NCBI GenBank assembly: GCA_031459385.1 | Contig: JAVKIP010000009.1 | Location: 32,001-96,000 of the forward strand | Direction: 5' to 3' | DNA length: 64,000 bases | Source: Candidatus Fervidifonticultor secundus | Lineage (GTDB): Bacteria > Sysuimicrobiota > Sysuimicrobiia > Sysuimicrobiales > Humicultoraceae | In this document: positions 1-64,000 of the stretch, piece after piece | Layout: each line of letters opens with the position of its first letter | Numbering within the stretch: the first letter of the stretch is position 1 | Notes under the pieces: generated by a model | The model's input: the letters and a program-made list of their open reading frames with translations, nothing else | Told to the model about the DNA's origin: nothing | Database searches by the model: none | Made by a program: the position numbers and the translations under genes

Positions 1-653
1 CGCTCCTGGACGTAGACGTTGGCCGCCGTGGTGCTCATCCGCGGGTGCTCGCGGATCTCCGGCGCCACCTCGGCGCCGAGCGAGACCCGGATCTCCGGCG
101 CGACCTCGGCGAAGATCTCGGCCGTGCGGCGCTCGTGCCGGGGGTGCCGGAAGCCGTGCAGGTAGCAGATGGCGACGGCGCGCACGCCCTTCGCCCGCAG
201 TTCGGCGGCCAGCCGACGCACGTAGGCCTCGTCCAGAGGCTGCAGCACCGTCCCGTCGGCCGCCACGCGCTCGGGGACGTCGAAGCGCAGGTACCGCGGG
301 ACCAGCGGGCGGGGCGCCTCCAGATCGAGATCGTAGAGGTCGAAGCGGTGCTCGCGGCCGATCTCCACGGCGTCGCGGAATCCCGCGGTGGTCAGCAGGG
401 CGGTCAGGGGCCCCTTGCGCTCGATGAGGGCGTTGGTCACCAGGGTCGTGCCGTGCACCAGCACCCCCCGCGCGCCCGGGGCGATCGTCCCGACCGCTAC
501 GAGGGGCCGCAGCTCCGCCTCCACGGCCTCGCTGGGATCATCCGGCGTGCTCAGCGTCTTGCCGATCACCACGCCGCCGTCGGCGCCCAGCAGCAGCAGG
601 TCGGTGAAGGTGCCGCCGATGTCGACGCCGACGCGGTAGGGCGAGGCCGTCAT
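1..653 (-). CDS. Hydantoinase/oxoprolinase family protein (N-terminal part, runs off window)
   Basis: Manual translation from ATG 653: MTASPYRVGVDIGGTFTDL...VHGTTLVTNALIERKG...LLTTAGFRDAVEIGRE, the hydantoinase/oxoprolinase N-terminal signature; not in ORF track because it is truncated. Confidence 0.9.
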   Translation of the reverse strand, partial: MTASPYRVGVDIGGTFTDLLLLGADGGVVIGKTLSTPDDPSEAVEAELRPLVAVGTIAPGARGVLVHGTTLVTNALIERKGPLTALLTTAGFRDAVEIGREHRFDLYDLDLEAPRPLVPRYLRFDVPERVAADGTVLQPLDEAYVRRLAAELRAKGVRAVAICYLHGFRHPRHERRTAEIFAEVAPEIRVSLGAEVAPEIREHPRMSTTAANVYVQE

Positions 654-698
654 GCGGGGCTCCGCCGCGTCATGCGGGGCTCCGGCGCGCACAGGTCG

Positions 699-1580
699 TC
701 ATTCCCGGAACCCCGCCGGCGGCCCGCTCTGGCGCCACAGGTCGAAGACGACCGGCTGGCGGCGGGCCTCGTGGTCCTCGTCGTCGGCGATCGTCTCCAT
801 CTCGCAGAAGAACTCCACGCGCACGCCGTTCGGGTCGCGCACGTAGACAGCGATGTTGTTGCCGGCCGCGTGCCGCACCGGCCCCACCTCCACCGGCCAG
901 CCCTGGGCGGCCAGCCCGTCCATCACCGCCTTGATGCTGCTCCACCCGCCGACATCGTAGGCGTGGTGGTGCAGCAGGGGCCGGTCGTACTTGAGGAACC
1001 CCACGGCGTGGTGCTCGGTCCCGCAGCGCAGGAAGGCCTGCACGCCCGGGACCCAGTCGGAGACGCGGAAGCCGATGGCGCGGAAGAACGCCAGGTCGTC
1101 GTCGGGGGCCGGGCTCATGCGGGTGACGTGCGCGAGGCGCAGCCGCGGCGCCGGCCCCTCGGGGACCAGCACCGGCAGCCGCGCCGTGGCACGGTAGACC
1201 TCGTTCCACATCCCCAGCGGGTCCTGGAACTGGAAGGCGGCGCCCAGCCGGCCGGGCTCGTCGGGCGCCGCGCGCACGGGCACACCCCGCGCCCGCAGCG
1301 CGGCCGCCAGGGCCAGGGTGGCGTCGTCGCTGTCGGTCTCCCAGCCCAGGTGCAGGACGCCGGGCCGGTCGGACGGATGGAGCTCCAGGCAGTGGTGCTC
1401 GAACTGCGCCCGCAGGTAGACGCTGCCCTCGGCCTCCTCCGCCACTGCCAGCCGCACGGCGCGCGTGTAGAACTCCACGGCGCGGGCGAGGTCGGGCACG
1501 CGCAGCGCCAGGTGGCCCAGGCGCACGATGCGCCGGGGCGGCCGCGCGCGGTCGTCGCCGGCGGACGTCGGTGTCGTCAT
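699..1580 (-). CDS. Two-domain VOC protein, type I extradiol (catechol 2,3-) dioxygenase-like
   Basis: RLGHLALRVPDL; RLAHV; HHHAY; GPVRHAAGNNIAVYVRDPNGVRVEFF. Confidence 0.8.
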   Translation of the reverse strand: MTTPTSAGDDRARPPRRIVRLGHLALRVPDLARAVEFYTRAVRLAVAEEAEGSVYLRAQFEHHCLELHPSDRPGVLHLGWETDSDDATLALAAALRARGVPVRAAPDEPGRLGAAFQFQDPLGMWNEVYRATARLPVLVPEGPAPRLRLAHVTRMSPAPDDDLAFFRAIGFRVSDWVPGVQAFLRCGTEHHAVGFLKYDRPLLHHHAYDVGGWSSIKAVMDGLAAQGWPVEVGPVRHAAGNNIAVYVRDPNGVRVEFFCEMETIADDEDHEARRQPVVFDLWRQSGPPAGFRE

Positions 1581-1658
1581 CCCCGTGGCGTCGTCATCGT
1601 CGTGACCGTGGCCCGGCGTCGTGATCCCCGTGGCGTCGTCATCGTCCCGGACGGCCCG

Positions 1659-2675
1659 TCAGGCGGGATGTCGGCCCACGAAGAACCGGTCGTCGGGGTC
1701 CGGCGTCACCTCCAGCCCCGACTGCACTGCCCCCTCGCGCAGCAGCCGCATCTGCCCCGCGTTGAGCCGCATGTGCGGCATGCGGATCGGCCCGCCATTG
1801 AACCCGTTCAGCCAGTCCATGTACTTCCAGGCCAGCCGGTGCACCAGGGACGCGCCCCCCAGGGTGGCGCGCAGCGCCTGGTAGGCCTCCCGGCACGGCT
1901 GCAGCTGCCAGTACAGCGCCATCGCGTCCTCCCAGCGGCCGTCGTGCATGAGCCGGAACAGCTTCGGGATCCGGTCGCCGAAGTAGTTGTAGTAGCTGGT
2001 GCCCAGCCACTGCATCCCGTACGCGTCCACCCACGCCGGTGCGTTGTGCTCGAAGGGGTCGGTGACGACCAGCAGGTGACCCAGGCGCTTCTGGACTTCC
2101 ACCATGCCGCCCGTCCCCGGATGGCCGCACTCGTACTTGAGGGCTACCACAGTGTCGAGCTGCGCCATGCGCACCAGCGCCTCGGGGGGGAACGCCGAGG
2201 GATGCAGGCGGCGGAAGCCCCAGAACCCGATGGCGAACAGGATGATGGCCAGGTCGGTGCTGCGGCTCACCGCCTCGGTGTACGCCACGAGCTCGTCGAC
2301 GGTCCGGGGGTAGAACGTGAGCGGGTACGACAGCAGCACCGCCGTGCAGCCGTGCGCCTCGGCGAACCGGCACATCTCGATCACGTCGTCGACGGTGTCG
2401 AACGACCCGTGCAGGACCAGGTGATACCCCGTCGGGACCTCGGCAGCCGCCAGCTCGATGAACTGCCGCATCTCGTCCCGCGTGGCGCCACACTCTGAGG
2501 CGAGCAGCGAACCCCAGAAACCGCACTGCACCGACCGCCGGAGGTCGTGGCGGATCGCCGCAGGGTTGAGCCGGCGCAGGTCGCCGGTGAACGTCGGCAT
2601 GACGACGTTGCACACCCCGCGCATCTGCGCCCGGGCCCACGCCTTGGCCTCGTGGCGGCGGTACGGCAGTCCCAC
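1659..2675 (-). CDS. DapA/dihydrodipicolinate synthase-like class I aldolase
   Basis: C-terminal part of ORF 1659..3128; VVMPTF..DLRRLN, Schiff-base Lys in VVALKYE; GTG start inferred at 2675. Confidence 0.8.
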   Translation of the reverse strand: MGLPYRRHEAKAWARAQMRGVCNVVMPTFTGDLRRLNPAAIRHDLRRSVQCGFWGSLLASECGATRDEMRQFIELAAAEVPTGYHLVLHGSFDTVDDVIEMCRFAEAHGCTAVLLSYPLTFYPRTVDELVAYTEAVSRSTDLAIILFAIGFWGFRRLHPSAFPPEALVRMAQLDTVVALKYECGHPGTGGMVEVQKRLGHLLVVTDPFEHNAPAWVDAYGMQWLGTSYYNYFGDRIPKLFRLMHDGRWEDAMALYWQLQPCREAYQALRATLGGASLVHRLAWKYMDWLNGFNGGPIRMPHMRLNAGQMRLLREGAVQSGLEVTPDPDDRFFVGRHPA

Positions 2676-2680
2676 GGGCG

Positions 2681-3391
2681 CTATCGCGCCGCCGCGTCCG
2701 GCGCGCCCGCGCGCGCCGCGGCCAGCGGCCGCGGCGCGCGGTCCAGGCGCCGCGCCAGGAAGCGACGGGTGCGTACGATGTGCTCGCGGACCAGCACCGA
2801 CGCCTCGGCAGCGTCGCCGCGGGCCAGGGCGGCCAGGAGCGCGCGGTGCTCCAGGTTGGCCGAGCGCATCCGGGGCTGCGTGCCGGCCACCGACTGGATG
2901 AAGCGGTCGATGGGCATCCGCACCGCGTCCAGGAGCTTGGGCAGGAGCGGGTTGCCCGCCAGCTCGGCGATCTCCTGGTGGAAGCGCCGGTCGAGGTCTA
3001 GCCACGCCTCGGCGCGCTGTTCGCGTGCCATGGCCTCCACCAGGCCACCCAGCCGGACCGCCGCGGCCTCCGGCCGCTGCGCGGCGCGCCGCGCCGCCAG
3101 CGTCTCCAGCGTCGTCCGCACGACCCACAGGTCGTCGAGATCCTCGGGGCCCAGGGGCGTCACCACCGCGTGCTGGTAGGGCGTGAGCCGGAGGATGCCG
3201 GCCGCCTCCAGCTGCCGGAACGCCTCGCGCACGACAGCGCGGCTCACGCCCAGCTCGCGCGCCAGCGCGAACTGGTTGAGGGCCGCGCCCATGGGCAGGC
3301 GGCCGGCCGCCATGCGCTCCCGCAGGTCGGCGGCCACCATCTCCGCCAGCGTCCGGCGGTCGCGGAGCCGATCGAACGTCACAGGCGACAC
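2681..3391 (-). CDS. GntR family regulator (FCD domain)
   Basis: TLAEMVAADLRERM..L.ELGVSRAVVREAFRQLEAAG; DRRFHQEIAELAGNPLL; EHRALL; GTG start after GGAG. Confidence 0.9.
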   Translation of the reverse strand: MSPVTFDRLRDRRTLAEMVAADLRERMAAGRLPMGAALNQFALARELGVSRAVVREAFRQLEAAGILRLTPYQHAVVTPLGPEDLDDLWVVRTTLETLAARRAAQRPEAAAVRLGGLVEAMAREQRAEAWLDLDRRFHQEIAELAGNPLLPKLLDAVRMPIDRFIQSVAGTQPRMRSANLEHRALLAALARGDAAEASVLVREHIVRTRRFLARRLDRAPRPLAAARAGAPDAAAR

Positions 3392-3417
3392 CGCTCCCTC
3401 TCCCCTCGCGCGCCGCG

Positions 3418-4269
3418 TCAGCGGATCGCTACCAGCGTCACTTCCCGCTCCCAGAAGATCAGGCGGTTGCGCAGCGCGGCCAGGACGCGGTCCATGACGA
3501 AGCCGATGACCGCCACGATCGCCACGCTGGCGAAGACCCGGGCCTGCAGCAGCGACGCCGACGAGTACAGGATCAGCCAGCCCAGCCCCTCGGTGGAGCT
3601 GACCATCTCGGTCAGGATGGTGATGATGAAAGCGATCGGCAGCGCGATCCGGAGCCCCGCGAAGACGTGCGGGGCTGCCGCCGGCGCCATGACCTTCCAG
3701 ATGATCTGCCCGCGGGTGGCGCCCATGTTCTGCGCCGACCAGATGTAGAGGCGGTCGACGCTGCGGACCCCGTAGTACGTGTGCACCGCGATGGGGTAGA
3801 GGCACTCCAGCACGATGAGCACCACCTTGGAGAGATGCCCGATGCCGAAGAGGAAGATGAAGATCGGGTAGAGGGCGATGCGCGGCACCGGGTACCCGAA
3901 GGAGAACAGCGGCTCGACGGCCCGGCCGAACCGGGGCAGGCGGCTCATGGCGATGCCGAGCGGCACGCCCAGCACGACCGCCACTCCGAACCCGGCCACG
4001 ACCCGCGTCAGGGAGGCACCCGCGTGCAGCCCCAGCTGGGGACTCTGCGCCAGCAGCACCGCCTGCTCGGCGATGGCCCCGACGGTGGGGAAGAGCCGCG
4101 GGTTCACCAGGCCCGAGCGCGCCACCAGGTCCCACAGCACCAGGACGGTCGCCACCGGAACGACCCCCGCGAGCCCCCGCAGCACGGCGCCCAGGCCCCG
4201 CCGCGCGGGGCCGTCTGCGGGCGCGGCCAGCCCCCCCGACACCGCGATCACGGCTGGCTCCTTACGCAT
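3418..4269 (-). CDS. ABC transporter permease (NitT/TauT family)
   Basis: Hydrophobic; YPVPRIALYP, AQNMGATRGQI EAA-like loop. Confidence 0.9.
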   Translation of the reverse strand: MRKEPAVIAVSGGLAAPADGPARRGLGAVLRGLAGVVPVATVLVLWDLVARSGLVNPRLFPTVGAIAEQAVLLAQSPQLGLHAGASLTRVVAGFGVAVVLGVPLGIAMSRLPRFGRAVEPLFSFGYPVPRIALYPIFIFLFGIGHLSKVVLIVLECLYPIAVHTYYGVRSVDRLYIWSAQNMGATRGQIIWKVMAPAAAPHVFAGLRIALPIAFIITILTEMVSSTEGLGWLILYSSASLLQARVFASVAIVAVIGFVMDRVLAALRNRLIFWEREVTLVAIR

Positions 4270-5026
4270 GGGGCGTCTCCTCGCGCAGCAGGTAGCCGGC
4301 CAGCAACCGGCGCCGCACCCGGAGCAGCAGCCGGTCGGCGCCGAACCCCAGCGCCGCGATGGCCACGATCGCCGCGAACATCAGGTCGGTGCGGCCGCCG
4401 GCGTCGGCGCTGAGAATCAGGAACCCCAGGCCGAGCCGGTTGGACGAGCCCACCAGCTCCGAGGCCAGCACCAGGATGAACGCCAGCGCGAGCGCCACGC
4501 GCAGGCCGCTGAAGATGTGCACCGCGGCGCCGGGCACCAGGACCCGCAGGAAGATCCGTGCCCGGCTCGCTCCCATGTTCTGCGCCGCCCAGACCCACAG
4601 CGGGTCCACCGCGCGGATGCCGTAGAGGGCCGCGATGTAGCAGGGGAAGAAGCACGACAGGGCGATCAGCAGGATCTTGGAGACGTCGCTGATGCCGAAC
4701 CAGACCATGAGCACCGGCAGGAACGCCACCTTCGGCACCGGGTAGGTCAGCGACACCAGGGGCTCGGTGAACCCGGCCACCGGCCGCAGGGCCCCGGCGG
4801 CCAGCCCGAGTGCGATGCCCAGGCCCGCGCCCAGCGTGAGCCCGGCCAGCGACCGGTAGAGGCTCACAGCGCTGTGCACGGCCAGCTCGCCCGTGCGGAC
4901 CAGCGCGACCACCTCGCGGGCGACCGCCGCCGGGCTGGAGAGGTACCCGGGCAGGGTGCCGGCGGCGGCCATCGCCTGCCAGAGCGCCAGCAGGCCGGCC
5001 AGCAGCAGCAGCGCCTCGCGCGTCAC
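4262..5026 (-). CDS. ABC transporter permease (NitT/TauT family)
   Basis: YPVPKVAFLP, AAQNMGASRARI. Confidence 0.9.
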   Translation of the reverse strand: MTREALLLLAGLLALWQAMAAAGTLPGYLSSPAAVAREVVALVRTGELAVHSAVSLYRSLAGLTLGAGLGIALGLAAGALRPVAGFTEPLVSLTYPVPKVAFLPVLMVWFGISDVSKILLIALSCFFPCYIAALYGIRAVDPLWVWAAQNMGASRARIFLRVLVPGAAVHIFSGLRVALALAFILVLASELVGSSNRLGLGFLILSADAGGRTDLMFAAIVAIAALGFGADRLLLRVRRRLLAGYLLREETPHA

Positions 5027-5045
5027 GATGCCCCCGCCCCGGCGG

Positions 5046-5897
5046 TCACGGTGCCTCCCCGGTCTCGTCCCGCAGCTTCAGGACCTCCTCCCGCAGCAGG
5101 TCCCAGACCTGATTGCGGCGCTCGAGGAACGCCTGGCTCTTCTTGATCTCCAGCCGGCGGGGCCGCGGCAGGCGCACGGGCACCTCGACCTTGATGCGGC
5201 CGGGTCGGGCCGAGAAGACCACCACGCGGTCGCCAAGATAGACCGCCTCCTCGACGTCGTGCGTGACGAACAGGACCGTCTTCCCGGTCTCCAGCCAGAT
5301 GCGCTGCAGCTCTTCCTGCATCAGCTCCCGTGTCTGCGCATCGAGGGCGCCGAACGGCTCGTCCATCAACAGCACAGCCGGGTCGAAGGCGAGCACCCGG
5401 GCCAGGGCCACGCGCTGCTTCATGCCGCCCGACAGTTCGGCCGGAAACGCGTCCTTGAACGCCCGCAGGCCCACCAGGGCGAGGTAGCGCTCGGCGATCG
5501 CCAGACGCTCCGCGCGGGGCCGGCCCTGCGCCTCGAGGCCCCACACCACGTTGCCCAGCACCGTCCGCCACGGAAACAGCGCCAGCTCCTGGAACATAAC
5601 ACCGCGGTCGGGGCCCGGACCGGTCACTGCCCGGCCGGCGATCCGCATGGTGCCGCTGCTGGGCGCGACGAAGCCGCCCAACAGGTGGAGGAATGTGCTC
5701 TTCCCGCAGCCGCTGGGACCGACGATGGTCACGAACTCGCCGGAGGCCACCTGGAGCGACAGGTCCTCCAGCGCCGCCACCCGCCGCGGGCCCCGGACGA
5801 AGACCTTGGACAGGCCCCGCACGTCCACCAAGGCGCTGGCGCCCGCGGACGAGGGGACGCGCGACGGCTCGGCAGACACGGCGGCGGCTCCAGCCAC
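5046..5897 (-). CDS. ABC transporter ATP-binding protein (NitT/TauT)
   Basis: GPSGCGKST, LSGGMKQR, LLMDEPFGALD. Confidence 0.93.
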   Translation of the reverse strand: MAGAAAVSAEPSRVPSSAGASALVDVRGLSKVFVRGPRRVAALEDLSLQVASGEFVTIVGPSGCGKSTFLHLLGGFVAPSSGTMRIAGRAVTGPGPDRGVMFQELALFPWRTVLGNVVWGLEAQGRPRAERLAIAERYLALVGLRAFKDAFPAELSGGMKQRVALARVLAFDPAVLLMDEPFGALDAQTRELMQEELQRIWLETGKTVLFVTHDVEEAVYLGDRVVVFSARPGRIKVEVPVRLPRPRRLEIKKSQAFLERRNQVWDLLREEVLKLRDETGEAP

Positions 5898-5911
5898 CTC
5901 CGGGCGCGAGG

Positions 5912-6898
5912 CTAGTACGGCAGCATCGAGTTGTCCACGAGCCTGCGCACGTCCACCGGCTTCTGCTGCCAGCCCAGCTTCAGGTGCAGCTCCTGCATGC
6001 GCCGCAGGAAATCGAAAGAGATGCGCGCCGAGGGGTCACGGTACCAGTCCTGCATGTCGAAGTACACCGCCGGCGGAATGGCGACGAACCGCCGATCCAG
6101 CAGCGCCTGCCGCGCTTCCCGCGGATTGGCCAGGTACCACCGCGTCGCCGCCACGAAGTCGCGCAGGAACGCCCGGACCGCCTCGCGGTTGCGCTCGATG
6201 AACTCGGGGCGGAGAAAGATCACCAGCAGTTCCTCCTCGAAGGGCACGCCGGTCTTGGAGGTGTAGACGACGGTCACACCGCCGCGCACCTGCTCCAGGT
6301 GCGCGAACGGGTTGGGGAAGGCGCCCACGTCGATGCGCCGCGCGCGCAGCGCCTCGCCCATGGCCGGGAACGGCACGACCACGAAGCTCACGTCGCGGTT
6401 GGGATCGAGGCCGGATGCTTCCAGGGCGGCCCGCGACCAGAGTTCGGTGGCGGTCTTGAAGCCCACGATGCCGATGCGCCTGCCCCGCAGGTCGCGCGGG
6501 GTGCGGATGCCCGAGGCCTCCAGGGCCAGGAACGTGGTGTTGTGCCAGTTCCCGCCGGGCACCTCCTTGGAGATGCTCGCGACCAGCTTGAGCGGCACGC
6601 CCTGCTCGGCCGCGAACAGCGCCGTGGGGCCGGGGATCGTGCCGCCGTCGATCTGGCCCGCCTCGTAGGCGCGGAGGCGGTCGTCGCTGGCGCGGAAGGC
6701 GGTGAAGCGCAGCGTGTAGAGCCTGCCCTGGTTCGGGGTGATGTCCGGCCTGGCCGCCATCAGCCAGAACTGCTCTTCGGCGGCGAAGCCGTGTCCCAGG
6801 CGAATCTCCACCGGACCCGCTGGCCCGGCCCGACCCGAGGTCCCCGCAGCCAGGATCCCGCACACTGCCAGCAACGTGCACACCGCAGCCAGCCTCAT
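5912..6898 (-). CDS. ABC transporter substrate-binding protein (SsuA/NMT1-like)
   Basis: Signal peptide MRLAAVCTLLAVCGILAAG; SGIRTPRDLRGRRIGI; ATG 6898 after AAGGGGGGAGG. Confidence 0.85.
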   Translation of the reverse strand: MRLAAVCTLLAVCGILAAGTSGRAGPAGPVEIRLGHGFAAEEQFWLMAARPDITPNQGRLYTLRFTAFRASDDRLRAYEAGQIDGGTIPGPTALFAAEQGVPLKLVASISKEVPGGNWHNTTFLALEASGIRTPRDLRGRRIGIVGFKTATELWSRAALEASGLDPNRDVSFVVVPFPAMGEALRARRIDVGAFPNPFAHLEQVRGGVTVVYTSKTGVPFEEELLVIFLRPEFIERNREAVRAFLRDFVAATRWYLANPREARQALLDRRFVAIPPAVYFDMQDWYRDPSARISFDFLRRMQELHLKLGWQQKPVDVRRLVDNSMLPY

Positions 6899-6976
6899 CG
6901 GCCCTCCCCCCTTCGCCCCTGCGCTGGAACGCGCGGCCATGCTGTCGCCGGAGGCTCTCCGGCCCGGCGGCCGGTT

Positions 6977-6988
6977 ACTGTATACAGT
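6977..6988. promoter_or_regulatory. Palindrome ACTGTATACAGT, putative GntR-family operator
   Basis: Perfect 12-bp AT-rich palindrome about 80 bp upstream of an operon that encodes its own GntR; adjacent ACAGTT direct repeat. Confidence 0.55.
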
Positions 6989-7092
6989 TCGACAGTTTGA
7001 TGGCCGACGGCGCTTTTCCTCCATGAGACGGCAGGACGTCTGACCCCTGCCGTCTGGGGGCATACCCCCGGTGACGACACCTGGAGGACGGG

Positions 7093-7257
7093 ATGACCGC
7101 AACGTACAACCTGCTGCTCATCAGCCTGGCCGGCATGGCCATCGGGTGGATCCTGGCCCTGCGCGCCCTGACCGAACTGGGGCCCTGGGGTCCGCTGGCC
7201 GGCCTGGCCTTTCTCGGGCTGGTCATCGCCGGCCTGATCCGCGCTGCAGAGGTCTAG
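7093..7257 (+). CDS. 54-aa small membrane protein (two predicted TM helices)
   Basis: GGAGG at 7083-7087, ATG 7093, MTATYNLLLISLAGMAIGWILALRALTELGPWGPLAGLAFLGLVIAGLIRAAEV*, GC3-rich codons. Confidence 0.7.
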   Translation: MTATYNLLLISLAGMAIGWILALRALTELGPWGPLAGLAFLGLVIAGLIRAAEV

Positions 7258-7350
7258 CCTGGCGCCGGCTGGCCGCCGGGGCGGTCGGCGTCCCGGGCAC
7301 GCGCCGGGTTCGGGCTGAGCCGATCCCGGACGCGCCTCCTGATCTCTACA

Positions 7351-7378
7351 TTCCAGCCCACGCTTTCCAGCCCACGCT
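7351..7378. repeat. Perfect 14-bp tandem duplication (TTCCAGCCCACGCT)x2
   Basis: Read directly from sequence. Confidence 0.9.
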
Positions 7379-7402
7379 GGCAGGACTGTACCCCACGATC
7401 GC

Positions 7403-7416
7403 CGAACTGCTGTTCG
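7403..7416. promoter_or_regulatory. LexA SOS box, Gram-positive type (CGAAC-N4-GTTCG)
   Basis: CGAACTGCTGTTCG 21 bp upstream of a DNA-repair helicase. Confidence 0.75.
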
Positions 7417-7437
7417 TATGTCTGTCGCGGTGCCACA

Positions 7438-9705
7438 ATGACGCTTGAGCAGGTCCTGGACCTCCTCAAGACAACAGCAGCTACGGCCGGCGGCATCACG
7501 GCCTGGCGGGAGCTCCCCCCGCGTCCGGCCTCGTTGGTGCCGATCCCCCGGGCCCTCGATGCGCGGCTCGCCGCGGCCCTGCGCCGCAACGGCATCGAGG
7601 CCCTCTACAGCCACCAGGCCGAGGCGTGGGAGGCGGCGCGCTCTGGCCGACACGTGGTGGTGGTGACGCCCACCGCCTCGGGCAAGACCCTCTGCTACAA
7701 CCTGCCCGTCCTGGAGGCGGTGCTGGCGGCCCCCCAGACGCGGGCCCTCTACCTGTTCCCGACCAAGGCGCTCTCCATGGACCAGGTCGACGAACTGCAG
7801 CGGCTGATCGGCGCGCTCGGCGCCGACATCAGGGCCGCCACCTACGATGGCGACACGCCGGCGCAGGCCCGCCGCGCGATCCGCACGGCCGGCCACATCG
7901 TGGTGACCAACCCGGACATGCTGCACGCGGCGATCCTCCCGCACCACACCCAGTGGCTGCGCCTGTTCGAGAACCTGCGCTACGTCGTCGTGGACGAGCT
8001 CCACATGTACCGGGGCCTGTTCGGCAGCCACGTGGCCAACGTGCTGCGCCGGCTGCGGCGGCTGTGCCGCTTCTACGGCACGACCCCGCAGTTCATCTGC
8101 TGCTCGGCCACCGTGGGCAACCCCCGGGAACTGGCCGAGCGGCTGCTGGAAGACGCGGTCACCCTCGTCGACCGCAACGGAGCGCCGGCCGGGCCCAAGG
8201 TGTTCATCATGTACAACCCACCCGTGCTCAACCGGGCGCTGGGGATCCGGCGCGACAGCATCCTGGAGGCCGGTCGTCTGGCGGGAGAGTTCATCCGCAA
8301 CCGCATCCCGCTCATTGCGTTCGCGCGCAGCCGACGCACCGCCGAGTTGCTGACCACCGCCTTCAAGGAGACCGCGGCGATCCACGGCGTCGGGCCGCAT
8401 CGCGTCGCAGGCTACCGGGCCGGGTACCTGCCCGGCGAGCGCCGGGCCATCGAGCACGGCCTGCGCGAGGGCCAGGTCCTGGCGGTGGCGGCGACCAACG
8501 CCCTCGAGCTGGGGATCGACATCGGTCGGCTCCAGGCCGCGCTGCTCGTGGGCTACCCGGGGACGATCGCCTCCACCTGGCAGCAGGCGGGGCGCGCGGG
8601 CCGCACCCAGGATCTCTCGGCGGCGATCCTGGTGGCCACCAGCGATCCGCTCGACCAGTACATCGTGCGCCACCCCGAGTACTTCTTCGGCCAGCCACCG
8701 GAAGCCGCGCTGCTGAACCCCGACAACCTCTACGTGCTGACCAGCCACGTGCGCTGCGCGGCCTTCGAGCTACCCATCGAAGACGGTGAGCGCTTCGGCC
8801 CGCCTACGCTGCCCGAGATCCTGGAGTACCTGGCCAGGCAGCGCATCCTCCACCACGAGGGCGACCGGTGGCACTACATCGCCGATGCCTACCCGGCACG
8901 GGACGTCTCGCTGCGCAGCGCGTCGGTGGAGAACGTGGTCATCATCGACACCACCGATCCCGCCCCGCGCGTGGTCGGCGAAGTCGATCTCGCCAGCGCG
9001 CCGGGGCTGGTGCACGAGGGCGCGATCTACCTGCACCTGGGCCAGCAGTACCACGTGGACCGCCTGGCCTGGGAGGAGCGCAAGGCCTACGTCCACCGCG
9101 TCGCCGTGAACTACTACACCACCGCGCAGATCGCCGTGGACATCCGGGTACTGCAGGAGTTCACGCGCAGCCCCGACGAGCCGCCGGCCGCCTGGGGCGA
9201 GGTCGTGGTCACCTACCGGCCCACGATCTACAAGAAGCTGACCCTGGAACGCCATGAGAACGTCGGGTGGGGGCCGATCCACCTGCCCGAGTCCACCCTC
9301 CACACGTCGGCGTACTGGATGGCGCTGCCGCCGCTCCCGCTGTCCCGCGACGACCTGCAGGGCGTGCTGGTGGCCCTGTCCCACGCGCTGGCGCACGTCG
9401 CCGCCCTCTACCTCATGTGCGATCCCCGCGACCTGGGCAGGACCTTCGAGATCGCCTCGTCGCACACCGGCCAGCCCACGATCTTCCTCTACGACGCCAT
9501 CCCCGGCGGCGTGGGGTTCGCAGAGCGCCTCTACCGCCTGCGCGCCGACGTGCTGGCGGCCGCACGTGACCTCATCGCGTCGTGCGGCTGCGAGGCGGGG
9601 TGTCCCTCGTGCGTGGGCCCGGCGCTGGAGGTCGGGAGCCGCGGGAAAGCCCTGGCGCTGGAAGTCCTGGATGTCCGCCTGGCGCCCCGATCCGGAGGCC
9701 GCTAG
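7438..9705 (+). CDS. mrfA: DEAD/DEAH-box helicase with C-terminal DUF1998 Zn domain (MrfA/YprA/Hrq1-like)
   Basis: TPTASGKTLCY, VVVDELH, SAT, QQAGRAGR, C-terminal CGCEAGCPSC. Confidence 0.9.
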   Translation: MTLEQVLDLLKTTAATAGGITAWRELPPRPASLVPIPRALDARLAAALRRNGIEALYSHQAEAWEAARSGRHVVVVTPTASGKTLCYNLPVLEAVLAAPQTRALYLFPTKALSMDQVDELQRLIGALGADIRAATYDGDTPAQARRAIRTAGHIVVTNPDMLHAAILPHHTQWLRLFENLRYVVVDELHMYRGLFGSHVANVLRRLRRLCRFYGTTPQFICCSATVGNPRELAERLLEDAVTLVDRNGAPAGPKVFIMYNPPVLNRALGIRRDSILEAGRLAGEFIRNRIPLIAFARSRRTAELLTTAFKETAAIHGVGPHRVAGYRAGYLPGERRAIEHGLREGQVLAVAATNALELGIDIGRLQAALLVGYPGTIASTWQQAGRAGRTQDLSAAILVATSDPLDQYIVRHPEYFFGQPPEAALLNPDNLYVLTSHVRCAAFELPIEDGERFGPPTLPEILEYLARQRILHHEGDRWHYIADAYPARDVSLRSASVENVVIIDTTDPAPRVVGEVDLASAPGLVHEGAIYLHLGQQYHVDRLAWEERKAYVHRVAVNYYTTAQIAVDIRVLQEFTRSPDEPPAAWGEVVVTYRPTIYKKLTLERHENVGWGPIHLPESTLHTSAYWMALPPLPLSRDDLQGVLVALSHALAHVAALYLMCDPRDLGRTFEIASSHTGQPTIFLYDAIPGGVGFAERLYRLRADVLAAARDLIASCGCEAGCPSCVGPALEVGSRGKALALEVLDVRLAPRSGGR

Positions 9706-10828
9706 CGCCGTCGCGCGGGCGCCCGTCGGGCTGCTCGGCGGGTGGCTGGCGGCGCCCGACGTGCCGGGCCGACACCGGGCCGACGATGGCGGCGCCGGCT
9801 TCGAAGTCCGGCGCCAGGTGTACAGTGCGGCGGAGCTGTTCGGGCGCGACGGGCCGCACCCCGACGACGCCGGCGCGCTCTTCCTCGACACCGAGACGAC
9901 CGGCCTGGCCGGCGGCACCGGCACCACACCGTTCCTCATCGGCCTGGCGTACCTCGACGACGCCCATCTCGTCCTCGAACAGTACTTCCTCCGACGGCTG
10001 TCGGGCGAGCCGGCGCTGCTGGCGGCGCTCCGCGCGCGCCTCGAGGGCGCGGCACAGCTCGTCACCTTCAACGGCCGGCGCTTCGACTGGCCGATCCTGG
10101 CGGCGCGCTACGTGCTGGGCCGCCTGCGCATCGCGCCACCGCCCGCGCACCTCGACCTGATGAGCGTGGCGCGGCGCTTGTGGCACCGGCCGCTCGGCAC
10201 GTACCGGCTGGCCGTGGTGGAGCGCGAGGCGCTGGCGATCGACCGCGGCTGGGACATCGACAGCGCCCAGATCCCCGGCCTCTACGTCCACTACCTGCGC
10301 ACCGGCGATGCCGGGCCGCTCGAGCCCGTCTTCGTCCACAACGCGCACGACGTGCGCACGCTGGTGCACCTGCGCCGGCGCGTGCGGCGGTGGGTCGAGT
10401 ACGGCGAAGATCCGCCGCCGCCGGTCGACTGGGAAGGCCTGGGCGTGCTGCGCCTGCAGGTCGCCCAGGACGCCGCGGCCGAGGACGCGCTGCGGCGGGC
10501 GCTGCAGGTCGAGGACGATCCGGCGGTGCGGTGGCGCATCGCCCGCCGGCTGGCGCGGGTCCTGCGCCGCGGGGGCCGGTACGACGAGGTGGCCGCGCTG
10601 TGGCACCACTGCGTCGGCGGCCGCGGCGCCTGGCGGGCGCGCGCGCTGCTGGAGGCCGCGACGGCCTACCACCGCGCGCGGCGCCCGGAGCACGCGCGGG
10701 CCGCGCTGGAGGAGGCGGCGGCACTGGTGGAGTGGCTGCATCTGTGCGGTGAGGCCCAGGCGGCCGACCTCGACGCACAGATCGGGCGCCGGCGGCGCGC
10801 CCTGGGAGGCCACCGCACCGCCCGCTAA
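9671..10828 (+). CDS. mrfB: RNase H-like exonuclease with helical C-terminus (MrfB/YprB-like)
   Basis: FLDTETTGLAGGTGT, VTFNGRRFDWP, HLDL, HNAHDV; follows the MrfA-like helicase; start inferred. Confidence 0.8.
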   Translation: MSAWRPDPEAASAVARAPVGLLGGWLAAPDVPGRHRADDGGAGFEVRRQVYSAAELFGRDGPHPDDAGALFLDTETTGLAGGTGTTPFLIGLAYLDDAHLVLEQYFLRRLSGEPALLAALRARLEGAAQLVTFNGRRFDWPILAARYVLGRLRIAPPPAHLDLMSVARRLWHRPLGTYRLAVVEREALAIDRGWDIDSAQIPGLYVHYLRTGDAGPLEPVFVHNAHDVRTLVHLRRRVRRWVEYGEDPPPPVDWEGLGVLRLQVAQDAAAEDALRRALQVEDDPAVRWRIARRLARVLRRGGRYDEVAALWHHCVGGRGAWRARALLEAATAYHRARRPEHARAALEEAAALVEWLHLCGEAQAADLDAQIGRRRRALGGHRTAR

Positions 10829-10833
10829 CCGCC

Positions 10834-11979
10834 ATGGACGCGGCGGTGGCCTCGACAGCACTCGCGACCGAGACCCTGCTCAGCCCCTATCTCGTGCGCG
10901 GCGACTTCACCGACGCCCTCTGGCCGGCCCGGCGCGCCGACATCCACCGGTACGTCCGCGTGCACCTGCGCGACGAGGGGCTCGTGGCTGTGACGCTGTG
11001 GAACCGCCGCGGGGTGGCGATCTACTCCACCGACCGCTCGCTGGCGGGCAGGCGCGTGCTCCTGCCAGCGCCCGCGCAGACCGCGCTGGCGGGCGGCGTG
11101 GCAGCCGAGCTCCGGTACCGGCGCGCGCCGTCACCGGACGCACGTGGCGGCCGTCCGTTCCTGCACGTGTACGTCCCGGTCCGCATGCCGGGCAGCGCGC
11201 GCCCCGAAGGGGTCTACGAGGTCGTACGCGACGCCCGAGGCCTGGTGGAGCACCTGAACGCCACGCGACAGCGCGTGTGGCTGATCGTCCTCTCGGGTGT
11301 GGCGGTCCTGTACGCCTGTCTGTTCGGCCTCGTGCGAGGAGCGTCGGCCGAACTGGTCCGCCAGCAGCGCGTGCTCAAAGATGCGTTCGAGGGGACGATC
11401 CGCTCACTGGCCACGGCGGTCGACGCCAAGGATGCCGCGACCGGCGGGCACTCGGCGCGGGTCGCGCGCTACGCCGAGGCGATTGCGGGCGCGCTGGCGC
11501 TGCCCGAGGACGACCGGGAAGTGGTGCGGCTGGCGGGTTTCCTCCACGACCTGGGGAAGGTCGGCATGCCGGACCGGCTGCTGCGCGCGGCGCGCCCCCT
11601 TGCGGCCGACGACTGGAGGGTGATCCGCCAGCACGTCGTCGTCGGGCACCAGATCCTGGCACCCGTCCCCATCGACGGGCGCGTGAAGCTGGCCGTTCGC
11701 CACAGCCACGAGCGCTGGGACGGCACCGGCTACCCGGACGGCCTGGCCGGCGAGGCGATCCCCCTGCACGCCCGCATCCTGGCCGTCGCCGACGCCTTCG
11801 AGGCCATGACCTCAGACCGTCCATACCGCAAGGCCTGGCCCGTGGAGCACGCGCTGGCGGAGATCGTGCGCCACGCGGGCACGCAGTTCGACCCGGCGGT
11901 GGTACAGGCGTTCACCCGCTGGGCGGCCACCGAGGAGTCCCTGCGCGCGCTGCGCGGCGAGCCGATGCCGGCGCTGTGA
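10834..11979 (+). CDS. HD-GYP phosphodiesterase with N-terminal sensor-like region and one TM helix
   Basis: GHSARV, LHDLGKVG, HERWDGTGYPDGL, ADAFEAMTSDRPYR. Confidence 0.88.
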   Translation: MDAAVASTALATETLLSPYLVRGDFTDALWPARRADIHRYVRVHLRDEGLVAVTLWNRRGVAIYSTDRSLAGRRVLLPAPAQTALAGGVAAELRYRRAPSPDARGGRPFLHVYVPVRMPGSARPEGVYEVVRDARGLVEHLNATRQRVWLIVLSGVAVLYACLFGLVRGASAELVRQQRVLKDAFEGTIRSLATAVDAKDAATGGHSARVARYAEAIAGALALPEDDREVVRLAGFLHDLGKVGMPDRLLRAARPLAADDWRVIRQHVVVGHQILAPVPIDGRVKLAVRHSHERWDGTGYPDGLAGEAIPLHARILAVADAFEAMTSDRPYRKAWPVEHALAEIVRHAGTQFDPAVVQAFTRWAATEESLRALRGEPMPAL

Positions 11980-11980
11980 G

Positions 11981-12009
11981 GCGCCGCGGGGCCCTGGGGC
12001 CCCGGCGCG
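11981..12009. terminator. GC hairpin between convergent genes
   Basis: GCGCCG-CGGGGCC/GGCCCC-GGCGC inverted repeat; no U-tract. Confidence 0.35.
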
Positions 12010-12020
12010 GCCGGTGTCTC

Positions 12021-12908
12021 TCACGCCTCCGCGACGCCTGCCAGCCGCTGGAGGAGCCAGCCAAGCGCCGAGTGATCCAGGTCGCCCCGCTGCTGTGCCA
12101 TCAGGGCCACCAGGGCCTCGTGGACCAGCCCGGTGGCCAGCAACGGCACGCCGTACGCCCTGCCCGCGGCCAGAGCGATCTGCAGGTCCTTTGCGTGCAG
12201 CCGGACCCGGAAGCCCGGCGCGAAGTTGCGCTCGAGGATCCGCTGCCCGTGCAGGTCGAGGATGCGGCTGTGCGCGAAACCGCCCAGCAGCGCCTGGCGC
12301 ACCCGTGCCGGATCGACGCCGGCTTTCTGCGCCAGCGTCAGCGCCTCAGCCACCGCCATGATCGTGACCGCCACCACGATCTGGTTGCAGGCCTTCGCCA
12401 CCTGCCCGGCGCCGTGGTCGTCGCCGATATGGACGATGTTCTTCCCCATGGCCTCGAACACGGGGCGCACCCGCTCGAACAGCGCCCGCGGACCGCCGAC
12501 CATGATCGACAGCGTGGCCTCCACGGCGCCCTTCTGCCCGCCCGAGACCGGCGCGTCCAGGAATCCGACCCCCCGCGCGGTGAGCGCGGCGGCCAGCTCG
12601 CGCGCGACCAGCGGCGAGATGGTGCTCATGTCTACCACCACCTGCCCCTCCCGCGCGCCTTCCAGCACGCCCCCCGGGCCCAGCACCACGGCCTGCACGT
12701 CGGGGCCGTCGGGCAGCATGGTGATGACGATGTCGCTCTGCGCGGCGACGCCCCGCGGCGAGCCGGCGTCGGTCGCGCCGGCGGCGACCAGCTCGTCCAC
12801 CGGGGGGCGGGACCGCGAGTGTACCACCACCGGGAAGCCGGCCGCGCGCAGGTTGCGGGCCATGGGCTTCCCCATGATACCGAGACCGATGAACCCGATC
12901 CGCTCCAT
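12021..12908 (-). CDS. glxR: 2-hydroxy-3-oxopropionate (tartronate semialdehyde) reductase
   Basis: MERIGFIGLGIMGKPMA, DAPVSGG, GAGQVAKACNQI, PGFRVRLHAKDL; adjacent to hyi. Confidence 0.85.
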   Translation of the reverse strand: MERIGFIGLGIMGKPMARNLRAAGFPVVVHSRSRPPVDELVAAGATDAGSPRGVAAQSDIVITMLPDGPDVQAVVLGPGGVLEGAREGQVVVDMSTISPLVARELAAALTARGVGFLDAPVSGGQKGAVEATLSIMVGGPRALFERVRPVFEAMGKNIVHIGDDHGAGQVAKACNQIVVAVTIMAVAEALTLAQKAGVDPARVRQALLGGFAHSRILDLHGQRILERNFAPGFRVRLHAKDLQIALAAGRAYGVPLLATGLVHEALVALMAQQRGDLDHSALGWLLQRLAGVAEA

Positions 12909-12955
12909 CGCATTGGCTCCTGTCGACAGCTGCGCCGCCGGGCCACCGCGGCCCG

Positions 12956-13744
12956 CTACCGGCGCGCGAACCCCATCGCCTCGATCCAGTCGAACGACGC
13001 GTCGATGGGACCCACCGGCCGGTACTCGAGGCCCACGTCCCCGTCGTAGTCGGTACGGTCCAGCGCCCGCAGCACGTAGGAGAAGTTGATCTCGCCAGTG
13101 CCGGGCTGGCCACGGTCGGGCGCGTCGGCGAGCTGCACGTGCCCGATGCGGCCGATGTTGCGGGTGAGGGTGTAGGTCAGGTTGCCCTCCATGCGCTGCG
13201 CGTGGTAGACGTCGTACTGCACCTTCAGGTTGGCCGCGCCCACGGCGTCCTGGAGCGCGAACGCCTCCTGCGACGTGCGCAGGAAAAAGCCGGGTACGTC
13301 GAACGTGTTCACCGGCTCGACCAGCAGCACCAGGCCCTCCCGCTCGAAGGCGGCAGCGGCGTACTGCACGTTGTCCACCAAGCATGCCCACTGCTCCGCC
13401 ACCGGCACGCCCTCCAGCTGGCGGCCCACCAGGCAGTTGACGCGGGGACAGCCCAGGCGGCGCGCCACCTCGATGGCCAGGCGCACGCCCTCGCGGAACT
13501 CCGTCCGCCGGCCGGGGTCGACGGCGATCCCGCGGTCACCGGCCTCCCAGTCGCCGGCGGGCAGGTTGAACAGCGCCTGGCGCAGCCCCAGCCGCCGCAG
13601 CTCCTGGGCCACGGCGTCGAGGTCCTCGCCGTACGGGAACATGTACTCGACCGCGCCGAACCCGGCGCGGGCGGCCGCCTCGAAGCGCGTCAGGAAGGGA
13701 CGGTCGGTCCAGAGGAAGGTCAGGTTGGCGGCAAACCGCAGCAT
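12956..13744 (-). CDS. hyi: Hydroxypyruvate isomerase
   Basis: MLRFAANLTFL, LFNLPAGDWEAGDRG, QYDVYHAQRMEG, HVQLADAPDRGQPGTGEIN. Confidence 0.92.
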   Translation of the reverse strand: MLRFAANLTFLWTDRPFLTRFEAAARAGFGAVEYMFPYGEDLDAVAQELRRLGLRQALFNLPAGDWEAGDRGIAVDPGRRTEFREGVRLAIEVARRLGCPRVNCLVGRQLEGVPVAEQWACLVDNVQYAAAAFEREGLVLLVEPVNTFDVPGFFLRTSQEAFALQDAVGAANLKVQYDVYHAQRMEGNLTYTLTRNIGRIGHVQLADAPDRGQPGTGEINFSYVLRALDRTDYDGDVGLEYRPVGPIDASFDWIEAMGFARR

Positions 13745-13778
13745 CGGCACCTCCTGCACAGAGCGATGGCCTCTCCCC

Positions 13779-13784
13779 AGTATA
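13779..13784 (-). promoter_or_regulatory. Putative -10 element TATACT for hyi-glxR
   Basis: TATACT about 35 nt upstream of hyi ATG in GC-rich context; SD AGGAGG. Confidence 0.5.
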
Positions 13785-13900
13785 CCGGCTGCCTGCCCGC
13801 GGCCGGCCGGGCCCGACAGGCGCGCTGGCGCCGGCCTGCCAGGCCCCAGCCCGACCGCTGCCGGCCAGACCCGCGCAAGGTCGGGCTCGCACCGACACGG

Positions 13901-14980
13901 TCAGGGGGGCCGCGCGGGCGGCAGCAGGTACAGGCCTGCTGCCGAGAACTGGAGCCGCACGGCCGTGCCGGGCGGGTAGAGGCGGTCGACGCTCTCGGGG
14001 TCGGCCACGCTGACCTCGCCGACGTCGGTGTCGATCAGGTAGTCCGCCACCATGCCCATGAAGAACGCGCTGCGGACACGGCCGGGCAGGCCGTCGCCGT
14101 CGGGACGCACGCGGATCGCCTCCGGGCGCACCATCAGCGTCGCCGGCCCGGGCGCGACGCCGTCCTGCCGGTAGGCGAAGCGGTAGGACCCCACGCGGAC
14201 GGCGCCTTCCTCCACGACGGCCGGGAGCAGGTTGGCCTCGCCGATGAAGTCGGCCACGAAGTGCGAGGCAGGCCGCCGGTACAGCTCGGCGGGCGTCCCG
14301 ATCTGCTCGACGCGGCCCTGGTTCATGACCACCACGACATCGGAGATCGCCAGCGCCTCGGCCTGGTCGTGCGTGACGTAGACGCTGGTGATGCCCAGGT
14401 GCTGCTGGAGCAGGCGGATGTCCGCCCGCACCCGGCGGCGCAGCTTGGCGTCCAGGTTCGACAGCGGCTCGTCGAACAGCAGCACGCGCGGCTGCATCAC
14501 CAGCGCCCGGGCCAGCGCCACACGTTGCTGTTGCCCGCCCGACAGCTGTCCGGGGTAGCGCGGCTCGAAGCCGGGCAGCCCGACCAGCGCCAGCACGTCA
14601 GCGACGCGCCGCCGGATCTCGTCCTCGGGCCGGCGCTGCACCCGCAGCCCGTAGGCCACGTTCTCCTGCACGGTCAGGTGGGGGAAGAGCGCATAGGCCT
14701 GGAACACCATGGTCACGTTGCGGCTGGCCGCCGGCAGCGGCGTGACGTCCTCGTCGCCGATGAACACCCGCCCCTCAGTGGGCCGCTCGAGCCCCGCGAT
14801 TATGCGCAGCGTGGTCGTCTTGCCGCAACCCGAGGGGCCCAGCAGGGTCACCAGCGCTCCCGGCGGGATCTCCAGCGAGACGCGATCGACGGCGACGATG
14901 CTGCCGAAGCGTTTGGAGACCGCCTCCAGGCGCACGGGCGTCGCGCCGTGCCGTTCGGCGATCGCTGGCCGCTGGTGCAT
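13901..14980 (-). CDS. ABC ATP-binding protein (FbpC/AfuC/PotA type) with TOBE domain
   Basis: GPSGCGKTT, LSGGQQQR, FDEPLSNLDAKLR. Confidence 0.92.
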   Translation of the reverse strand: MHQRPAIAERHGATPVRLEAVSKRFGSIVAVDRVSLEIPPGALVTLLGPSGCGKTTTLRIIAGLERPTEGRVFIGDEDVTPLPAASRNVTMVFQAYALFPHLTVQENVAYGLRVQRRPEDEIRRRVADVLALVGLPGFEPRYPGQLSGGQQQRVALARALVMQPRVLLFDEPLSNLDAKLRRRVRADIRLLQQHLGITSVYVTHDQAEALAISDVVVVMNQGRVEQIGTPAELYRRPASHFVADFIGEANLLPAVVEEGAVRVGSYRFAYRQDGVAPGPATLMVRPEAIRVRPDGDGLPGRVRSAFFMGMVADYLIDTDVGEVSVADPESVDRLYPPGTAVRLQFSAAGLYLLPPARPP

Positions 14981-15009
14981 CGCTGCCGCCGCCTCCTCGG
15001 ACCCGGCCC

Positions 15010-17235
15010 TTACAGGGCGGGCATCTCCCGCGCGGGACCGCCGCCCCATCGCTGCGTGGTTAGGTACAGCGCCAGGATCACGCCGGCCATGAACAGCACC
15101 AGCACCGACGACAGCGCCGCGCCCAGCCCGAAGGCGCCGTAGTTGATGTACGAGAGGATCTGGGTGGTGGCCAGGTTCGTGCGCGGCGTGATGAGGAAGA
15201 TGACCTGGCTGATCGCCGTCATGGCCCGCACGAAGCTGAAGATCAGCCCGGCCAGCAGCGCGCCGCGTACCAGCGGCACCACCACCCGGCGCAGGGTGGT
15301 CGCCGAGCCCGCCCGCAGCATCGTCGAGGCCTCCTCCAGGCTGCGGTCCACCTGGAGGATGGACGCCACCCCCGCGCGCAACGCCACCGGCATGTTGCGG
15401 AAGACGAACGCCAGGATGATGATGAGCTCGGTGCCGGTGAGGAGCAGGACGCCGGTGTTGAACGCCAGGATGTACCCGATACCCATGACCGTGCCCGGGG
15501 TGGCGAACGACAGCATCGAGGCGAACGCCAGCGCGTCGCGGCCGGGGAACGCCACCCGCGTGACGAGGTACCCGATGAGGAACCCCACCACGGTGGACGG
15601 CACCGCGGCCAGCGCCGAGAGCCACGCGGTCGTACGAAAGACACTCCAGCCCGTGGGCGACAGCCCTCGCAGGTGCTCGAGGGTGACCGTGTAGTCGAAG
15701 CCCCAGAGCTTGGTCACCGCGCCGATGACGACCGAGCCGTAGAGCAGCACGATCAGCAGCAGCCACAGCCCGAAGACCGCGGTCACGGCGTAGTCCAGCA
15801 GCGGCGGCAGCGGGCGGGCCGTGCCCTGGGCCGAGGGGCGCCCGGTCACGGTCACGTACGACGTGCGCCCGACCCAGCGGTGCTGCACCACGAACAGGGC
15901 CAGTGTCATCGCCAGCAGCGTGACGCCGAACACGGCGGCCTCGGGCACTCCGCGACCCGTAGCCGCGAAGAAGATCTCCGTGGCCAGGTACGGCAGCCCG
16001 CCGCCCACGACGATCGGGTTGCCGAAGTCGGCCAGGCTCTCGATGGCCACCAGCAGGAAGGCGTTGGCCACGCCGGGGCGGGCCAGCGGCCACAGCACCG
16101 TGCGCAGGACGTGCCAGCGGTCGGCCCCCAGCGTCTCCGCCGCCTCCTCCAGGGCGGCGTCCATCTGCCGGACCACGCCCTGGAGGATCAGGAACGCGAT
16201 GGGCGTGTAGGCCAGCACCTGGGCCAGCGTCACGCCGATCATGCCGGCGAACGCCGCCGTGGACAGCCCGAGCAGGTGGTGGGTGACGTACCCGCGCCGG
16301 CCGAACAGGTAGATGATCGCCAGGCCCAGCACGAACGGCGGCGTGATGATCGGCAGGATCGACACCGGCCCGAACAGCCGCCGGGTCGGCAGCCGCGACC
16401 GCTCTGCGAGCAGCGCGAACACGAACCCCAGGCCGGTGGAGACCACCCCCACCACCAGCGCCAGGAGCACGCTGTTGCGCACGGCGCCGAAGCCCAGGTA
16501 GAGGGCGGCCACGACGCCCGCGCCCGTCCCGGCGGCCACCGCCCAGAGCAGCGCCGCAGCCGGACGGCGGCGCAGGAGCAGCGCCAGCCCGCCCGCGGCC
16601 ACCCCGGCGACGACGCCGGCGAGCCGCGCGGCACGGCCCTCGTCGAGCGGCGTCGCCGGGTTGTCGATCAGGAGGAACGCCGGAGAGCGCACCGTCTCGC
16701 GCACGACGTCCAGCGTGAACCGGCCGTTGACGACCACCGCGCCCTGGAGCACCGCGACCAGCGGGTAGAGGATGAAGGCCGCCACGAACGCCGCGGCCCA
16801 CACGATGCAGGTCGCCACGAAGGCGTCGGCCAGCAGGTACCCGCCCAGCGACAGGCCGACCCCCAGCACGGTGAGCAGGCCCGCCACCAGCGCCAGCGCG
16901 CCCGGCCCAAGCGGCGCTCCTGCGGCGACGACCGCCCACCCCGCGGCCACCAGGCCGGCGAGCGCGACAGCGACGGCCAGGCGGCCCCGCCGGTAGAGCG
17001 GCAGCGGCGCGGCAGCCAGCAGCCCGACGACGGCCGCGGCCAGCACAGCGGCCGCCGCCACCGGGTCTTGCACCACGACCTCGAGGCCCAGCGATCCCGG
17101 CGCGAACACCAGCAGGTCGCGGCCCTGGCGCGCCCAGGGCAGCAGCAGCGCGCCGGCCACCGTGCCCGCGCCGGGGCCGGCGAGCGGCCACGAGACACCC
17201 GCCGGTCTCGCGTGGGCGATCGCAGGGGTCGCCAT
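15010..17235 (-). CDS. Fe3+/AfuB-type double-domain ABC permease
   Basis: 741 aa; two EAA loops (LEEAAETLGA, LEEASTMLRA); ESLADFGNP. Confidence 0.9.
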   Translation of the reverse strand: MATPAIAHARPAGVSWPLAGPGAGTVAGALLLPWARQGRDLLVFAPGSLGLEVVVQDPVAAAAVLAAAVVGLLAAAPLPLYRRGRLAVAVALAGLVAAGWAVVAAGAPLGPGALALVAGLLTVLGVGLSLGGYLLADAFVATCIVWAAAFVAAFILYPLVAVLQGAVVVNGRFTLDVVRETVRSPAFLLIDNPATPLDEGRAARLAGVVAGVAAGGLALLLRRRPAAALLWAVAAGTGAGVVAALYLGFGAVRNSVLLALVVGVVSTGLGFVFALLAERSRLPTRRLFGPVSILPIITPPFVLGLAIIYLFGRRGYVTHHLLGLSTAAFAGMIGVTLAQVLAYTPIAFLILQGVVRQMDAALEEAAETLGADRWHVLRTVLWPLARPGVANAFLLVAIESLADFGNPIVVGGGLPYLATEIFFAATGRGVPEAAVFGVTLLAMTLALFVVQHRWVGRTSYVTVTGRPSAQGTARPLPPLLDYAVTAVFGLWLLLIVLLYGSVVIGAVTKLWGFDYTVTLEHLRGLSPTGWSVFRTTAWLSALAAVPSTVVGFLIGYLVTRVAFPGRDALAFASMLSFATPGTVMGIGYILAFNTGVLLLTGTELIIILAFVFRNMPVALRAGVASILQVDRSLEEASTMLRAGSATTLRRVVVPLVRGALLAGLIFSFVRAMTAISQVIFLITPRTNLATTQILSYINYGAFGLGAALSSVLVLFMAGVILALYLTTQRWGGGPAREMPAL

Positions 17236-17250
17236 CGATCCGCTGCCGTC

Positions 17251-18270
17251 CTACTTGGGCAGCGGGAAGACCTCCCGGGTCCAGCGGTTCACCAGCGCGT
17301 CGCGGACCGCGGCCTTGCCGTACTTGATGAAGTCGTACCGGATGACGTTGAAGTCCTGGAACCGCGGCGCCACCTTGGGCACCGGCGTCCTGGCGTTAGA
17401 CGGCAGCTGGTAGGACTTGGCGTCCACGGCCAGGACCTGCACCTCCGGCTGCAGCGCCCAGTCGATGAACGTCAGGGCGTGGGCGCGGTTGGGCGCGCCC
17501 TTCACCAGGCTCAGCCCGCCGATCTCGTATCCGGTCCCGTCGCGGGCCGCGCCGTAGGTCACCGGGAAGCCGCTGAGGATCTGCAGCACCGCGTCGTGGA
17601 CGAAGGTGACGCCGATGGCCACCTCGCCGCGACCGGCCAGCGTGCCGGGCGCCGCGCCGGCGCGCGTGTACTCCGTGACGTTGCGGTGGATGCGCTTGAG
17701 GAGGTCGAAGCCCCGCTCGTCCCCGTAGATCTGCACGATCGTGGCGATCATCGTATATCCCGTGCCCGAGGTGTTCGGGTTCGGGTATGCTACCAGCCCG
17801 CGCAGGCGCGGGTCGGCCAGGTCCTGCCAGGTCCGCGGCTCGGGGATGTTCTTCTCGCGCAGCAGCCGGCCGTTCACCGCCCAGCCCAGCACGCCGGCGT
17901 AGAGCGGGATGTACTTGCCGCCCACCGCTTCCTTGAGCTGCGGCCGGATGTCGTCCCAGGCCTTCGGCCGGTAGAACTCGGTGAGCCCCTCCTCCGCCGC
18001 GACGAAGTGCGGGTCGCCGGTGCCACCGAACCAGACGTCGAAGACCGGGTTGGCCTTCTCCGCGCGCAGGCGCGCCAGGGCCTCGCCCGACGACAGCCGG
18101 ACGAAGTCGAGTTGCACGCCCGTCTGCCGCGGGAACTCGCGCTTGAGCAGGTCGCACCACTCCACGTTGGGACTGCACAGCACGACCACGCGGCCCGCCG
18201 CCGGCCCGGCCCGCGCCACGCCCGCCGCGGCCAGCAGCACCGCGATCACCAGCATCAGCACCTGTCGCAC
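17251..18270 (-). CDS. ABC substrate-binding protein (AfuA/Fe3+-binding family)
   Basis: LSSGEALARLRAEKANP, DVWFGGTGDPH, PNPNTSGTGY, GTGYEIGG; GTG after GAGGAGG. Confidence 0.88.
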   Translation of the reverse strand: MRQVLMLVIAVLLAAAGVARAGPAAGRVVVLCSPNVEWCDLLKREFPRQTGVQLDFVRLSSGEALARLRAEKANPVFDVWFGGTGDPHFVAAEEGLTEFYRPKAWDDIRPQLKEAVGGKYIPLYAGVLGWAVNGRLLREKNIPEPRTWQDLADPRLRGLVAYPNPNTSGTGYTMIATIVQIYGDERGFDLLKRIHRNVTEYTRAGAAPGTLAGRGEVAIGVTFVHDAVLQILSGFPVTYGAARDGTGYEIGGLSLVKGAPNRAHALTFIDWALQPEVQVLAVDAKSYQLPSNARTPVPKVAPRFQDFNVIRYDFIKYGKAAVRDALVNRWTREVFPLPK

Positions 18271-18397
18271 ACGCCCACCTCCTCGCTGTCGAACCGCCAA
18301 CGCCTCCGCCGGACTCTTCCGCCGCGCACCGCCGGCCTCCTTCCCCGACGCTCCTGCCCCACGCCCTGCCGTTCCCGGGCGGGCCTCCGCCCGCGGC

Positions 18398-19321
18398 CTA
18401 CCGGCCTTCGAACGCCTCCTCGACCACGGTTCCCACCCACCCCGGGGGGACGGGCACGCCCAGGACCGCCAGGATCGTCGGCGCGGTGTCGTATACCGCA
18501 ATCCGGCGCTCCAGCGCCACGCCGCGCTTCACCCCCGGCCCCATCATGATCCACGGGACCGTCATCACCTCGGGGACGACCACGCGGTGGTCGCGCTCGA
18601 TGCCGCCGTGATCTGCGGTGACGATGACGACCGTCCGGCCGTCCAGCCCGGCGTCGCGGTACGCCTGCCGCAGCGCTCCCACGGCGGCAACGCCGCGCCG
18701 CAACGCCTGCAGGTAGGCGAACGACATCCAGCCCTCCGCATGCCCCACGACGTCGGGTTCGGAGATGTGCGCCAGCGTCAGGTGTGGCCGGGCGGCGCGC
18801 ACGTACGCTGCGGTGGCCTCGACCAGGTCTGCGGTCAACGTGGCCGGACGCCAGCGGACGAGCCCGACGCGGTCGAGGTACTGGGGGTCGGCGATGACGC
18901 GGACGTACCCTTTCTGGGTGAACAGGGCAGCGCGCAGCCCGGCCTGTTTCGCAGCCGAGAAGATCGTGGGCACGCGAGGGTACGGCATGCCGGGCCGCCA
19001 GTCGTTCTCGCGCACACCGTGCCGGTCGGGCCCCACGCCAGACACCATCGACATGTGAGCCGACGCCGTCAGCGGCGGCACCGTCGTCTGGGCGTGCATC
19101 GACGCCGCGGCCTCCTGGAGGAGCGCGTCGATCCCGGCGCCGCGCAGACCATCGGGTCGGGCGCCATCCAGGGTCACGAGCAGCACGTGCTCGGCGAGCC
19201 GCGCAGGCTGCGCGGGCGCCGGACCCGCTGCGGCGGCCAGCGCCAGTCCCAGGACGAGCAGGGCCAGGACCCGGCCGACGGGCCGCCTGGGTGCGCTGCA
19301 GCGCACAACTCGCGTCCGCAT
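18398..19321 (-). CDS. Secreted alkaline phosphatase/nucleotide pyrophosphatase family protein
   Basis: Signal peptide; VLLVTLDGARPD, PPLTASAH, EPDVVGH, VTADHGG. Confidence 0.85.
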   Translation of the reverse strand: MRTRVVRCSAPRRPVGRVLALLVLGLALAAAAGPAPAQPARLAEHVLLVTLDGARPDGLRGAGIDALLQEAAASMHAQTTVPPLTASAHMSMVSGVGPDRHGVRENDWRPGMPYPRVPTIFSAAKQAGLRAALFTQKGYVRVIADPQYLDRVGLVRWRPATLTADLVEATAAYVRAARPHLTLAHISEPDVVGHAEGWMSFAYLQALRRGVAAVGALRQAYRDAGLDGRTVVIVTADHGGIERDHRVVVPEVMTVPWIMMGPGVKRGVALERRIAVYDTAPTILAVLGVPVPPGWVGTVVEEAFEGR

Positions 19322-19370
19322 CCTCCCGCACCTCCTCTCCGGGGCGAGTCCGCCTCCGTTTGTCCCGGGG

Positions 19371-19553
19371 CTAGACGTTCTCCCCGGCCAGCACGTGCGT
19401 CCGCTCCGGGTCCAGCACCAGGTAGACCTCGCCCTCATACCGACGCTCGCCGGGCGCCGGTTGATCCACGATCCACTCCATGCCCGCGGCGTCGATCCAG
19501 TAGCGCGCCAGCGCGCCCAGGAACGCCGCGGCCCGCACGCGGCCCCGGAGCAC
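19371..19553 (-). pseudogene. Orphan TOBE-like domain (C-terminus of an ABC ATPase)
   Basis: VLRGRVRAAAFLGALARYWIDAAG...VYLVLDPERTHVL resembles the C-terminus of the ATPase at 13901-14980. Confidence 0.55.
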
Positions 19554-19618
19554 CGGGCGGCCTGCCCAGGGTGGCGGTGCCTCCCCGCCCGCGGCCAGGC
19601 CGGGACCGCACGCCCGGG

Positions 19619-20431
19619 TCAGCCTGCAGCCTCCGGGGCCAGGATGAAGCGCTCGATGACCTCCCGCAGGCCACCCGCGTCGTTGCCGGGCGCCACGTAG
19701 TCGGCCTCCGCCCGCAGCGTCTCGGGCGCGTGCTGCATCGCGACGCCCAGCCCCGCGTACTGGATCATCGCCAGGTCGTTCAGGTTGTCGCCCACGGCGA
19801 TGATCTCCTCCGGCCGCACGCCCAGCCGCTCGGCCACAATCTGCAGGGCCACGCCCTTGTTCACCCGCGGGGGCAGGACCTCCAGGTAGTGGTGCTCGGA
19901 GAAGACGTAGGTGACCGGCTCGCGCAACGCGTCGATCTCCCGCGCCGCGGCCTCCAGCACCGGCCGGTCGCCGATGGTGAGGATCTTCATCGGGTCGGTC
20001 CGGAGCCACTGCCGCAGATCGCCCACGGCCTCGACCTCCAGGCCGTCCTTCTGCTGGTAGGCTACGGTCAGGGCGTTGACCGCCCCGACGTAGACGCGGT
20101 CATCCACGTAGACGTGCGGCTGCGCCTGCGGATAGCGGGCCAGGATCTCCAGCACCGCCTGCGCTTGCTGGCGGGGCAGCACTGCCCGGAACCAGATCCG
20201 GTCGGTGGCGAAGTCGTACACCAGCCCGCCGTTGTAGAGGATCGCCGGCGGGTCGGCCCCCAGGTCCTCGACATATCGCCGCGCCGACCGCCAGATCCGC
20301 CCGGTGGCCAGGCAGGCGCGCACGCCCCGCGCCCGGGCCGCGCGGACGGCCTCGCGCACCGACGGCGGGATCTCCCGCGCCGCGGTAACCAGCGTCCCGT
20401 CGATGTCGGTGACGAGCAGACGGTACCTCAC
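19619..20431 (-). CDS. Cof-type HAD-IIB phosphatase
   Basis: LLVTDIDGTL, LATGR, KGVAL, VGDNLNDLAM; GTGA overlap. Confidence 0.92.
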   Translation of the reverse strand: MRYRLLVTDIDGTLVTAAREIPPSVREAVRAARARGVRACLATGRIWRSARRYVEDLGADPPAILYNGGLVYDFATDRIWFRAVLPRQQAQAVLEILARYPQAQPHVYVDDRVYVGAVNALTVAYQQKDGLEVEAVGDLRQWLRTDPMKILTIGDRPVLEAAAREIDALREPVTYVFSEHHYLEVLPPRVNKGVALQIVAERLGVRPEEIIAVGDNLNDLAMIQYAGLGVAMQHAPETLRAEADYVAPGNDAGGLREVIERFILAPEAAG

Positions 20432-21414
20432 GGGGGCAGGGGCAGCCGGACGGTCTCGCCCGTCCGCACGGCGCGGTAGACGGCCTCCACCAGTTCGGTG
20501 GCGCGGTAGCCGTCGTCTGCGGTCACTGTCGGGGGGCGCTCGCCGAGCACGGTGTCGATGAAGAGCCGGTCCTCCGCCACGTAGCCCCACTTCTCCTCGA
20601 ACGGCATTTGGAAGCAGTCGATGGCCTCCACCTGCCCGCGCATCGCCGGCGAGAACGCGGCCCGCTCCAGCTCCTCGGTCACCAGGGTACAGTGGTCGCC
20701 GTAGACCTCCACGCGCTCGTAGGGGAACAGCCAGGAGGCGTGGGCCACGCTGGTGACCGACGCCACCACGCCGCTGGCGAAGGTGAAGAGCAACACGAAG
20801 CCGTCGGGCTCGCGGTAGACGCTCTGCCGGGCATGGCCGGCAACCGTGGCCACCTCGCCGAACAGGAAGCGCCCCATGTCGAACAGGTGCACCGGGGTCT
20901 CGTAGAGGTACCCGCCGGTCACCGATGGATCGCCCGTCCACGGCGGCTGCACCAGCTCGCCGCGGTTGTGCTTCATCTGGGCGAGCCGCGGCACGAGCCG
21001 GCCGCCGTCGATGCGCTCTTTGGCGAACCGGTAGACGTTGGCGAAGCGCCGGTTGAACCCGATCTGGTAGGCGCCCCGGGCCCGGCGGGCCGCCTCGCGG
21101 ATCCGCGCGGCGCCCTCCAGCGACGTCGCCATCGGCTTCTCCGAGAAGACGTGCACGCCCGCCGCCAGCGCCCTGAGCACGGGTTCCACGTGGTGGGCGT
21201 TGGGCGTGCAGACGTACACCGCACCCGCACCCGCATCGAGCAACTGGTCGAGGCTGCCCAGCGCCCGCGTGCCCACCTCGTCTGCCAGCCGGGTGGCCGC
21301 CGCGGCGGCCACGTCTGCCACGCCGACCAGCTCCACCCGCCGGTCGCGCGCCAGGTTCAGCGCGTGGATCCGCCCGATGAACCCTGCCCCCAGCACGCCC
21401 ACCCTGGCGCTCAT
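20428..21414 (-). CDS. Gfo/Idh/MocA oxidoreductase (inositol dehydrogenase-like)
   Basis: VGVLGAGFIG, HVFSEKPM, IGFNRRF. Confidence 0.9.
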   Translation of the reverse strand: MSARVGVLGAGFIGRIHALNLARDRRVELVGVADVAAAAATRLADEVGTRALGSLDQLLDAGAGAVYVCTPNAHHVEPVLRALAAGVHVFSEKPMATSLEGAARIREAARRARGAYQIGFNRRFANVYRFAKERIDGGRLVPRLAQMKHNRGELVQPPWTGDPSVTGGYLYETPVHLFDMGRFLFGEVATVAGHARQSVYREPDGFVLLFTFASGVVASVTSVAHASWLFPYERVEVYGDHCTLVTEELERAAFSPAMRGQVEAIDCFQMPFEEKWGYVAEDRLFIDTVLGERPPTVTADDGYRATELVEAVYRAVRTGETVRLPLPP

Positions 21415-22271
21415 GTCGCGCCTCCCCGGGCGGCCTGCGCCACCGTCTCCTGCATCGCGGCCAGGCCGCGGCGCGCCAGCACCTCGGGATCCCAGCGCCA
21501 GTACTCCGGCCGGAACAGCTCGAGCGAGTAGGCGCCCCGGTAGCCCAGCGCCTGCAGGCGCGCCACGAGCGACCGCAGGGGGAGCACGCCCGCGCCCGGC
21601 AGCAGCCGATCGGCGTCGGTGAGCCGGGACGGTTCGTCATCTGCGGCGTCGTCGAGGTGCACGATGAAGACGTCGTCACCCCGCAGGCCGTCCAGGTCCT
21701 CCAGGCGCGAGCCGCCCACGTAGAAGTGGAAGGCGTCGATGACCAGGCCCACGCGCGGGTCGTCCAGCTCCGCGAGGATGGTCCGGGCAGCGCGCAGGGT
21801 GCTGATCGAAGAGGTCGCAAACCCCAGGAACTCGAACCCGACCTGCACGCCGGCGCCGTGGGCGACCGCAGCGTGGGCCCGCAGCGCCGCCACGGTGAGG
21901 GCGCGGACGCGGGGCTCGGGCAGGCCGCCCGCGGGCAGCAGGCTGGGCACCACCACCACGAACGGCGCCTCCAGCGCCGCGGCCCACCGGCACAGCACCT
22001 CCATCCGCGCGCGCCGCTGGTCCAGGGCCTGGCCCGCGTGCAGCGTGGCGTCTTCCAGCGCGTTCACGCTCAGCACGCGCACGCCGGCCTGGCCGACGAG
22101 GTCCCGGAGCTCCTGCACCGTGCCGCCGGCTGCGAGGAAGGCCTCGATCTTGGCGTCGCGCAGCTCCACCCACTGGTAGCCGGCGGCCGCGGCGACGCGC
22201 AGGTCGGTCGCCACGTCAGCCGGGCCCGTCGTGGCGCCGTTGAGCCCGAAGGACGGCAGGCTCATCGTCAT
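21411..22271 (-). CDS. Sugar phosphate isomerase/epimerase (IolI-like TIM barrel)
   Basis: GFEFLGF, LVIDAFHF, VHLDD, DRLLPGAG, SLELF; start approximate. Confidence 0.85.
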   Translation of the reverse strand: MTMSLPSFGLNGATTGPADVATDLRVAAAAGYQWVELRDAKIEAFLAAGGTVQELRDLVGQAGVRVLSVNALEDATLHAGQALDQRRARMEVLCRWAAALEAPFVVVVPSLLPAGGLPEPRVRALTVAALRAHAAVAHGAGVQVGFEFLGFATSSISTLRAARTILAELDDPRVGLVIDAFHFYVGGSRLEDLDGLRGDDVFIVHLDDAADDEPSRLTDADRLLPGAGVLPLRSLVARLQALGYRGAYSLELFRPEYWRWDPEVLARRGLAAMQETVAQAARGGAT

Positions 22272-22405
22272 CTGGAAAACGATGCCTTCCCCGGACCGGC
22301 ACTGCTTCCCTCCCCGGCGCGGCCGGCCGCCGTGCGGCATCCTCCCTCGCCATCGGGGGGCGGCTGGCCTAGAATCAAGGCGATGCCCCGATCGGGAGGC
22401 GACGC

Positions 22406-23584
22406 GTGAGAGACCTCGCGATCCGTCCCACGGACTACTACCGGCTGGACGACGTGCTGACCGACGACGAGCGGCTCGTGCGCGACACGGTCCGCCGCTT
22501 CGTCGACCGCGAGGTGCTACCGCAGATCGGCGGCTGGTGGCTGCGCGGCGAGTTTCCCCGGCACCTGATCCCCGCGCTGGGCGAGCTGGGCGTGCTGGGC
22601 GCTAACCTGCCGGCCGACTACGGCGCCGCCGGCGTCAACAACGTCGCCTACGGCCTGATCCTCCAGGAACTGGAGCGCGGCGACTCGGGCCTGCGGTCCT
22701 TCGCCTCGGTGCAGGGGGCGCTGGTCATGTACCCCATCTACGTCTACGGGAGCGAGGAGCAGAAGCGGCACTGGCTGCCGCGGCTGGCCCGCGGCGAGGC
22801 GGTGGGCTGCTTCGGCCTCACCGAGCACTCGGCCGGCTCCGACCCGGCCGCCATGCAGATGCGCGCCCGGCGCCGCCCCGGCGGGTGGGAGCTCTCCGGC
22901 ACGAAGATGTGGATCACCAACGGCACCCTGGCCGATGTGGCGGTGATCTGGGCCAGGGACGACGAGGACGAGATCCGCGGCTTCCTGGTCGAGCGCGGGA
23001 CCCCGGGCTTCTCGGCCCACGAGGTGAAGACCAAGGCGAGCATGCGCGCCTCTGATACGGCCGAGCTGGTGCTGGACGGCGTGCGCGTGGGCGACGACGC
23101 GCTCCTGCCCGGGGTCCGCGGACTGCGCGGTCCGCTGGGCTGCCTGACGCAGGCGCGCTACGGCATCGCCTGGGGCGCCATCGGCGCCGCGGTCGCCTGC
23201 TTCGAGGAGGCCCTGGCCTACGCCAGGACCCGCGTCGCCTTCGGCAGGCCCATCGCGGCGCGGCAGCTGATCCAGGAGCGCCTGGTGGACATGCTCCAGG
23301 AGATCACGAAGGCCCAGTGGCTGGCCTACCGGCTGGGCCAGCTCAAGGATCAGGGGAAGATGCACTACACGCACGTCTCGCTGGCCAAGCGCAACAACGT
23401 GCGCGCCGCGCTGGAGATCGCCCGGGCCGCGCGGACGATCCTGGGCGCTTCCGGCATCACCCTCGAGTACCATGCCATGCGGCACGCGGCCAACCTGGAG
23501 ACGGTCGACACCTACGAAGGGACCTACGACATCCACACCCTGATTCTGGGCCGCGACATCACGGGGTTCGACGCGTTCGCCTGA
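22406..23584 (+). CDS. Acyl-CoA dehydrogenase, glutaryl-CoA dehydrogenase-like
   Basis: ELERGDSGLRSFASVQGAL, FGLTE..AGSDP, NLETVDTYEGTYDIH. Confidence 0.88.
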   Translation: MRDLAIRPTDYYRLDDVLTDDERLVRDTVRRFVDREVLPQIGGWWLRGEFPRHLIPALGELGVLGANLPADYGAAGVNNVAYGLILQELERGDSGLRSFASVQGALVMYPIYVYGSEEQKRHWLPRLARGEAVGCFGLTEHSAGSDPAAMQMRARRRPGGWELSGTKMWITNGTLADVAVIWARDDEDEIRGFLVERGTPGFSAHEVKTKASMRASDTAELVLDGVRVGDDALLPGVRGLRGPLGCLTQARYGIAWGAIGAAVACFEEALAYARTRVAFGRPIAARQLIQERLVDMLQEITKAQWLAYRLGQLKDQGKMHYTHVSLAKRNNVRAALEIARAARTILGASGITLEYHAMRHAANLETVDTYEGTYDIHTLILGRDITGFDAFA

Positions 23585-23598
23585 CGGAAGGCACCCGC

Positions 23599-24231
23599 TT
23601 ACCAGACCACCGGATGGCGGGCCGGCGTCGTCCGCTCGCGGGTCGGCAGCGCCTGTCCCGCATCGGGCACGCAGTCCTTGCCGGCGAACACCCCGACGCC
23701 CACCACCGCGTTGACCTGGGTGCGCCCGGTGGTCGTGCCCAACGTGGAGAACGAGACTGTCCACGCGGCACGCGGGCCGTCCTGGCTCACGGCGGCCGTC
23801 CCCACCACGAAGAAGGCTGCGTCGAAGACGTTGTAGGTCCCATTGGCGTTGCGCGTCGTGAGGTCGATGAAGCGCTCGTGGCCCTGGCCGCCGCCGCAGG
23901 GCGGCACGAAGCTCACGCCCGTCGCGCTGTTGAGGTCGGTGTTGAACCCGATGCCGCCGCTGAACTGCGTGGACGATGCCGACGTGCCGGGCGCAGGCAG
24001 TACCGGGTCGGGCTGTGTCCACAGGCGGACCTCGAGCGTCGAGGTCCCGCGCACGGTCCGCAGTTCCAGCACGTCGAACGTAGGTGCCGATCCTGCATCG
24101 CCCGCGGGATCGGCGGTGACGCTCACCCCGGGATCGATCGGCGTCTGGTTCAGGCCCTCCAGTTGTCCGCACGCCGCCACCACGACCACGACCGCCGCCA
24201 GGGCGACCATCTGCGCCAGTCGCATCCCCAT
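23599..24231 (-). CDS. Putative lipoprotein, unknown function
   Basis: Lipobox VVAAC after hydrophobic stretch; DPAGD repeat-like motif; beta-rich. Confidence 0.75.
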   Translation of the reverse strand: MGMRLAQMVALAAVVVVVAACGQLEGLNQTPIDPGVSVTADPAGDAGSAPTFDVLELRTVRGTSTLEVRLWTQPDPVLPAPGTSASSTQFSGGIGFNTDLNSATGVSFVPPCGGGQGHERFIDLTTRNANGTYNVFDAAFFVVGTAAVSQDGPRAAWTVSFSTLGTTTGRTQVNAVVGVGVFAGKDCVPDAGQALPTRERTTPARHPVVW

Positions 24232-24341
24232 CGCCTCACATTCGGCCCGGCACCGCCCGAAGCCCCTTGGTGCTGCCACGTATACGGATCGGCGGCGCAC
24301 GCGGTTCTACGAGGGGGACGGCAAAGACGCGTCGGGGCGGC

Positions 24342-24374
24342 AAAACGAAAAGGCGACGGGCACTCCCGCCGCCT
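24342..24374 (-). terminator. Intrinsic terminator downstream of the 14-aa peptide gene
   Basis: Minus strand AGGCGGCGGG-AGTG-CCCGTCGCCT followed by TTTCGTTTT. Confidence 0.85.
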
Positions 24375-24397
24375 CTTCGGGGGCAAGCGCCGTGCTG

Positions 24398-24442
24398 TTA
24401 CTTGCCCTTCTTCTTGGCGGCCTTCTTCGCCTTCTTCGCCAC
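24398..24442 (-). CDS. 14-aa Lys/Ala-rich basic peptide MAKKAKKAAKKKGK
   Basis: AAGGAGG SD 8 nt before GTG; all Lys codons AAG; TAA stop; own -10 and terminator. Confidence 0.7.
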   Translation of the reverse strand: MAKKAKKAAKKKGK

Positions 24443-24505
24443 CGTCCTCGCCTCCTTCTCCTGGAAGATGGACGGCAGACCCGTGCCGTCGGGTGTTCGT
24501 TCGCC

Positions 24506-24519
24506 ACTATATATAGAAT
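24506..24519. promoter_or_regulatory. Back-to-back -10 elements (TATAGT minus, TAGAAT plus)
   Basis: AT-rich ACTATATATAGAAT patch between divergent genes. Confidence 0.55.
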
Positions 24520-24604
24520 CTCCTGCTCCCTCGGACACAATTTCTTGGCATCGCCTCGCAGGGCGCTGCAGGACCCGACTGCGGGGGTGGCCGAATTCCT
24601 CCGC

Positions 24605-26536
24605 GTGAGGCAGCCGGCGCCACGAACGCTCCTGCGCACCGTGCTCCTGGCGGCGGTCGCGGTCATGGCCGCCGCCTCGGGGGCGACAGCCCAGGCGACC
24701 GCCACGGACTTGGGCGGGCACTGGGCCGCGGCCCGGATCGCCGACCTCGTGCGCCGCGGCGTGGTCGCCCTCGACCCGAACCGCCGCTTCTATCCCGACC
24801 GTCCCCTGGCCCGCGCCCAGTACATCACGTGGCTCGCGGCCGCGCGCGGTCTGTCGTCGCTGCGTGTCGAGATGCCGAGCTTCGCCGACGTGCCGCCGGA
24901 GCACCAGGCCGCGGCGGCGATTGAGAGCGCGGTGGCGGTGGGCATCGTACCGCCCGGCGGCCTGTTCCGCCCCGGCGAGGCCATCACGCGCGCCGAGGCC
25001 ATCGTCTTCCTCGTCCGCGCCCTCGGCCACACGTTCGAGGCTGCCTACATGGTCAACGCGCCGCTGCCCTATGCCGACGTCGACCACCTGGAGCCGACGG
25101 TGCGCGGTGCCATCGCGGTTGCCGCGCTGAGCGAGCCGCCGTTGTTGCGCGAGCCGCCCGCCGACCGCCTGCGGCCCGCGGAGGCCGCCACACGCGCGGA
25201 GGCCGCCAGCCTGCTCTGGGCTTACCTGCAGGCCGTCGAACGCGGCGCGCGCCTCCGCTTCAGCACCACCCTGGGCCAGGGCGTGACGCTCATCCTCGAG
25301 AAGCGGGGGGCGCTGCGCATCACCCCGACCTGGCGCGTCCAGGTGGGGGCGTTCCTGGAGGAAGACCGGGCCCGCCGGCTGGCCGCGGCGATGCGCGCGC
25401 GGGGGTATGCGACCGACGTGGAGGCGGTCGACGAGGTCTTCCGGGTGCGCGTCGGGCAGTTTCGCACCCGCGAGGACGCCGAGACGTTCCGCCTGCGCCT
25501 GGGGCCTGAGGCCGCCTCGGCGCAGGTGATCCTCACGGTGCAGGACTACGACGCGCTCTCCGGTCCTTTCTGGACCGGCATGCTCCTGGTAGAAGCGGCC
25601 AGCGGCGTCCGGCTCCGGCCCGCCCTGGCGCTGGAGACCGGCGTGGGGCGCGGTCGCGTGAGCGAGGCGGCCCGGCGGGCCGGCGCGCTGGCGGCGGTCA
25701 ACGGCGGCTTCTTCCACGCCGCCACCGGCGACCCGCTGGGCTGCCTGGTCATCGACGGGGAGGTCGTGAGCGAGCCCATCCTGGGCCGCACCTGCGCGGG
25801 GATCACCAACGACGGCCAAGTGCTCTTCGACACCATGCGGTTCGACGCCGGCGTGGAGGTCAACGGTACGCGCCTGCCGGTCAACGGCGTGAACCGGGCC
25901 CGGGGTGCCGATGAACTGATCATCTACCGTCCGGCCTTTGGCCCGTCCACGCGCACGAATGCGTTCGGCACCGAGGTCGCCGTCGTGGGCGGCGTGGTCG
26001 AGCAGGTGGTCGACGGCCGGGGAAACACCGCGATACCCGCCGACGGCTTCGTGCTGTCCGCGCACGGCCGCACGCGTCCGGCGCTGACGGCGCTGCGGCC
26101 GGGCGACCGCGTGACGGCGTGGATGCGCTTGGTGCCGGTCTCCGGCGACCCCAGATGGGAGGACGTGCGGCACATTATCGGCGGCGGGCCGCGGTTGCTG
26201 GCCGACGGGCAGTACATCGGGGGCGAGGGCTTCCGGCCGTCGTTCACCGACCGCCGGCACCCGCGCACCGCGATCGGCCGCCTCGAGGACGGCCGGACGC
26301 TGCTGGTCGTGGTCGGCGGCCGGCAGCCCTATCACAGTCTGGGCATGACGCTCCCGGAGCTGGCGGCCGTCCTGCGCCTGCTGGGCGTCACCGATGCTCT
26401 GAACCTGGACGGCGGAGGCTCCACCACCCTGGTCGTGCGCGGCGTGGTCGTCAACCTGCCGTCGGACGAGACGGGCGAGCGGCCGGTGGGCGACGTGCTG
26501 CTGGTGATGCCGCCGGCCACGCAGGAACAGCCCTGA
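24605..26536 (+). CDS. Secreted SLH + SPOR + phosphodiester glycosidase (NAGPA) protein
   Basis: Signal peptide; SLH DLGGHWA..FRPGEAITRAE; SPOR WRVQVGAF; NAGPA AAVNGGFF, HPRTAIG, ALNLDGGGSTT. Confidence 0.85.
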   Translation: MRQPAPRTLLRTVLLAAVAVMAAASGATAQATATDLGGHWAAARIADLVRRGVVALDPNRRFYPDRPLARAQYITWLAAARGLSSLRVEMPSFADVPPEHQAAAAIESAVAVGIVPPGGLFRPGEAITRAEAIVFLVRALGHTFEAAYMVNAPLPYADVDHLEPTVRGAIAVAALSEPPLLREPPADRLRPAEAATRAEAASLLWAYLQAVERGARLRFSTTLGQGVTLILEKRGALRITPTWRVQVGAFLEEDRARRLAAAMRARGYATDVEAVDEVFRVRVGQFRTREDAETFRLRLGPEAASAQVILTVQDYDALSGPFWTGMLLVEAASGVRLRPALALETGVGRGRVSEAARRAGALAAVNGGFFHAATGDPLGCLVIDGEVVSEPILGRTCAGITNDGQVLFDTMRFDAGVEVNGTRLPVNGVNRARGADELIIYRPAFGPSTRTNAFGTEVAVVGGVVEQVVDGRGNTAIPADGFVLSAHGRTRPALTALRPGDRVTAWMRLVPVSGDPRWEDVRHIIGGGPRLLADGQYIGGEGFRPSFTDRRHPRTAIGRLEDGRTLLVVVGGRQPYHSLGMTLPELAAVLRLLGVTDALNLDGGGSTTLVVRGVVVNLPSDETGERPVGDVLLVMPPATQEQP

Positions 26537-26552
26537 CCCGTCGGGCCCGGGG

Positions 26553-27155
26553 TCAGGGCCGCTCGCCGAGGCCGGAAAGGTCGTCAGCGGTGTCGACGTC
26601 TGCGGCCGCCTCGTCGGGGAGCGGTACCGCCACCCCCTGCGTCGGGTAGCGCTCGATGACGCTGCGGGCGCCGCGGTCGCCCTCGAGCGTGAGCAGCTCG
26701 AGGAACAGGGCCCGGTCGAAGTATGCGGGCGGGCCGACCACGCCGCGAGCGGTCGAGGCCACGATGCGATGGCCGCCTGCGACCGCGGTCTCGATCAGGT
26801 GGTCGATCATCTCGGCCGTGACCAGGGGCTGGTCGCCGAGCAGGATCACGACGCCGCTGGCCTCGGGCGAGACCGCGGCCACGCCGACGCGGATCGAGGA
26901 TCCCATGCCCTCAGCCGGATCCGGGTTCTCCACCACGCGCACCGGCAGCCCGTCGAGGAGCGGCCGGTAGACGGCCGCATGCGTCCCCCCCAGCACCACC
27001 ACCACCTCGCGGCAGCGCGAGGCGGTCGCGGCCTGCGCGACGCGGCGGAGGATCGGGGTTCCCCGCACGGGCAGGGCGAGCTTCGGCCGTCCCATGCGGG
27101 TGCTGGCGCCGGCGGCCAGCACCACGGCCGCCGGCCACAGCGAACGCTCGCTCAT
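26553..27155 (-). CDS. mocA: Molybdenum cofactor cytidylyltransferase-like nucleotidyltransferase
   Basis: VVLAAGASTRMGRPKL, LGDQP, GDRGAR, DVDT; in cox cluster. Confidence 0.85.
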   Translation of the reverse strand: MSERSLWPAAVVLAAGASTRMGRPKLALPVRGTPILRRVAQAATASRCREVVVVLGGTHAAVYRPLLDGLPVRVVENPDPAEGMGSSIRVGVAAVSPEASGVVILLGDQPLVTAEMIDHLIETAVAGGHRIVASTARGVVGPPAYFDRALFLELLTLEGDRGARSVIERYPTQGVAVPLPDEAAADVDTADDLSGLGERP

Positions 27156-28276
27156 CCGGCGGGCACGGACTCGTGGATGGGCGCGCGGCGCGCCCGCAGG
27201 AAGCCGCCCTGCCGCCGGCGGGCCACGGCCAGGATCTCGGCGAGGGCAGCCAGGGCGATCTCGTCGGGTGTCTCGCTGCCGATGTCCAGGCCCACGGGGC
27301 CGTAGATCTGCGCGCGCCGCGCATCGTCGATCACCACGCCCTCCCCCGCCAGGTCCGCCAGGATCCTGTCGGTGCGCGCGCGAGGGCCGAGCATCCCCAG
27401 GTAGGCCACGGGCGTGGGCAGGAACGCCCGCAGCAGGTCACGGTCGTGCAGGTAGTTGTGGGTCATGATCAGCACGTAGGTGTGCGCGTCGGTCGGCACG
27501 GCCTGGCCCGCCTCGGGAAACTCGGTCTTCACGAACCCCGACGCGCCGGGGAAGCGCTCCGGGGTCAGGAACGCCTCGCGGCGATCCACGACCAGCACGC
27601 GCCAGCCCAGCTGCGCGGCGAACCGCACCACCGGAATGGCGTCGTGGCCCGCGCCGCAGACGACCAGGCGCAGCGGCGGGTGCAGCACTTCCACGAAGAG
27701 GCGCACCGGGCCACCGTCGGCCTGTGCCCGGTGGACGCCGGTGCGCAGCTCGGCCCGGGCCGCCGCCGCCAACCGCGCAGCCTCGATCTCCAGGGCGGGA
27801 TCGCCGAGCCCGCCGGCACGGCGGCCATCAGCCCAGACCACCAGGCGTCGGCCCGCGGGGACGGCGGGCGTACCCTCGACGACGGTGACCACCGTCACGG
27901 TCTCCTCGGCGGCGAGCGCACTCCGCACAGCCTCCCACAGCACGTCGGCAGCGGTGGTCGGCTCCACGAACACCTCGATGGCGCCGTTGCAACCCAGCCC
28001 CAGCCCCCAGACCATGTCGTCGTCGGCGGTGAGGTCGTAGGTGACCAGGCGCGGCGCGCCCTGCGCCAGGACCTCCTCGGCGACCACGGCGACGTCGCCC
28101 TCCAGGCACCCGCCGCTGATGTTGCCCACCTGCCGGCCCCCGGCAGCGATGAGCAGACGCGCACCGGCGCGCCGGTACGTCGATCCGCGCACGCCGACGA
28201 TGGTGGCCAGCGCCACCGCCTCGCCGCGCGCCCGCGCCTCTTCCACTGCGGTGAGGATCTCCTGCAGTTCCTTCAT
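27152..28276 (-). CDS. XdhC/CoxI family Mo-cofactor maturation protein
   Basis: GSTYRRAGA, ISGGCLEGD, GLGLGCNG, GAGHDA, MTHNY, PVGLDIGSETPDEIA. Confidence 0.9.
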   Translation of the reverse strand: MKELQEILTAVEEARARGEAVALATIVGVRGSTYRRAGARLLIAAGGRQVGNISGGCLEGDVAVVAEEVLAQGAPRLVTYDLTADDDMVWGLGLGCNGAIEVFVEPTTAADVLWEAVRSALAAEETVTVVTVVEGTPAVPAGRRLVVWADGRRAGGLGDPALEIEAARLAAAARAELRTGVHRAQADGGPVRLFVEVLHPPLRLVVCGAGHDAIPVVRFAAQLGWRVLVVDRREAFLTPERFPGASGFVKTEFPEAGQAVPTDAHTYVLIMTHNYLHDRDLLRAFLPTPVAYLGMLGPRARTDRILADLAGEGVVIDDARRAQIYGPVGLDIGSETPDEIALAALAEILAVARRRQGGFLRARRAPIHESVPAG

Positions 28277-29415
28277 CGGCCTGTCGTCCCCAGGTGCCGT
28301 TCCAGCCGGCGCAGGCTCTCCAGATTGTGCGCCGGCGCGAACACGTCGACGTAGGGCAGGGCCACCCGCATGCCCTGGCAGATCGGCTCGTAGCCCGGGC
28401 TGGCCAGCAGCGGGTTGAGCCAGATCACCTTGGCGGCACGGCGGTGGAGCTCGTCCATCGCGCGCTCCAGCACGTCCATTTCGCCCGTGTCCCAGCCGTC
28501 GCTGATGACGATGACCACCGTGCGGCGGTCGAGCAGGGCCCCGTAGCGCTCCAGGAAGTCCCGCAGGCTTCGGCCGATCTTCGTGCCCCCCGACCAGTCG
28601 GGGACCTGGCGCGCCACCGCGTCGAGGGCGGCCTGCAGGTCCTCGTGGGCCAGCTGCCCCGTGATCCGGCTGAGGCTGGTGCTGAACACGAAGGTCTCGA
28701 CCCGGCCGGTAGCGTGCTGCAACGCGTAGACGAACTGAATGAGGAACCGGCTGTAGAGGTCCATCGAGCCGCTCACGTCGCACAGCAGCACGATGCGGCT
28801 CTTCTGGATCTTGCGCTCGCGCCGCAGGATCTCCACCATCTCGCCGCCCCGGCGCAGGCTGTGGCGCATCGTGCGGCGCAGGTCGACCAGGTGCCCCCGG
28901 GCGCTGCGCCGCGTGCGGCGCGACAGCCGCGTGGCTACCCGCCGCGCGATGGCCGCCACGATCCGCGTCATCTCGTTGAGCTCGTCGGGGGTGAAGGCGC
29001 TGAAGTCCTTGCGCGTCAGCGCCTCGACCGGGCTGTAGGCAGGGAGGTGCTCGCCCTCGTCGTCGCCGTCGGCCTCGGCCGCATCCTGCCACTCGAGCAG
29101 CACGCGGTCCAGAGCCTGCTGCGGGTCGAGGATCAGGTCGCCTTCCTGCGCGGCCGCCGCCAGCGGATCCGGGTCCGGCCGGGGCCCCCAGTACTGCCAG
29201 AACGCCTCGTCGAAGATATGCTGGGCGTCCTGCCCCGAGGCCAGCACCGCCCGCAACGCCAGGTAGACCTCGCGCCGGTCGCCGATGTCCACGCTGGCCA
29301 GCGCCCGCAGGGCATCGGCCGCCTCCTGCGGCCCGACCGGCAGCCCCCGCGCCCGCAGCAGGCGGCAGAATCCCACCACGTTGGCGGCCAGGTTCGCCCA
29401 GCGGGCGTGGTCTAC
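28273..29415 (-). CDS. coxE: VWA domain CO dehydrogenase accessory protein
   Basis: LCDVSGSM, DWSGGTKIG, ISDGWDTG, IWLNPL; start uncertain. Confidence 0.88.
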   Translation of the reverse strand, partial: VDHARWANLAANVVGFCRLLRARGLPVGPQEAADALRALASVDIGDRREVYLALRAVLASGQDAQHIFDEAFWQYWGPRPDPDPLAAAAQEGDLILDPQQALDRVLLEWQDAAEADGDDEGEHLPAYSPVEALTRKDFSAFTPDELNEMTRIVAAIARRVATRLSRRTRRSARGHLVDLRRTMRHSLRRGGEMVEILRRERKIQKSRIVLLCDVSGSMDLYSRFLIQFVYALQHATGRVETFVFSTSLSRITGQLAHEDLQAALDAVARQVPDWSGGTKIGRSLRDFLERYGALLDRRTVVIVISDGWDTGEMDVLERAMDELHRRAAKVIWLNPLLASPGYEPICQGMRVALPYVDVFAPAHNLESLRRLERHLGTTGR

Positions 29416-30362
29416 CGCCGGGCGTCCAGCCGCTGCGCGACCTGCGCGATGCGCTCCTGGCTCCACGGGGCTCCGTCCCTGTCCAGCGCGGCGACGCCGT
29501 CCAGCAGGCGATCCAGCCACTGGGTCCGGATCAGCGCCGCGTCGTCCTGGTGCTTGAACAGCACCCCCAGCGTCTCCTCCACCGTATCCCGGTCGAGGTG
29601 CTCGCGGTGCAGCGCGAGCAGCGCCGCGGTCCAGTCCAGCGTCTCAGCCACGCCGGGGGTCTTCTCCAGCCTGATCCGGCGTACCAGCTGCATGAACGCC
29701 GCGATCTGCTCGGCCAGCTGGGCGTTGGCGCCGGGCACCTTGCGCCGGACGATCTCCAGTTCCTTCTCGAAGGTGGGATAGTCGATCCACAGGTACAGGC
29801 AGCGCCGGCGCAGGGCGTCGCCCAGCTCGCGGGTGCGGTTGCTCGTCAGCACCACGTAGGGAGTGGCGCTGGCGCGGATCGTGCCGATCTCGGGGATCGT
29901 CACCTGGAAATCGGAGAGGACCTCGAGCAGAAACGCCTCGAACTCGATGTCCGCGCGGTCGATCTCGTCCACCAGGAGCACCGGCGCCGTCTCGCGGGTG
30001 ATGGCGTCCAGCAGCGGGCGCTTCAGCAGGAAGGGCTCGCTGAAGATCTCGGCTTCGCGCTCCTCCAGGGTCCGGTCGCTGTTCTCCGACAGCCGGATGT
30101 GCAGCAGCTGGCGCTGGTAGTTCCACTCGTAGAGTGCCGTGGTGGCGTCCAGCCCCTCGTAGCACTGCAACCGGATCAGGTCAGTGCCCAGCGACCGGGC
30201 CATGACCTTGGCGACCTCGGTCTTGCCCACCCCCGCCGCGCCCTCGATGAGCAGCGGCTTGCGCAGGGCGATGGACAGGTAGACGCTGGTGGCGATGGCG
30301 CGGTCGGCGACGTAGCCCTGCCCGGCCAGCAGCTCCTGGATGCGCTTGATCTCTGAATGCAT
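29412..30362 (-). CDS. coxD: MoxR AAA+ ATPase
   Basis: EGAAGVGKT, RLQCYEGLD, YEWNY, DEIDRAD, DALRRRC. Confidence 0.92.
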   Translation of the reverse strand: MHSEIKRIQELLAGQGYVADRAIATSVYLSIALRKPLLIEGAAGVGKTEVAKVMARSLGTDLIRLQCYEGLDATTALYEWNYQRQLLHIRLSENSDRTLEEREAEIFSEPFLLKRPLLDAITRETAPVLLVDEIDRADIEFEAFLLEVLSDFQVTIPEIGTIRASATPYVVLTSNRTRELGDALRRRCLYLWIDYPTFEKELEIVRRKVPGANAQLAEQIAAFMQLVRRIRLEKTPGVAETLDWTAALLALHREHLDRDTVEETLGVLFKHQDDAALIRTQWLDRLLDGVAALDRDGAPWSQERIAQVAQRLDARR

Positions 30363-30477
30363 CGATCACTCCGCCCGTCGATGTACCCGTCCGTTTCCAC
30401 AAACGAAGAGGGATGGCCGCGCCATCCCACTTTCCATCTTACCGGATCCGCGGGCGCCCGTCCATCCGCCTGGCCCT

Positions 30478-30921
30478 TCACGCGTCGAGCCGCGTCTTCA
30501 CACAGGCGAACGCCTCGGTCGTCTTCTTCTCCACCGTGCTCTGAAGCAGCCGGGCGCCCGCCGTGGCCAGGGTGCCGCTGACCACGACCTCGGCCTGCCA
30601 GTCCAGCCGCGTGCCCTCGGGCGCCTCGGCCAGGTCCAGCGTGCTGCGCAGGTCCACAGCGCTGCCCAGGCCGCCGCCGTGCCCGGTGAGGACCGCGTGC
30701 GCCGGCGGCTGTAGGTCGGCCATCGTGACCTCGACGGTGAAGTTCCCCTTGATGAACCCCACGCCGACGCGCACCACGGCCCGGAACCGCCCGTCGCCGA
30801 GGACCTCCAGCGCCTGCACGTCGGGCAGGCACTGGCTCACCGCGTGGGGATCGAGCAGAAACGCCCAGACCTGCTCGCGCGGTGCGCGCACGATGAGGCT
30901 CCCCTGGAACCGCAGCGCCAC
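30478..30921 (-). CDS. coxG: CoxG/SRPBCC family protein
   Basis: APREQVWAFLLDP..SQCLP, VGVGFIKG, GTLATAGARL. Confidence 0.85.
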   Translation of the reverse strand: MALRFQGSLIVRAPREQVWAFLLDPHAVSQCLPDVQALEVLGDGRFRAVVRVGVGFIKGNFTVEVTMADLQPPAHAVLTGHGGGLGSAVDLRSTLDLAEAPEGTRLDWQAEVVVSGTLATAGARLLQSTVEKKTTEAFACVKTRLDA

Positions 30922-30923
30922 CG

Positions 30924-31970
30924 CTACGACCCCACCATGAGATACCGCGCCGGGTCGGCTGCGAACGTCTGGCGGCAGTGGGCGCAACAGAAGTAGACGC
31001 GCACGCCGCCGTGCTCCAGGGTGTGCACCGCGCCCGCCACCGCCACCGTCATCCCGCACACTGGGTCCACCGCCTCGGCGGCCGAGGCATCCACAGTGAC
31101 CGCGGTATCCGGGGCAGCCGCTGCCGGCACGGCGCGCAGCCCCGGCGCGGGTGGCGCGTCGCCCGCCGCCTCGTGCCCTCCCGGCGCGCCTACCTCTCGC
31201 CGCGCCCGGTACGCCCCGATCACCTCGGCGACGATACTGACCGCGATCTCCTCGGGCGTGACCGCGCCGATGTCGAGCCCGGCGGGAGCCCGCAGCGCAT
31301 CCACCCCCACGGGGTCGGCCCCCCGACGGGCCAGGTCGCGGCGCACCGCCATGGCACGCTTCGGGCTCGCCACCAGCCCCACGTAGGCGGCCCCGGCCCC
31401 GAGCACGCGCGCCAGCACGTCCTCGTCGTACTGGCCCATGCTGGCCACCACCACATAGGCGCCGACCACGAGCCCTTCTTGGAACTCGTGCAGCGCAAGG
31501 GTGCGGTCGTCCGCGCCCACGGCGTCGTCCTTGCCCGCCCGCACCCGCCAGACGTCGAATCCGGTCAGGCGCCCCAGGGCGGCCAGCGCGTCCGCCAGGG
31601 GGGCGTCCCCGACGACCACCAGGCGGGGCGGCGGCAGCACCGGCTCCAGGTAGATCTCCAGCGTCCCGCCGCTGTGGCACGTCATGGGCTGTTCGATCAC
31701 CCCTTCCCGCTCCAGGCGTCCGGCGGCCGTCGGGCTCAACCGCAGCAGCCCCGCCCGGCCGCTGTGGAGCAGGTGGAGCCCCTCGCGCACGACCACCGTA
31801 TGCGCGCAGCTGCCGCCGACCCAGCCCTCGAGCCGGCCGTCGGCCGTCAGGATCGCCTTCATCCCGGGCCGGGCCGACGCGGGACGCTCGATGCGGACCA
31901 CCGTGGCCAGCACGAACGGCTCCCCGCTGGCCCGCAGGGCCTGGGCGCGGTCGAGCAGATCGCCCCTCAC
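30924..31970 (-). CDS. XdhC/CoxF-like protein with C-terminal YHS domain
   Basis: GWVGGSC, MTCHSGGTLEIYLEP, PAGLDIGA.TPEEIA; YHS DPVCGM...YFCCAHCRQTFAADPARY. Confidence 0.88.
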   Translation of the reverse strand: MRGDLLDRAQALRASGEPFVLATVVRIERPASARPGMKAILTADGRLEGWVGGSCAHTVVVREGLHLLHSGRAGLLRLSPTAAGRLEREGVIEQPMTCHSGGTLEIYLEPVLPPPRLVVVGDAPLADALAALGRLTGFDVWRVRAGKDDAVGADDRTLALHEFQEGLVVGAYVVVASMGQYDEDVLARVLGAGAAYVGLVASPKRAMAVRRDLARRGADPVGVDALRAPAGLDIGAVTPEEIAVSIVAEVIGAYRARREVGAPGGHEAAGDAPPAPGLRAVPAAAAPDTAVTVDASAAEAVDPVCGMTVAVAGAVHTLEHGGVRVYFCCAHCRQTFAADPARYLMVGS

Positions 31971-32049
31971 CGGCCGGAGCCCCCCGCCACCGACAGATCG
32001 TCCGTCACGGCCACTCGCCCCCCACCGCGGCCCGCGACGCGCCCACGGC

Positions 32050-34401
32050 CTACTCCGTCACGCCGTGGGCGCGCAGCACCTGCCACACCTTCCAGGGCGT
32101 GATGGGGATGTCGATGTGGCGCACGCCCAGGTGCCACAGCGCATCGATCACGGCGTTGGCGATCGCGGCCGGCGCCCCCACCGTGGCCGACTCGCCCACG
32201 CCCTTGGCGCCCAGCGGGTGGTGCGGGGACGGCGTCACGGTCTTGTCGGTCTCCCACCGCGGCGTCTCCACCGCCGTGGGCAGCAGGTAGTCCATGAAGC
32301 TCCCGCCGCGGATGTTGCCGTCCTCGTCGTAGGTGATCTCCTCGTAGAGGGCCGGGGCCAGGCCCATGGTGAGCCCGCCGTGGATCTGCCCCTCCACGAT
32401 CATGGGGTTGATGATGTTGCCGCAGTCGTCTACCGCCACGAACCGCCGGATCTTGACCTCGCCCGTACCCTTGTCGATGTCCACCACGCAGATGTAGCTG
32501 CCGAAGGGGAAGGTCAGGTTCGGCGGGTCGTAGTAGGCCACCGCCTCGAGCCCGGCCTCCAGCCCCTGCGGGTGGTTGGTGTAGGCGGCAAAGGCGATCT
32601 CCTGAATGGTCTTGGCACGCTGCGGCGCCCCCCGCACGTAGAACCGGCCGCGCTCCCAGACCAGGTCGTCTTCGTGCGCCTCGAGCAGGTGCGCCGCGAT
32701 CTTGCGGGCCTTGTCGCGGATCTTGCGGGCGGCCACCGCCCCGGCGGCGCCCGCCGTGGGGGTGCTGCGGCTGGCGTAGGTGCCCAGCCCGTAGGGTGCC
32801 GTGTCGGTGTCGCCTTCCTCCACCACGATGTCCGCCTCGGGGATGCCCAGCTCGTGGGCGATGATCTGCGCGTAGGTGGTCTCGTGGCCCTGGCCCTGCG
32901 ACTTGGTGCCGAACCGCGCTACGACCTTGCCGGTGGGGTGGATGCGGATCTCGGCGCTGTCGAACATCTTCAGGCCCAGGATGTCGAAGGTGTGGGACGG
33001 CCCGGCGCCTACGATCTCGGTGAAGCTGGAGATCCCGATACCCATGAGCTCACCGCGTCGGCGCCGCTCGGCCTGCTCGCGGCGCAGGTCGGCGTAGCCA
33101 ATCTTCTCCATGGCCTTCTGCAGCGCCGCGTGGTAGTTGCCGCTGTCGTAGGTCCACCCCAGCGCGGAGCGGTACGGGAACTGCTCGGGCCGGATGAAGT
33201 TCTTCAGGCGGAACTCGGCGGGATCCATGCCCAGCTGGTGGGCCAAGATGTCCACCATGCGCTCGATGGTGTACGACGCCTCGGTGACGCGGAACGAGCA
33301 CCGGTAGGCGATGCCGCCCGGCGGCTTGTTGGTGTAGACCCCGTCCACCTCGGCGAAGGCCGTCTGGAAGTCGTAGGAGCCGGTGCAGATGGAGAACAGG
33401 CCCGCGGGGAACTTGGACGGGTTGGCCGCGGCGTCGAAGGCGCCATGGTCGGCGACGGTCTTGACCCGCAGCGCGGTGAGCCGGCCGTCCCGGGTGGCGG
33501 CCAGCTCGGCCGTGATGTGGTAGTCGCGGGCGAAGGAGTCGGCCTGCAGGTTCTCCATGCGGTCCTCGATCCACTTCACCGGCTTGCCGGTGAGCACCGA
33601 GGCGGCCACCGCCAGGACGTAGCCGGGGTAGACGGGGACCTTGCCGCCGAAGCCGCCACCGATGTCGGGCGAGATGACCCGGATCTTGTGCTCGGCCAGC
33701 CCCAGGTGGCCGGCCACCAGGGCCACCACCGTGCGGATGGCGTGCGGCGCCTGGGTGGTCATCCACAGGGTGAGCCTGGCCTCCACCGGGTCCCACCAGG
33801 CGACGCACCCGCACGTCTCGATGGACGAGACGTGGATGCGCGGGATGTAGATGTCCTGCGCCACGGTGACGTCAGCCGCGCGGAACGCGCGGTCGGTCGC
33901 GTCCCGGTCGCCCACTTCCCAGTGCCAGATGTGGTTGGTCTTCTGCTCGCGGTCCTGGCGGATCACCGGGGCGCCGGGCTCGAGAGCCTTGCGCGGGTCG
34001 ATGACGACCGGCAGCGGCTCGTAGTCCACCTCCACGGCGGCGACCCCGTCGGCCGCGGCGTACCGGTCCGTCGCCAGCACCGCGGCCACTTCCTGGGCCT
34101 GGTAGAGCACGGTGTCGATCGGCAGCACCATCTGCCGGTCCGACATCAAGGTCGGCATCCAGGCCAGCCCGTATCTGTCCAGGTCCCGGCCCGTGATCAC
34201 GGCCAGCACGCCCGGGATCGCCAGGGCCTTCTCGCTGCGGATCGCCTTGATCCTGGCGTGGGCGTACGGGCTGCGCACGATGTCCAAGTAGAGCATGCCG
34301 GGCAGCGTGATGTCGTCGATGTAGGTGCCCTTGCCGCGGAGGAACCGCGCATCCTCCTTGCGCTTGACCGCGTGCCCCATGCCGTGCGCCTGCGTGGCCA
34401 T
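32050..34401 (-). CDS. coxL: Aerobic CO dehydrogenase large subunit, form I
   Basis: Active-site loop GGIAYRCSFRVTEA; GGGFGGKV, QGQGHET, GAKGVGES. Confidence 0.95.
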   Translation of the reverse strand: MATQAHGMGHAVKRKEDARFLRGKGTYIDDITLPGMLYLDIVRSPYAHARIKAIRSEKALAIPGVLAVITGRDLDRYGLAWMPTLMSDRQMVLPIDTVLYQAQEVAAVLATDRYAAADGVAAVEVDYEPLPVVIDPRKALEPGAPVIRQDREQKTNHIWHWEVGDRDATDRAFRAADVTVAQDIYIPRIHVSSIETCGCVAWWDPVEARLTLWMTTQAPHAIRTVVALVAGHLGLAEHKIRVISPDIGGGFGGKVPVYPGYVLAVAASVLTGKPVKWIEDRMENLQADSFARDYHITAELAATRDGRLTALRVKTVADHGAFDAAANPSKFPAGLFSICTGSYDFQTAFAEVDGVYTNKPPGGIAYRCSFRVTEASYTIERMVDILAHQLGMDPAEFRLKNFIRPEQFPYRSALGWTYDSGNYHAALQKAMEKIGYADLRREQAERRRRGELMGIGISSFTEIVGAGPSHTFDILGLKMFDSAEIRIHPTGKVVARFGTKSQGQGHETTYAQIIAHELGIPEADIVVEEGDTDTAPYGLGTYASRSTPTAGAAGAVAARKIRDKARKIAAHLLEAHEDDLVWERGRFYVRGAPQRAKTIQEIAFAAYTNHPQGLEAGLEAVAYYDPPNLTFPFGSYICVVDIDKGTGEVKIRRFVAVDDCGNIINPMIVEGQIHGGLTMGLAPALYEEITYDEDGNIRGGSFMDYLLPTAVETPRWETDKTVTPSPHHPLGAKGVGESATVGAPAAIANAVIDALWHLGVRHIDIPITPWKVWQVLRAHGVTE

Positions 34402-34403
34402 GG

Positions 34404-34904
<501 letters not shown>

Positions 34905-34905
34905 C

Positions 34906-35781
34906 TCACGCCCTCCCCGAGGCCCGCTCCAGGGCCCGTCTCAGCGCCCGTGCCAGGAGCACCCGCACCATGTCGCGCTTGTATTCGGCCGGCCCACGCA
35001 GGTCGCTGGCCGGGTCGGCTTCCGCTGCAGCCGCCTGGGCCGCGCGGGCGATGGCCGCCGCGTCGGGCACCCGGCCCAGGAGCGCCTCCTCGGCGCCCCG
35101 CGCCCGCAGCGAGGTGGGCCCGACGTTGCACAGCCCGATGCCCACCGACGCACAGGTCCCGCGGGCGTCCAGCGCCAGCTGCACGCCCACGGCAGCGACG
35201 GCGAAGTCGCCCACCTTGCGCTCCAATTTCAGGTACGCGCCGCCGCTATGTGGGCCCGGCCGCGGCACGCGGATCTCGGTGAGGAGCTCGTCGGGCTCCA
35301 GCGCCGTCGTGAACGTGTCGACGAAGAAGTCGTCGATGGGCACCACGCGCTCGCCCCGCGGGCCGGTCGCCACCACCGACGCCCGGGCCGCCAGCATCGC
35401 TGCGCCCCAGTCGCCGGCCGGGTCCGCGTGGGCCAGCGACCCGCCCACGGTGCCCATGTTCCGCACCAGCGGGTCGGCGATGACCCGGGCCGCGTCGGCC
35501 AGCAGCGGGTAGCGCTGCCGCAGCAGGTCGGAGGCCTCCATCTCGGCGTGGCGGGTCATGGCGCCGATGCGCAGCACCCCGTCCGCCTCCTGCAGACCCG
35601 CCAGACCGGGAATGCGGTTCAGGTCCACCAGGTAGCGCGGCGACGCCAGGCGCAGCTTCATCAGCGGAATCAGGCTGTGCCCGCCGGCCAGGGGCTTCGC
35701 CTCCGGCCCGTGCGTCCGCAGCGCCTCCAGCGCCTCGGCGACGCTGGTGGGCGCCAGGTAGTCGAACCGATCCGGGATCAT
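34906..35781 (-). CDS. coxM: CO dehydrogenase medium (FAD) subunit
   Basis: [38 protein letters not shown]. Confidence 0.93.
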
Positions 35782-36078
35782 CCCGCCCCACCCCCTATGC
35801 CTGCGTCTGCGCGGCGCGATGGCGCGCCCGCGCGAGAGATCCACCACGTTGCGGCCGAGCGGCCGTCCCAGGAGAAACAGCGCCGGACCGAGCTCGTACC
35901 GGCGTGAGGCCGGCGCGAACTCCACGAAACCGAGTGCGGTGAGGGTCTTGAGCAGGTTGTGGCAGGTACTCTTGTTGAGGCCCAGCACCCTGTGGATCTG
36001 GGCCAGGGACGCGCCGCGGCTCCCCCGGCGTTCGAGGTACCGGAGGATCGCCACGGCTCTGACCACAGCGGGTACCAC
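35782..36078 (-). CDS. IclR-type HTH domain without effector domain, in frame with coxM
   Basis: VPAVVRAVAILRYL...SLAQIHRVLGLNKSTCHNLLKTLTALGFVE...YELGPAL; no stop before coxM ATG. Confidence 0.65.
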
Positions 36079-36127
36079 CGGCTCCCCCCCGAGCAGTAGT
36101 CAGTACCGGTCCGCTGGCGACAGAAAC

Positions 36128-36145
36128 CGTTCTTTAGAGAGAACG
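36128..36145. promoter_or_regulatory. Inverted repeat CGTTCT-N6-AGAACG, putative operator of the cox operon
   Basis: Palindrome just downstream of the predicted promoter. Confidence 0.5.
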
Positions 36146-36169
36146 ACAGTTCCCGGTGCTGTTGTGCCA

Positions 36170-36198
36170 ATAATGGGCGGACCGCGGAGACCTGTCAA
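36170..36198 (-). promoter_or_regulatory. Sigma70-type promoter TTGACA-N17-CATTAT for the cox operon
   Basis: Perfect -35 with 17-bp spacer. Confidence 0.65.
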
Positions 36199-36323
36199 CC
36201 CCCATGACGAGGCGGGAAAGCGTGCCTGGACCGAAAGTCGGCCGACGCAGGCCGCGGGGCGAGGCGCGCCGCGGGTGGGGATGGCGCCACGCGCCACAGG
36301 GAGGGTGGTACGGTTCCGGGGGA

Positions 36324-36776
36324 CTACGTGCGCCGCGGGCGGGCGTCGACCTCCCGCTCGAGGGCTTTGAAGAACTCACCCGCCAGCTGCTTGGCCACGC
36401 CGCCGAACAGCCGGTGGCCCACGCTCATGAGCACGCCGGTCACCTGCGCGTCGCCCACGTAGGTCACGAGCGTCTGATCGCCCTGGGCCTGTAGCGTGAG
36501 CGCGCCGGTGGCCTTGATGGTGCCGGTGCGGCCGCTGCCTTCGACCACGAGCGTCATCTTCTCGGGCTCGACCTGATCGGTGATGCGCACCCTGCCGTCG
36601 TAGGATCCCTTGACCGGGCCTACGGCCAGCTCGATGGTGGCCGCGTACTCGTTGGGGCCGGCCGGCCGCAGCGCCTTGAGCCCCGGGGTAGTCCGGGTGA
36701 GCACGTCGGGATCGTTCAGCGCGGCCCACACCCGCTCGCGCGGCGCGGGCAGCACGTACTGCCCCTCGATCTTCAT
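36324..36776 (-). CDS. coxG: Second CoxG/SRPBCC family protein
   Basis: MKIEGQY.LPAPRERVWAALNDPDVL, VGPVKGSY, GVLMSVGHRL. Confidence 0.88.
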   Translation of the reverse strand: MKIEGQYVLPAPRERVWAALNDPDVLTRTTPGLKALRPAGPNEYAATIELAVGPVKGSYDGRVRITDQVEPEKMTLVVEGSGRTGTIKATGALTLQAQGDQTLVTYVGDAQVTGVLMSVGHRLFGGVAKQLAGEFFKALEREVDARPRRT

Positions 36777-36819
36777 CGACCGATCCTCCTGCGCAGGCAA
36801 CCGAACCGCGTGCAGGGTC

Positions 36820-36849
36820 ACTATAGCGACGCCGCCGTCGCGAAGTCAA
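36820..36849 (-). promoter_or_regulatory. Promoter TTGACT-N18-TATAGT for upstream coxG
   Basis: Near-consensus -35/-10. Confidence 0.6.
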
Positions 36850-36932
36850 ACGCCAGGCGATGACGGGCATCGGCGAGCGCCCTGACGCGTCCGGCCCGCA
36901 CACGGGGTATAGTTTCCTCGGAGGCGATGCGG

Positions 36933-37508
36933 ATGCGATGGCTGCTGCTCCTGGCGACCCTGCTGGCGCTGGCGGCCGCGCCGGCGGCGCGCGCCCAGCC
37001 CGAGGGCCCGACCGGCGATGGCCCCCGGCCCGGCAGCCAGGTCCTCGGCGACGGGCTCATCATCCCGGGCCAGCGCGTGGGCCCGGCCCGGCTCACCATG
37101 ACCATCGAGCAGATCATCGCTGCGGTAGGCGGCCGGCCCCGGCGCGACGAGTTCCCCAGAGAGGGCATCGTGCTCTACGAGTGGCGCGCCGAGGGGCTGT
37201 GGGTGTCGCTGACCATGACCACCAGGCAGATCCGCCTGATCAGCGCCTTCGGCACCAGCGACCGTTACCGGACCGACAGGGGCGTCACCCTCATGATGCG
37301 TCGGGCCAACGCCGAGCAGATCTACGGCAAAACCTACAGGGAGTACCGCTACCCCGAGGATCGGGTGACGCGCCTCCACTACGACGACCTTGGCCTGCAG
37401 TTCGGCCTGGTCTTCCAGCCGTCTAACCCGATGCTGCACGACCGCATCTTCCAGATCGGCGTGTACCGGCCGGGCGTCCTGATGCCGGTCAAACGTCCGG
37501 CGGAATAG
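36933..37508 (+). CDS. Secreted hypothetical protein
   Basis: TATAGT -10 at 36908, GGAGG SD, signal peptide MRWLLLLATLLALAAAPAARA; IIPGQRVG motif. Confidence 0.8.
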   Translation: MRWLLLLATLLALAAAPAARAQPEGPTGDGPRPGSQVLGDGLIIPGQRVGPARLTMTIEQIIAAVGGRPRRDEFPREGIVLYEWRAEGLWVSLTMTTRQIRLISAFGTSDRYRTDRGVTLMMRRANAEQIYGKTYREYRYPEDRVTRLHYDDLGLQFGLVFQPSNPMLHDRIFQIGVYRPGVLMPVKRPAE

Positions 37509-37582
37509 CCCCCGCGGGCGGGCCCTCGCGCGCGGCGCCGCAGCACGGCGAAGGCGGGCCATCGCGCCTGGCGCCCCGCCGC

Positions 37583-38452
37583 CTACCCGTGCGGGCGGCC
37601 CAACGCTTCCGGCCTGGCCAGACCCCACCGCGTCCGGAACCACGGTGTCGAGATCACCGCCAGGATCAAAATCGTCGTGACGAAGGGCACCGTGCGCCAT
37701 ATGTAGCGCGACAGAATGCCCGGGAGCACCAGCTCGGGGCTGAGCGAGAGCTGCCACATCACGCCGAAGAGCAGCGAGCCGCCCAGGAGAATCACGGGGT
37801 TCCACAGCGCGAAGAAGACCAGGGCCAGGCTGACGAACCCCCACCCCATGAGGAAGTTGTAGTTCCAGACGGGGTTGTACGACAGCGTGTAGACCGCCCC
37901 GGACAGGCCGGCCAGCATACCCCCGCCGACGATGCACAGGTACCGCACGGCTGCGACGTCTATGCCCGAGGCCTCGGCGGCCGCGGGGTGCTCGCCCACC
38001 GAGCGAATCGCCAGCCCGAGGCTCGTCCGCGTCAGCAGCACCCAGGCGGCGCCCACCAGCGCAACCCCGAGGTAGACGAACGGCGAGACGCCCAGCAGCG
38101 GCGGAATGCGCCCCAGCCCCAGGGGGCCGGTGTAGGGGTTGCCGATGTAGGTCGTGAGCCCGAAGCTGAGGATCCACAGGCCCATTCCGCTCACGACCTG
38201 GTCGCCCCGCAGCGTGATGACGAAGAACCCGTGGGCGAGCCCGAGCACGGCGCCGATGGCGAGCGCCGCCGCGAAGCCCAGCGCGTGGCTGGCCGCGGCC
38301 TGGGCCGCGAGGAAGCCCAGCGTGCCGCCGAAGAGCATCACGCCCTCGAGCCCCACGTTCAGCACGCCCGCGCGCTGGTTGACGAGCTCGCCGAGCGCCG
38401 CGAACAGGAACACGGTGGAGGCTTCCAGGCTGCGCGCCAGCAGCTCGACCAC
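37583..38452 (-). CDS. Nucleoside/simple-sugar ABC permease
   Basis: GELVNQRAGVLNVGLEGVML, GLAIRSVGEHP. Confidence 0.9.
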   Translation of the reverse strand: MVELLARSLEASTVFLFAALGELVNQRAGVLNVGLEGVMLFGGTLGFLAAQAAASHALGFAAALAIGAVLGLAHGFFVITLRGDQVVSGMGLWILSFGLTTYIGNPYTGPLGLGRIPPLLGVSPFVYLGVALVGAAWVLLTRTSLGLAIRSVGEHPAAAEASGIDVAAVRYLCIVGGGMLAGLSGAVYTLSYNPVWNYNFLMGWGFVSLALVFFALWNPVILLGGSLLFGVMWQLSLSPELVLPGILSRYIWRTVPFVTTILILAVISTPWFRTRWGLARPEALGRPHG

Positions 38453-38463
38453 GGCCGGCCTCC

Positions 38464-39603
38464 CTAGGGGCGCTCCGGGGAGATGGCTGGGGCAACCGGC
38501 AGCGGCACCGGCCGCCAGACGATGCGGAAGTGGTACAGCACGTGCGAGCCGACGAACGTCATCATGAGCAGGCCGAGCATGGCGTAGTCGACGCCGAAGG
38601 GCAGGCGGAGCGCGCCCTGGGCGAAACGGGCGCCCAGCGACAGCCCGGCGAACAGCAGCGCGATGGGCACGGCGCCCAGCGAGCTGCCGCGGGCGATCAG
38701 CGCGCAGATGATCCCGTAGAAGGCCAGGTCGCCGTAGAAGCCGTAGTTGCCCGGGATCTTGTAGAGGCCCGGCACGGCCCCGAAGTAGTGGTAGCCGGCC
38801 AGGCCGGCGAACGCCCCGCCCATGAGGAAGACCAGCACCGTCAGCCGCACCGGCTGGATGCCGGCGTACCGGGCGGCGGCAGGGTTCTCGCCGAAGGCCC
38901 GCACCCGGTACCCCAGCGTCGTCCGCGCGAAGAAGACGTCGAGCAGGAGCGCCGCGGCCAGTGCCAGCGCGGCCGTGAGCGGCACGCCGTACACGAGCGG
39001 CGCGCGCAGGGCGGCCGGGAGCTCGAAGCCCTCGCCCTCGGCCGTGGCGCTCATGAACGGTCCGCCCTCCTTGATGACGTGCGCGACGAGCCAGAAGAGG
39101 ATTGAGTTGAGCATCATGGTCACGAGGATCTCGTTGACCTGGAACCGGGCCCGCAGGACGCCCACGGCACCCGCCAGCGCCGCGCCCGCCACGGCGGCGG
39201 CCGCGGCCATGAGCAGGATCACGAGCCCCGGTGCCGGCGGCGGGCCAAGGAGCTCGTGCGCGCGCAGGGCGAACGGCACCGCGAACGCTGCCAGGGCGCC
39301 CGCGTACACCTGGCCGGGCAGCCCGATGTTCCACAACCCCGCGCGCAGCGGGACGACGAACGCCAACGTGCACAGCAGCAGGTAGATCGCCCGGTGCACG
39401 GTGGCCACCAGGCCACGGGGGTTCAGGAACGCGTAGGCGAAGATGGCGCGGTAGGCCGAGACCACGTCGGCATCGCCGGAGAGGAACAGCACGCTGGAGA
39501 GGACCAGCGCCAGGAGAATGGCGAGCACCGCGGTCAGGACCGCATAGAGGGCCCCCTGGGCCGGCCGCGGCTCGAGGGTGAGGGCGTAGCGCCCGAGCCT
39601 CAC
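38464..39603 (-). CDS. Nucleoside/simple-sugar ABC permease
   Basis: RAGLWNIGLPGQ, VNEILVTMMLN, GENPAAARYAGI. Confidence 0.9.
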   Translation of the reverse strand: MRLGRYALTLEPRPAQGALYAVLTAVLAILLALVLSSVLFLSGDADVVSAYRAIFAYAFLNPRGLVATVHRAIYLLLCTLAFVVPLRAGLWNIGLPGQVYAGALAAFAVPFALRAHELLGPPPAPGLVILLMAAAAAVAGAALAGAVGVLRARFQVNEILVTMMLNSILFWLVAHVIKEGGPFMSATAEGEGFELPAALRAPLVYGVPLTAALALAAALLLDVFFARTTLGYRVRAFGENPAAARYAGIQPVRLTVLVFLMGGAFAGLAGYHYFGAVPGLYKIPGNYGFYGDLAFYGIICALIARGSSLGAVPIALLFAGLSLGARFAQGALRLPFGVDYAMLGLLMMTFVGSHVLYHFRIVWRPVPLPVAPAISPERP

Positions 39604-41159
39604 GGCGCGCCGGCCTCCTCCGGACGCAGGCCGGCCATCATGGCGCCCACGGTCTCGGCGTCGGCCTCCGCCCGGGGGAGCACCGCGACGAACCGGCCTT
39701 CGTACATGGCGGCCACGCGGTCGCTCAGGGACAGGATCTCGTCGAGGTCTTCCGAGATGAGCAGCACCGCGGCGCCGGCTGCCCGGGCCTCCAGGAGCTT
39801 GCCGCGCACGAACGCGGTAGCCTCGACGTCCAGCCCCTGCGTGGGCAGGTGGGCGATTAGCACGCGCGGGGCGCGGGCCAGCACGCGGCCGAGGATGAGC
39901 TTCTGGAGGTTGCCGCCCGAGAGGTGGCGCGCCGGGGCCCAGGCGTGCGCGGCCTGCACCCGGTAGGTGGCCAGGATGCGGGCCGTCAGCGCTTCGAGGC
40001 CCCCATAGTCGAACAGCCCCCGCCGCGAGTAGGCCGGATCGAAGTGGAAGTTCATGGCGGTGTTCTCGACCAGCGAGAACGCCGCGATGGACGCCACTTC
40101 GGTGCGCTCGGCCGGAATGTAGCCGATCCCCATGCGCCACCGGTCCAGCGGCGAGGCCGCGGTGATGTCGCGGCCGTCGAAGCGGACTGTCCCGGCGACG
40201 GCGGGCCGCAGGCCCGCCAGGACCTGCGCGAGTTCCTCCTGGCCGTTGCCCGTGACCCCGGCCACGCCCAGGATCTCTCCTTCGCGCAGCGTAAACGAGA
40301 GCCCGCGCAGGGCCAGCAGGTTCTTGTCGCTGTAGGCCACCAGGTGCTCGACCTCCAGCACGGGCCGGCCGGCGGCTGCCGGCGCGGCCACCAGGGGCAG
40401 CGTCACGTCCTGGCCGATCATGTGCTGCACCAGCGTCGCCTCGGTGGCCTGTGCAGTCGGCAGGCGCGCCGCCACCCGCCCCGCCCGCAACACAGTCACC
40501 CGGTGGCTGAGCGCCATGACGACGGGAAGCTTGTGGGTGACGAGCAGCACGGTCAGCTGCTGCTCCCGGACCATGGTCGCGAGGGCGGCCAGCAGCGTCT
40601 TGACCTCGGGCGGCGTCAGCGCCGAGGTGGGCTCGTCGAGGATCAGGATCCGCGCGCCGCCGTAGAGGGCCTTGAGGATTTCGACCCACTGCTTCTGGCC
40701 CTCGGAGAGCTGCCAGACCCTGGCGCCCAGGTCGGTGGTGATGCCGTAGCGCGCGCAGTAGGCCTCCAGCTCGGATCGCGCGCGGCGCAGGTCGAGCAGG
40801 CCCCGCGCGCGGGGATGACCCAGGATGATGTTCTCGACCACGGTGTGGGCGGCCACGAGCCGTCGGGTCTGGTGGACCATGCCGATCCCCGCGGCCAGCG
40901 CGTCGTGCGGGGACCAGAACGCCACGGGCCGGCCGCGCAGGACGATCAGGCCCTCGTCGGGCTGCACCAGGCCGAACAGGATGTTCATCAGGGTGGTCTT
41001 GCCGGCGCCGTTCTGGCCCAGGATCGCGTGCACCTCGCCGGCGCGGACGTCGAGGTCGACGCGGTCGAGGGCGAGCACGCCGGGGAAGCGCTTGCTGATC
41101 CCCCGCGCCTCCAGGATCACGTCGCCGGCTGGCAGCCCTTCCGGCATCGGGGCGGACAT
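39600..41159 (-). CDS. Double-domain ABC ATP-binding protein (nucleoside type)
   Basis: GQNGAGKTT, ILDEPT, GVTGNGQEEL, LSGGNLQK. Confidence 0.92.
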   Translation of the reverse strand: MSAPMPEGLPAGDVILEARGISKRFPGVLALDRVDLDVRAGEVHAILGQNGAGKTTLMNILFGLVQPDEGLIVLRGRPVAFWSPHDALAAGIGMVHQTRRLVAAHTVVENIILGHPRARGLLDLRRARSELEAYCARYGITTDLGARVWQLSEGQKQWVEILKALYGGARILILDEPTSALTPPEVKTLLAALATMVREQQLTVLLVTHKLPVVMALSHRVTVLRAGRVAARLPTAQATEATLVQHMIGQDVTLPLVAAPAAAGRPVLEVEHLVAYSDKNLLALRGLSFTLREGEILGVAGVTGNGQEELAQVLAGLRPAVAGTVRFDGRDITAASPLDRWRMGIGYIPAERTEVASIAAFSLVENTAMNFHFDPAYSRRGLFDYGGLEALTARILATYRVQAAHAWAPARHLSGGNLQKLILGRVLARAPRVLIAHLPTQGLDVEATAFVRGKLLEARAAGAAVLLISEDLDEILSLSDRVAAMYEGRFVAVLPRAEADAETVGAMMAGLRPEEAGAP

Positions 41160-41329
41160 CGGCCCGCGCAGCGCAGCGCGGCGGGAAGGCGGTAAGGCGA
41201 CGCCGGCGGCCGGTCCGGCGGGCGAGGCGGCAGGTCTCCTCCCGGGGCCTGACGCCCCGGGAGGACGACCGCCCGCCACAGCGGCCTACGGGTCCGGGCG
41301 GCGCGCGGCACCGGGCCTCACGGCAGGTG

Positions 41330-42595
41330 TCACTTAAGGATGGTCATGCCCTCCAGCGCGAAGTTGAACTTCGACAGCAGCCACTCGTCCGAGGGCATCT
41401 CGCCGGCCTTCTTCACCACGGTGCCCCTGGCCGGGACCGGCAGGTCCTTGAGCGCCAGGCCGCTGCCGTTGCTCACCAGGGCGTGAACCCGGAAGGGATC
41501 CCACTGGCCCTTCATCATCTGGTCGCGGCGCTGCGCCACGAGCCGGACGATCGACTCCGGGAGCGCGCGCCGGGCCTTGGGGCTGATGGCGTCTACGCCC
41601 ACCTTCTTGTTGTTCATGATGTCCACCGCGGCCTCCACGGTGCCGTCGGCCAGGGTCATCGTGTCCTTCATGCCCAGGTAGAGCAGCGTGGGCGGCGACT
41701 GGTTGCCGGCCAGCTGGGCGCGCACCATCCGGTCGTAGAGGACCTCCCAGCGGGTATCGAACGAGATGGCCACGGTGTCGGTGTTGGACCAGCCGTAGAA
41801 GCCCACGATGTCCATGTCCTTGCCCACGAACCAGATTCCCCGCTCCTGCGCGACGTCCAGGGGCGAGCCGGAGTCGGTCTGCTGGGTCAGCACGTCCACC
41901 CTCTGCTGGCTCACCAGCGTCCGGGCCACCTCGCGCTCCTCGGTAGGCTTGTACCAGTCGCCCACGTACTTCACGTAGACGGTGACGCGCTTGCCCAGGG
42001 CCTTCGCCGCGTCCTGGACGCCCAGGTAGAACCCGGCCGTCCGGCGCAGCACCTGGACGTTGGGGAACGCGGAGACGACCCCGATGTTCCCGGTCTTCGT
42101 CAGGGCGCCCGCGACGAGGCCCTCCAGGTAGAGGGCCTGGTACTGGCGCGGGAAGAACCGGATGAAGTTCCGCTTCTGGGTGATGTCGCTGGCGACGACC
42201 GAGCCGAAGTAGACGTTGGGGTAGCGATCGGCGATCTCCTTGAGCGGCAGGCCCATGAACTCGGCGTTGCCCACCACGATGGTGGCGCCCTGGCGAATCA
42301 GCTCCTCTGCGAAGGGCACCGTGGAGTCGGGACCCACCTCCTCGCGGTAGACGTATTTCACGTTCGGGTACTTCTGCGCGATCCGCTGGCCCGCGCGGTG
42401 GTGCGCGCCGGACCACGTGGTGCCCTTGATCACGCTGAAGTGCAGGATGGCCAGCGTCGCCGTCGGGCCTGCGGCCGCCGACGTCGGCGCGGGCTGCCAC
42501 GCCGCGGCGCCCGCGAGCAGCGCCGTGCTCAGGAGCGCGATCGCCAGAGCGCGCAGGGCAGCGATCCCCGTGCGTGCACGAGCCTCTCCAGCCAT
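41330..42595 (-). CDS. BMP family ABC substrate-binding protein
   Basis: TWSGAHH, YLEGLVAG, VGDWYKP..E, QQTDS. Confidence 0.88.
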   Translation of the reverse strand: MAGEARARTGIAALRALAIALLSTALLAGAAAWQPAPTSAAAGPTATLAILHFSVIKGTTWSGAHHRAGQRIAQKYPNVKYVYREEVGPDSTVPFAEELIRQGATIVVGNAEFMGLPLKEIADRYPNVYFGSVVASDITQKRNFIRFFPRQYQALYLEGLVAGALTKTGNIGVVSAFPNVQVLRRTAGFYLGVQDAAKALGKRVTVYVKYVGDWYKPTEEREVARTLVSQQRVDVLTQQTDSGSPLDVAQERGIWFVGKDMDIVGFYGWSNTDTVAISFDTRWEVLYDRMVRAQLAGNQSPPTLLYLGMKDTMTLADGTVEAAVDIMNNKKVGVDAISPKARRALPESIVRLVAQRRDQMMKGQWDPFRVHALVSNGSGLALKDLPVPARGTVVKKAGEMPSDEWLLSKFNFALEGMTILK

Positions 42596-42716
42596 ATGGG
42601 TCCTCCCCCGACGTGATTGGGCATCTGATTCCCCGCCCGCGGCCTGGCCCCCTGCACGGAGGCCGCAGCGTGCTGCTGGCAGGATGTCCCGGCGCCCTCC
42701 AACCGCGCCCTGCCCG

Positions 42717-44210
42717 CTAGAAGAAACTGGCCGTGCGCCTCGCGCCGGTGTAATCCAGGTAGACGACCTTCAGCTCGCTGTAGAAGTCGATGGCCACGCT
42801 GCCCTGCTCGCGGGGGCCCACGCCGGTGGCCTTGGTCCCGCCGAAGGGGAGGTGCGCCTCGCCGCCCACGGTCGGGTTGTTGATGTGGACGATGCCGACC
42901 TCGCTGCGGTCGACGAACCGCATGGCCCTGGCCAGGTCCTGGGTGTAGATCGAGGAGGCCAGCCCGTAGGGGACCGCGTTGGCCGCCTCCACCGCCGCGT
43001 CGAAGTCGGGCACGCGGCAGACCGACAGCACCGGGCCGAAGATCTCCTCCTGGAAGATGCGCATCTGGGGCGTGACGTGGTCGAAGACCGTGGGCTCCAC
43101 GAAGTACCCCCGGCCGAGGGCGCCGTCGGTGAGGCGCCGGCCGCCGGTCACCAGCCGCGCACCCTCCTCCTGGCCGATGGCGATGTAGCGCAGCACCGTC
43201 TTCATCTGGGACTCGTCCACCGACGGCCCCACCTGGGTCTGCGGGTCGAGTCCGTCGCCCACCACGAGCGCCCGTGCCCGCGACGCCAGCTCTTCGACGA
43301 ACCGGTCGGCGATGCGCTCGACGACGATGACCCGGCTAGTGGCGGTGCAGCGCTGGCCGGTGGAGCCGTAGGCCCCCTGCACCGTGCCGGCGAGCGCCAG
43401 CTCCAGGTCCGCATCCTCCAGGACGACGACGGGGTTCTTGCCGCCCATCTCGGCCTGCACGCGCCGTCCGCCGGTGGCCGCCCGCTCGTAGAGCTTGATC
43501 CCCACGTCGTTGGAGCCGGTGAACGACACCGCCCGCACCGCGGGGTGGGTGATCAGCTCGTCGCCGACGGTGACCCCGGGTCCGATGACCATGTTCAGGA
43601 CGCCGTCGGGCAGCCCCGCCTCCTGGAAGATCTCCACAAGCGCCGAGGCCGTCCACGGGGTGAGGGTCGCCGGCTTGAACACAACGGTGTTGCCGCAGAC
43701 CAGCGCCGGCGCGATCTTCCAGATGGGGATCGCCGCCGGGAAGTTCCACGGCGTGATGAGGGCCACGACGCCCAGCGGCTCGCGCCTGGTGTAGGTGAAC
43801 GTGTTGGGCAGTTCGCTGGGCAGCGTCTCACCCCGCAGCCGCCGCCCTTCGCCGGCGATGTACTCGAGGATGTTGCGGCTGCGCACCAGTTCGCCCGTGG
43901 ACTCGGCGCGGGTCTTGCCTTCCTCGCGGGTGAGGATCTCTGCCAGGCGCGGCATCTCCCGCTCGAAGAGCTCGAGCGCCTTGAACAGGATGCGGCCGCG
44001 CACCGGCCCCGGCGTGTCCCGCCACCTGGGGAACGCCTCGCTCGCGGCCTGGATGGCGGCGCGCGCCTCCTCGCGCGTCGAGAGCGGCACCTGACCCAGG
44101 ACCTCGCCCGTGGCCGGGTTGCGGTTGGCCACCAGGCGTTCGGACGCCGAGGCGACCCAGCGGCCGCCGATGAAGTTCTTGTAGGTCTGCTCGCCCGCGA
44201 CAATGGCCAT
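42717..44210 (-). CDS. Aldehyde dehydrogenase (2,5-dioxopentanoate dehydrogenase-like)
   Basis: ITPWNFP, SFTGS, EMGGKNP, GQRCTATS, EEIFGP. Confidence 0.92.
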   Translation of the reverse strand: MAIVAGEQTYKNFIGGRWVASASERLVANRNPATGEVLGQVPLSTREEARAAIQAASEAFPRWRDTPGPVRGRILFKALELFEREMPRLAEILTREEGKTRAESTGELVRSRNILEYIAGEGRRLRGETLPSELPNTFTYTRREPLGVVALITPWNFPAAIPIWKIAPALVCGNTVVFKPATLTPWTASALVEIFQEAGLPDGVLNMVIGPGVTVGDELITHPAVRAVSFTGSNDVGIKLYERAATGGRRVQAEMGGKNPVVVLEDADLELALAGTVQGAYGSTGQRCTATSRVIVVERIADRFVEELASRARALVVGDGLDPQTQVGPSVDESQMKTVLRYIAIGQEEGARLVTGGRRLTDGALGRGYFVEPTVFDHVTPQMRIFQEEIFGPVLSVCRVPDFDAAVEAANAVPYGLASSIYTQDLARAMRFVDRSEVGIVHINNPTVGGEAHLPFGGTKATGVGPREQGSVAIDFYSELKVVYLDYTGARRTASFF

Positions 44211-44276
44211 GGCCTGCCCCTCCCTCCAGCACGTCGGCACCGGGGTGGTTCTGCGCGCGTGGGCCGCAGTCCTGGC

Positions 44277-45212
44277 TCACCGCAGGAGCGCCAGGACGCC
44301 CAGCCCCGCGTACGTGACACCGGCGGCGGCCGCAATGCTCACCAGCCAGCCCGCAGGCACCAGCCAGAAGATCCGGCGGTTCACCGCCACGATGCCTTTC
44401 GTCAACCCCACCCCCACCACCGCTCCCACCATTGCCTGCGAGGTAGACACGGGTACGCCCAGCTGTGTGAACAGGTGGGTGGTGAGGGCCGTGGCCGAGG
44501 CCGCCACCAGGGCCGAGGCGGGGTCGAGCGCCGTAATCTGGTTGCCGACCAGCAGGATCACGCGCCGGCTGAAGGTCAGGACGCCGGCGGCGATGGCCGC
44601 GCCGCCCAGCGCCGCGCCGGCGGCCGGGCTCAACACGCCCGCCGCCACGGCCGGCGCCATGGCGTTGCCGACGTTGTTGGAGCCCAGCGCGTAGGCCGCG
44701 TAGCAGCCCACCAGCACGGCCGTCACGCGCACCAGGCGGTCGAAGAGGCGGGCGTCGAGCCCGCGGGCCTGCTGCAGGACCGCCAGCAGCCGGTAGAGCA
44801 GGTAGGCGATGGCGCCGGCGCCCACCGGTGCCGTCACCATCGACGCGATCAGCCTGGCCAGGATCCCCCGGTGGATCCCGGTCGGCGCCGTCGTGCCCAC
44901 CGCCACCAGGGCCCCGACGATGGCGTGCGAGGTGGAGATCGGCAGCCCCAGCGCCGTCATGGTATGCACGCTCACCCCGGCCGCCAGCGTGGCCACCGCG
45001 GCGGTCTGCGGCCGCAGGCGGGTCAGGCCGCCCACGGTGCCGAACACCTTCTGCCCTTCCACCACGGCGCCCAGGCAGGCGAAGATGGCGGCCAGGACCA
45101 CCGCGCGCCGGAAGGCGATGACCCCGGCCCCGATCTGCGGGCCGAACGTGTTGGCGGCGTCGTTGGCGCCGACGCCCCACCCGAGGTAGAGGGCCGGCAG
45201 CAGCGCCAGCAT
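44277..45212 (-). CDS. PiT family inorganic phosphate transporter
   Basis: GANDAAN and GSNNVGN signatures; PISTSH/PVSTSQ. Confidence 0.9.
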   Translation of the reverse strand: MLALLPALYLGWGVGANDAANTFGPQIGAGVIAFRRAVVLAAIFACLGAVVEGQKVFGTVGGLTRLRPQTAAVATLAAGVSVHTMTALGLPISTSHAIVGALVAVGTTAPTGIHRGILARLIASMVTAPVGAGAIAYLLYRLLAVLQQARGLDARLFDRLVRVTAVLVGCYAAYALGSNNVGNAMAPAVAAGVLSPAAGAALGGAAIAAGVLTFSRRVILLVGNQITALDPASALVAASATALTTHLFTQLGVPVSTSQAMVGAVVGVGLTKGIVAVNRRIFWLVPAGWLVSIAAAAGVTYAGLGVLALLR

Positions 45213-45881
45213 CTACAACTTGAGGCCGATCAGCAGGATCTCCAGACGGTCGCCGGCGTCCTCCACGTCGTCGGAGATCTCGGTGAGCGTCTCGAGGAAG
45301 GCCTTGACGTGCATCCGGGCTGCCAGCGTCTGGGACGACGTGAAGATCTGCCGCGTGACCTTCCACTCGTGGTCGTCGATGGTGGACTCGGTGATCCCCA
45401 CCTGCTTGAGGCGCTCGCGGATGGCGCCCTGGTCGCCGGCGGTCAGGTACAGGGCGACGGCGTCGTGCAGCGCGGCAAAGGCCTCGCGGGTCAGCCGGAC
45501 GATCTCGCGCAGGGTATCGGCGTACTCCGCGGGGATCTCGGGGCGCTGGCCCAGCAGGAAGTCGCAGGTGACCTCGGCCGCGTCCGCGATCATGTCCACT
45601 CGCTCGACGAAGTCGTGGATGTCGGGCCGCGCGACGGGCAGGAACGCCCCGCGGTAGAGCAGGTCGATCACCGAGCGCCGCAGCTGGTCGGCCTCGGTCT
45701 CCAGGTGGTCGACCTCGATGGCGCCCGCTTTCGCCTCGTCGAGGCGCCCGGCCAGGTAGTCGTCGAGGACCTCGCCTGCCCGTGCCACGCACTCGCCCAC
45801 CTTGTCGAGGTGCCGCCGGATGAGCGAACGGACCTCGGCCTCCCGGCCCTGTCCGAACAAGAACTCCACGACCCTGCTCAC
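45213..45881 (-). CDS. DUF47 (PhoU-like, TIGR00153) protein
   Basis: LETEADQLRR, DMIADAAE, ISDDVEDAGD; adjacent to PiT. Confidence 0.9.
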   Translation of the reverse strand: MSRVVEFLFGQGREAEVRSLIRRHLDKVGECVARAGEVLDDYLAGRLDEAKAGAIEVDHLETEADQLRRSVIDLLYRGAFLPVARPDIHDFVERVDMIADAAEVTCDFLLGQRPEIPAEYADTLREIVRLTREAFAALHDAVALYLTAGDQGAIRERLKQVGITESTIDDHEWKVTRQIFTSSQTLAARMHVKAFLETLTEISDDVEDAGDRLEILLIGLKL

Positions 45882-45950
45882 CGGCGCACCTCCAGCGTGA
45901 CCTCCGCCCGTACGCCCCGTGACTTCTGCGACAGGGGCAGGCCGCCCTCT

Positions 45951-46013
45951 GCCGCGGCATCCGCTGCTGCGGCGTCCGTTGCCGGGGCCTCCGCTGCAGT
46001 GGCGTCCGTTGCC
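45951..46013. repeat. Degenerate 15-bp tandem repeat x4
   Basis: GCCGCGGCATCCGCT/GCTGCGGCGTCCGTT/GCCGGGGCCTCCGCT/GCAGTGGCGTCCGTT. Confidence 0.75.
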
Positions 46014-46103
46014 CCGGGCAGGAGCCCGTTTTCCGTGCCCCGAACACTATGTTCTCTTCCGTCCGGCCGCGGCGGCCGGCGGACGACGCCCTGGAGGGGC
46101 CGG

Positions 46104-48446
46104 ATGCCAACCAGGTGGTTCGGCGCGCGGATCCCCCGCAACGAGGACCCGCGCCTGCTCACGGGCCACGGTACCTACATCGACGACGTCCAGCTCCCGG
46201 GCCTGCTGCACGCGGCCTTCTACCGGAGCCCGCACGCGCACGCGCGCATCCTGCGCGTGGACGTGGCCCGGGCCCGGGCCCACCGCGGCGTGGCCGCGGT
46301 CTTCACCGCGGCCGACCTGCCGCCGGCGATCCGCGGGCCCCTGCCCCGGCTGATCCCCCATCCCGCGCTGGTCCACCACAAGACCCAGGTGGCCCTGGCC
46401 GCCGACGTGGTCCGGCACGTCGGCGAGCCCGTGGTCATGGTGGTCGCGGAGAGCCGCTACGCGGCGGAGGACGCCGTGGACCTGGTCGAGGTCGCGTTCG
46501 AGCCGCTGCCGGCCGTGGTCGACCTGGAGGAGGCAGCCCGGCCGGGCAGCGCGCGCGTGCACGACGACACACCCGACAACATCGCGGCCCACTACATCCA
46601 GCGTGTCGGCGACCCGGAGGCGGCGTTCGCGCGAGCAGCGCACGTCTTCCGCGAGCGGTTCGTCGTCGACCGCGGGGCCTCGTCCCCGATCGAGACCCGC
46701 GGGGTGGTGGCGCAGTGGGACGCCAGGACCCGTCAACTCGTGGTCTGGGACACCACGCAGGCGCCCATCCGCATCCGGAACTTCCTCAGCGCGCTGTTCG
46801 GCCTCTCGCTCAACGACGTCCGGGTCATCGCGCCGGAGGTCGGCGGCGGCTTCGGGCCGAAGATCATGATGTGCTACCCGGAAGAGATCGCGGTACCCCA
46901 CGCTGCCATGGTCCTGGGGCGGCCGGTCAAATGGATCGAGGACCGGCGCGAGCACTTCGTCGCCACCAACCACGAGCGGCTGCAGGTCTACGACGCGGCC
47001 ATCGCGGTGGACGGCGACGGGCGCATCGAGGGGGTCCGGGTCGTCTTCCTGCACGATACGGGCGCCTACATCGCCTACGGGCTGATCGTGCCCATCGTGG
47101 CCAGCACCACGCTCCCGGGACCTTACCGCATCCCCCACTACCACGCCGAGTTCAAGGCGGTCTTCACCAACAAGACGCAGGTGAGTCCCTACCGCGGCGC
47201 GGGCCGGCCCCACGGCGTCTTCGTAATGGAGCGCCTGATGGACCGGGTGGCCCGGGAGCTGGGGCTCGACCGCGCCGAGGTGCGGCGGCGCAACCTGCTC
47301 CAGCCCGACGACTTCCCCTACGACGTCGGCCTGATCTACCAGGACAACGCGCCCCTCATCTACGACAGCGGCGACTACCCGGCGGTGCTGGAGAAGACGC
47401 TGGCGATGATCGGCTACCGCGACTGGCCGGAGGTGAAAGCGCGGGCCGCGCGGGAGGGCCGGCGCCTGGGGCTCGGGCTCGCCATGTACGTCGAAGGCAC
47501 CGGCATCGGCCCCTACGAGGGGTGCCGGGTCACCGTGGAGCCCTCGGGGAAGGTGTTCGCCGCCACCAGTGTGGGCACCCAGGGCCAGGGGCACTACACG
47601 GCGTTCGCGCAGATCATCGCCGACGCCCTGGGCGTGGACGTGCGCGACGTCAGCGTCACCACTGGCGACACCGGCGCGTTCAACTGGGGCACCGGCACGT
47701 TCGCCAGCCGGGCTGCGGTCGTCGCGGGCAACGCGGTGGCCCTGGCCGCCCAGGCGGTGCGCGAGAAGACGCTGACGGTCGCCGCCACCCTGCTGGAAGC
47801 CAGCCGGGACGACCTGGAGCTGGCGGACGGCAGGGTGTTCGTGCGGGGCGCACCTGCACGCGCCGTCACGCTGGGCGAGGTAGCTGCGGCGGCCAACCCT
47901 CTGCGGGGCGTGATCCCCAGGGAGTGGGAGGGACCAGGCCTGGAGGCCTCGCGCTACTTCGCCCCGCCGCGCGGCACGTTCGCGGCGGGCTGCCACGCCG
48001 CCGTGCTGGAGGTCGACGTCCCGACCGGCATGGTGCGCATCGTGCGCTACGTCGTCGTGCACGACTGCGGCCCCGTGATCAACCCCATGATCCTCGAGGG
48101 CCAGATCCGGGGCGGCGTGGTGCAGGGCATCGGCGGCGCGTTCTACGAACGCCTGGTCTACGACGACACCGGGCAGCTGCTGACCCAGACGTTCATGGAC
48201 TACCTGCTGCCGACGATCGCGGAGGTGATCCCCATCGAGATCGCCCACATCGAGACGCCGTCGCCCCTGAACCCTCTGGGCGTCAAGGGCGCCGGGGAAG
48301 CCGGGGTCATTCCGGTGCCGGCGGTCTTCGCCTCGGCGCTGGACGACGCGCTCGGCACCTGGATCACCGAGATGCCGCTGTCGCCCGCGCGGGTGCGCGA
48401 GCTGGCGGCCCAGGCGGCGCCGGTGCCTGCGGGAGGCCGGCGGTGA
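46104..48446 (+). CDS. Xanthine dehydrogenase family Mo-binding large subunit (not form I CODH)
   Basis: ATG after GGAGG; EDPRLLTG, GGGFGPK, SPYRGAGRP, QGQGH, GVKGAGEAG. Confidence 0.92.
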   Translation: MPTRWFGARIPRNEDPRLLTGHGTYIDDVQLPGLLHAAFYRSPHAHARILRVDVARARAHRGVAAVFTAADLPPAIRGPLPRLIPHPALVHHKTQVALAADVVRHVGEPVVMVVAESRYAAEDAVDLVEVAFEPLPAVVDLEEAARPGSARVHDDTPDNIAAHYIQRVGDPEAAFARAAHVFRERFVVDRGASSPIETRGVVAQWDARTRQLVVWDTTQAPIRIRNFLSALFGLSLNDVRVIAPEVGGGFGPKIMMCYPEEIAVPHAAMVLGRPVKWIEDRREHFVATNHERLQVYDAAIAVDGDGRIEGVRVVFLHDTGAYIAYGLIVPIVASTTLPGPYRIPHYHAEFKAVFTNKTQVSPYRGAGRPHGVFVMERLMDRVARELGLDRAEVRRRNLLQPDDFPYDVGLIYQDNAPLIYDSGDYPAVLEKTLAMIGYRDWPEVKARAAREGRRLGLGLAMYVEGTGIGPYEGCRVTVEPSGKVFAATSVGTQGQGHYTAFAQIIADALGVDVRDVSVTTGDTGAFNWGTGTFASRAAVVAGNAVALAAQAVREKTLTVAATLLEASRDDLELADGRVFVRGAPARAVTLGEVAAAANPLRGVIPREWEGPGLEASRYFAPPRGTFAAGCHAAVLEVDVPTGMVRIVRYVVVHDCGPVINPMILEGQIRGGVVQGIGGAFYERLVYDDTGQLLTQTFMDYLLPTIAEVIPIEIAHIETPSPLNPLGVKGAGEAGVIPVPAVFASALDDALGTWITEMPLSPARVRELAAQAAPVPAGGRR

Positions 48447-48501
48447 AGTGGGCACGCGACCTGGCCGTCCGTGCGGCGCCGGTGTGCGCGGGGGGCCCGC
48501 G

Positions 48502-49371
48502 GTGAAGCCGGCGCCGTTCCAGTACCTGGCCCCCCGCAGCCGCGCGGAGGCGCTGGACGCGCTGCGCCGGTTCGGGCCCGACGCGAAGGTCCTGGCCGGC
48601 GGACAGAGCCTGGTGCCGCTGCTGGCGATGCGGCTGGCCCGGCCCGCAGTGATCGTCGACATCAACCGCGTGCCCGACCTGGCGTTCATCCGCGCCGCGC
48701 GCGGTGCGGTCGCCATCGGCGCGATGACGCGACAGCGGGCCGCGGAGGCTCACCCGCTGGTGGCCGGGCGGCTGCCCCTGCTGCGCGAGGCCCTGCGGTG
48801 GATCGGCCACCCGCAGATCCGGACCCGCGGCACGGTCGGCGGCAGCCTGGCGCACGCCGATCCCGCGGCGGAACTGCCCGCCGTGGCGTCGGTGCTCGGC
48901 GCGACGTTCGTGGTGGCCAGCACGCGCCGCCGGCGCACGCTGCGGTGCGAGGAGTTCTTCACCGGATACCTGACCACGGCGCTCGAGCCCGACGAGTTGC
49001 TCACCGAGGTCCGCTTCCCGCTGCCGCCCGCGGGCGCGGGCTGGGCGTTCCAGGAGGTCGCGCGGCGCCACGGGGACTTCGCGCTGGTCGGTGTCGCGGC
49101 GCTGGTGCGGCTCGACGGCGACCGCCGGTGCGCCGAGGCGCGGCTGGCGTTCATCGGCGTCGGGCCCGGGCCCGTGCGGGTGCCGGACGCCGAGGCGCTG
49201 CTCGCCGGGCGCGCGCTGACGCCGCAGGCCGTCGAGGAAGCGGGGCGCGCGGTCTCGGCCGCGCTCGAGCCCGAAGGTGACATCCACGCCAGCGCCGACT
49301 ACCGCAAGCACGTGGCCGGGGTCCTGGCGGCGCGGGCGCTGCTGCAGGCGGCAGAGAGGGTGCAGGCATGA
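48502..49371 (+). CDS. Mo-hydroxylase FAD subunit (CoxM/CutM-like)
   Basis: [40 protein letters not shown]. Confidence 0.92.
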   Translation: MKPAPFQYLAPRSRAEALDALRRFGPDAKVLAGGQSLVPLLAMRLARPAVIVDINRVPDLAFIRAARGAVAIGAMTRQRAAEAHPLVAGRLPLLREALRWIGHPQIRTRGTVGGSLAHADPAAELPAVASVLGATFVVASTRRRRTLRCEEFFTGYLTTALEPDELLTEVRFPLPPAGAGWAFQEVARRHGDFALVGVAALVRLDGDRRCAEARLAFIGVGPGPVRVPDAEALLAGRALTPQAVEEAGRAVSAALEPEGDIHASADYRKHVAGVLAARALLQAAERVQA

Positions 49372-49994
49372 GGCGAACACGGAAGACCGCGCCGCGCGCG
49401 GTCAGGCGGAGACTGCAGCCGGTCGCGCAGGCCGAGGTGCGCGTGCGCATCAACGGTACGGAGGTCGTGCGCACGGTCGAGGTCCGGCGTACGCTGGCCG
49501 ACTTCATCCGCGAGGACGCCGGTCTCACCGGCACCCACCTGGGCTGCGAGCACGGCGTGTGCGGGGCCTGCACGGTGCTGCTCGATGGCGAGCCGGTGCG
49601 CTCGTGCCTGCTGTTCGCCGTGCAGGCCGACGGCCACGAGATCACCACCGTCGAGGCCCTGGGCACGCCCGAGCACCTCTCGCCGCTGCAGCAGGCGTTC
49701 CGCGACTACCACGCGCTGCAGTGCGGCTTCTGCACGCCGGGCTTCCTGATGAGCGCGCACGCGCTGCTGCGCGACAACCCGCATGCCTCCGATGAGGAGA
49801 TCCTGGAGGTGCTGGCCGGGCACCTGTGCCGGTGCACCGGGTACACGACGATCTTCGACGCCGTGCGGGCGGCAGCCGGGCGGCCGCCCGGCCCGCCTCC
49901 GGCGGAGCCCTGGCCGGCCCCCGCGGAGTCCGGGCCAGCGCTGGCCGGCCCGACGACGGCGCTCGGGGGGTCCGGGCCGCCGCATGGGGAGTGA
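49368..49994 (+). CDS. Mo-hydroxylase 2Fe-2S subunit
   Basis: [26 protein letters not shown]. Confidence 0.92.
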
Positions 49995-51033
49995 GGCCAC
50001 GCGGGTTCGCCTCGTGCTGCCCGCGCTGCAGATGGCCGCGCCGCTCGTGGCGCTGAGGCCCGGCGGATCCCGCGTGGTGGCCGAGGTCCGCGTGCTGGCC
50101 GCCTTTCGGCGCAGCGTCTACCTCGCCCTCGACGCCACCACCCCGGACGATCCTTGCCGCCCGCCAGGCTGGTTGCCCGTTCCGCAAAACGGTCCGTTTG
50201 TTCGGGCGGGCCGTCTGCCGGTCCGGACGGCCGGTCTCCCGATCCCGCTCGTCGCGCTCACCTCGGCCGGGCTCGAGCCGGGGCCGTTCAGCATCACGGT
50301 GGCCGGCTTCGAGGAACTGCGGGCTGCGGTGGAGGCTGGCGCGCGCACCGCCCGGCTCCACCCCGGTGTGCTGACGGCAGGCGACGTGGCGGTGGACCTG
50401 CGCGCCGCAGCGGTATGGGATCCGACACTATCGCGGCCCTGGGGCGCCGGTGATGCGCCGTGGTCGCTGGCTGCCCGCGCAGCGGTCGAGCGGGTGCTGG
50501 CAGAGGCCGCGCCACGGGAGAGCCTGGCGGGGCTTCTCTTCCGGGACGCTGGCGGGTACGCCCGGACCCTGGAACCCTTCGCCCGTGCCCTCGACGCCCT
50601 CGACACACTGCTGCAGCAGCCCGACGCCCCGGCCGCCACCCTCGCCGCAGCGACCGACGTCGCCGGACGCGGGCCAGGCCTGACCCCCTCCGGCGACGAC
50701 CTGCTGTGCGGTGTGCTGCTGGCCACGTGGGCCTGGCCCGGCCTGGTCGCCGCCGGGCGCGCCGAGACGCTGCGCGCGCACCTGGCCGGGGCGGCCGTCC
50801 CGCAGACGACGCGGGTCGGTGCCGCCTACCTTATCGCGGCGCGGCGCGGGTGGGCGCTGCGCCCGTGGCACCGGCTGGTGGGCGCCCTGGACGACGCGGC
50901 CCAGGCCCGCCGGGCCGCCCTCGACGTACTGGCCATCGGCGAGACCTCGGGCGCCGACGCCCTCACCGGGTTCTGCTGGGCGTGGCGGCGCGTGCCCGCG
51001 CCGCCTGCGGGAGCGGCGGGGCGGGCCACGTGA
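49984..51033 (+). CDS. DUF2877 (AllH-like) protein
   Basis: [16 protein letters not shown] and [12 protein letters not shown] motifs. Confidence 0.8.
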
Positions 51034-52490
51034 GCGCGCGCGCGGGCCGCGGGAGCGCGGGCGCGGGCCGTGGGAGCGCGGGTGCGGGCCGTGGGAGCGC
51101 CGCCGGCAGGTGGGCCGGTCGCGACGGCTGGCTGCTGACCGTCTGCGCCTCCAGAGCGTGCACGCAACTGGTGTTCCTGATCTACCCCGCATGCGTCAGC
51201 GTGCTGCTACCCGCGTGGCGCATGTCGGCGGCGGCCGCGGGCTCCATCTCCACCGGCTTCCAGCTCGGCTTCGCTGTCTCCCTATTCGGGTGCTCGTGGC
51301 TTGCCGACCGCGTCGGCGCGCGCCCCGTCTACCTTGGCTCGCTGGGAGCAGCGGCCGTGGCGTCGGCCGCCTTCGCACTGTTCGCGCGCTCGTACACCTC
51401 GGGTCTGGTGCTCTACACGCTGGTGGCGGTGGCGCTGGGTGGCACCTACACCACCCTCATCATGCTCGTCGCCGACCGCTACGAGCCGGGCCGGCGCGGT
51501 GGTGCCGTGGGGTGGCTCATCGCGGCGTCGTCGCTGGGCTCGGCGGTCTCGCTGGGCTCGGCCGGGCTGGCACTGCCGCGCGGCGGCTATCCGCTGGCGT
51601 TCGCCGTGGCGGCTGGTGGCGTCGCCGTGGGCGCGCTGCTCGGGTGGACGGCGATGCGCGGTGTGCCGACCGTGGTCCACCGGCGGCGGGCAGGGCGCGG
51701 CCCCGACGCGACGGCGGCACCCGGCGCCGCGGCCGGGGCGGGCGACCCGGCGGCTCCGGCGCCCGGCCCTGTCATCGCGGCGCGCGGTCCCACCACTGCG
51801 GCTCCCGCGACGGAAGCGCGGAGTCCCACGCCTGCAGCGCGCACCCCCAGCATCGTGCGCCTCGTCGCCGGCTACGTCTTCCACAGTTGGGAGTTGCTGG
51901 CGATGTGGGCGTGGACGCCCGCCTTCCTCGCCGCCAGCCTGCGCGCCACCGGCGCGGCCGCAGGGCGCGCCGTCGCCGGCGCGTCGTACGTCGCCGCGGC
52001 GTTCCACCTGATCGGCCTCGTGGCCTCCGCCACGATGGGCCGGCTGTCCGACCGGCTCGGCCGCCGGGCTGTCCTCCTGTGGCTGGCCGGGGCGAGCGCC
52101 GCCTGCTCGTTCGCCATCGGCTGGCTCGTGGCCGCGCCGCCCGCGCTGGTGGCCGGAGTGGGCGCGCTCTACGCCTTCACGGCGCTGGGCGACTCGCCGG
52201 TCCTGTCGGTCGCCCTGACCGAGACGGTGCCACCGTCGTCGCTCGGCACCGCGCTGGCGGTGCGGTCGCTATTGGGTTTCGGCGCCGGGGCGCTGAGCCC
52301 GCTGGTCTTTGGCGCCGTCCTCGATGCCACCAACCCAACCGGCGTCCCGACCGTGTGGGGCTGGGCGTACGCGACGCTGGGTGCCGGCGGCGCACTGGCG
52401 GCGCTGTGCGCGCACGGGCTGCCGGCCGGCCCCGTCGCGCCGGCGGTCGGGCGTCCGCAGGCGCCGTACGGTCCGCCGGCAGACGGCTGA
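51030..52490 (+). CDS. MFS transporter
   Basis: LADRVGAR, HSWELLAMW.W, GRLSDRLGRR, GDSPVLS; GTGA overlap; N-terminal 21-bp repeats (AGRGSAG)x3. Confidence 0.9.
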   Translation: MSARAGRGSAGAGRGSAGAGRGSAAGRWAGRDGWLLTVCASRACTQLVFLIYPACVSVLLPAWRMSAAAAGSISTGFQLGFAVSLFGCSWLADRVGARPVYLGSLGAAAVASAAFALFARSYTSGLVLYTLVAVALGGTYTTLIMLVADRYEPGRRGGAVGWLIAASSLGSAVSLGSAGLALPRGGYPLAFAVAAGGVAVGALLGWTAMRGVPTVVHRRRAGRGPDATAAPGAAAGAGDPAAPAPGPVIAARGPTTAAPATEARSPTPAARTPSIVRLVAGYVFHSWELLAMWAWTPAFLAASLRATGAAAGRAVAGASYVAAAFHLIGLVASATMGRLSDRLGRRAVLLWLAGASAACSFAIGWLVAAPPALVAGVGALYAFTALGDSPVLSVALTETVPPSSLGTALAVRSLLGFGAGALSPLVFGAVLDATNPTGVPTVWGWAYATLGAGGALAALCAHGLPAGPVAPAVGRPQAPYGPPADG

Positions 52491-52713
52491 CGGCGATCTG
52501 GCGAAATGACGTGCAACGTTCGGGGCGTTGTCGTGCCCGACACCCTCTGTGTCGTGGACGTTCGGCCTGGATCGCGCTTGTGGGCAGAGCCCGCGCAGGA
52601 AGACCAGCTCCCACCCCCGTTGAAGCACGTTGGTGCCACCCCGCCACCGGCCACCGTCATCGCCCTGAGCGTGGACGACCGCTTCCTCTACGTCTCCTAC
52701 CTGGATGGTCTTC

Positions 52714-52848
52714 TCACCACCGGGCATAGACGACTTTGCCCTCCAGCACGGCTGGCCGCTCGATCGTGCCCGGAACCTCTTTTCCACGCGAACTCCTCGG
52801 GAGTCACCACGAGGATGTCCTTGGGGATGCGGAACCGGTGAAGCGCCA
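52714..52848 (-). pseudogene. Decayed minimal nucleotidyltransferase (MNT antitoxin-like) C-terminus
   Basis: ALHRFRIPKDILVVTPEEFAWK [frameshift in A-run 52780-52783] EVPGTIERPAVLEGKVVYARW*; N-terminal GSxxxG motif absent. Confidence 0.6.
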
Positions 52849-52971
52849 CTACTGGGCCCAGAGTCGGCGCGGCACGGAGCGCCCGCGCCGGGCGCCGGTC
52901 CGGCAGGATTTCTCTCGCAGAGACGCCCCTGCGCACCCAGGCAGCAGGTTCAGGTACCGGTGGCTTCAGCA

Positions 52972-53142
52972 GAGAAGCCGTGTGGCCTTCTCAGGGCTGG
53001 CATTGAAGCGCGGCGAACACCAACGTCCCCCGGTGGCGTGGTAGACCACGCGATCGCCGGGCGCGAGGGAGGGCCGGCGCGGAAACATGGCCGCGCGGTC
53101 GAGGGTGAGGCGATGCTGTCCGTGCACTTTCGCAAGCCAGTC
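52972..53142 (+). ncRNA. Putative structured RNA or IS-end remnant
   Basis: Nested stems 52972-77/52987-92; 52995-53001/53136-42; 53029-41/53046-61; 53072-82/53091-100. Confidence 0.45.
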
Positions 53143-53143
53143 A

Positions 53144-54088
53144 TCAGGCCCCCGCCGGCCGCAGCGCCTGCACCGCCCGCACCCGCATGCGCTCCGTCGC
53201 CCGCGCGGTCACGCGGCAGAAGGCGCAGACCTCGGTGGTGGTGGGCTGGCCGCAGTGCGCACACGCGCGCAGTTCGGCCGGCGCCGGGGCGGTGGCCAGG
53301 TGTGGCCGGAGCTTCTCGAGGAAGTTCCAGTACAGGTTCTGCTTGGTCCCGGGTGCGTCGCGTTCGAGAAGGTTCAGCGCCTCCTTGAGCCGCAACGAGC
53401 GGGCGCCGATGCTGTTGGGGCACTCGTCGACGATGTAGTCGATGCCGCGCAGCACGGCGTAGGCGGCGGTCTCGCGCTCAGCCAGGCGGTAGAGCGGTTT
53501 CACCTTCTTCACCAGGCCGGGGTGGGTGCGCTCGAGCACCGGCGCCTGACGCGCCAGGGCCTCGACCTGGCCGCCGATGAGGTTACCGAGCAGCACGGCA
53601 GCCTCGTCGTCGAGGTTGTGGGCCGTGGCCACCACGTCAAAGCCGTGGTCGCGGGCCACCTTGTTGAACAGGTAGCGCTTGGACAGGCCGCAGGCCGAGC
53701 ACGTCACCCGGCCGCTGGCCGCGGCCAGCTCCTCGATCCCCATGCCGTAGTCGGCGGGGAGGTCAGCGACCAGCAGATCGGCCCCGCGCGTTTGGGCGAA
53801 CGCCGCGGCTTTCTCCTGCGAGGCTTTCGAGTAGTCGCCGATACCCAGGTTGATGTAGAGGCCGGTGGCCTGGTAGCCCTGGCGCAGCAGGACGTCCCAC
53901 AGGGCCAGGCTGTCCTTGCCGCCCGAGACGCACACCAGCACGCGGTCGGCGCGGGTGAACATGCGGTCGCGCTCGATGGCCCGCTGCACCTGGGCCTCGA
54001 ACCAGTCGAGGAAGTGCGGCGCGCAGAACGCCGCGTGGTGCCGTCGCACCTCGACGACCGCTGTGGCCCTGCACTTGGCGCACCGTAT
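53144..54088 (-). CDS. ttuA: tRNA 2-thiouridine(54) sulfurtransferase TtuA
   Basis: N-terminal CAKC...C..H Zn finger, VSGGKDS, CSACGLSKRY, TAHNLDDE, ECP, C-terminal CAHC...CAFC; homology-based start is ATA at 54088. Confidence 0.88.
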   Translation of the reverse strand: MRCAKCRATAVVEVRRHHAAFCAPHFLDWFEAQVQRAIERDRMFTRADRVLVCVSGGKDSLALWDVLLRQGYQATGLYINLGIGDYSKASQEKAAAFAQTRGADLLVADLPADYGMGIEELAAASGRVTCSACGLSKRYLFNKVARDHGFDVVATAHNLDDEAAVLLGNLIGGQVEALARQAPVLERTHPGLVKKVKPLYRLAERETAAYAVLRGIDYIVDECPNSIGARSLRLKEALNLLERDAPGTKQNLYWNFLEKLRPHLATAPAPAELRACAHCGQPTTTEVCAFCRVTARATERMRVRAVQALRPAGA

Positions 54089-54092
54089 GGTG

Positions 54093-54290
54093 CTACCCTC
54101 CCCCCGAGATCACGGGGCGCAGCTCGATCCGCTCGCCGTCGCGCAGCTCGGCATCGGGCGTGAGCAGGTCGGCCCCGCGAATCACGAGGTACGCTTCAGG
54201 GTTGAGCTGCAGCCGCACGAACACCTCGCGCACGCGGCGGACCCCGTCGAGCTCCACTTCCTGGCGCTGATGGCGCACGTGGATGGGCAC
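54093..54290 (-). CDS. ttuB: Ubiquitin-like sulfur carrier (ThiS/MoaD family) TtuB
   Basis: 65 aa ending PVISGGG, directly upstream of ttuA. Confidence 0.85.
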   Translation of the reverse strand: MPIHVRHQRQEVELDGVRRVREVFVRLQLNPEAYLVIRGADLLTPDAELRDGERIELRPVISGGG

Positions 54291-54459
54291 GCGGCTCCCT
54301 CACCCGGACAGAGTCTGCTCCGATCTTACCCCAGCGGCCCGCGCGGCTGCCACACCATGCGGCTGGCTGGCGCTGGGCGCGGCCCGCCGGTACCTCGCGC
54401 GCAGATCGGCGGCGCAGGAGCCCGCCGGCAGCCGCCGCGCTGTGCCGGAAGGCAGGGCG

Positions 54460-56232
54460 TCAGGACGGCATCGGCCCGTCTCGGACCGCAGCGTGGCCGC
54501 GGCGTTGCCAGCGCTGCTCGACCGACTCGAACAGGTCCTGCACCTCGCGCATCACGTCGCGCCAGGGCCCGCCGACCTCGCCGATGCGGCGGTACTTGCG
54601 GTAGCGCTGCTCGACCAGGCGCGGGGGAGACAGGCGGCTGAGCTCGGCCAGGGCGGCGGCCACGTGCCGGCGCAGCTCGGCCGCGGCGGCCTCGGGGTCG
54701 CGGTGCGCCCCGCCGGGCGGCTCGGGGACGATGCCGTCGATGACGCCCAGGCGCAGCAGGTCGGGCGCGGTGAGCTTGAGGGCGGCGGCCACCTCGGGCG
54801 CGCGGCCCGCGTCATGGTAGAGGATCGCCGCGGCCGCCTCGGGCGAGATGACCGAGAAGAAGGCGTGCTCCTGCATCAACAGCCGATCGCCCACCGCCAG
54901 CGCCAGCGCGCCGCCGCTGCCGCCCTCGCCGGTGACGACCGCCACGACCGGCGTCGGGAGCAGCGCCATCGTCATCAGGCTCTGGGCCAGCGCCTGCGCG
55001 ATGCCGCGGCGCTCGGCCTCGTAGCCGGGCCAGGCGCCCGGCGTGTCCACCAGGGTCAGCACCGGCAGGTGGAACTTCGCCGCCAGCTGCATCAGGCGCA
55101 TCGCCTCGCGGTAGCCCTCGGGCATGGCCATGCCGCGGTGCCAGCCCTTGGCCTCACCGGCCGCACGGTCGCGCTCGATGCCGATGACGACCACCGTCGC
55201 GCCGTCGAGCTCGCCGAGCCCGCCGATGATCGACGGGTCGTCGCCGTACTGTCGGTCGCCGTGGAGCTCGACGAACGACCCCACCAGGTGGCGCAGGTAG
55301 TCGGTGGTCCGCGGCCGGTCGGGGTGCCGCGCGATCTGTACCACCTCCCACGCCGACGGCATCGGGCCGCCTTCCGGCCTGCGCGGCAGGCGCTCGGCCG
55401 GCCGGCGGGGCAGCGGCGCCCGGCGCAGGTGGCGCACCAGGTACTGCAGCGTCTCGCGCAGACGCCGGCGGTCGAGCAGGAGGTCGACCATGCCCCCGCT
55501 GTACAGCCGCTCGGCGCGGTGGGAGTCGGGCGGCAGGTGCTCGCCGACAGTGGCCTCGATCACGCGCGGGCCGACGAAGCCGATCTGGGCGCCCGGCTCG
55601 GCGATCAGCACGTCGCCCAGCGAGGCGAACGACGCGGCGACCCCGCCGAAGGTCGGGTGCGCCAGTACGGAGACGTAGGCCAGGCCGGCCGCATGGTGCC
55701 GCGCACGCGCCGCCGCGGTCTTGGCCATCTGCATGAGCGAGAGCATACCCTCCTGCATGCGGGCGCCGCCGGTGCTCGTCACGGTGATCACGGGCAGCCG
55801 GCGACGGGTGGCCACCTCGAACGCGTCGGCGACCTTCTCGCCGACCACCGAGCCCATCGTGCCGCCCATGAACTCGAAGTCGAAAACCGCCAGCACCACC
55901 GGCAGGCCGCCGACCCGCGCCTGTCCCACCACGACGGCCTCGCGCAGCCCGGTGCGCCGGCGCGCCTCGATGAGCCGCGCGCGGTAGGCGCGCTGGTCCG
56001 CGAACCGCAGCGGGTCCACCGAGACCAGGCGCCGGTCGAACTCGCGGAACGAGCCGGCGTCCGCGATGGCGTCGATGCGGTCGCGGGCGGGCATCGCGAG
56101 ATGCCAGCCGCACGCCGGGCAGATCCACAGGGCGGCCCGCAGCGTCCCGCGCCGGGTCTCGGTCCCACACGTCGGGCAGCGCACGGCCTCCGCCGCCGGG
56201 AGCGCCGGCGGCCGCCGGCTAGATGGCGCCAT
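54460..56232 (-). CDS. Fused acyl-CoA carboxyltransferase beta+alpha (AccD-AccA)
   Basis: CPTC...CPAC Zn ribbon, FMGGTMG, GGARMQEG, then ARHPDRP, DTPGA, GEGGSGGA. Confidence 0.9.
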   Translation of the reverse strand: MAPSSRRPPALPAAEAVRCPTCGTETRRGTLRAALWICPACGWHLAMPARDRIDAIADAGSFREFDRRLVSVDPLRFADQRAYRARLIEARRRTGLREAVVVGQARVGGLPVVLAVFDFEFMGGTMGSVVGEKVADAFEVATRRRLPVITVTSTGGARMQEGMLSLMQMAKTAAARARHHAAGLAYVSVLAHPTFGGVAASFASLGDVLIAEPGAQIGFVGPRVIEATVGEHLPPDSHRAERLYSGGMVDLLLDRRRLRETLQYLVRHLRRAPLPRRPAERLPRRPEGGPMPSAWEVVQIARHPDRPRTTDYLRHLVGSFVELHGDRQYGDDPSIIGGLGELDGATVVVIGIERDRAAGEAKGWHRGMAMPEGYREAMRLMQLAAKFHLPVLTLVDTPGAWPGYEAERRGIAQALAQSLMTMALLPTPVVAVVTGEGGSGGALALAVGDRLLMQEHAFFSVISPEAAAAILYHDAGRAPEVAAALKLTAPDLLRLGVIDGIVPEPPGGAHRDPEAAAAELRRHVAAALAELSRLSPPRLVEQRYRKYRRIGEVGGPWRDVMREVQDLFESVEQRWQRRGHAAVRDGPMPS

Positions 56233-57403
56233 CGCGCCGAAGATCGGCAATCTGCGCATCGTCGTATCCCAGCTCCCGCAGGATCGTCTCGGTGTGTTGT
56301 CCCAGCACCGGCGGCGGCGCCGCGACGCGGCCGGGCGTCGCCGACAGCTTCACCGGCACGCCGGTCTGCTTGATGCGACCGGCACGCGGGTGGTCGATCT
56401 CCAGCAGCATCTCGCGGTGGCGCACCTGGGGGTCGGCGAACAGGTCGGACATCAAGTAGATGGGCCCCGCGGGCACCCCGTGACGGTCGAGCAGGTCGGC
56501 CCACGCCCGCGTGGGGCGCTGCGCGAAGATCGGCTCGAGGAGCGCGACCAGCTCCCGGCGGTGGCGCACGCGGTCGGCGTTGGTGCAAAACCGCGGGTCC
56601 TCGGCCAGCGCCGGCGCGCCGATCGCCTCCACGAACCGGCTCCAGATCGCCTCGCTGCCCACGGCCACGTTGACGTAGCCGTCGCTGGTCCTGAACGCCT
56701 GGTAGGGCACGAGCGACGGATGGGCGCTGCCCAGGCGCCCGGGGTTTTGGCCGGTGGCGAAGTAGTAGCCTGCCTGGTAGGTCATCCAGGCCACCTGGCA
56801 GTCGAGCATCGAGACGTCGATGTACTGCCCGACGCCGGTGCGCTCGCGCACCCGCAGCGCCGCCAGGATGCCAAACGCCGCGAACATGCCCGCGGCGATG
56901 TCCGTGATCGCCACCCCCACCTTGACCGGCGGCCCGCCTTCCTCGCCGGTGGTGCCCATCAATCCTCCCATACCCTGCAGGATCAGATCGTAGGCGGTCC
57001 GGTCGCGGTAGGGTCCGTCCTGGCCGAAGCCCGAGATCGAGGCGACGACCAGCCGCGGGTTCAGGGCGTGCACGACCGGCCAGCCGAAGCCCAACCGCTC
57101 CATGGTGCCGGCCCGGAAGTTCTCGACCAGCACATCGGCCCGCCGGAGCAGCCGTCGCAGGACCTCCTGGCCCGCCGGGTGCTTGAGGTTCAGGGTCAGG
57201 CTCTGCTTGTTCCGGTTGATGCCGAGGAAGTACGAACTCTCGCCGTTGATGAACGGCGGACCCCAGCCGCGGGTGTCGTCGCCGCCTGCGGGCGACTCGA
57301 CCTTGACGACGCGGGCGCCGTAGTCGCCCAGCATCAGCGTGCAGTACGGGCCGGCCAGGGCCCGGGTGAGGTCGATCACGAGCAGGTCATCGAGCGGGCT
57401 CAG
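56219..57403 (-). CDS. CaiB/BaiF class III CoA-transferase
   Basis: DLTRALAGP, GDDTRGWGPP, NRNKQS, ISGFGQDGP; probable CTG start (alternative ATG 57421). Confidence 0.92.
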   Translation of the reverse strand: MSPLDDLLVIDLTRALAGPYCTLMLGDYGARVVKVESPAGGDDTRGWGPPFINGESSYFLGINRNKQSLTLNLKHPAGQEVLRRLLRRADVLVENFRAGTMERLGFGWPVVHALNPRLVVASISGFGQDGPYRDRTAYDLILQGMGGLMGTTGEEGGPPVKVGVAITDIAAGMFAAFGILAALRVRERTGVGQYIDVSMLDCQVAWMTYQAGYYFATGQNPGRLGSAHPSLVPYQAFRTSDGYVNVAVGSEAIWSRFVEAIGAPALAEDPRFCTNADRVRHRRELVALLEPIFAQRPTRAWADLLDRHGVPAGPIYLMSDLFADPQVRHREMLLEIDHPRAGRIKQTGVPVKLSATPGRVAAPPPVLGQHTETILRELGYDDAQIADLRRDGAI

Positions 57404-57534
57404 AGCGCACCTCCCCACCATGCCCAGTCATCGTGCCCGCAGGCGCACCCTTGCCGCCCGCGGGCCGCCCGCCCGCGGCGCAGTGCAGACTCCTCTGCCG
57501 TGGTGCCCACCGGCCCCTCCATCGTAGCAGAACG

Positions 57535-58848
57535 TCACACGTCCAGGGTGCCGTCCCGCAGGTGCGCGAGCCCGGCGCGCCGCACCAGGGCGGCCGCGCG
57601 GCGTTGCGCCTCGTCGACGACGGCCGCCTCGTCGAGGCCGTCGATCCGCCCGTGGCGCAGCCGCGGCCGCCCGTCCACCACCACGGCCTCCAGGTCCGCC
57701 GGCGTGCAGGCGAAGACCAGGGTGTGGACGACACGGTGCACCGGCACCACGCGCGCCGAGGTCAGCGAGACGACCGTCAGGTCGGCCGCCGCGCCCGGCG
57801 CCAGCGTCCCGCCGTCGAGGCCGAGCAGGCGCGCGCCGTCGGCCGTGGCCATCGCCAGGACGTCGTCCGGCGCGACCGGCTCGTCGCGAAGCCCCGCCAC
57901 CAACGCCGCGGCCTTCATCGTGCCGAACATATCCTGCGCGTCGTTGCTGGCCGGGCCGTCGGTGCCCAGCGCCACCCGCATGCCCCGCTGCCGCATCCGG
58001 CCCACCCGGGCGATGCCGCTGCGCAGGTAGAGGTTGGAGACGGGGCAGTGCACGACGCCGACGCCGCGGTCGGCCAGCAGGGCGATCTCGTCGTCGGTCA
58101 GCGCCACCGCGTGGGCGACCACCAGTTCCGGGCGCAGGAGCCCCAGGCGATCCAGGTAGGGCACCTCGCGCATCCCGAGCGCGCGCGCCGCCGCGGTGGC
58201 CTCGGCCTCGCTCTCCGCGAGGTGCAGGTGCACGCGGGCGCCGGCGTCTACCGCCATGGCCATCAGCTCGCGCAGCCAGTCGCCCGGCGCGTGCAGCACC
58301 GTGGGCACCCCGACCCAGAAACGCACGAGCCCTCCCACCGGCGGCTGCCGCAGCAGCGCCTCGGCGTCGGCCAGGGCGCGGCGCGGCCCGGCCAGCATCG
58401 GCGCCGGCGCACCGGCGACGTACGCCGACTTGACGTGCACGCCCCGCAGGCCGGCCCGGGCCATCGCCTCGGCAGCCGCCAGGGAGACCTCGACGTCGTT
58501 GGGGAAAGCCTGAAAGTTCAGCACGGCCGCCGCACCTCCCTGCAGCGCGTCCAGCGCGCCCAGCAGCGTGAACGCGCGCACGTCGTCGGCGGTGAGCGCC
58601 TGGTACAGCGGCCGGATCACCTCGCCGTGCCAGGCCGCCAGGGCGCGCCCCGGCGCCAGCCCGCGGGCCATCGTCTGGAACAGGTGGGTGTGAGCGTTGA
58701 CCAGGCCTGGCAGCACCGCGCGCCGCGCCGGTGCGGCGGGCCCCGCCGCCTCCCGGACCGCGGCGATCCGCCCGCCGGCTAGCGTCAGCGCCCCGCGCCG
58801 CGGTGGCGCCCCCGGGGAGACCAGCAGGACCGCCTCGAGCAGGTCCAC
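57535..58848 (-). CDS. Amidohydrolase (Atz/Trz/deaminase family)
   Basis: PGLVNAHTHL, HLHLAES, HCPVSN, LGTDGPASN. Confidence 0.9.
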   Translation of the reverse strand: MDLLEAVLLVSPGAPPRRGALTLAGGRIAAVREAAGPAAPARRAVLPGLVNAHTHLFQTMARGLAPGRALAAWHGEVIRPLYQALTADDVRAFTLLGALDALQGGAAAVLNFQAFPNDVEVSLAAAEAMARAGLRGVHVKSAYVAGAPAPMLAGPRRALADAEALLRQPPVGGLVRFWVGVPTVLHAPGDWLRELMAMAVDAGARVHLHLAESEAEATAAARALGMREVPYLDRLGLLRPELVVAHAVALTDDEIALLADRGVGVVHCPVSNLYLRSGIARVGRMRQRGMRVALGTDGPASNDAQDMFGTMKAAALVAGLRDEPVAPDDVLAMATADGARLLGLDGGTLAPGAAADLTVVSLTSARVVPVHRVVHTLVFACTPADLEAVVVDGRPRLRHGRIDGLDEAAVVDEAQRRAAALVRRAGLAHLRDGTLDV

Positions 58849-58851
58849 CGC

Positions 58852-59685
58852 TCAGCCGGCCTGCGTGTACCGGAACAGCAGCCGGCCGATCAGGAGGCGG
58901 AACGCCAGGTCGCTGGCAAACCCCAGCAGGCTGATCATCGCCAGCGCGACGAAGATCCGGTCGGTCTGCACCAGCAGCCCGGCCTGCTGCAGCAGGAACC
59001 CCAGGCCCGACTCGGCGGCCAGCATCTCGGCGGGGATGATGGCCATGAACGCCGACGCCAGGGCGACCCGCATGCCCGACAGCACGTGGGGCACCGCCGA
59101 GGGGAGGACGACGAACAGGAAGATCTGCACCGGCCGCGCGCCCATCGCCTGGGCCGCGCGGACCCGCACCGGCGGTGTGGCCGCCACGCCCGCCACGGTG
59201 TTGATCACCACGATGAAGAACGTCGCGTACAGGATGAGGAAGTACTTGGACAGCTCGCCGATCCCGAACCAGATGATGGCCAGCGGGATCATGGCGGTCG
59301 GCGACAGGAACCGGAAGAACTGGAGCTGGGGGTCCGTCAGGTCGGCGACCATCGCGATGCGGCCCGCCAGCAGGCCGAAGGCGACGCCTGTCAGGCTGCC
59401 CAGGCTGAAGCCCACCGCGATGCGGCTCAGGCTGGCCGTGACGTGGGCTTCGAGTTCCCCGGTGCTGAGCATCGGCACGACGGCCCGGGCAACCCTGGCA
59501 GGCGGCGGCAGCAGGTGGGGGTTGATGACGTACGTCGAGAGCGTCTGCCACAGCGCCAGCGTCAGCAGCACCGAGACGGCGTAGCGGACCAGCCGGACGG
59601 CCGGGGCCGCGCGGCGCCGTGCCCGGGGCCGGCCCGGCGCCCGCCCGGCGGCGACCTGCACGGGCAGCGGGCGGTCAGTGGCCAC
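58852..59685 (-). CDS. ABC permease (NitT/TauT)
   Basis: FRFLSPTAMIP, RAAQAMGA, AESGLG. Confidence 0.9.
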   Translation of the reverse strand: MATDRPLPVQVAAGRAPGRPRARRRAAPAVRLVRYAVSVLLTLALWQTLSTYVINPHLLPPPARVARAVVPMLSTGELEAHVTASLSRIAVGFSLGSLTGVAFGLLAGRIAMVADLTDPQLQFFRFLSPTAMIPLAIIWFGIGELSKYFLILYATFFIVVINTVAGVAATPPVRVRAAQAMGARPVQIFLFVVLPSAVPHVLSGMRVALASAFMAIIPAEMLAAESGLGFLLQQAGLLVQTDRIFVALAMISLLGFASDLAFRLLIGRLLFRYTQAG

Positions 59686-60430
59686 CGGCGGCCCCGTCGG
59701 CGAACAGCTCGCGCACCTCGCGGTAGGCCTGGGCGAACCCCTCGACGGCGGGATCGCGGGGCCGCGGCAGCGCCACGGGCACGATCCGCCGGATCGTCGC
59801 CTCGGGCCCGGGCGACATCACCGCGATCCGATCGGCGAGCGTCACGGCCTCGGCGATGTCGTGGGTGACGAACAGGATCGTGGTGGCGGTCGCGTCCCAG
59901 ATGCGCAGCAGCTCGGCGTGCATCCGGCTGCGGGTGTGGGCGTCGAGTGCGCCGAACGGCTCGTCCATCAGCAGCAGCCGCGGCTCGAGGGCCAGGGCCC
60001 GGGCGATCTGCAGGCGCTGCTGCATGCCGCCCGACAGCTGCCGCGGGAACTTGTGCCGGTGCGCGTCCAGCCCCACCAGGTGCAGGAACCGGTCGACCAC
60101 CACCCGCCGCTGCGCCGCCGCCACCCCCTGCAGCCGCAGCCCGAACGCCACGTTCTCTTCCGCCGTCAGCCAGGGGAAGAGGGCGGCGGCTGAATCCTGA
60201 AACACGATGCCGCGGTCGCGCCCCGGCGCCCGCACCGGCGCCCCGTCGAAGCGGATCTCGCCGGCGGTGGGCGCCTCGAACCCGGCGGTGAGGTAGAGCA
60301 GCGTGCTCTTGCCGCAGCCGCTGGGCCCCAGCAGGCAGCAGAACTCGCCGGGGCGCACGGCAAAGGTGACGTCGCGCAGGACCGCAGGTCCGACGTCGAA
60401 CGCCTTGCCGACCTCGAGGAACTCCAGCAC
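59675..60430 (-). CDS. ABC ATP-binding protein (NitT/TauT)
   Basis: GPSGCGKST, LSGGMQQR, MDEPFGALD. Confidence 0.93.
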   Translation of the reverse strand: MLEFLEVGKAFDVGPAVLRDVTFAVRPGEFCCLLGPSGCGKSTLLYLTAGFEAPTAGEIRFDGAPVRAPGRDRGIVFQDSAAALFPWLTAEENVAFGLRLQGVAAAQRRVVVDRFLHLVGLDAHRHKFPRQLSGGMQQRLQIARALALEPRLLLMDEPFGALDAHTRSRMHAELLRIWDATATTILFVTHDIAEAVTLADRIAVMSPGPEATIRRIVPVALPRPRDPAVEGFAQAYREVRELFADGAAGGH

Positions 60431-60440
60431 CCGGCCGCTC

Positions 60441-61433
60441 CTACTTCGGCGGGGGCACCGCCAGCGCCCGGTCCACCCCGCGCAGCCCGTCCAGGTAGAC
60501 GAACTCGGACCACGCCAGCGGCTCGGCGAGCAGGCCGGTCTCGCGCATCCAGTCGGCGACGCTGCCGAGGTCCTGGTAGAAGCGCTCGTCGAAGCGCAGG
60601 AGCAGCTCGGTGATGTCGTACATGGGGCCGGCCTGCAGGACGTCGAGCTGGAACTTCCTGGCCAGGTAGGCCAGGACCTGGGTCTTGTGCCGCTGGGCGT
60701 ACTCGCGCCCCCGCACCGACGCCGCCAGGAACCGGTCCACGGTCGCCCGGTTCTTGCGGATCCAGTCGGTGCGCGCGCTGATCATGGTGTAGTAGCCGGA
60801 CCCTACCGCGTCGGCGTGGGCCAGGATGTGCACGCGGTCTCCGGAGACCTCCAGCGCCCGCTGGGGGAACGGCGCCCAGAAGAAGAAGCCGTCGATATCG
60901 CCCCGGTCGAGGGCGGCGATCGCCGCCGGCGCGTCCATGTTCACGATGGTGACGTCGCGCTCGGTCATGCCGTTCTTCCGGAGGTAGGCCCAGATGAAGT
61001 GCGACCCCGACGAGCCGACGCGGATGGCGATGCGCTTCCCGCGCAGGTCGGCAGCCGACCGGATGGCGCGCCGCACCACCAGGCCGTAGCCCTTGGCGTT
61101 GCGCTCGACCGGCGCGATCACCCGCGTGGCGTGCCCGGACTCGGACCAGTTGCGGATGGCCGGCACGTCGCCACTGTAGACGATGTCACCGGCCCCGGCG
61201 CGGAACGACTGCCACGCCGTGGTGCCCGAGGCGAAGTAGCGGAAGACGACCTCGAGACCCTCCTCCGCGTAGTACCCCTGTTCCTGCGCCATCTCGAAGG
61301 GCGTCGTCTGCACCTGCTGCTGGCTGAACACCACGATCCGGGGCCGGCCCTGCCCCACCGATGGCCCTGCCGCAGCGGTCAGGACCAGGGCGACCGTGCC
61401 GGCCACCAGCGCCGTGCCCGTCCACTTGCTCAC
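60441..61433 (-). CDS. ABC substrate-binding protein (SsuA/TauA-like)
   Basis: Signal peptide; GYYAEEGLEV, IRSAADLRGKRIA, ALDRGDIDG. Confidence 0.88.
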   Translation of the reverse strand: MSKWTGTALVAGTVALVLTAAAGPSVGQGRPRIVVFSQQQVQTTPFEMAQEQGYYAEEGLEVVFRYFASGTTAWQSFRAGAGDIVYSGDVPAIRNWSESGHATRVIAPVERNAKGYGLVVRRAIRSAADLRGKRIAIRVGSSGSHFIWAYLRKNGMTERDVTIVNMDAPAAIAALDRGDIDGFFFWAPFPQRALEVSGDRVHILAHADAVGSGYYTMISARTDWIRKNRATVDRFLAASVRGREYAQRHKTQVLAYLARKFQLDVLQAGPMYDITELLLRFDERFYQDLGSVADWMRETGLLAEPLAWSEFVYLDGLRGVDRALAVPPPK

Positions 61434-61478
61434 CTGACATCCCTCCTTCGCGCGGGCCCCGCTGGGGCCCGCGTCGCC

Positions 61479-61655
61479 CTAGCACACGTCGTCCAGCGTC
61501 ACCCACCCGTCGCGCTCGCCCGCCAGGCAGGCGGCGCAGATGCACAGCTCGGCGAACTGCTCCAGCCGCACGAGCCCGGGCTCCTCAGGCGGCCGGGCCC
61601 GGTCGCAAAGGATGCACGTCACCGCCGGCGCCGGCGCGCGCCCGTCGTGGCCCAT
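61479..61655 (-). CDS. 58-aa Cys-rich small protein (putative Zn finger)
   Basis: TGATG overlap with amidohydrolase stop; CILC...CICAAC...DDVC. Confidence 0.6.
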   Translation of the reverse strand: MGHDGRAPAPAVTCILCDRARPPEEPGLVRLEQFAELCICAACLAGERDGWVTLDDVC

Positions 61656-63121
61656 CAGTAGACCACCCCCGTCCAGAAGTCGCGCGGCAGACGCAGCAGC
61701 GGTGCCACGCCGCTGCGCGCGATCGCCGCTCGCGCCTCTTCCGTCGCCACCGCCATCACCTCGGCTTCGTCCACCAGCACCGCCCGCCCGCCGCGCACCA
61801 CCACGCGGCCGTCCACCAGCACGGTCTCCACGTCGTGCCCGCACGCCTTCTCCACCAGGCGGTGCTCGATCAGGTAAGGCGGGACCAGGTGCGGTTGCTG
61901 CAGGCGGACGAGCACCACGTCGGCGCGCTTGCCGGGCTCGAGGGACCCCAGCGTGTCGGCGACGCCCATGGCCTGCGCGGCCTCGATGGTGACCATGCGC
62001 AGCGCGCGGCCCGGCGGGAGGACGTAGGGTGTGGCGAAGTGGACGCGCTGCAGCGTCATCGCCATGCGCATGTCTTTGAACAGGTCGAAGGTCGTGTCGG
62101 CGGTGCCGTCGCTGGCGATGGCGACCGTGACCCCGCGCGCCAGCATCTCCACCACAGGCACCCGCGCCTTGAACTGGTAGATGCGCCGCGAGGTGGGGCA
62201 GTGCGAGACCTTGGTGCCGGTGGTGGCCAGGATCTCGATCTCGCGAGGGCTGGCGCCGGTGCAGTGGGCCAGCAGCACGTCGGGGCCGAGGATGCCGGTC
62301 TGCTCGTGCACCCACTGGATGGCCCCGCCGTAGGCGTGCGTGTGGATCCCCACGCGGTACCGGTCGGCCAGCTCGCGCATGACCGCCGCCTGCCGGCGCG
62401 CCACGGGCAGGTCGGTCTCGTCGAACATCGGGTCGTAGGGCGAGGGCGCCAGGAAGCGCGAGGCACTCACCCAGACAGCCACGCGGCCGCCGGCACCGCC
62501 GTGCCAGGCGCGGATGACCGCCTCCGTCGTCGCCACGCAGTCCTCGAACGAGACCCGGACGTCGGTCTTCACGCCGTCGGTCCAGTGGGAGAACGTCTTG
62601 GGCCAGGGCGGCCGCGGCGGCCCCACCCCCACTGCCACCCGGCCACCCACGGCCACAGCGCCGCGGCAGAAGGCCTCAGCGTAGCGCGGGTCGTCGGCCC
62701 GGGGCGCGGAGCCCAGCATGGCCATGCCGCAGGTCGTCCCGAACTTCAGCCGCTCCAGGGTGGCCAGCATGCCGTCGGCGTGCCAGAACGCCGGCGTGCT
62801 GCCCCGGAAGTAGATGTGGTCCATCAGCCGCCGCCAGCCCGCCGGCGGCAGGTGCTCGCCGATGTGCTTGACCAGCGAATGCCCCGCGTGGCCGTGGGTG
62901 TCGATCAGCCCCGGGAGCACGGCGCGTCCCCGCGCGTCGAGGACCTCGCGCGGCCGGTACCGCGCCCGCAGAGCCGCGCTGGACCCGACGGCCACGATCC
63001 GGCCGTCGGCGATGGCCACGGCGCCGTCGGGGTGCACCGTCGAGGCGGCGTCCATGGTCAGCACGTAGCCGCCGTCGATCAGCAGGTCGACGGCCGCGGG
63101 CTCGTCGCGCGCGGGAGCCAT
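61655..63121 (-). CDS. Amidohydrolase (Atz/Trz/deaminase family)
   Basis: PGLIDTHGHAGH, IHTH, LAHC, SHCP, IASDG, GSLEPGKRAD. Confidence 0.9.
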   Translation of the reverse strand: MAPARDEPAAVDLLIDGGYVLTMDAASTVHPDGAVAIADGRIVAVGSSAALRARYRPREVLDARGRAVLPGLIDTHGHAGHSLVKHIGEHLPPAGWRRLMDHIYFRGSTPAFWHADGMLATLERLKFGTTCGMAMLGSAPRADDPRYAEAFCRGAVAVGGRVAVGVGPPRPPWPKTFSHWTDGVKTDVRVSFEDCVATTEAVIRAWHGGAGGRVAVWVSASRFLAPSPYDPMFDETDLPVARRQAAVMRELADRYRVGIHTHAYGGAIQWVHEQTGILGPDVLLAHCTGASPREIEILATTGTKVSHCPTSRRIYQFKARVPVVEMLARGVTVAIASDGTADTTFDLFKDMRMAMTLQRVHFATPYVLPPGRALRMVTIEAAQAMGVADTLGSLEPGKRADVVLVRLQQPHLVPPYLIEHRLVEKACGHDVETVLVDGRVVVRGGRAVLVDEAEVMAVATEEARAAIARSGVAPLLRLPRDFWTGVVY

Positions 63122-63127
63122 GGCGTG

Positions 63128-64000
63128 CTAGCGCCGGCGCGGCCGGCCGGCCCGCTCGGCCGGTCTCCTCCCGGTGGGTCGCCGCCCGGTGGCCCGGGGC
63201 GTCTGCGCCGGGGCTCCGCGGGCCCGCGGGCGCGGCCCCCGCGCCGCGCTCGCTGCGGCGGCCTGCGGCGCCGGGGCCGGCGCGCCGCCATCGGCCTCGA
63301 CGAACGCCACGAACCGGCAGAACGCGGCCTCGCCGCCCTTGAAGCGGAACGGGAAGCACCCCACCCACACCCGCCGGTTCAGGATCTCGTCGATCTCCCC
63401 GCCCACGTTCTCGACGTGGAAGACGCCCCTGGGGAACAGCAGGGTGTGGGTCGCCTGGTAGTCCTGCGGCCAGGGAAACGCCTTGTCGATGGCCATGCCG
63501 ATCTTCTTCTCGACCTCGGGGATCAGGTCGCGGCGCGCCTCGCGCACCTTGGTGTTGAACGGGTGGTCGGTGGAGATGGCGTCGATGGCCATCCAGCGGA
63601 CGCCGCGGTCGAGCACCCACTGGCAGAACTCGGCCCGCGGCCCCGGGTGGCGCAGGAACGCCCGCGGCAGGTCGGGCCGCGCGTCGGGGTGGTGGCGCCG
63701 GGTGGTCGGCGACCAGTCCTCGTTGTAGTAGGCGTGGTAGCCGGTGTGGATCACCAGGATGTCGCCGCGTTCGATGCGGGTGTCGTACTTCCGCTCCCAG
63801 GCCTCGAAGTGCTCGGGGCCGTAGAGGTCGTAGTCTCCGATCCCGAACTGCTGCAGGTCGACGACGCAGGCGGGACCCACCAGGTGCTGGATGGGGATGC
63901 CGGCCACGTCGGGCCCCGGGTCGTAGAAGTGCAGCGGCGCGTCCAGGTGGGTGGCGATGTGGTTGGTGGTGCTCAGGTGCTGGGCGTTGACGCCCTCGAA
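63128..64000 (-). CDS. Cyclase family (kynurenine formamidase-like) protein, 5' end outside window
   Basis: TTNHIATHLDAPLH at window edge, GDILVIHTG, IDAISTDHP, HVENVGG. Confidence 0.88.
   Translation of the reverse strand, partial: FEGVNAQHLSTTNHIATHLDAPLHFYDPGPDVAGIPIQHLVGPACVVDLQQFGIGDYDLYGPEHFEAWERKYDTRIERGDILVIHTGYHAYYNEDWSPTTRRHHPDARPDLPRAFLRHPGPRAEFCQWVLDRGVRWMAIDAISTDHPFNTKVREARRDLIPEVEKKIGMAIDKAFPWPQDYQATHTLLFPRGVFHVENVGGEIDEILNRRVWVGCFPFRFKGGEAAFCRFVAFVEADGGAPAPAPQAAAASAARGPRPRARGAPAQTPRATGRRPTGRRPAERAGRPRRR

Follow-up and report, generated by a model that had tools for sequence, protein, structure and literature searches.

A duplicated, stand-alone micro-gene for a 14-residue lysine/alanine peptide in the candidate phylum CSP1-3/Sysuimicrobiota, possibly a free histone-H1-tail-like polycation

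Results

Features of the locus

The window, i.e. the whole stretch of 64,000 nucleotides that was analysed, carries a very short open reading frame (ORF) on its minus strand. The features of this locus are given below in the direction of transcription.

24501 to 24547, minus strand: candidate promoter block, with TTGTGT at 24540-24535, an AGGAG-rich middle, T.T.GT at 24511-24506 and then G(G/T)(A/G)GCGAAC
24471 to 24490, minus strand: 5' hairpin GACGGCA / loop / TGCCGTC, with an invariant stem and a loop that varies in sequence and length in relatives
24439 to 24478, minus strand: predicted alternative long hairpin that would bury the Shine-Dalgarno sequence (SD) and the GUG start (energy folding, RNAalifold)
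24451 to 24457, minus strand: SD AAGGAGG, 8 nt upstream of the start, GGAGG invariant in 27 of 27 aligned sequences
24398 to 24442, minus strand: micro-ORF (type-1 paralogue), GTG, 13 further codons and TAA, encoding MAKKAKKAAKKKGK, the peptide being identical in 19 distinct alleles
24381 to 24407, minus strand: hairpin spanning the stop codon, GGGCAAG (24407-24401) with CTTGCCC (24387-24381)
24342 to 24378, minus strand: intrinsic terminator with a 14-bp stem, an AGUG loop and a U-run

A first-pass annotation, made from the letters of the DNA, had described this site as a stand-alone transcription unit for an ultra-basic peptide. Four features escaped it: the second gene copy elsewhere in the genome, the predicted alternative fold around SD and start, the hairpin that spans the stop codon, and a co-oriented 233-aa ORF located downstream. 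All of the elements that it named were found on the minus strand where it had placed them, and the comparisons below indicate that the ORF at 24442-24398 is a real gene. Translation would start at the GTG at 24442 and proceed through 14 codons encoding MAKKAKKAAKKKGK, in which all eight Lys codons are AAG, to the TAA at 24400-24398. Lys makes up 8 of the 14 residues (57%) and Arg 0%. As removal of the Met is expected, the mature product would be AKKAKKAAKKKGK (13 residues), with a calculated monoisotopic mass of 1383.94 Da and a pI of approx. 10.9.

The genome comprises 3,301,802 bases with 71.9% GC, and in its approximate proteome Lys accounts for 1.36% of the residues vs. 10.53% for Arg. Among all ORFs of 8-46 codons in the whole genome only two contained at least 35% Lys; both encode MAKKAKKAAKKKGK and both have a strong SD. 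The second copy (G000:C57:124426-124470) specifies the identical peptide, starting with ATG instead of GTG and using other synonymous codons. When open stretches in all six frames were collected in which some run of 12 residues contained 5 Lys or more, five were found genome-wide; the two gene copies reached 8 Lys each and the other three 5. A chance ORF was rejected as an explanation on the grounds of this outlier position, the pattern matches in relatives and the empty reversed control described below.

Conservation of the peptide in the phylum

We scanned 94 genomes of the phylum CSP1-3/Sysuimicrobiota for the pattern of the gene and obtained 52 matches in 41 genomes, 11 of which contained two; the reversed pattern gave 0 matches in the same 94 genomes. 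The matches resolved into two ancient syntenic paralogues, type 1 (the window copy) and type 2. The type-2 unit differs in its leader and ends in a terminator of its own; ORF and SD are kept and the type-1 untranslated region (UTR) is absent.

Within the family, DNA identity was 77-91% across approx. 200 nt. Among 19 distinct type-1 orthologous alleles we found six variable sites in the ORF, each of them a synonymous change in the third codon position, the exchange of TAA and TAG included. Since all variation in the ORF was synonymous and all length changes were in frame, the peptide itself is under selection. The search for a conserved SD-ORF-terminator arrangement with synonymous variation and length variants, which the first-pass annotation had suggested, was thus positive in relatives. 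These comparisons taken together lead us to conclude that the micro-gene is real, stand-alone, duplicated and phylum-wide, and that its coding sequence is under purifying selection.

At the same syntenic sites positional orthologues ranged from 10 (MAKKKAKKKK) to 29 residues, Lys/Ala-rich throughout. Forms of 27-29 residues with AKKT/AAKK repeats lie at the orthologous type-2 site, and in the family f5 the longer form was present in 10 of 12 genomes. The repeats read AKKA/AAKK in the window peptide and AKKT/SAKK in the f5 orthologues. To judge from this pattern, selection acts on composition and not on sequence, as in low-complexity polycations such as H1 tails. The family f4 had a pattern match in only 1 of 23 genomes, and in five f4 genomes no Lys-rich micro-ORF was found within approx. 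1.5 kb of the type-2 marker gene, so that the peptide is dispensable for some members of the phylum.

Similar micro-ORFs of 9-19 residues were also detected on metagenome contigs, with flanks of at least 55% GC in 40 of 66 cases; the metagenome scan supports the existence of a wider class of such micro-ORFs only in part. Sediment, soil, mat and rhizosphere runs gave small word shares, which were uninformative on habitat.

Gene neighbourhood

Type-1 genes were found in 27 distinct contexts. A NAGPA/SLH/SPOR gene was present in 23 of these, always divergent upstream, and an acyl-CoA dehydrogenase gene likewise in 23, always convergent downstream. An extra co-oriented ORF lies downstream in 4 of the 27 contexts; in the window genome it is a 233-aa ORF at 24300-23599. 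After the type-2 gene, a convergent MlaD gene was found in 7 of the 10 distinct contexts listed, with no MlaD match at the other three. The divergent and convergent neighbours bear out the earlier description of a stand-alone unit for a conserved ultra-basic peptide. Protein identities of the type-1 neighbours were 49-64% and 77-94%, compared with 100% for the peptide in the 19 alleles. The nature of the neighbours (cell-envelope glycosidase, acyl-CoA dehydrogenase, beta-eliminating lyase, MlaD) gave no clue to function.

Upstream block and 5' UTR

The candidate promoter block was conserved in 12 of 12 aligned family loci and was recognisable in a second family (L078). The first-pass annotation had read TATAGT at 24511-24506 as a -10 element. 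Positions 1, 3, 5 and 6 of this hexamer (T.T.GT) are kept in relatives; the key second-position A, however, is not conserved, so that the assignment stands only in part. A simple consensus scan of 23000-26000 called no sigma-70 promoter. An upstream ORF suggested by AAGGAG/ATG in some relatives was considered and rejected, as the ATG is not conserved.

The hairpin GACGGCA/TGCCGTC at 24490-24471 and the strong SD AAGGAGG at 24457-24451 were both present as first described. Folded alone, the 5' hairpin has an energy of -11.7 kcal/mol; when the full transcript is folded at 70 C, the structure of minimum energy also has this hairpin at its 5' end. It would compete with the alternative hairpin, which prevails in the minimum-energy structures predicted for 37 and 55 C. 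In this alternative CUGCCGUCC (24478-24470) is predicted to pair with GGACGGUGG (24447-24439, with the GUG start inside), and CUUCC within CAUCUUCC (24470-24463) with the GGAGG of the SD. The predicted probability that the SD is unpaired was 0.18 at 37 C, 0.21 at 55 C and 0.31-0.32 at 70 C, i.e. a modest opening. Since one of the two competing hairpins would bury the SD and the start codon, translation of type 1 is probably gated.

RNAalifold returned the same SD-sequestering helices. Variation in them was one-sided, UA to UG in six and CG to UG in three sequences, and no double compensatory change was found in the SD-sequestering helix in this alignment. The sequence of the alternative hairpin, CAUCUUCC included, was invariant across the 19 alleles that encode 14 residues. 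Before the start codon 43 of 66 positions were invariant in these alleles, and the invariant block, which reaches from the 3' arm of the 5' hairpin almost to the start codon, is conserved beyond the level of the flanking protein genes. The fold of the full transcript had a z of -4.1 vs. shuffles. The complete invariance of the type-1 peptide in the family, together with the near-invariant UTR, points to a constraint at the RNA level that a generic polycation would not need.

Stop-codon hairpin, terminator and transcript

The hairpin that spans the stop codon corresponds to an RNAalifold helix (columns 161-165/180-184) in which CG is replaced by AU on both sides in four sequences; members of the G014 group have another pair, GAAGAAGGG/CCCTTCTTC, in its place. 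Downstream, the stem-loop and T-run at 24378-24342 had been read as an intrinsic terminator, and this was corroborated by compensatory changes and by an Rfam match. Across the alignment 12 of 29 predicted pairs were preserved through two-sided changes, most of them in the terminator stem. The Rfam match was to the CsrC terminator stem-loop, with an E of 0.0033, below the gathering threshold; at E up to 10 Rfam returned this terminator-like fragment and otherwise chance matches only. A simple consensus scan of 23000-26000 did not call any terminator, probably because the stem absorbs part of the T-run.

A metatranscriptome contig of a close relative (approx. 93% identical) extends across the ORF and stops 2 nt past 24491, close to where the RNA would be expected to start. 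This one assembled contig comes from an RNA library, in which DNA carry-over is possible, and gives a weak hint of transcription. In run X15 stretches with no RNA cover are evidence neither for nor against expression. The marine/seawater RNA runs X16 and X19 were set aside as not concerning this gene; they contained only Lys-codon stretches of 35-55 nt in unrelated contigs.

Database and literature searches

The relatives of 20, 27 and 29 residues were used as queries. In Pfam no family matched at E up to 10, and NCBIfam gave only a chance match with an E of 3.4. A PDB sequence search with the 20-29-residue relatives gave 0 matches, and an exact look-up among approx. 15 billion proteins found none of the three. 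The peptide strings occurred in 0 papers. In the literature on small proteins, polylysine and H1-like proteins no such genes were found, though supplements may list such ORFs; in the paper on sORFdb (PMC11796252) the word 'lysine' has 0 occurrences.

Discussion

Proposed role of the peptide

From the features described above we infer translation in vivo, a binding partner and a regulatory switch. In the reading that we favour, and which we hold with about even confidence, translation of the gene yields a free oligocation, similar to a histone-H1 tail, which has nucleic acids or other polyanions as its binding partners, and RNA structure controls one of the paralogues. As a Lys/Ala peptide that is not attached to a larger protein, the product would amount to an isolated H1-tail-like segment, and it would bind polyanions by charge, without sequence specificity. 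DNA in the nucleoid would be the most likely partner; RNA, ribosomes or polyphosphate are possible ones. Upon binding, the phosphate charge would be neutralised and the polyanion stabilised or compacted. In the type-1 leader the 5'-terminal hairpin would compete with the longer hairpin that buries SD and GUG, and translation would probably be gated either by temperature or by the peptide itself, which as a duplex-stabilising agent could act in feedback.

Among the functions that the first-pass annotation offered, the one resembling a histone-H1 tail fits the evolutionary pattern best, as composition is kept and length is free. Its description of the peptide as a genetically encoded polyamine substitute did not hold. 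We found five matches to the spermidine-synthase family and one AdoMet decarboxylase in the genome, and polyamine replacement was rejected with these synthesis genes present. Besides them, HU was represented by two matches; that the genome already has HU and the polyamine genes speaks against the reading that we favour.

Alternative explanations

Another possibility is a ribosome-bound micro-protein that sits in a defined pocket or bridge of the rRNA, as do eL41, bS22, bL37 or bTHX, and that would be a lineage-specific ribosomal protein or a hibernation factor. The tiny and highly basic product, the strong translation signals and the wide occurrence of the peptide in the phylum all agree with it, and conserved structured leaders are common in autoregulated mRNAs of ribosomal proteins. 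The share of basic residues, 57%, also lies inside the 55-65% that PMC10085706 reports for bS22 and eL41. Positional orthologues of 10-29 residues would, however, fit a fixed rRNA pocket poorly, and Arg is absent from the peptide, as are hydrophobic or aromatic residues other than Ala and Met. Two copies per genome and a pattern match in only 1 of 23 f4 genomes are further points against a ribosomal protein, and the 20-29-residue relatives match no ribosomal family in Pfam or NCBIfam. We consider this explanation unlikely; the earlier comparison to eL41/bTHX is weakened by the variation in length, by the lack of Arg and by the fact that one family of the phylum almost lacks the peptide. Similarly improbable in our view is a dual-function or mainly regulatory sRNA, in which the type-1 transcript of approx. 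155 nt would base-pair via the CU-rich CAUCUUCC and translation of the Lys-rich ORF would modulate the RNA or add a product. Such an RNA would account for the 5' hairpin, the single-stranded CU-rich stretch with complementarity to GGAGG-type ribosome-binding sites and the intrinsic terminator, as well as for the invariant positions before the start and the low z of the full-transcript fold. Yet the type-2 paralogue keeps ORF, SD and terminator and not the type-1 UTR, and the synonymous-only variation of the ORF with its frame-keeping length changes indicates selection on the peptide. The CU-rich stretch moreover has a predicted partner in cis, its own SD, and Rfam offered no family besides the terminator.

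The run of one codon in a short ORF followed by a terminator also calls to mind a lysine-sensing leader peptide, in which stalling at the eight AAG codons would govern termination, and through it either a gene that lies downstream or antisense transcription running on into the convergent gene. Lys codons are rare (1.36%), so such an ORF would be sensitive to the supply of Lys-tRNA, and the window genome does contain the co-oriented 233-aa ORF. Against this, the acyl-CoA dehydrogenase gene downstream is convergent in 23 of 27 type-1 contexts, a co-oriented ORF being found in 4, and type 2 is followed by the convergent MlaD. The RNAalifold consensus contains no conserved antiterminator, while the loop and flanks of the terminator vary; in the window genome the sole candidate antiterminator pairing uses this loop, which is not conserved. 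Approx. 20 nt separate the stop codon from the start of the terminator, a distance that a terminating ribosome would barely cover or just fail to cover, and the neighbours are not related to lysine. The first-pass annotation had argued against lysine attenuation, which the divergent upstream and convergent downstream neighbours in 23 of 27 distinct type-1 contexts confirm. As judged from gene order, a lysine attenuator is largely refuted by synteny, and we regard it as the least probable of the explanations considered. Hardly more probable is an exported cationic antimicrobial or signalling peptide. The peptide is short and polycationic, and free bS22 and bL37 were antimicrobially active according to PMC10085706; but it has neither a signal or leader sequence nor a hydrophobic face, and genes for transport, immunity or modification are absent beside both copies.

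Implications

Genes of this length fall below the cut-off of every gene caller, so that a whole layer of cell chemistry could be invisible. The present case is unusually clean. A genome that nearly avoids lysine keeps two separately regulated genes for Lys/Ala-only products, and both copies are conserved across a candidate phylum, more so than the adjoining enzymes. Should the product be a free nucleic-acid-binding polycation as we favour, the lower size limit known for nucleoid- or RNA-associated proteins would fall to about a dozen residues, and protein-based (H1-tail) and small-molecule (polyamine) charge neutralisation would be linked. A further-reaching and speculative idea, which we think possible but doubtful, is that ribosomally made oligolysines of 10-30 residues represent a widespread and unannotated class among the smallest stand-alone bacterial genes, serving as genetically encoded, dosage-tunable intracellular 'peptide polyamines' for DNA, RNA or polyphosphate. 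The type-1 mRNA of this phylum would then be a sensor: heat would open the helix that sequesters SD and start, and the duplex-stabilising peptide would close it, giving a homeostatic control of the polycation level in the cell.

Comparison with known systems

In attenuators of the trpL/hisL type a leader peptide rich in one codon is followed by an intrinsic terminator. The 14-codon ORF rich in one codon, with its terminator, is alike in this respect; it differs in lacking both a regulated operon downstream and a conserved antiterminator, and the composition of the peptide is retained where the neighbours are convergent. PMC5521070 surveys the class of dual-function sRNAs, which have a small peptide as an additional product. 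The predicted transcript of approx. 155 nt shares with them the 5' hairpin, the conserved unpaired CU-rich stretch, the short ORF and the terminator, and differs in that a paralogue keeps the ORF without the conserved leader.

The ribosomal proteins bS22 (33 aa), bL37 and eL41 are characterised, in PMC10085706, as very short, 55-65% basic and missed or called 'hypothetical' in annotation. The present peptide is likewise a very short, strongly basic stand-alone product that was overlooked by annotation. Those proteins have a fixed length, a conserved sequence and defined rRNA pockets, whereas here the length varies between 10 and 29 residues, the composition is restricted to Lys/Ala without Arg, each genome has two copies, and the 20-29-residue relatives match none of the family models.

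Bacterial H1-like proteins bear on the reading that we favour. In the chlamydial Hc2, lysine-rich pentamers account for lengths between 165 and 237 aa (PMC2848022), and the Pseudomonas AlgP, H1-like as well, is tied to polyphosphate granules (PMC9239181). Common to them and to the present peptides are low-complexity Lys/Ala(/Thr) repeats whose number is freely variable. The peptides described here are at least 10 times shorter, with no globular or other domain and no Pfam match. They differ also in their genetic arrangement, being encoded in separate promoter-to-terminator units (the promoter as a candidate), one copy of which carries a structured, near-invariant leader.

Identification of a lysine-rich micro-gene

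On the minus strand the elements that the first-pass annotation had assembled into a stand-alone gene for an ultra-basic peptide (TATAGT, 5' hairpin, SD, GTG ORF and terminator) were all found in place. All were seen in the sequence; the terminator was also indicated by an Rfam match and covariation.

24511-24506, minus: TATAGT
24490-24471, minus: 5' hairpin GACGGCA-CGGGTC-TGCCGTC
24457-24451, minus: SD AAGGAGG, 8 nt ahead of the start codon
24442-24398, minus: micro-ORF, GTG at 24442, 14 codons encoding MAKKAKKAAKKKGK, TAA at 24400-24398
24378-24342, minus: terminator with 14-bp stem, AGUG loop and U-run

Simple scans called neither a sigma-70 promoter (consensus scan) nor a terminator at the micro-gene, the terminator at 24342-24378 probably being missed because its stem pairs into the T-run and so escapes the rule of the scan. 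Its stem-loop matched the terminator part of CsrC in Rfam (E 0.0033, far below gathering), besides which the Rfam search of the micro-gene gave no match of note. The 171-nt micro-gene stretch folded better than 200 out of 200 shuffles (z = -4.1).

The genome assembly (3,301,802 bases) has a GC content of 71.9%. In an approximate proteome of 1,395 long high-GC3 ORFs, Lys accounted for 1.36% and Arg for 10.53% of residues, with 8257 AAG codons vs 845 AAA. The micro-peptide is 57% Lys and contains no Arg, and each of its 8 Lys codons is AAG. Such a peptide in a Lys-poor proteome therefore reflects selection for lysine itself, against the compositional drift of the genome. Across the whole genome just two ORFs between 8 and 46 codons long had a Lys content of 35% or more. 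Both are preceded by a strong SD and encode the same 14-mer; the second lies at G000:C57:124426-124470. The six-frame translation contained only 5 open stretches with at least 5 Lys in any 12 residues, the two 14-mer copies reaching 8 per 12. A chance ORF was ruled out by these two counts. No Lys-rich tail was found on any other protein of the genome in the six-frame scan.

Conservation and coding selection

With a 321-nt query, matches of 77-91% identity over ~200 nt were obtained in 24 of 41 related genomes (23 of 40 without the unpublished genome G019); the matched stretch runs from the upstream block through leader and ORF to the terminator. The peptide was identical in all 12 loci of a first alignment. 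A larger alignment comprised 27 distinct sequences of type 1, the lineage of the window copy, without G019. The 14-residue ORF was present in 19 of them. Variation among these alleles was confined to 6 sites of the ORF, each a third codon position with a synonymous change, TAA/TAG among them. Without codon constraint, six third-position changes out of six would have a chance of about (1/3)^6. The conserved SD-ORF-terminator unit with synonymous variation, which the first-pass annotation had proposed to look for in relatives, was thus present. The second copy in the genome, which has its own SD, 5' hairpin and terminator, differs from the window copy by ATG for GTG, GCC for GCG, GCG for GCC and TAG for TAA. 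Judged from its sequence, the micro-ORF is a coding gene.

Gene contexts of two paralogue lineages

The second copy represents another ancient lineage, type 2.

Start codons and neighbouring genes (Pfam) of the two lineages.
Start: type 1, GTG; type 2, ATG in the window genome and its genus, GTG in some relatives
Upstream neighbour: type 1, SLH/SPOR/NAGPA phosphodiester-glycosidase gene, divergent; type 2, beta-eliminating-lyase (threonine-aldolase-like) gene, same strand
Downstream neighbour: type 1, acyl-CoA dehydrogenase gene, convergent; type 2, MlaD-domain gene, convergent

The glycosidase and the dehydrogenase each occurred in 23 of the 27 distinct type-1 contexts, and wherever present they lay on the strand opposite to the micro-gene. 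In other genera the identity of the neighbour proteins was 49-64% (glycosidase) and 77-94% (dehydrogenase), and the micro-peptide was unchanged. The Pfam assignments of the type-1 and type-2 neighbours gave no clue to micro-gene function. In the window the divergent neighbour (24632-26533, plus strand) combines SLH, SPOR and NAGPA domains, an envelope-anchored enzyme architecture.

Four of the 27 contexts, the window among them, contain an extra co-oriented ORF of 190-233 aa between micro-gene and dehydrogenase, without a Pfam match. The ORF in the window (23599-24300, minus strand, 233 aa) has a hydrophobic, lipoprotein-like N-terminus. Its homologues (56-64% identity) fill the same slot in few relatives only (L012/L018, L027/L054, L066), which suggests that the ORF was inserted into a conserved gene order.

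Distribution and length variants

The exact back-translated pattern, searched across 185,579 species with a single genome for each, gave 16 stretches, with the record titles Candidatus Fervidifonticultor (5), Armatimonadota bacterium (4), Candidatus Nitrosymbiomonas (1) and bacterium MAGs (6). The only paper found with the name Fervidifonticultor, PMC11604079, describes the phylum CSP1-3 as Sysuimicrobiota. Of the 94 genomes of this phylum, which make up a single order, 41 had a match to a looser pattern (SD, M-A-K-K, 1-11 codons, K-K-x-K/R, stop); 52 matches were listed, and 11 genomes had two. The reversed pattern had no match in the same 94 genomes. By family, the looser pattern matched 26/33 genomes of f1 (25/32 without G019), 13/22 of f2, 1/23 of f4 and 0/12 of f5. 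Ten of the 12 f5 genomes, and none outside f5, matched a second pattern designed for longer forms. The tallies of both patterns, like that of the 321-nt query, take in G019, and "not found" refers to these patterns; with them, no Lys-rich micro-ORF was found in the ~1.5 kb around the type-2 marker gene in five f4 genomes.

Shorter variants read from the loci included MAKKKAKKKK, MAKKKAAKKKKGK, MAKKKKAGKKKK, MAKKATKKKAGGKKKGR and MAKKAAKKATKAKGKKKKGR; the long variants, of 27-29 residues, were MAAKRKKAAAKKTSAKKTAKKTAKKKR and MAAKKAAKKATAKKTSAKKTAKKAARKKR. The f5 forms of 27 and 29 residues lie at the type-2 site, adjoining MlaD in L034 and the lyase in L036. The length variants anticipated by the first-pass annotation therefore span 10 to 29 residues among positional orthologues, with composition alone kept.

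The looser pattern also gave at least 119 stretches on metagenome contigs. Among 80 loci with DNA there were 66 in-frame Lys-rich ORFs of 9-19 residues, some of recurrent form, e.g. MAKKKAAKKKKK. The flanks of the loci had a GC content of 0.24-0.72, and 40 of the 66 ORFs had flanks of at least 0.55, where chance is a very unlikely origin. Those in AT-rich contigs may be due to chance, and some matches may belong to Sysuimicrobiota. One contig (L160, Ga0187765_10012642; flanks 68-69% GC) carries two tandem 11-codon MAKKKAAKKKK micro-ORFs on the same strand (401-452 and 512-563), 60 nt apart and each with its own GGAGG.

Structure of the type-1 RNA

RNAalifold predicted 29 pairs for the 27-sequence alignment, of which 12 keep pairing through changes on both sides, mostly in the terminator stem. 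A further hairpin spans the stop codon, where the last ORF codons GGGCAAG pair with CTTGCCC; CG is replaced by AU on both sides in 4 sequences, and the G014 group has a different pair, GAAGAAGGG/CCCTTCTTC, at this position.

The leader was nearly invariant in the 19 alleles (43 of 66 positions ahead of the start identical). Among these is a nearly continuous run of positions between the 5' hairpin, whose 3' arm it includes, and the start codon. Two competing predicted folds claim CCGUCC. One is the 5' hairpin, in which it pairs with GACGGCA (-11.7 kcal/mol). In the other, a longer hairpin, CUGCCGUCC is base-paired to GGACGGUGG, which contains the GUG start codon, and CUUCC to the GGAGG of the SD. 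At 37 and 55 C this longer hairpin had the lowest predicted energy; the full transcript was predicted to adopt the 5' hairpin instead at 70 C, leaving the SD unpaired. The predicted probability of an unpaired SD was 0.18, 0.21 and 0.31-0.32 at 37, 55 and 70 C. Changes in the longer hairpin were UA to UG in 6 sequences and CG to UG in 3. That the leader acts as a switch burying SD and start is plausible, the support being the energy model and one-sided changes only. Measured between the conserved block and the start codon, two leaders are 26-38 nt longer than the 66 nt of the main group (L032 of G003, 92 nt; L078 of G025, 104 nt), and the added stretch of L032 contains an extra GACGG copy, so the 5' structure appears elaborated in some genera.

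The upstream block TTGTGT ... AGGAG ... T.T.GT-GGCGAAC, which misfits sigma-70, is kept even in family f2 (L078). L059-L062 (G014, G020, G044, G004) carry two tandem copies of it (TCTGGTGGCGAAC ... TCTGGTAGCGAAC) some 60-110 nt ahead of the micro-ORF, which points to a pair of promoters or to a protein-binding site that is repeated.

Sequencing runs

The best matches to the stretch among sequencing runs were three hot-spring DNA runs of one study, one of which may be the sample of origin. An RNA library of the same study contained a 780-nt contig of a close relative that covers 24380-24491 with 8 differences over 112 nt. At one side this contig ends 2 nt beyond 24491, near the expected RNA start; at the other it extends beyond the terminator into flanking sequence of the relative. 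A variant with a 3-nt deletion was present on a second contig. We take this as a weak hint of transcription, because the contigs show neither strand, ends nor level and RNA libraries can hold DNA. Marine RNA matches were rejected as unrelated Lys-codon tracts.

Putative function of the micro-peptide

The peptides combine a strict Lys/Ala composition with free length, a basic C-terminus, Ala 3-4 residues apart and absence of Arg though the proteome is Arg-rich. Histone-H1-type tails show this same pattern, and Lys/Ala tails of this type bind DNA by charge. Such a pattern is unsuited to a fixed pocket, which favours a free oligocation that would bind polyanions by charge; we give this class of mechanism about an even chance. 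DNA would be the most likely partner, and RNA, ribosomes or polyphosphate may be others; the H1-like protein AlgP is reported to be linked with polyphosphate granules (PMC9239181). The H1-tail-like reading of the first-pass annotation fits in composition and length, and its "polyamine substitute" does not hold: the genome has 5 spermidine-synthase-family matches and one AdoMet decarboxylase. As it also has two HU genes, we rejected the micro-peptide as a replacement for polyamines or HU.

A ribosomal micro-protein would be expected neither to vary in length nor to be nearly absent from f4, and the peptide lacks Arg; we consider this reading unlikely. The invariant type-1 leader would suit a dual-function or regulatory RNA, also improbable, which leaves both type 2 and the purely synonymous ORF variation unexplained. 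Lysine attenuation had already been doubted, and the convergent dehydrogenase in most type-1 contexts leaves no downstream operon to be controlled; as read from the gene order, this arrangement excludes such control, and an attenuator is extremely improbable. An exported peptide seems very improbable.

Relation to known families

Family, PDB and cluster searches need at least 20 residues, more than the 14-mer offers; longer relatives were used as queries. These 20-29-residue relatives had no match in Pfam or the PDB, a chance match only in NCBIfam, and were absent from a 15-billion-protein collection. Literature searches by peptide strings and topic, in texts outside supplements, found no paper on such genes. 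The micro-gene family is real, strongly conserved, duplicated and unannotated. What is new about it is a minimal form of the known "tiny polybasic proteins" and "H1-like lysine-rich proteins".
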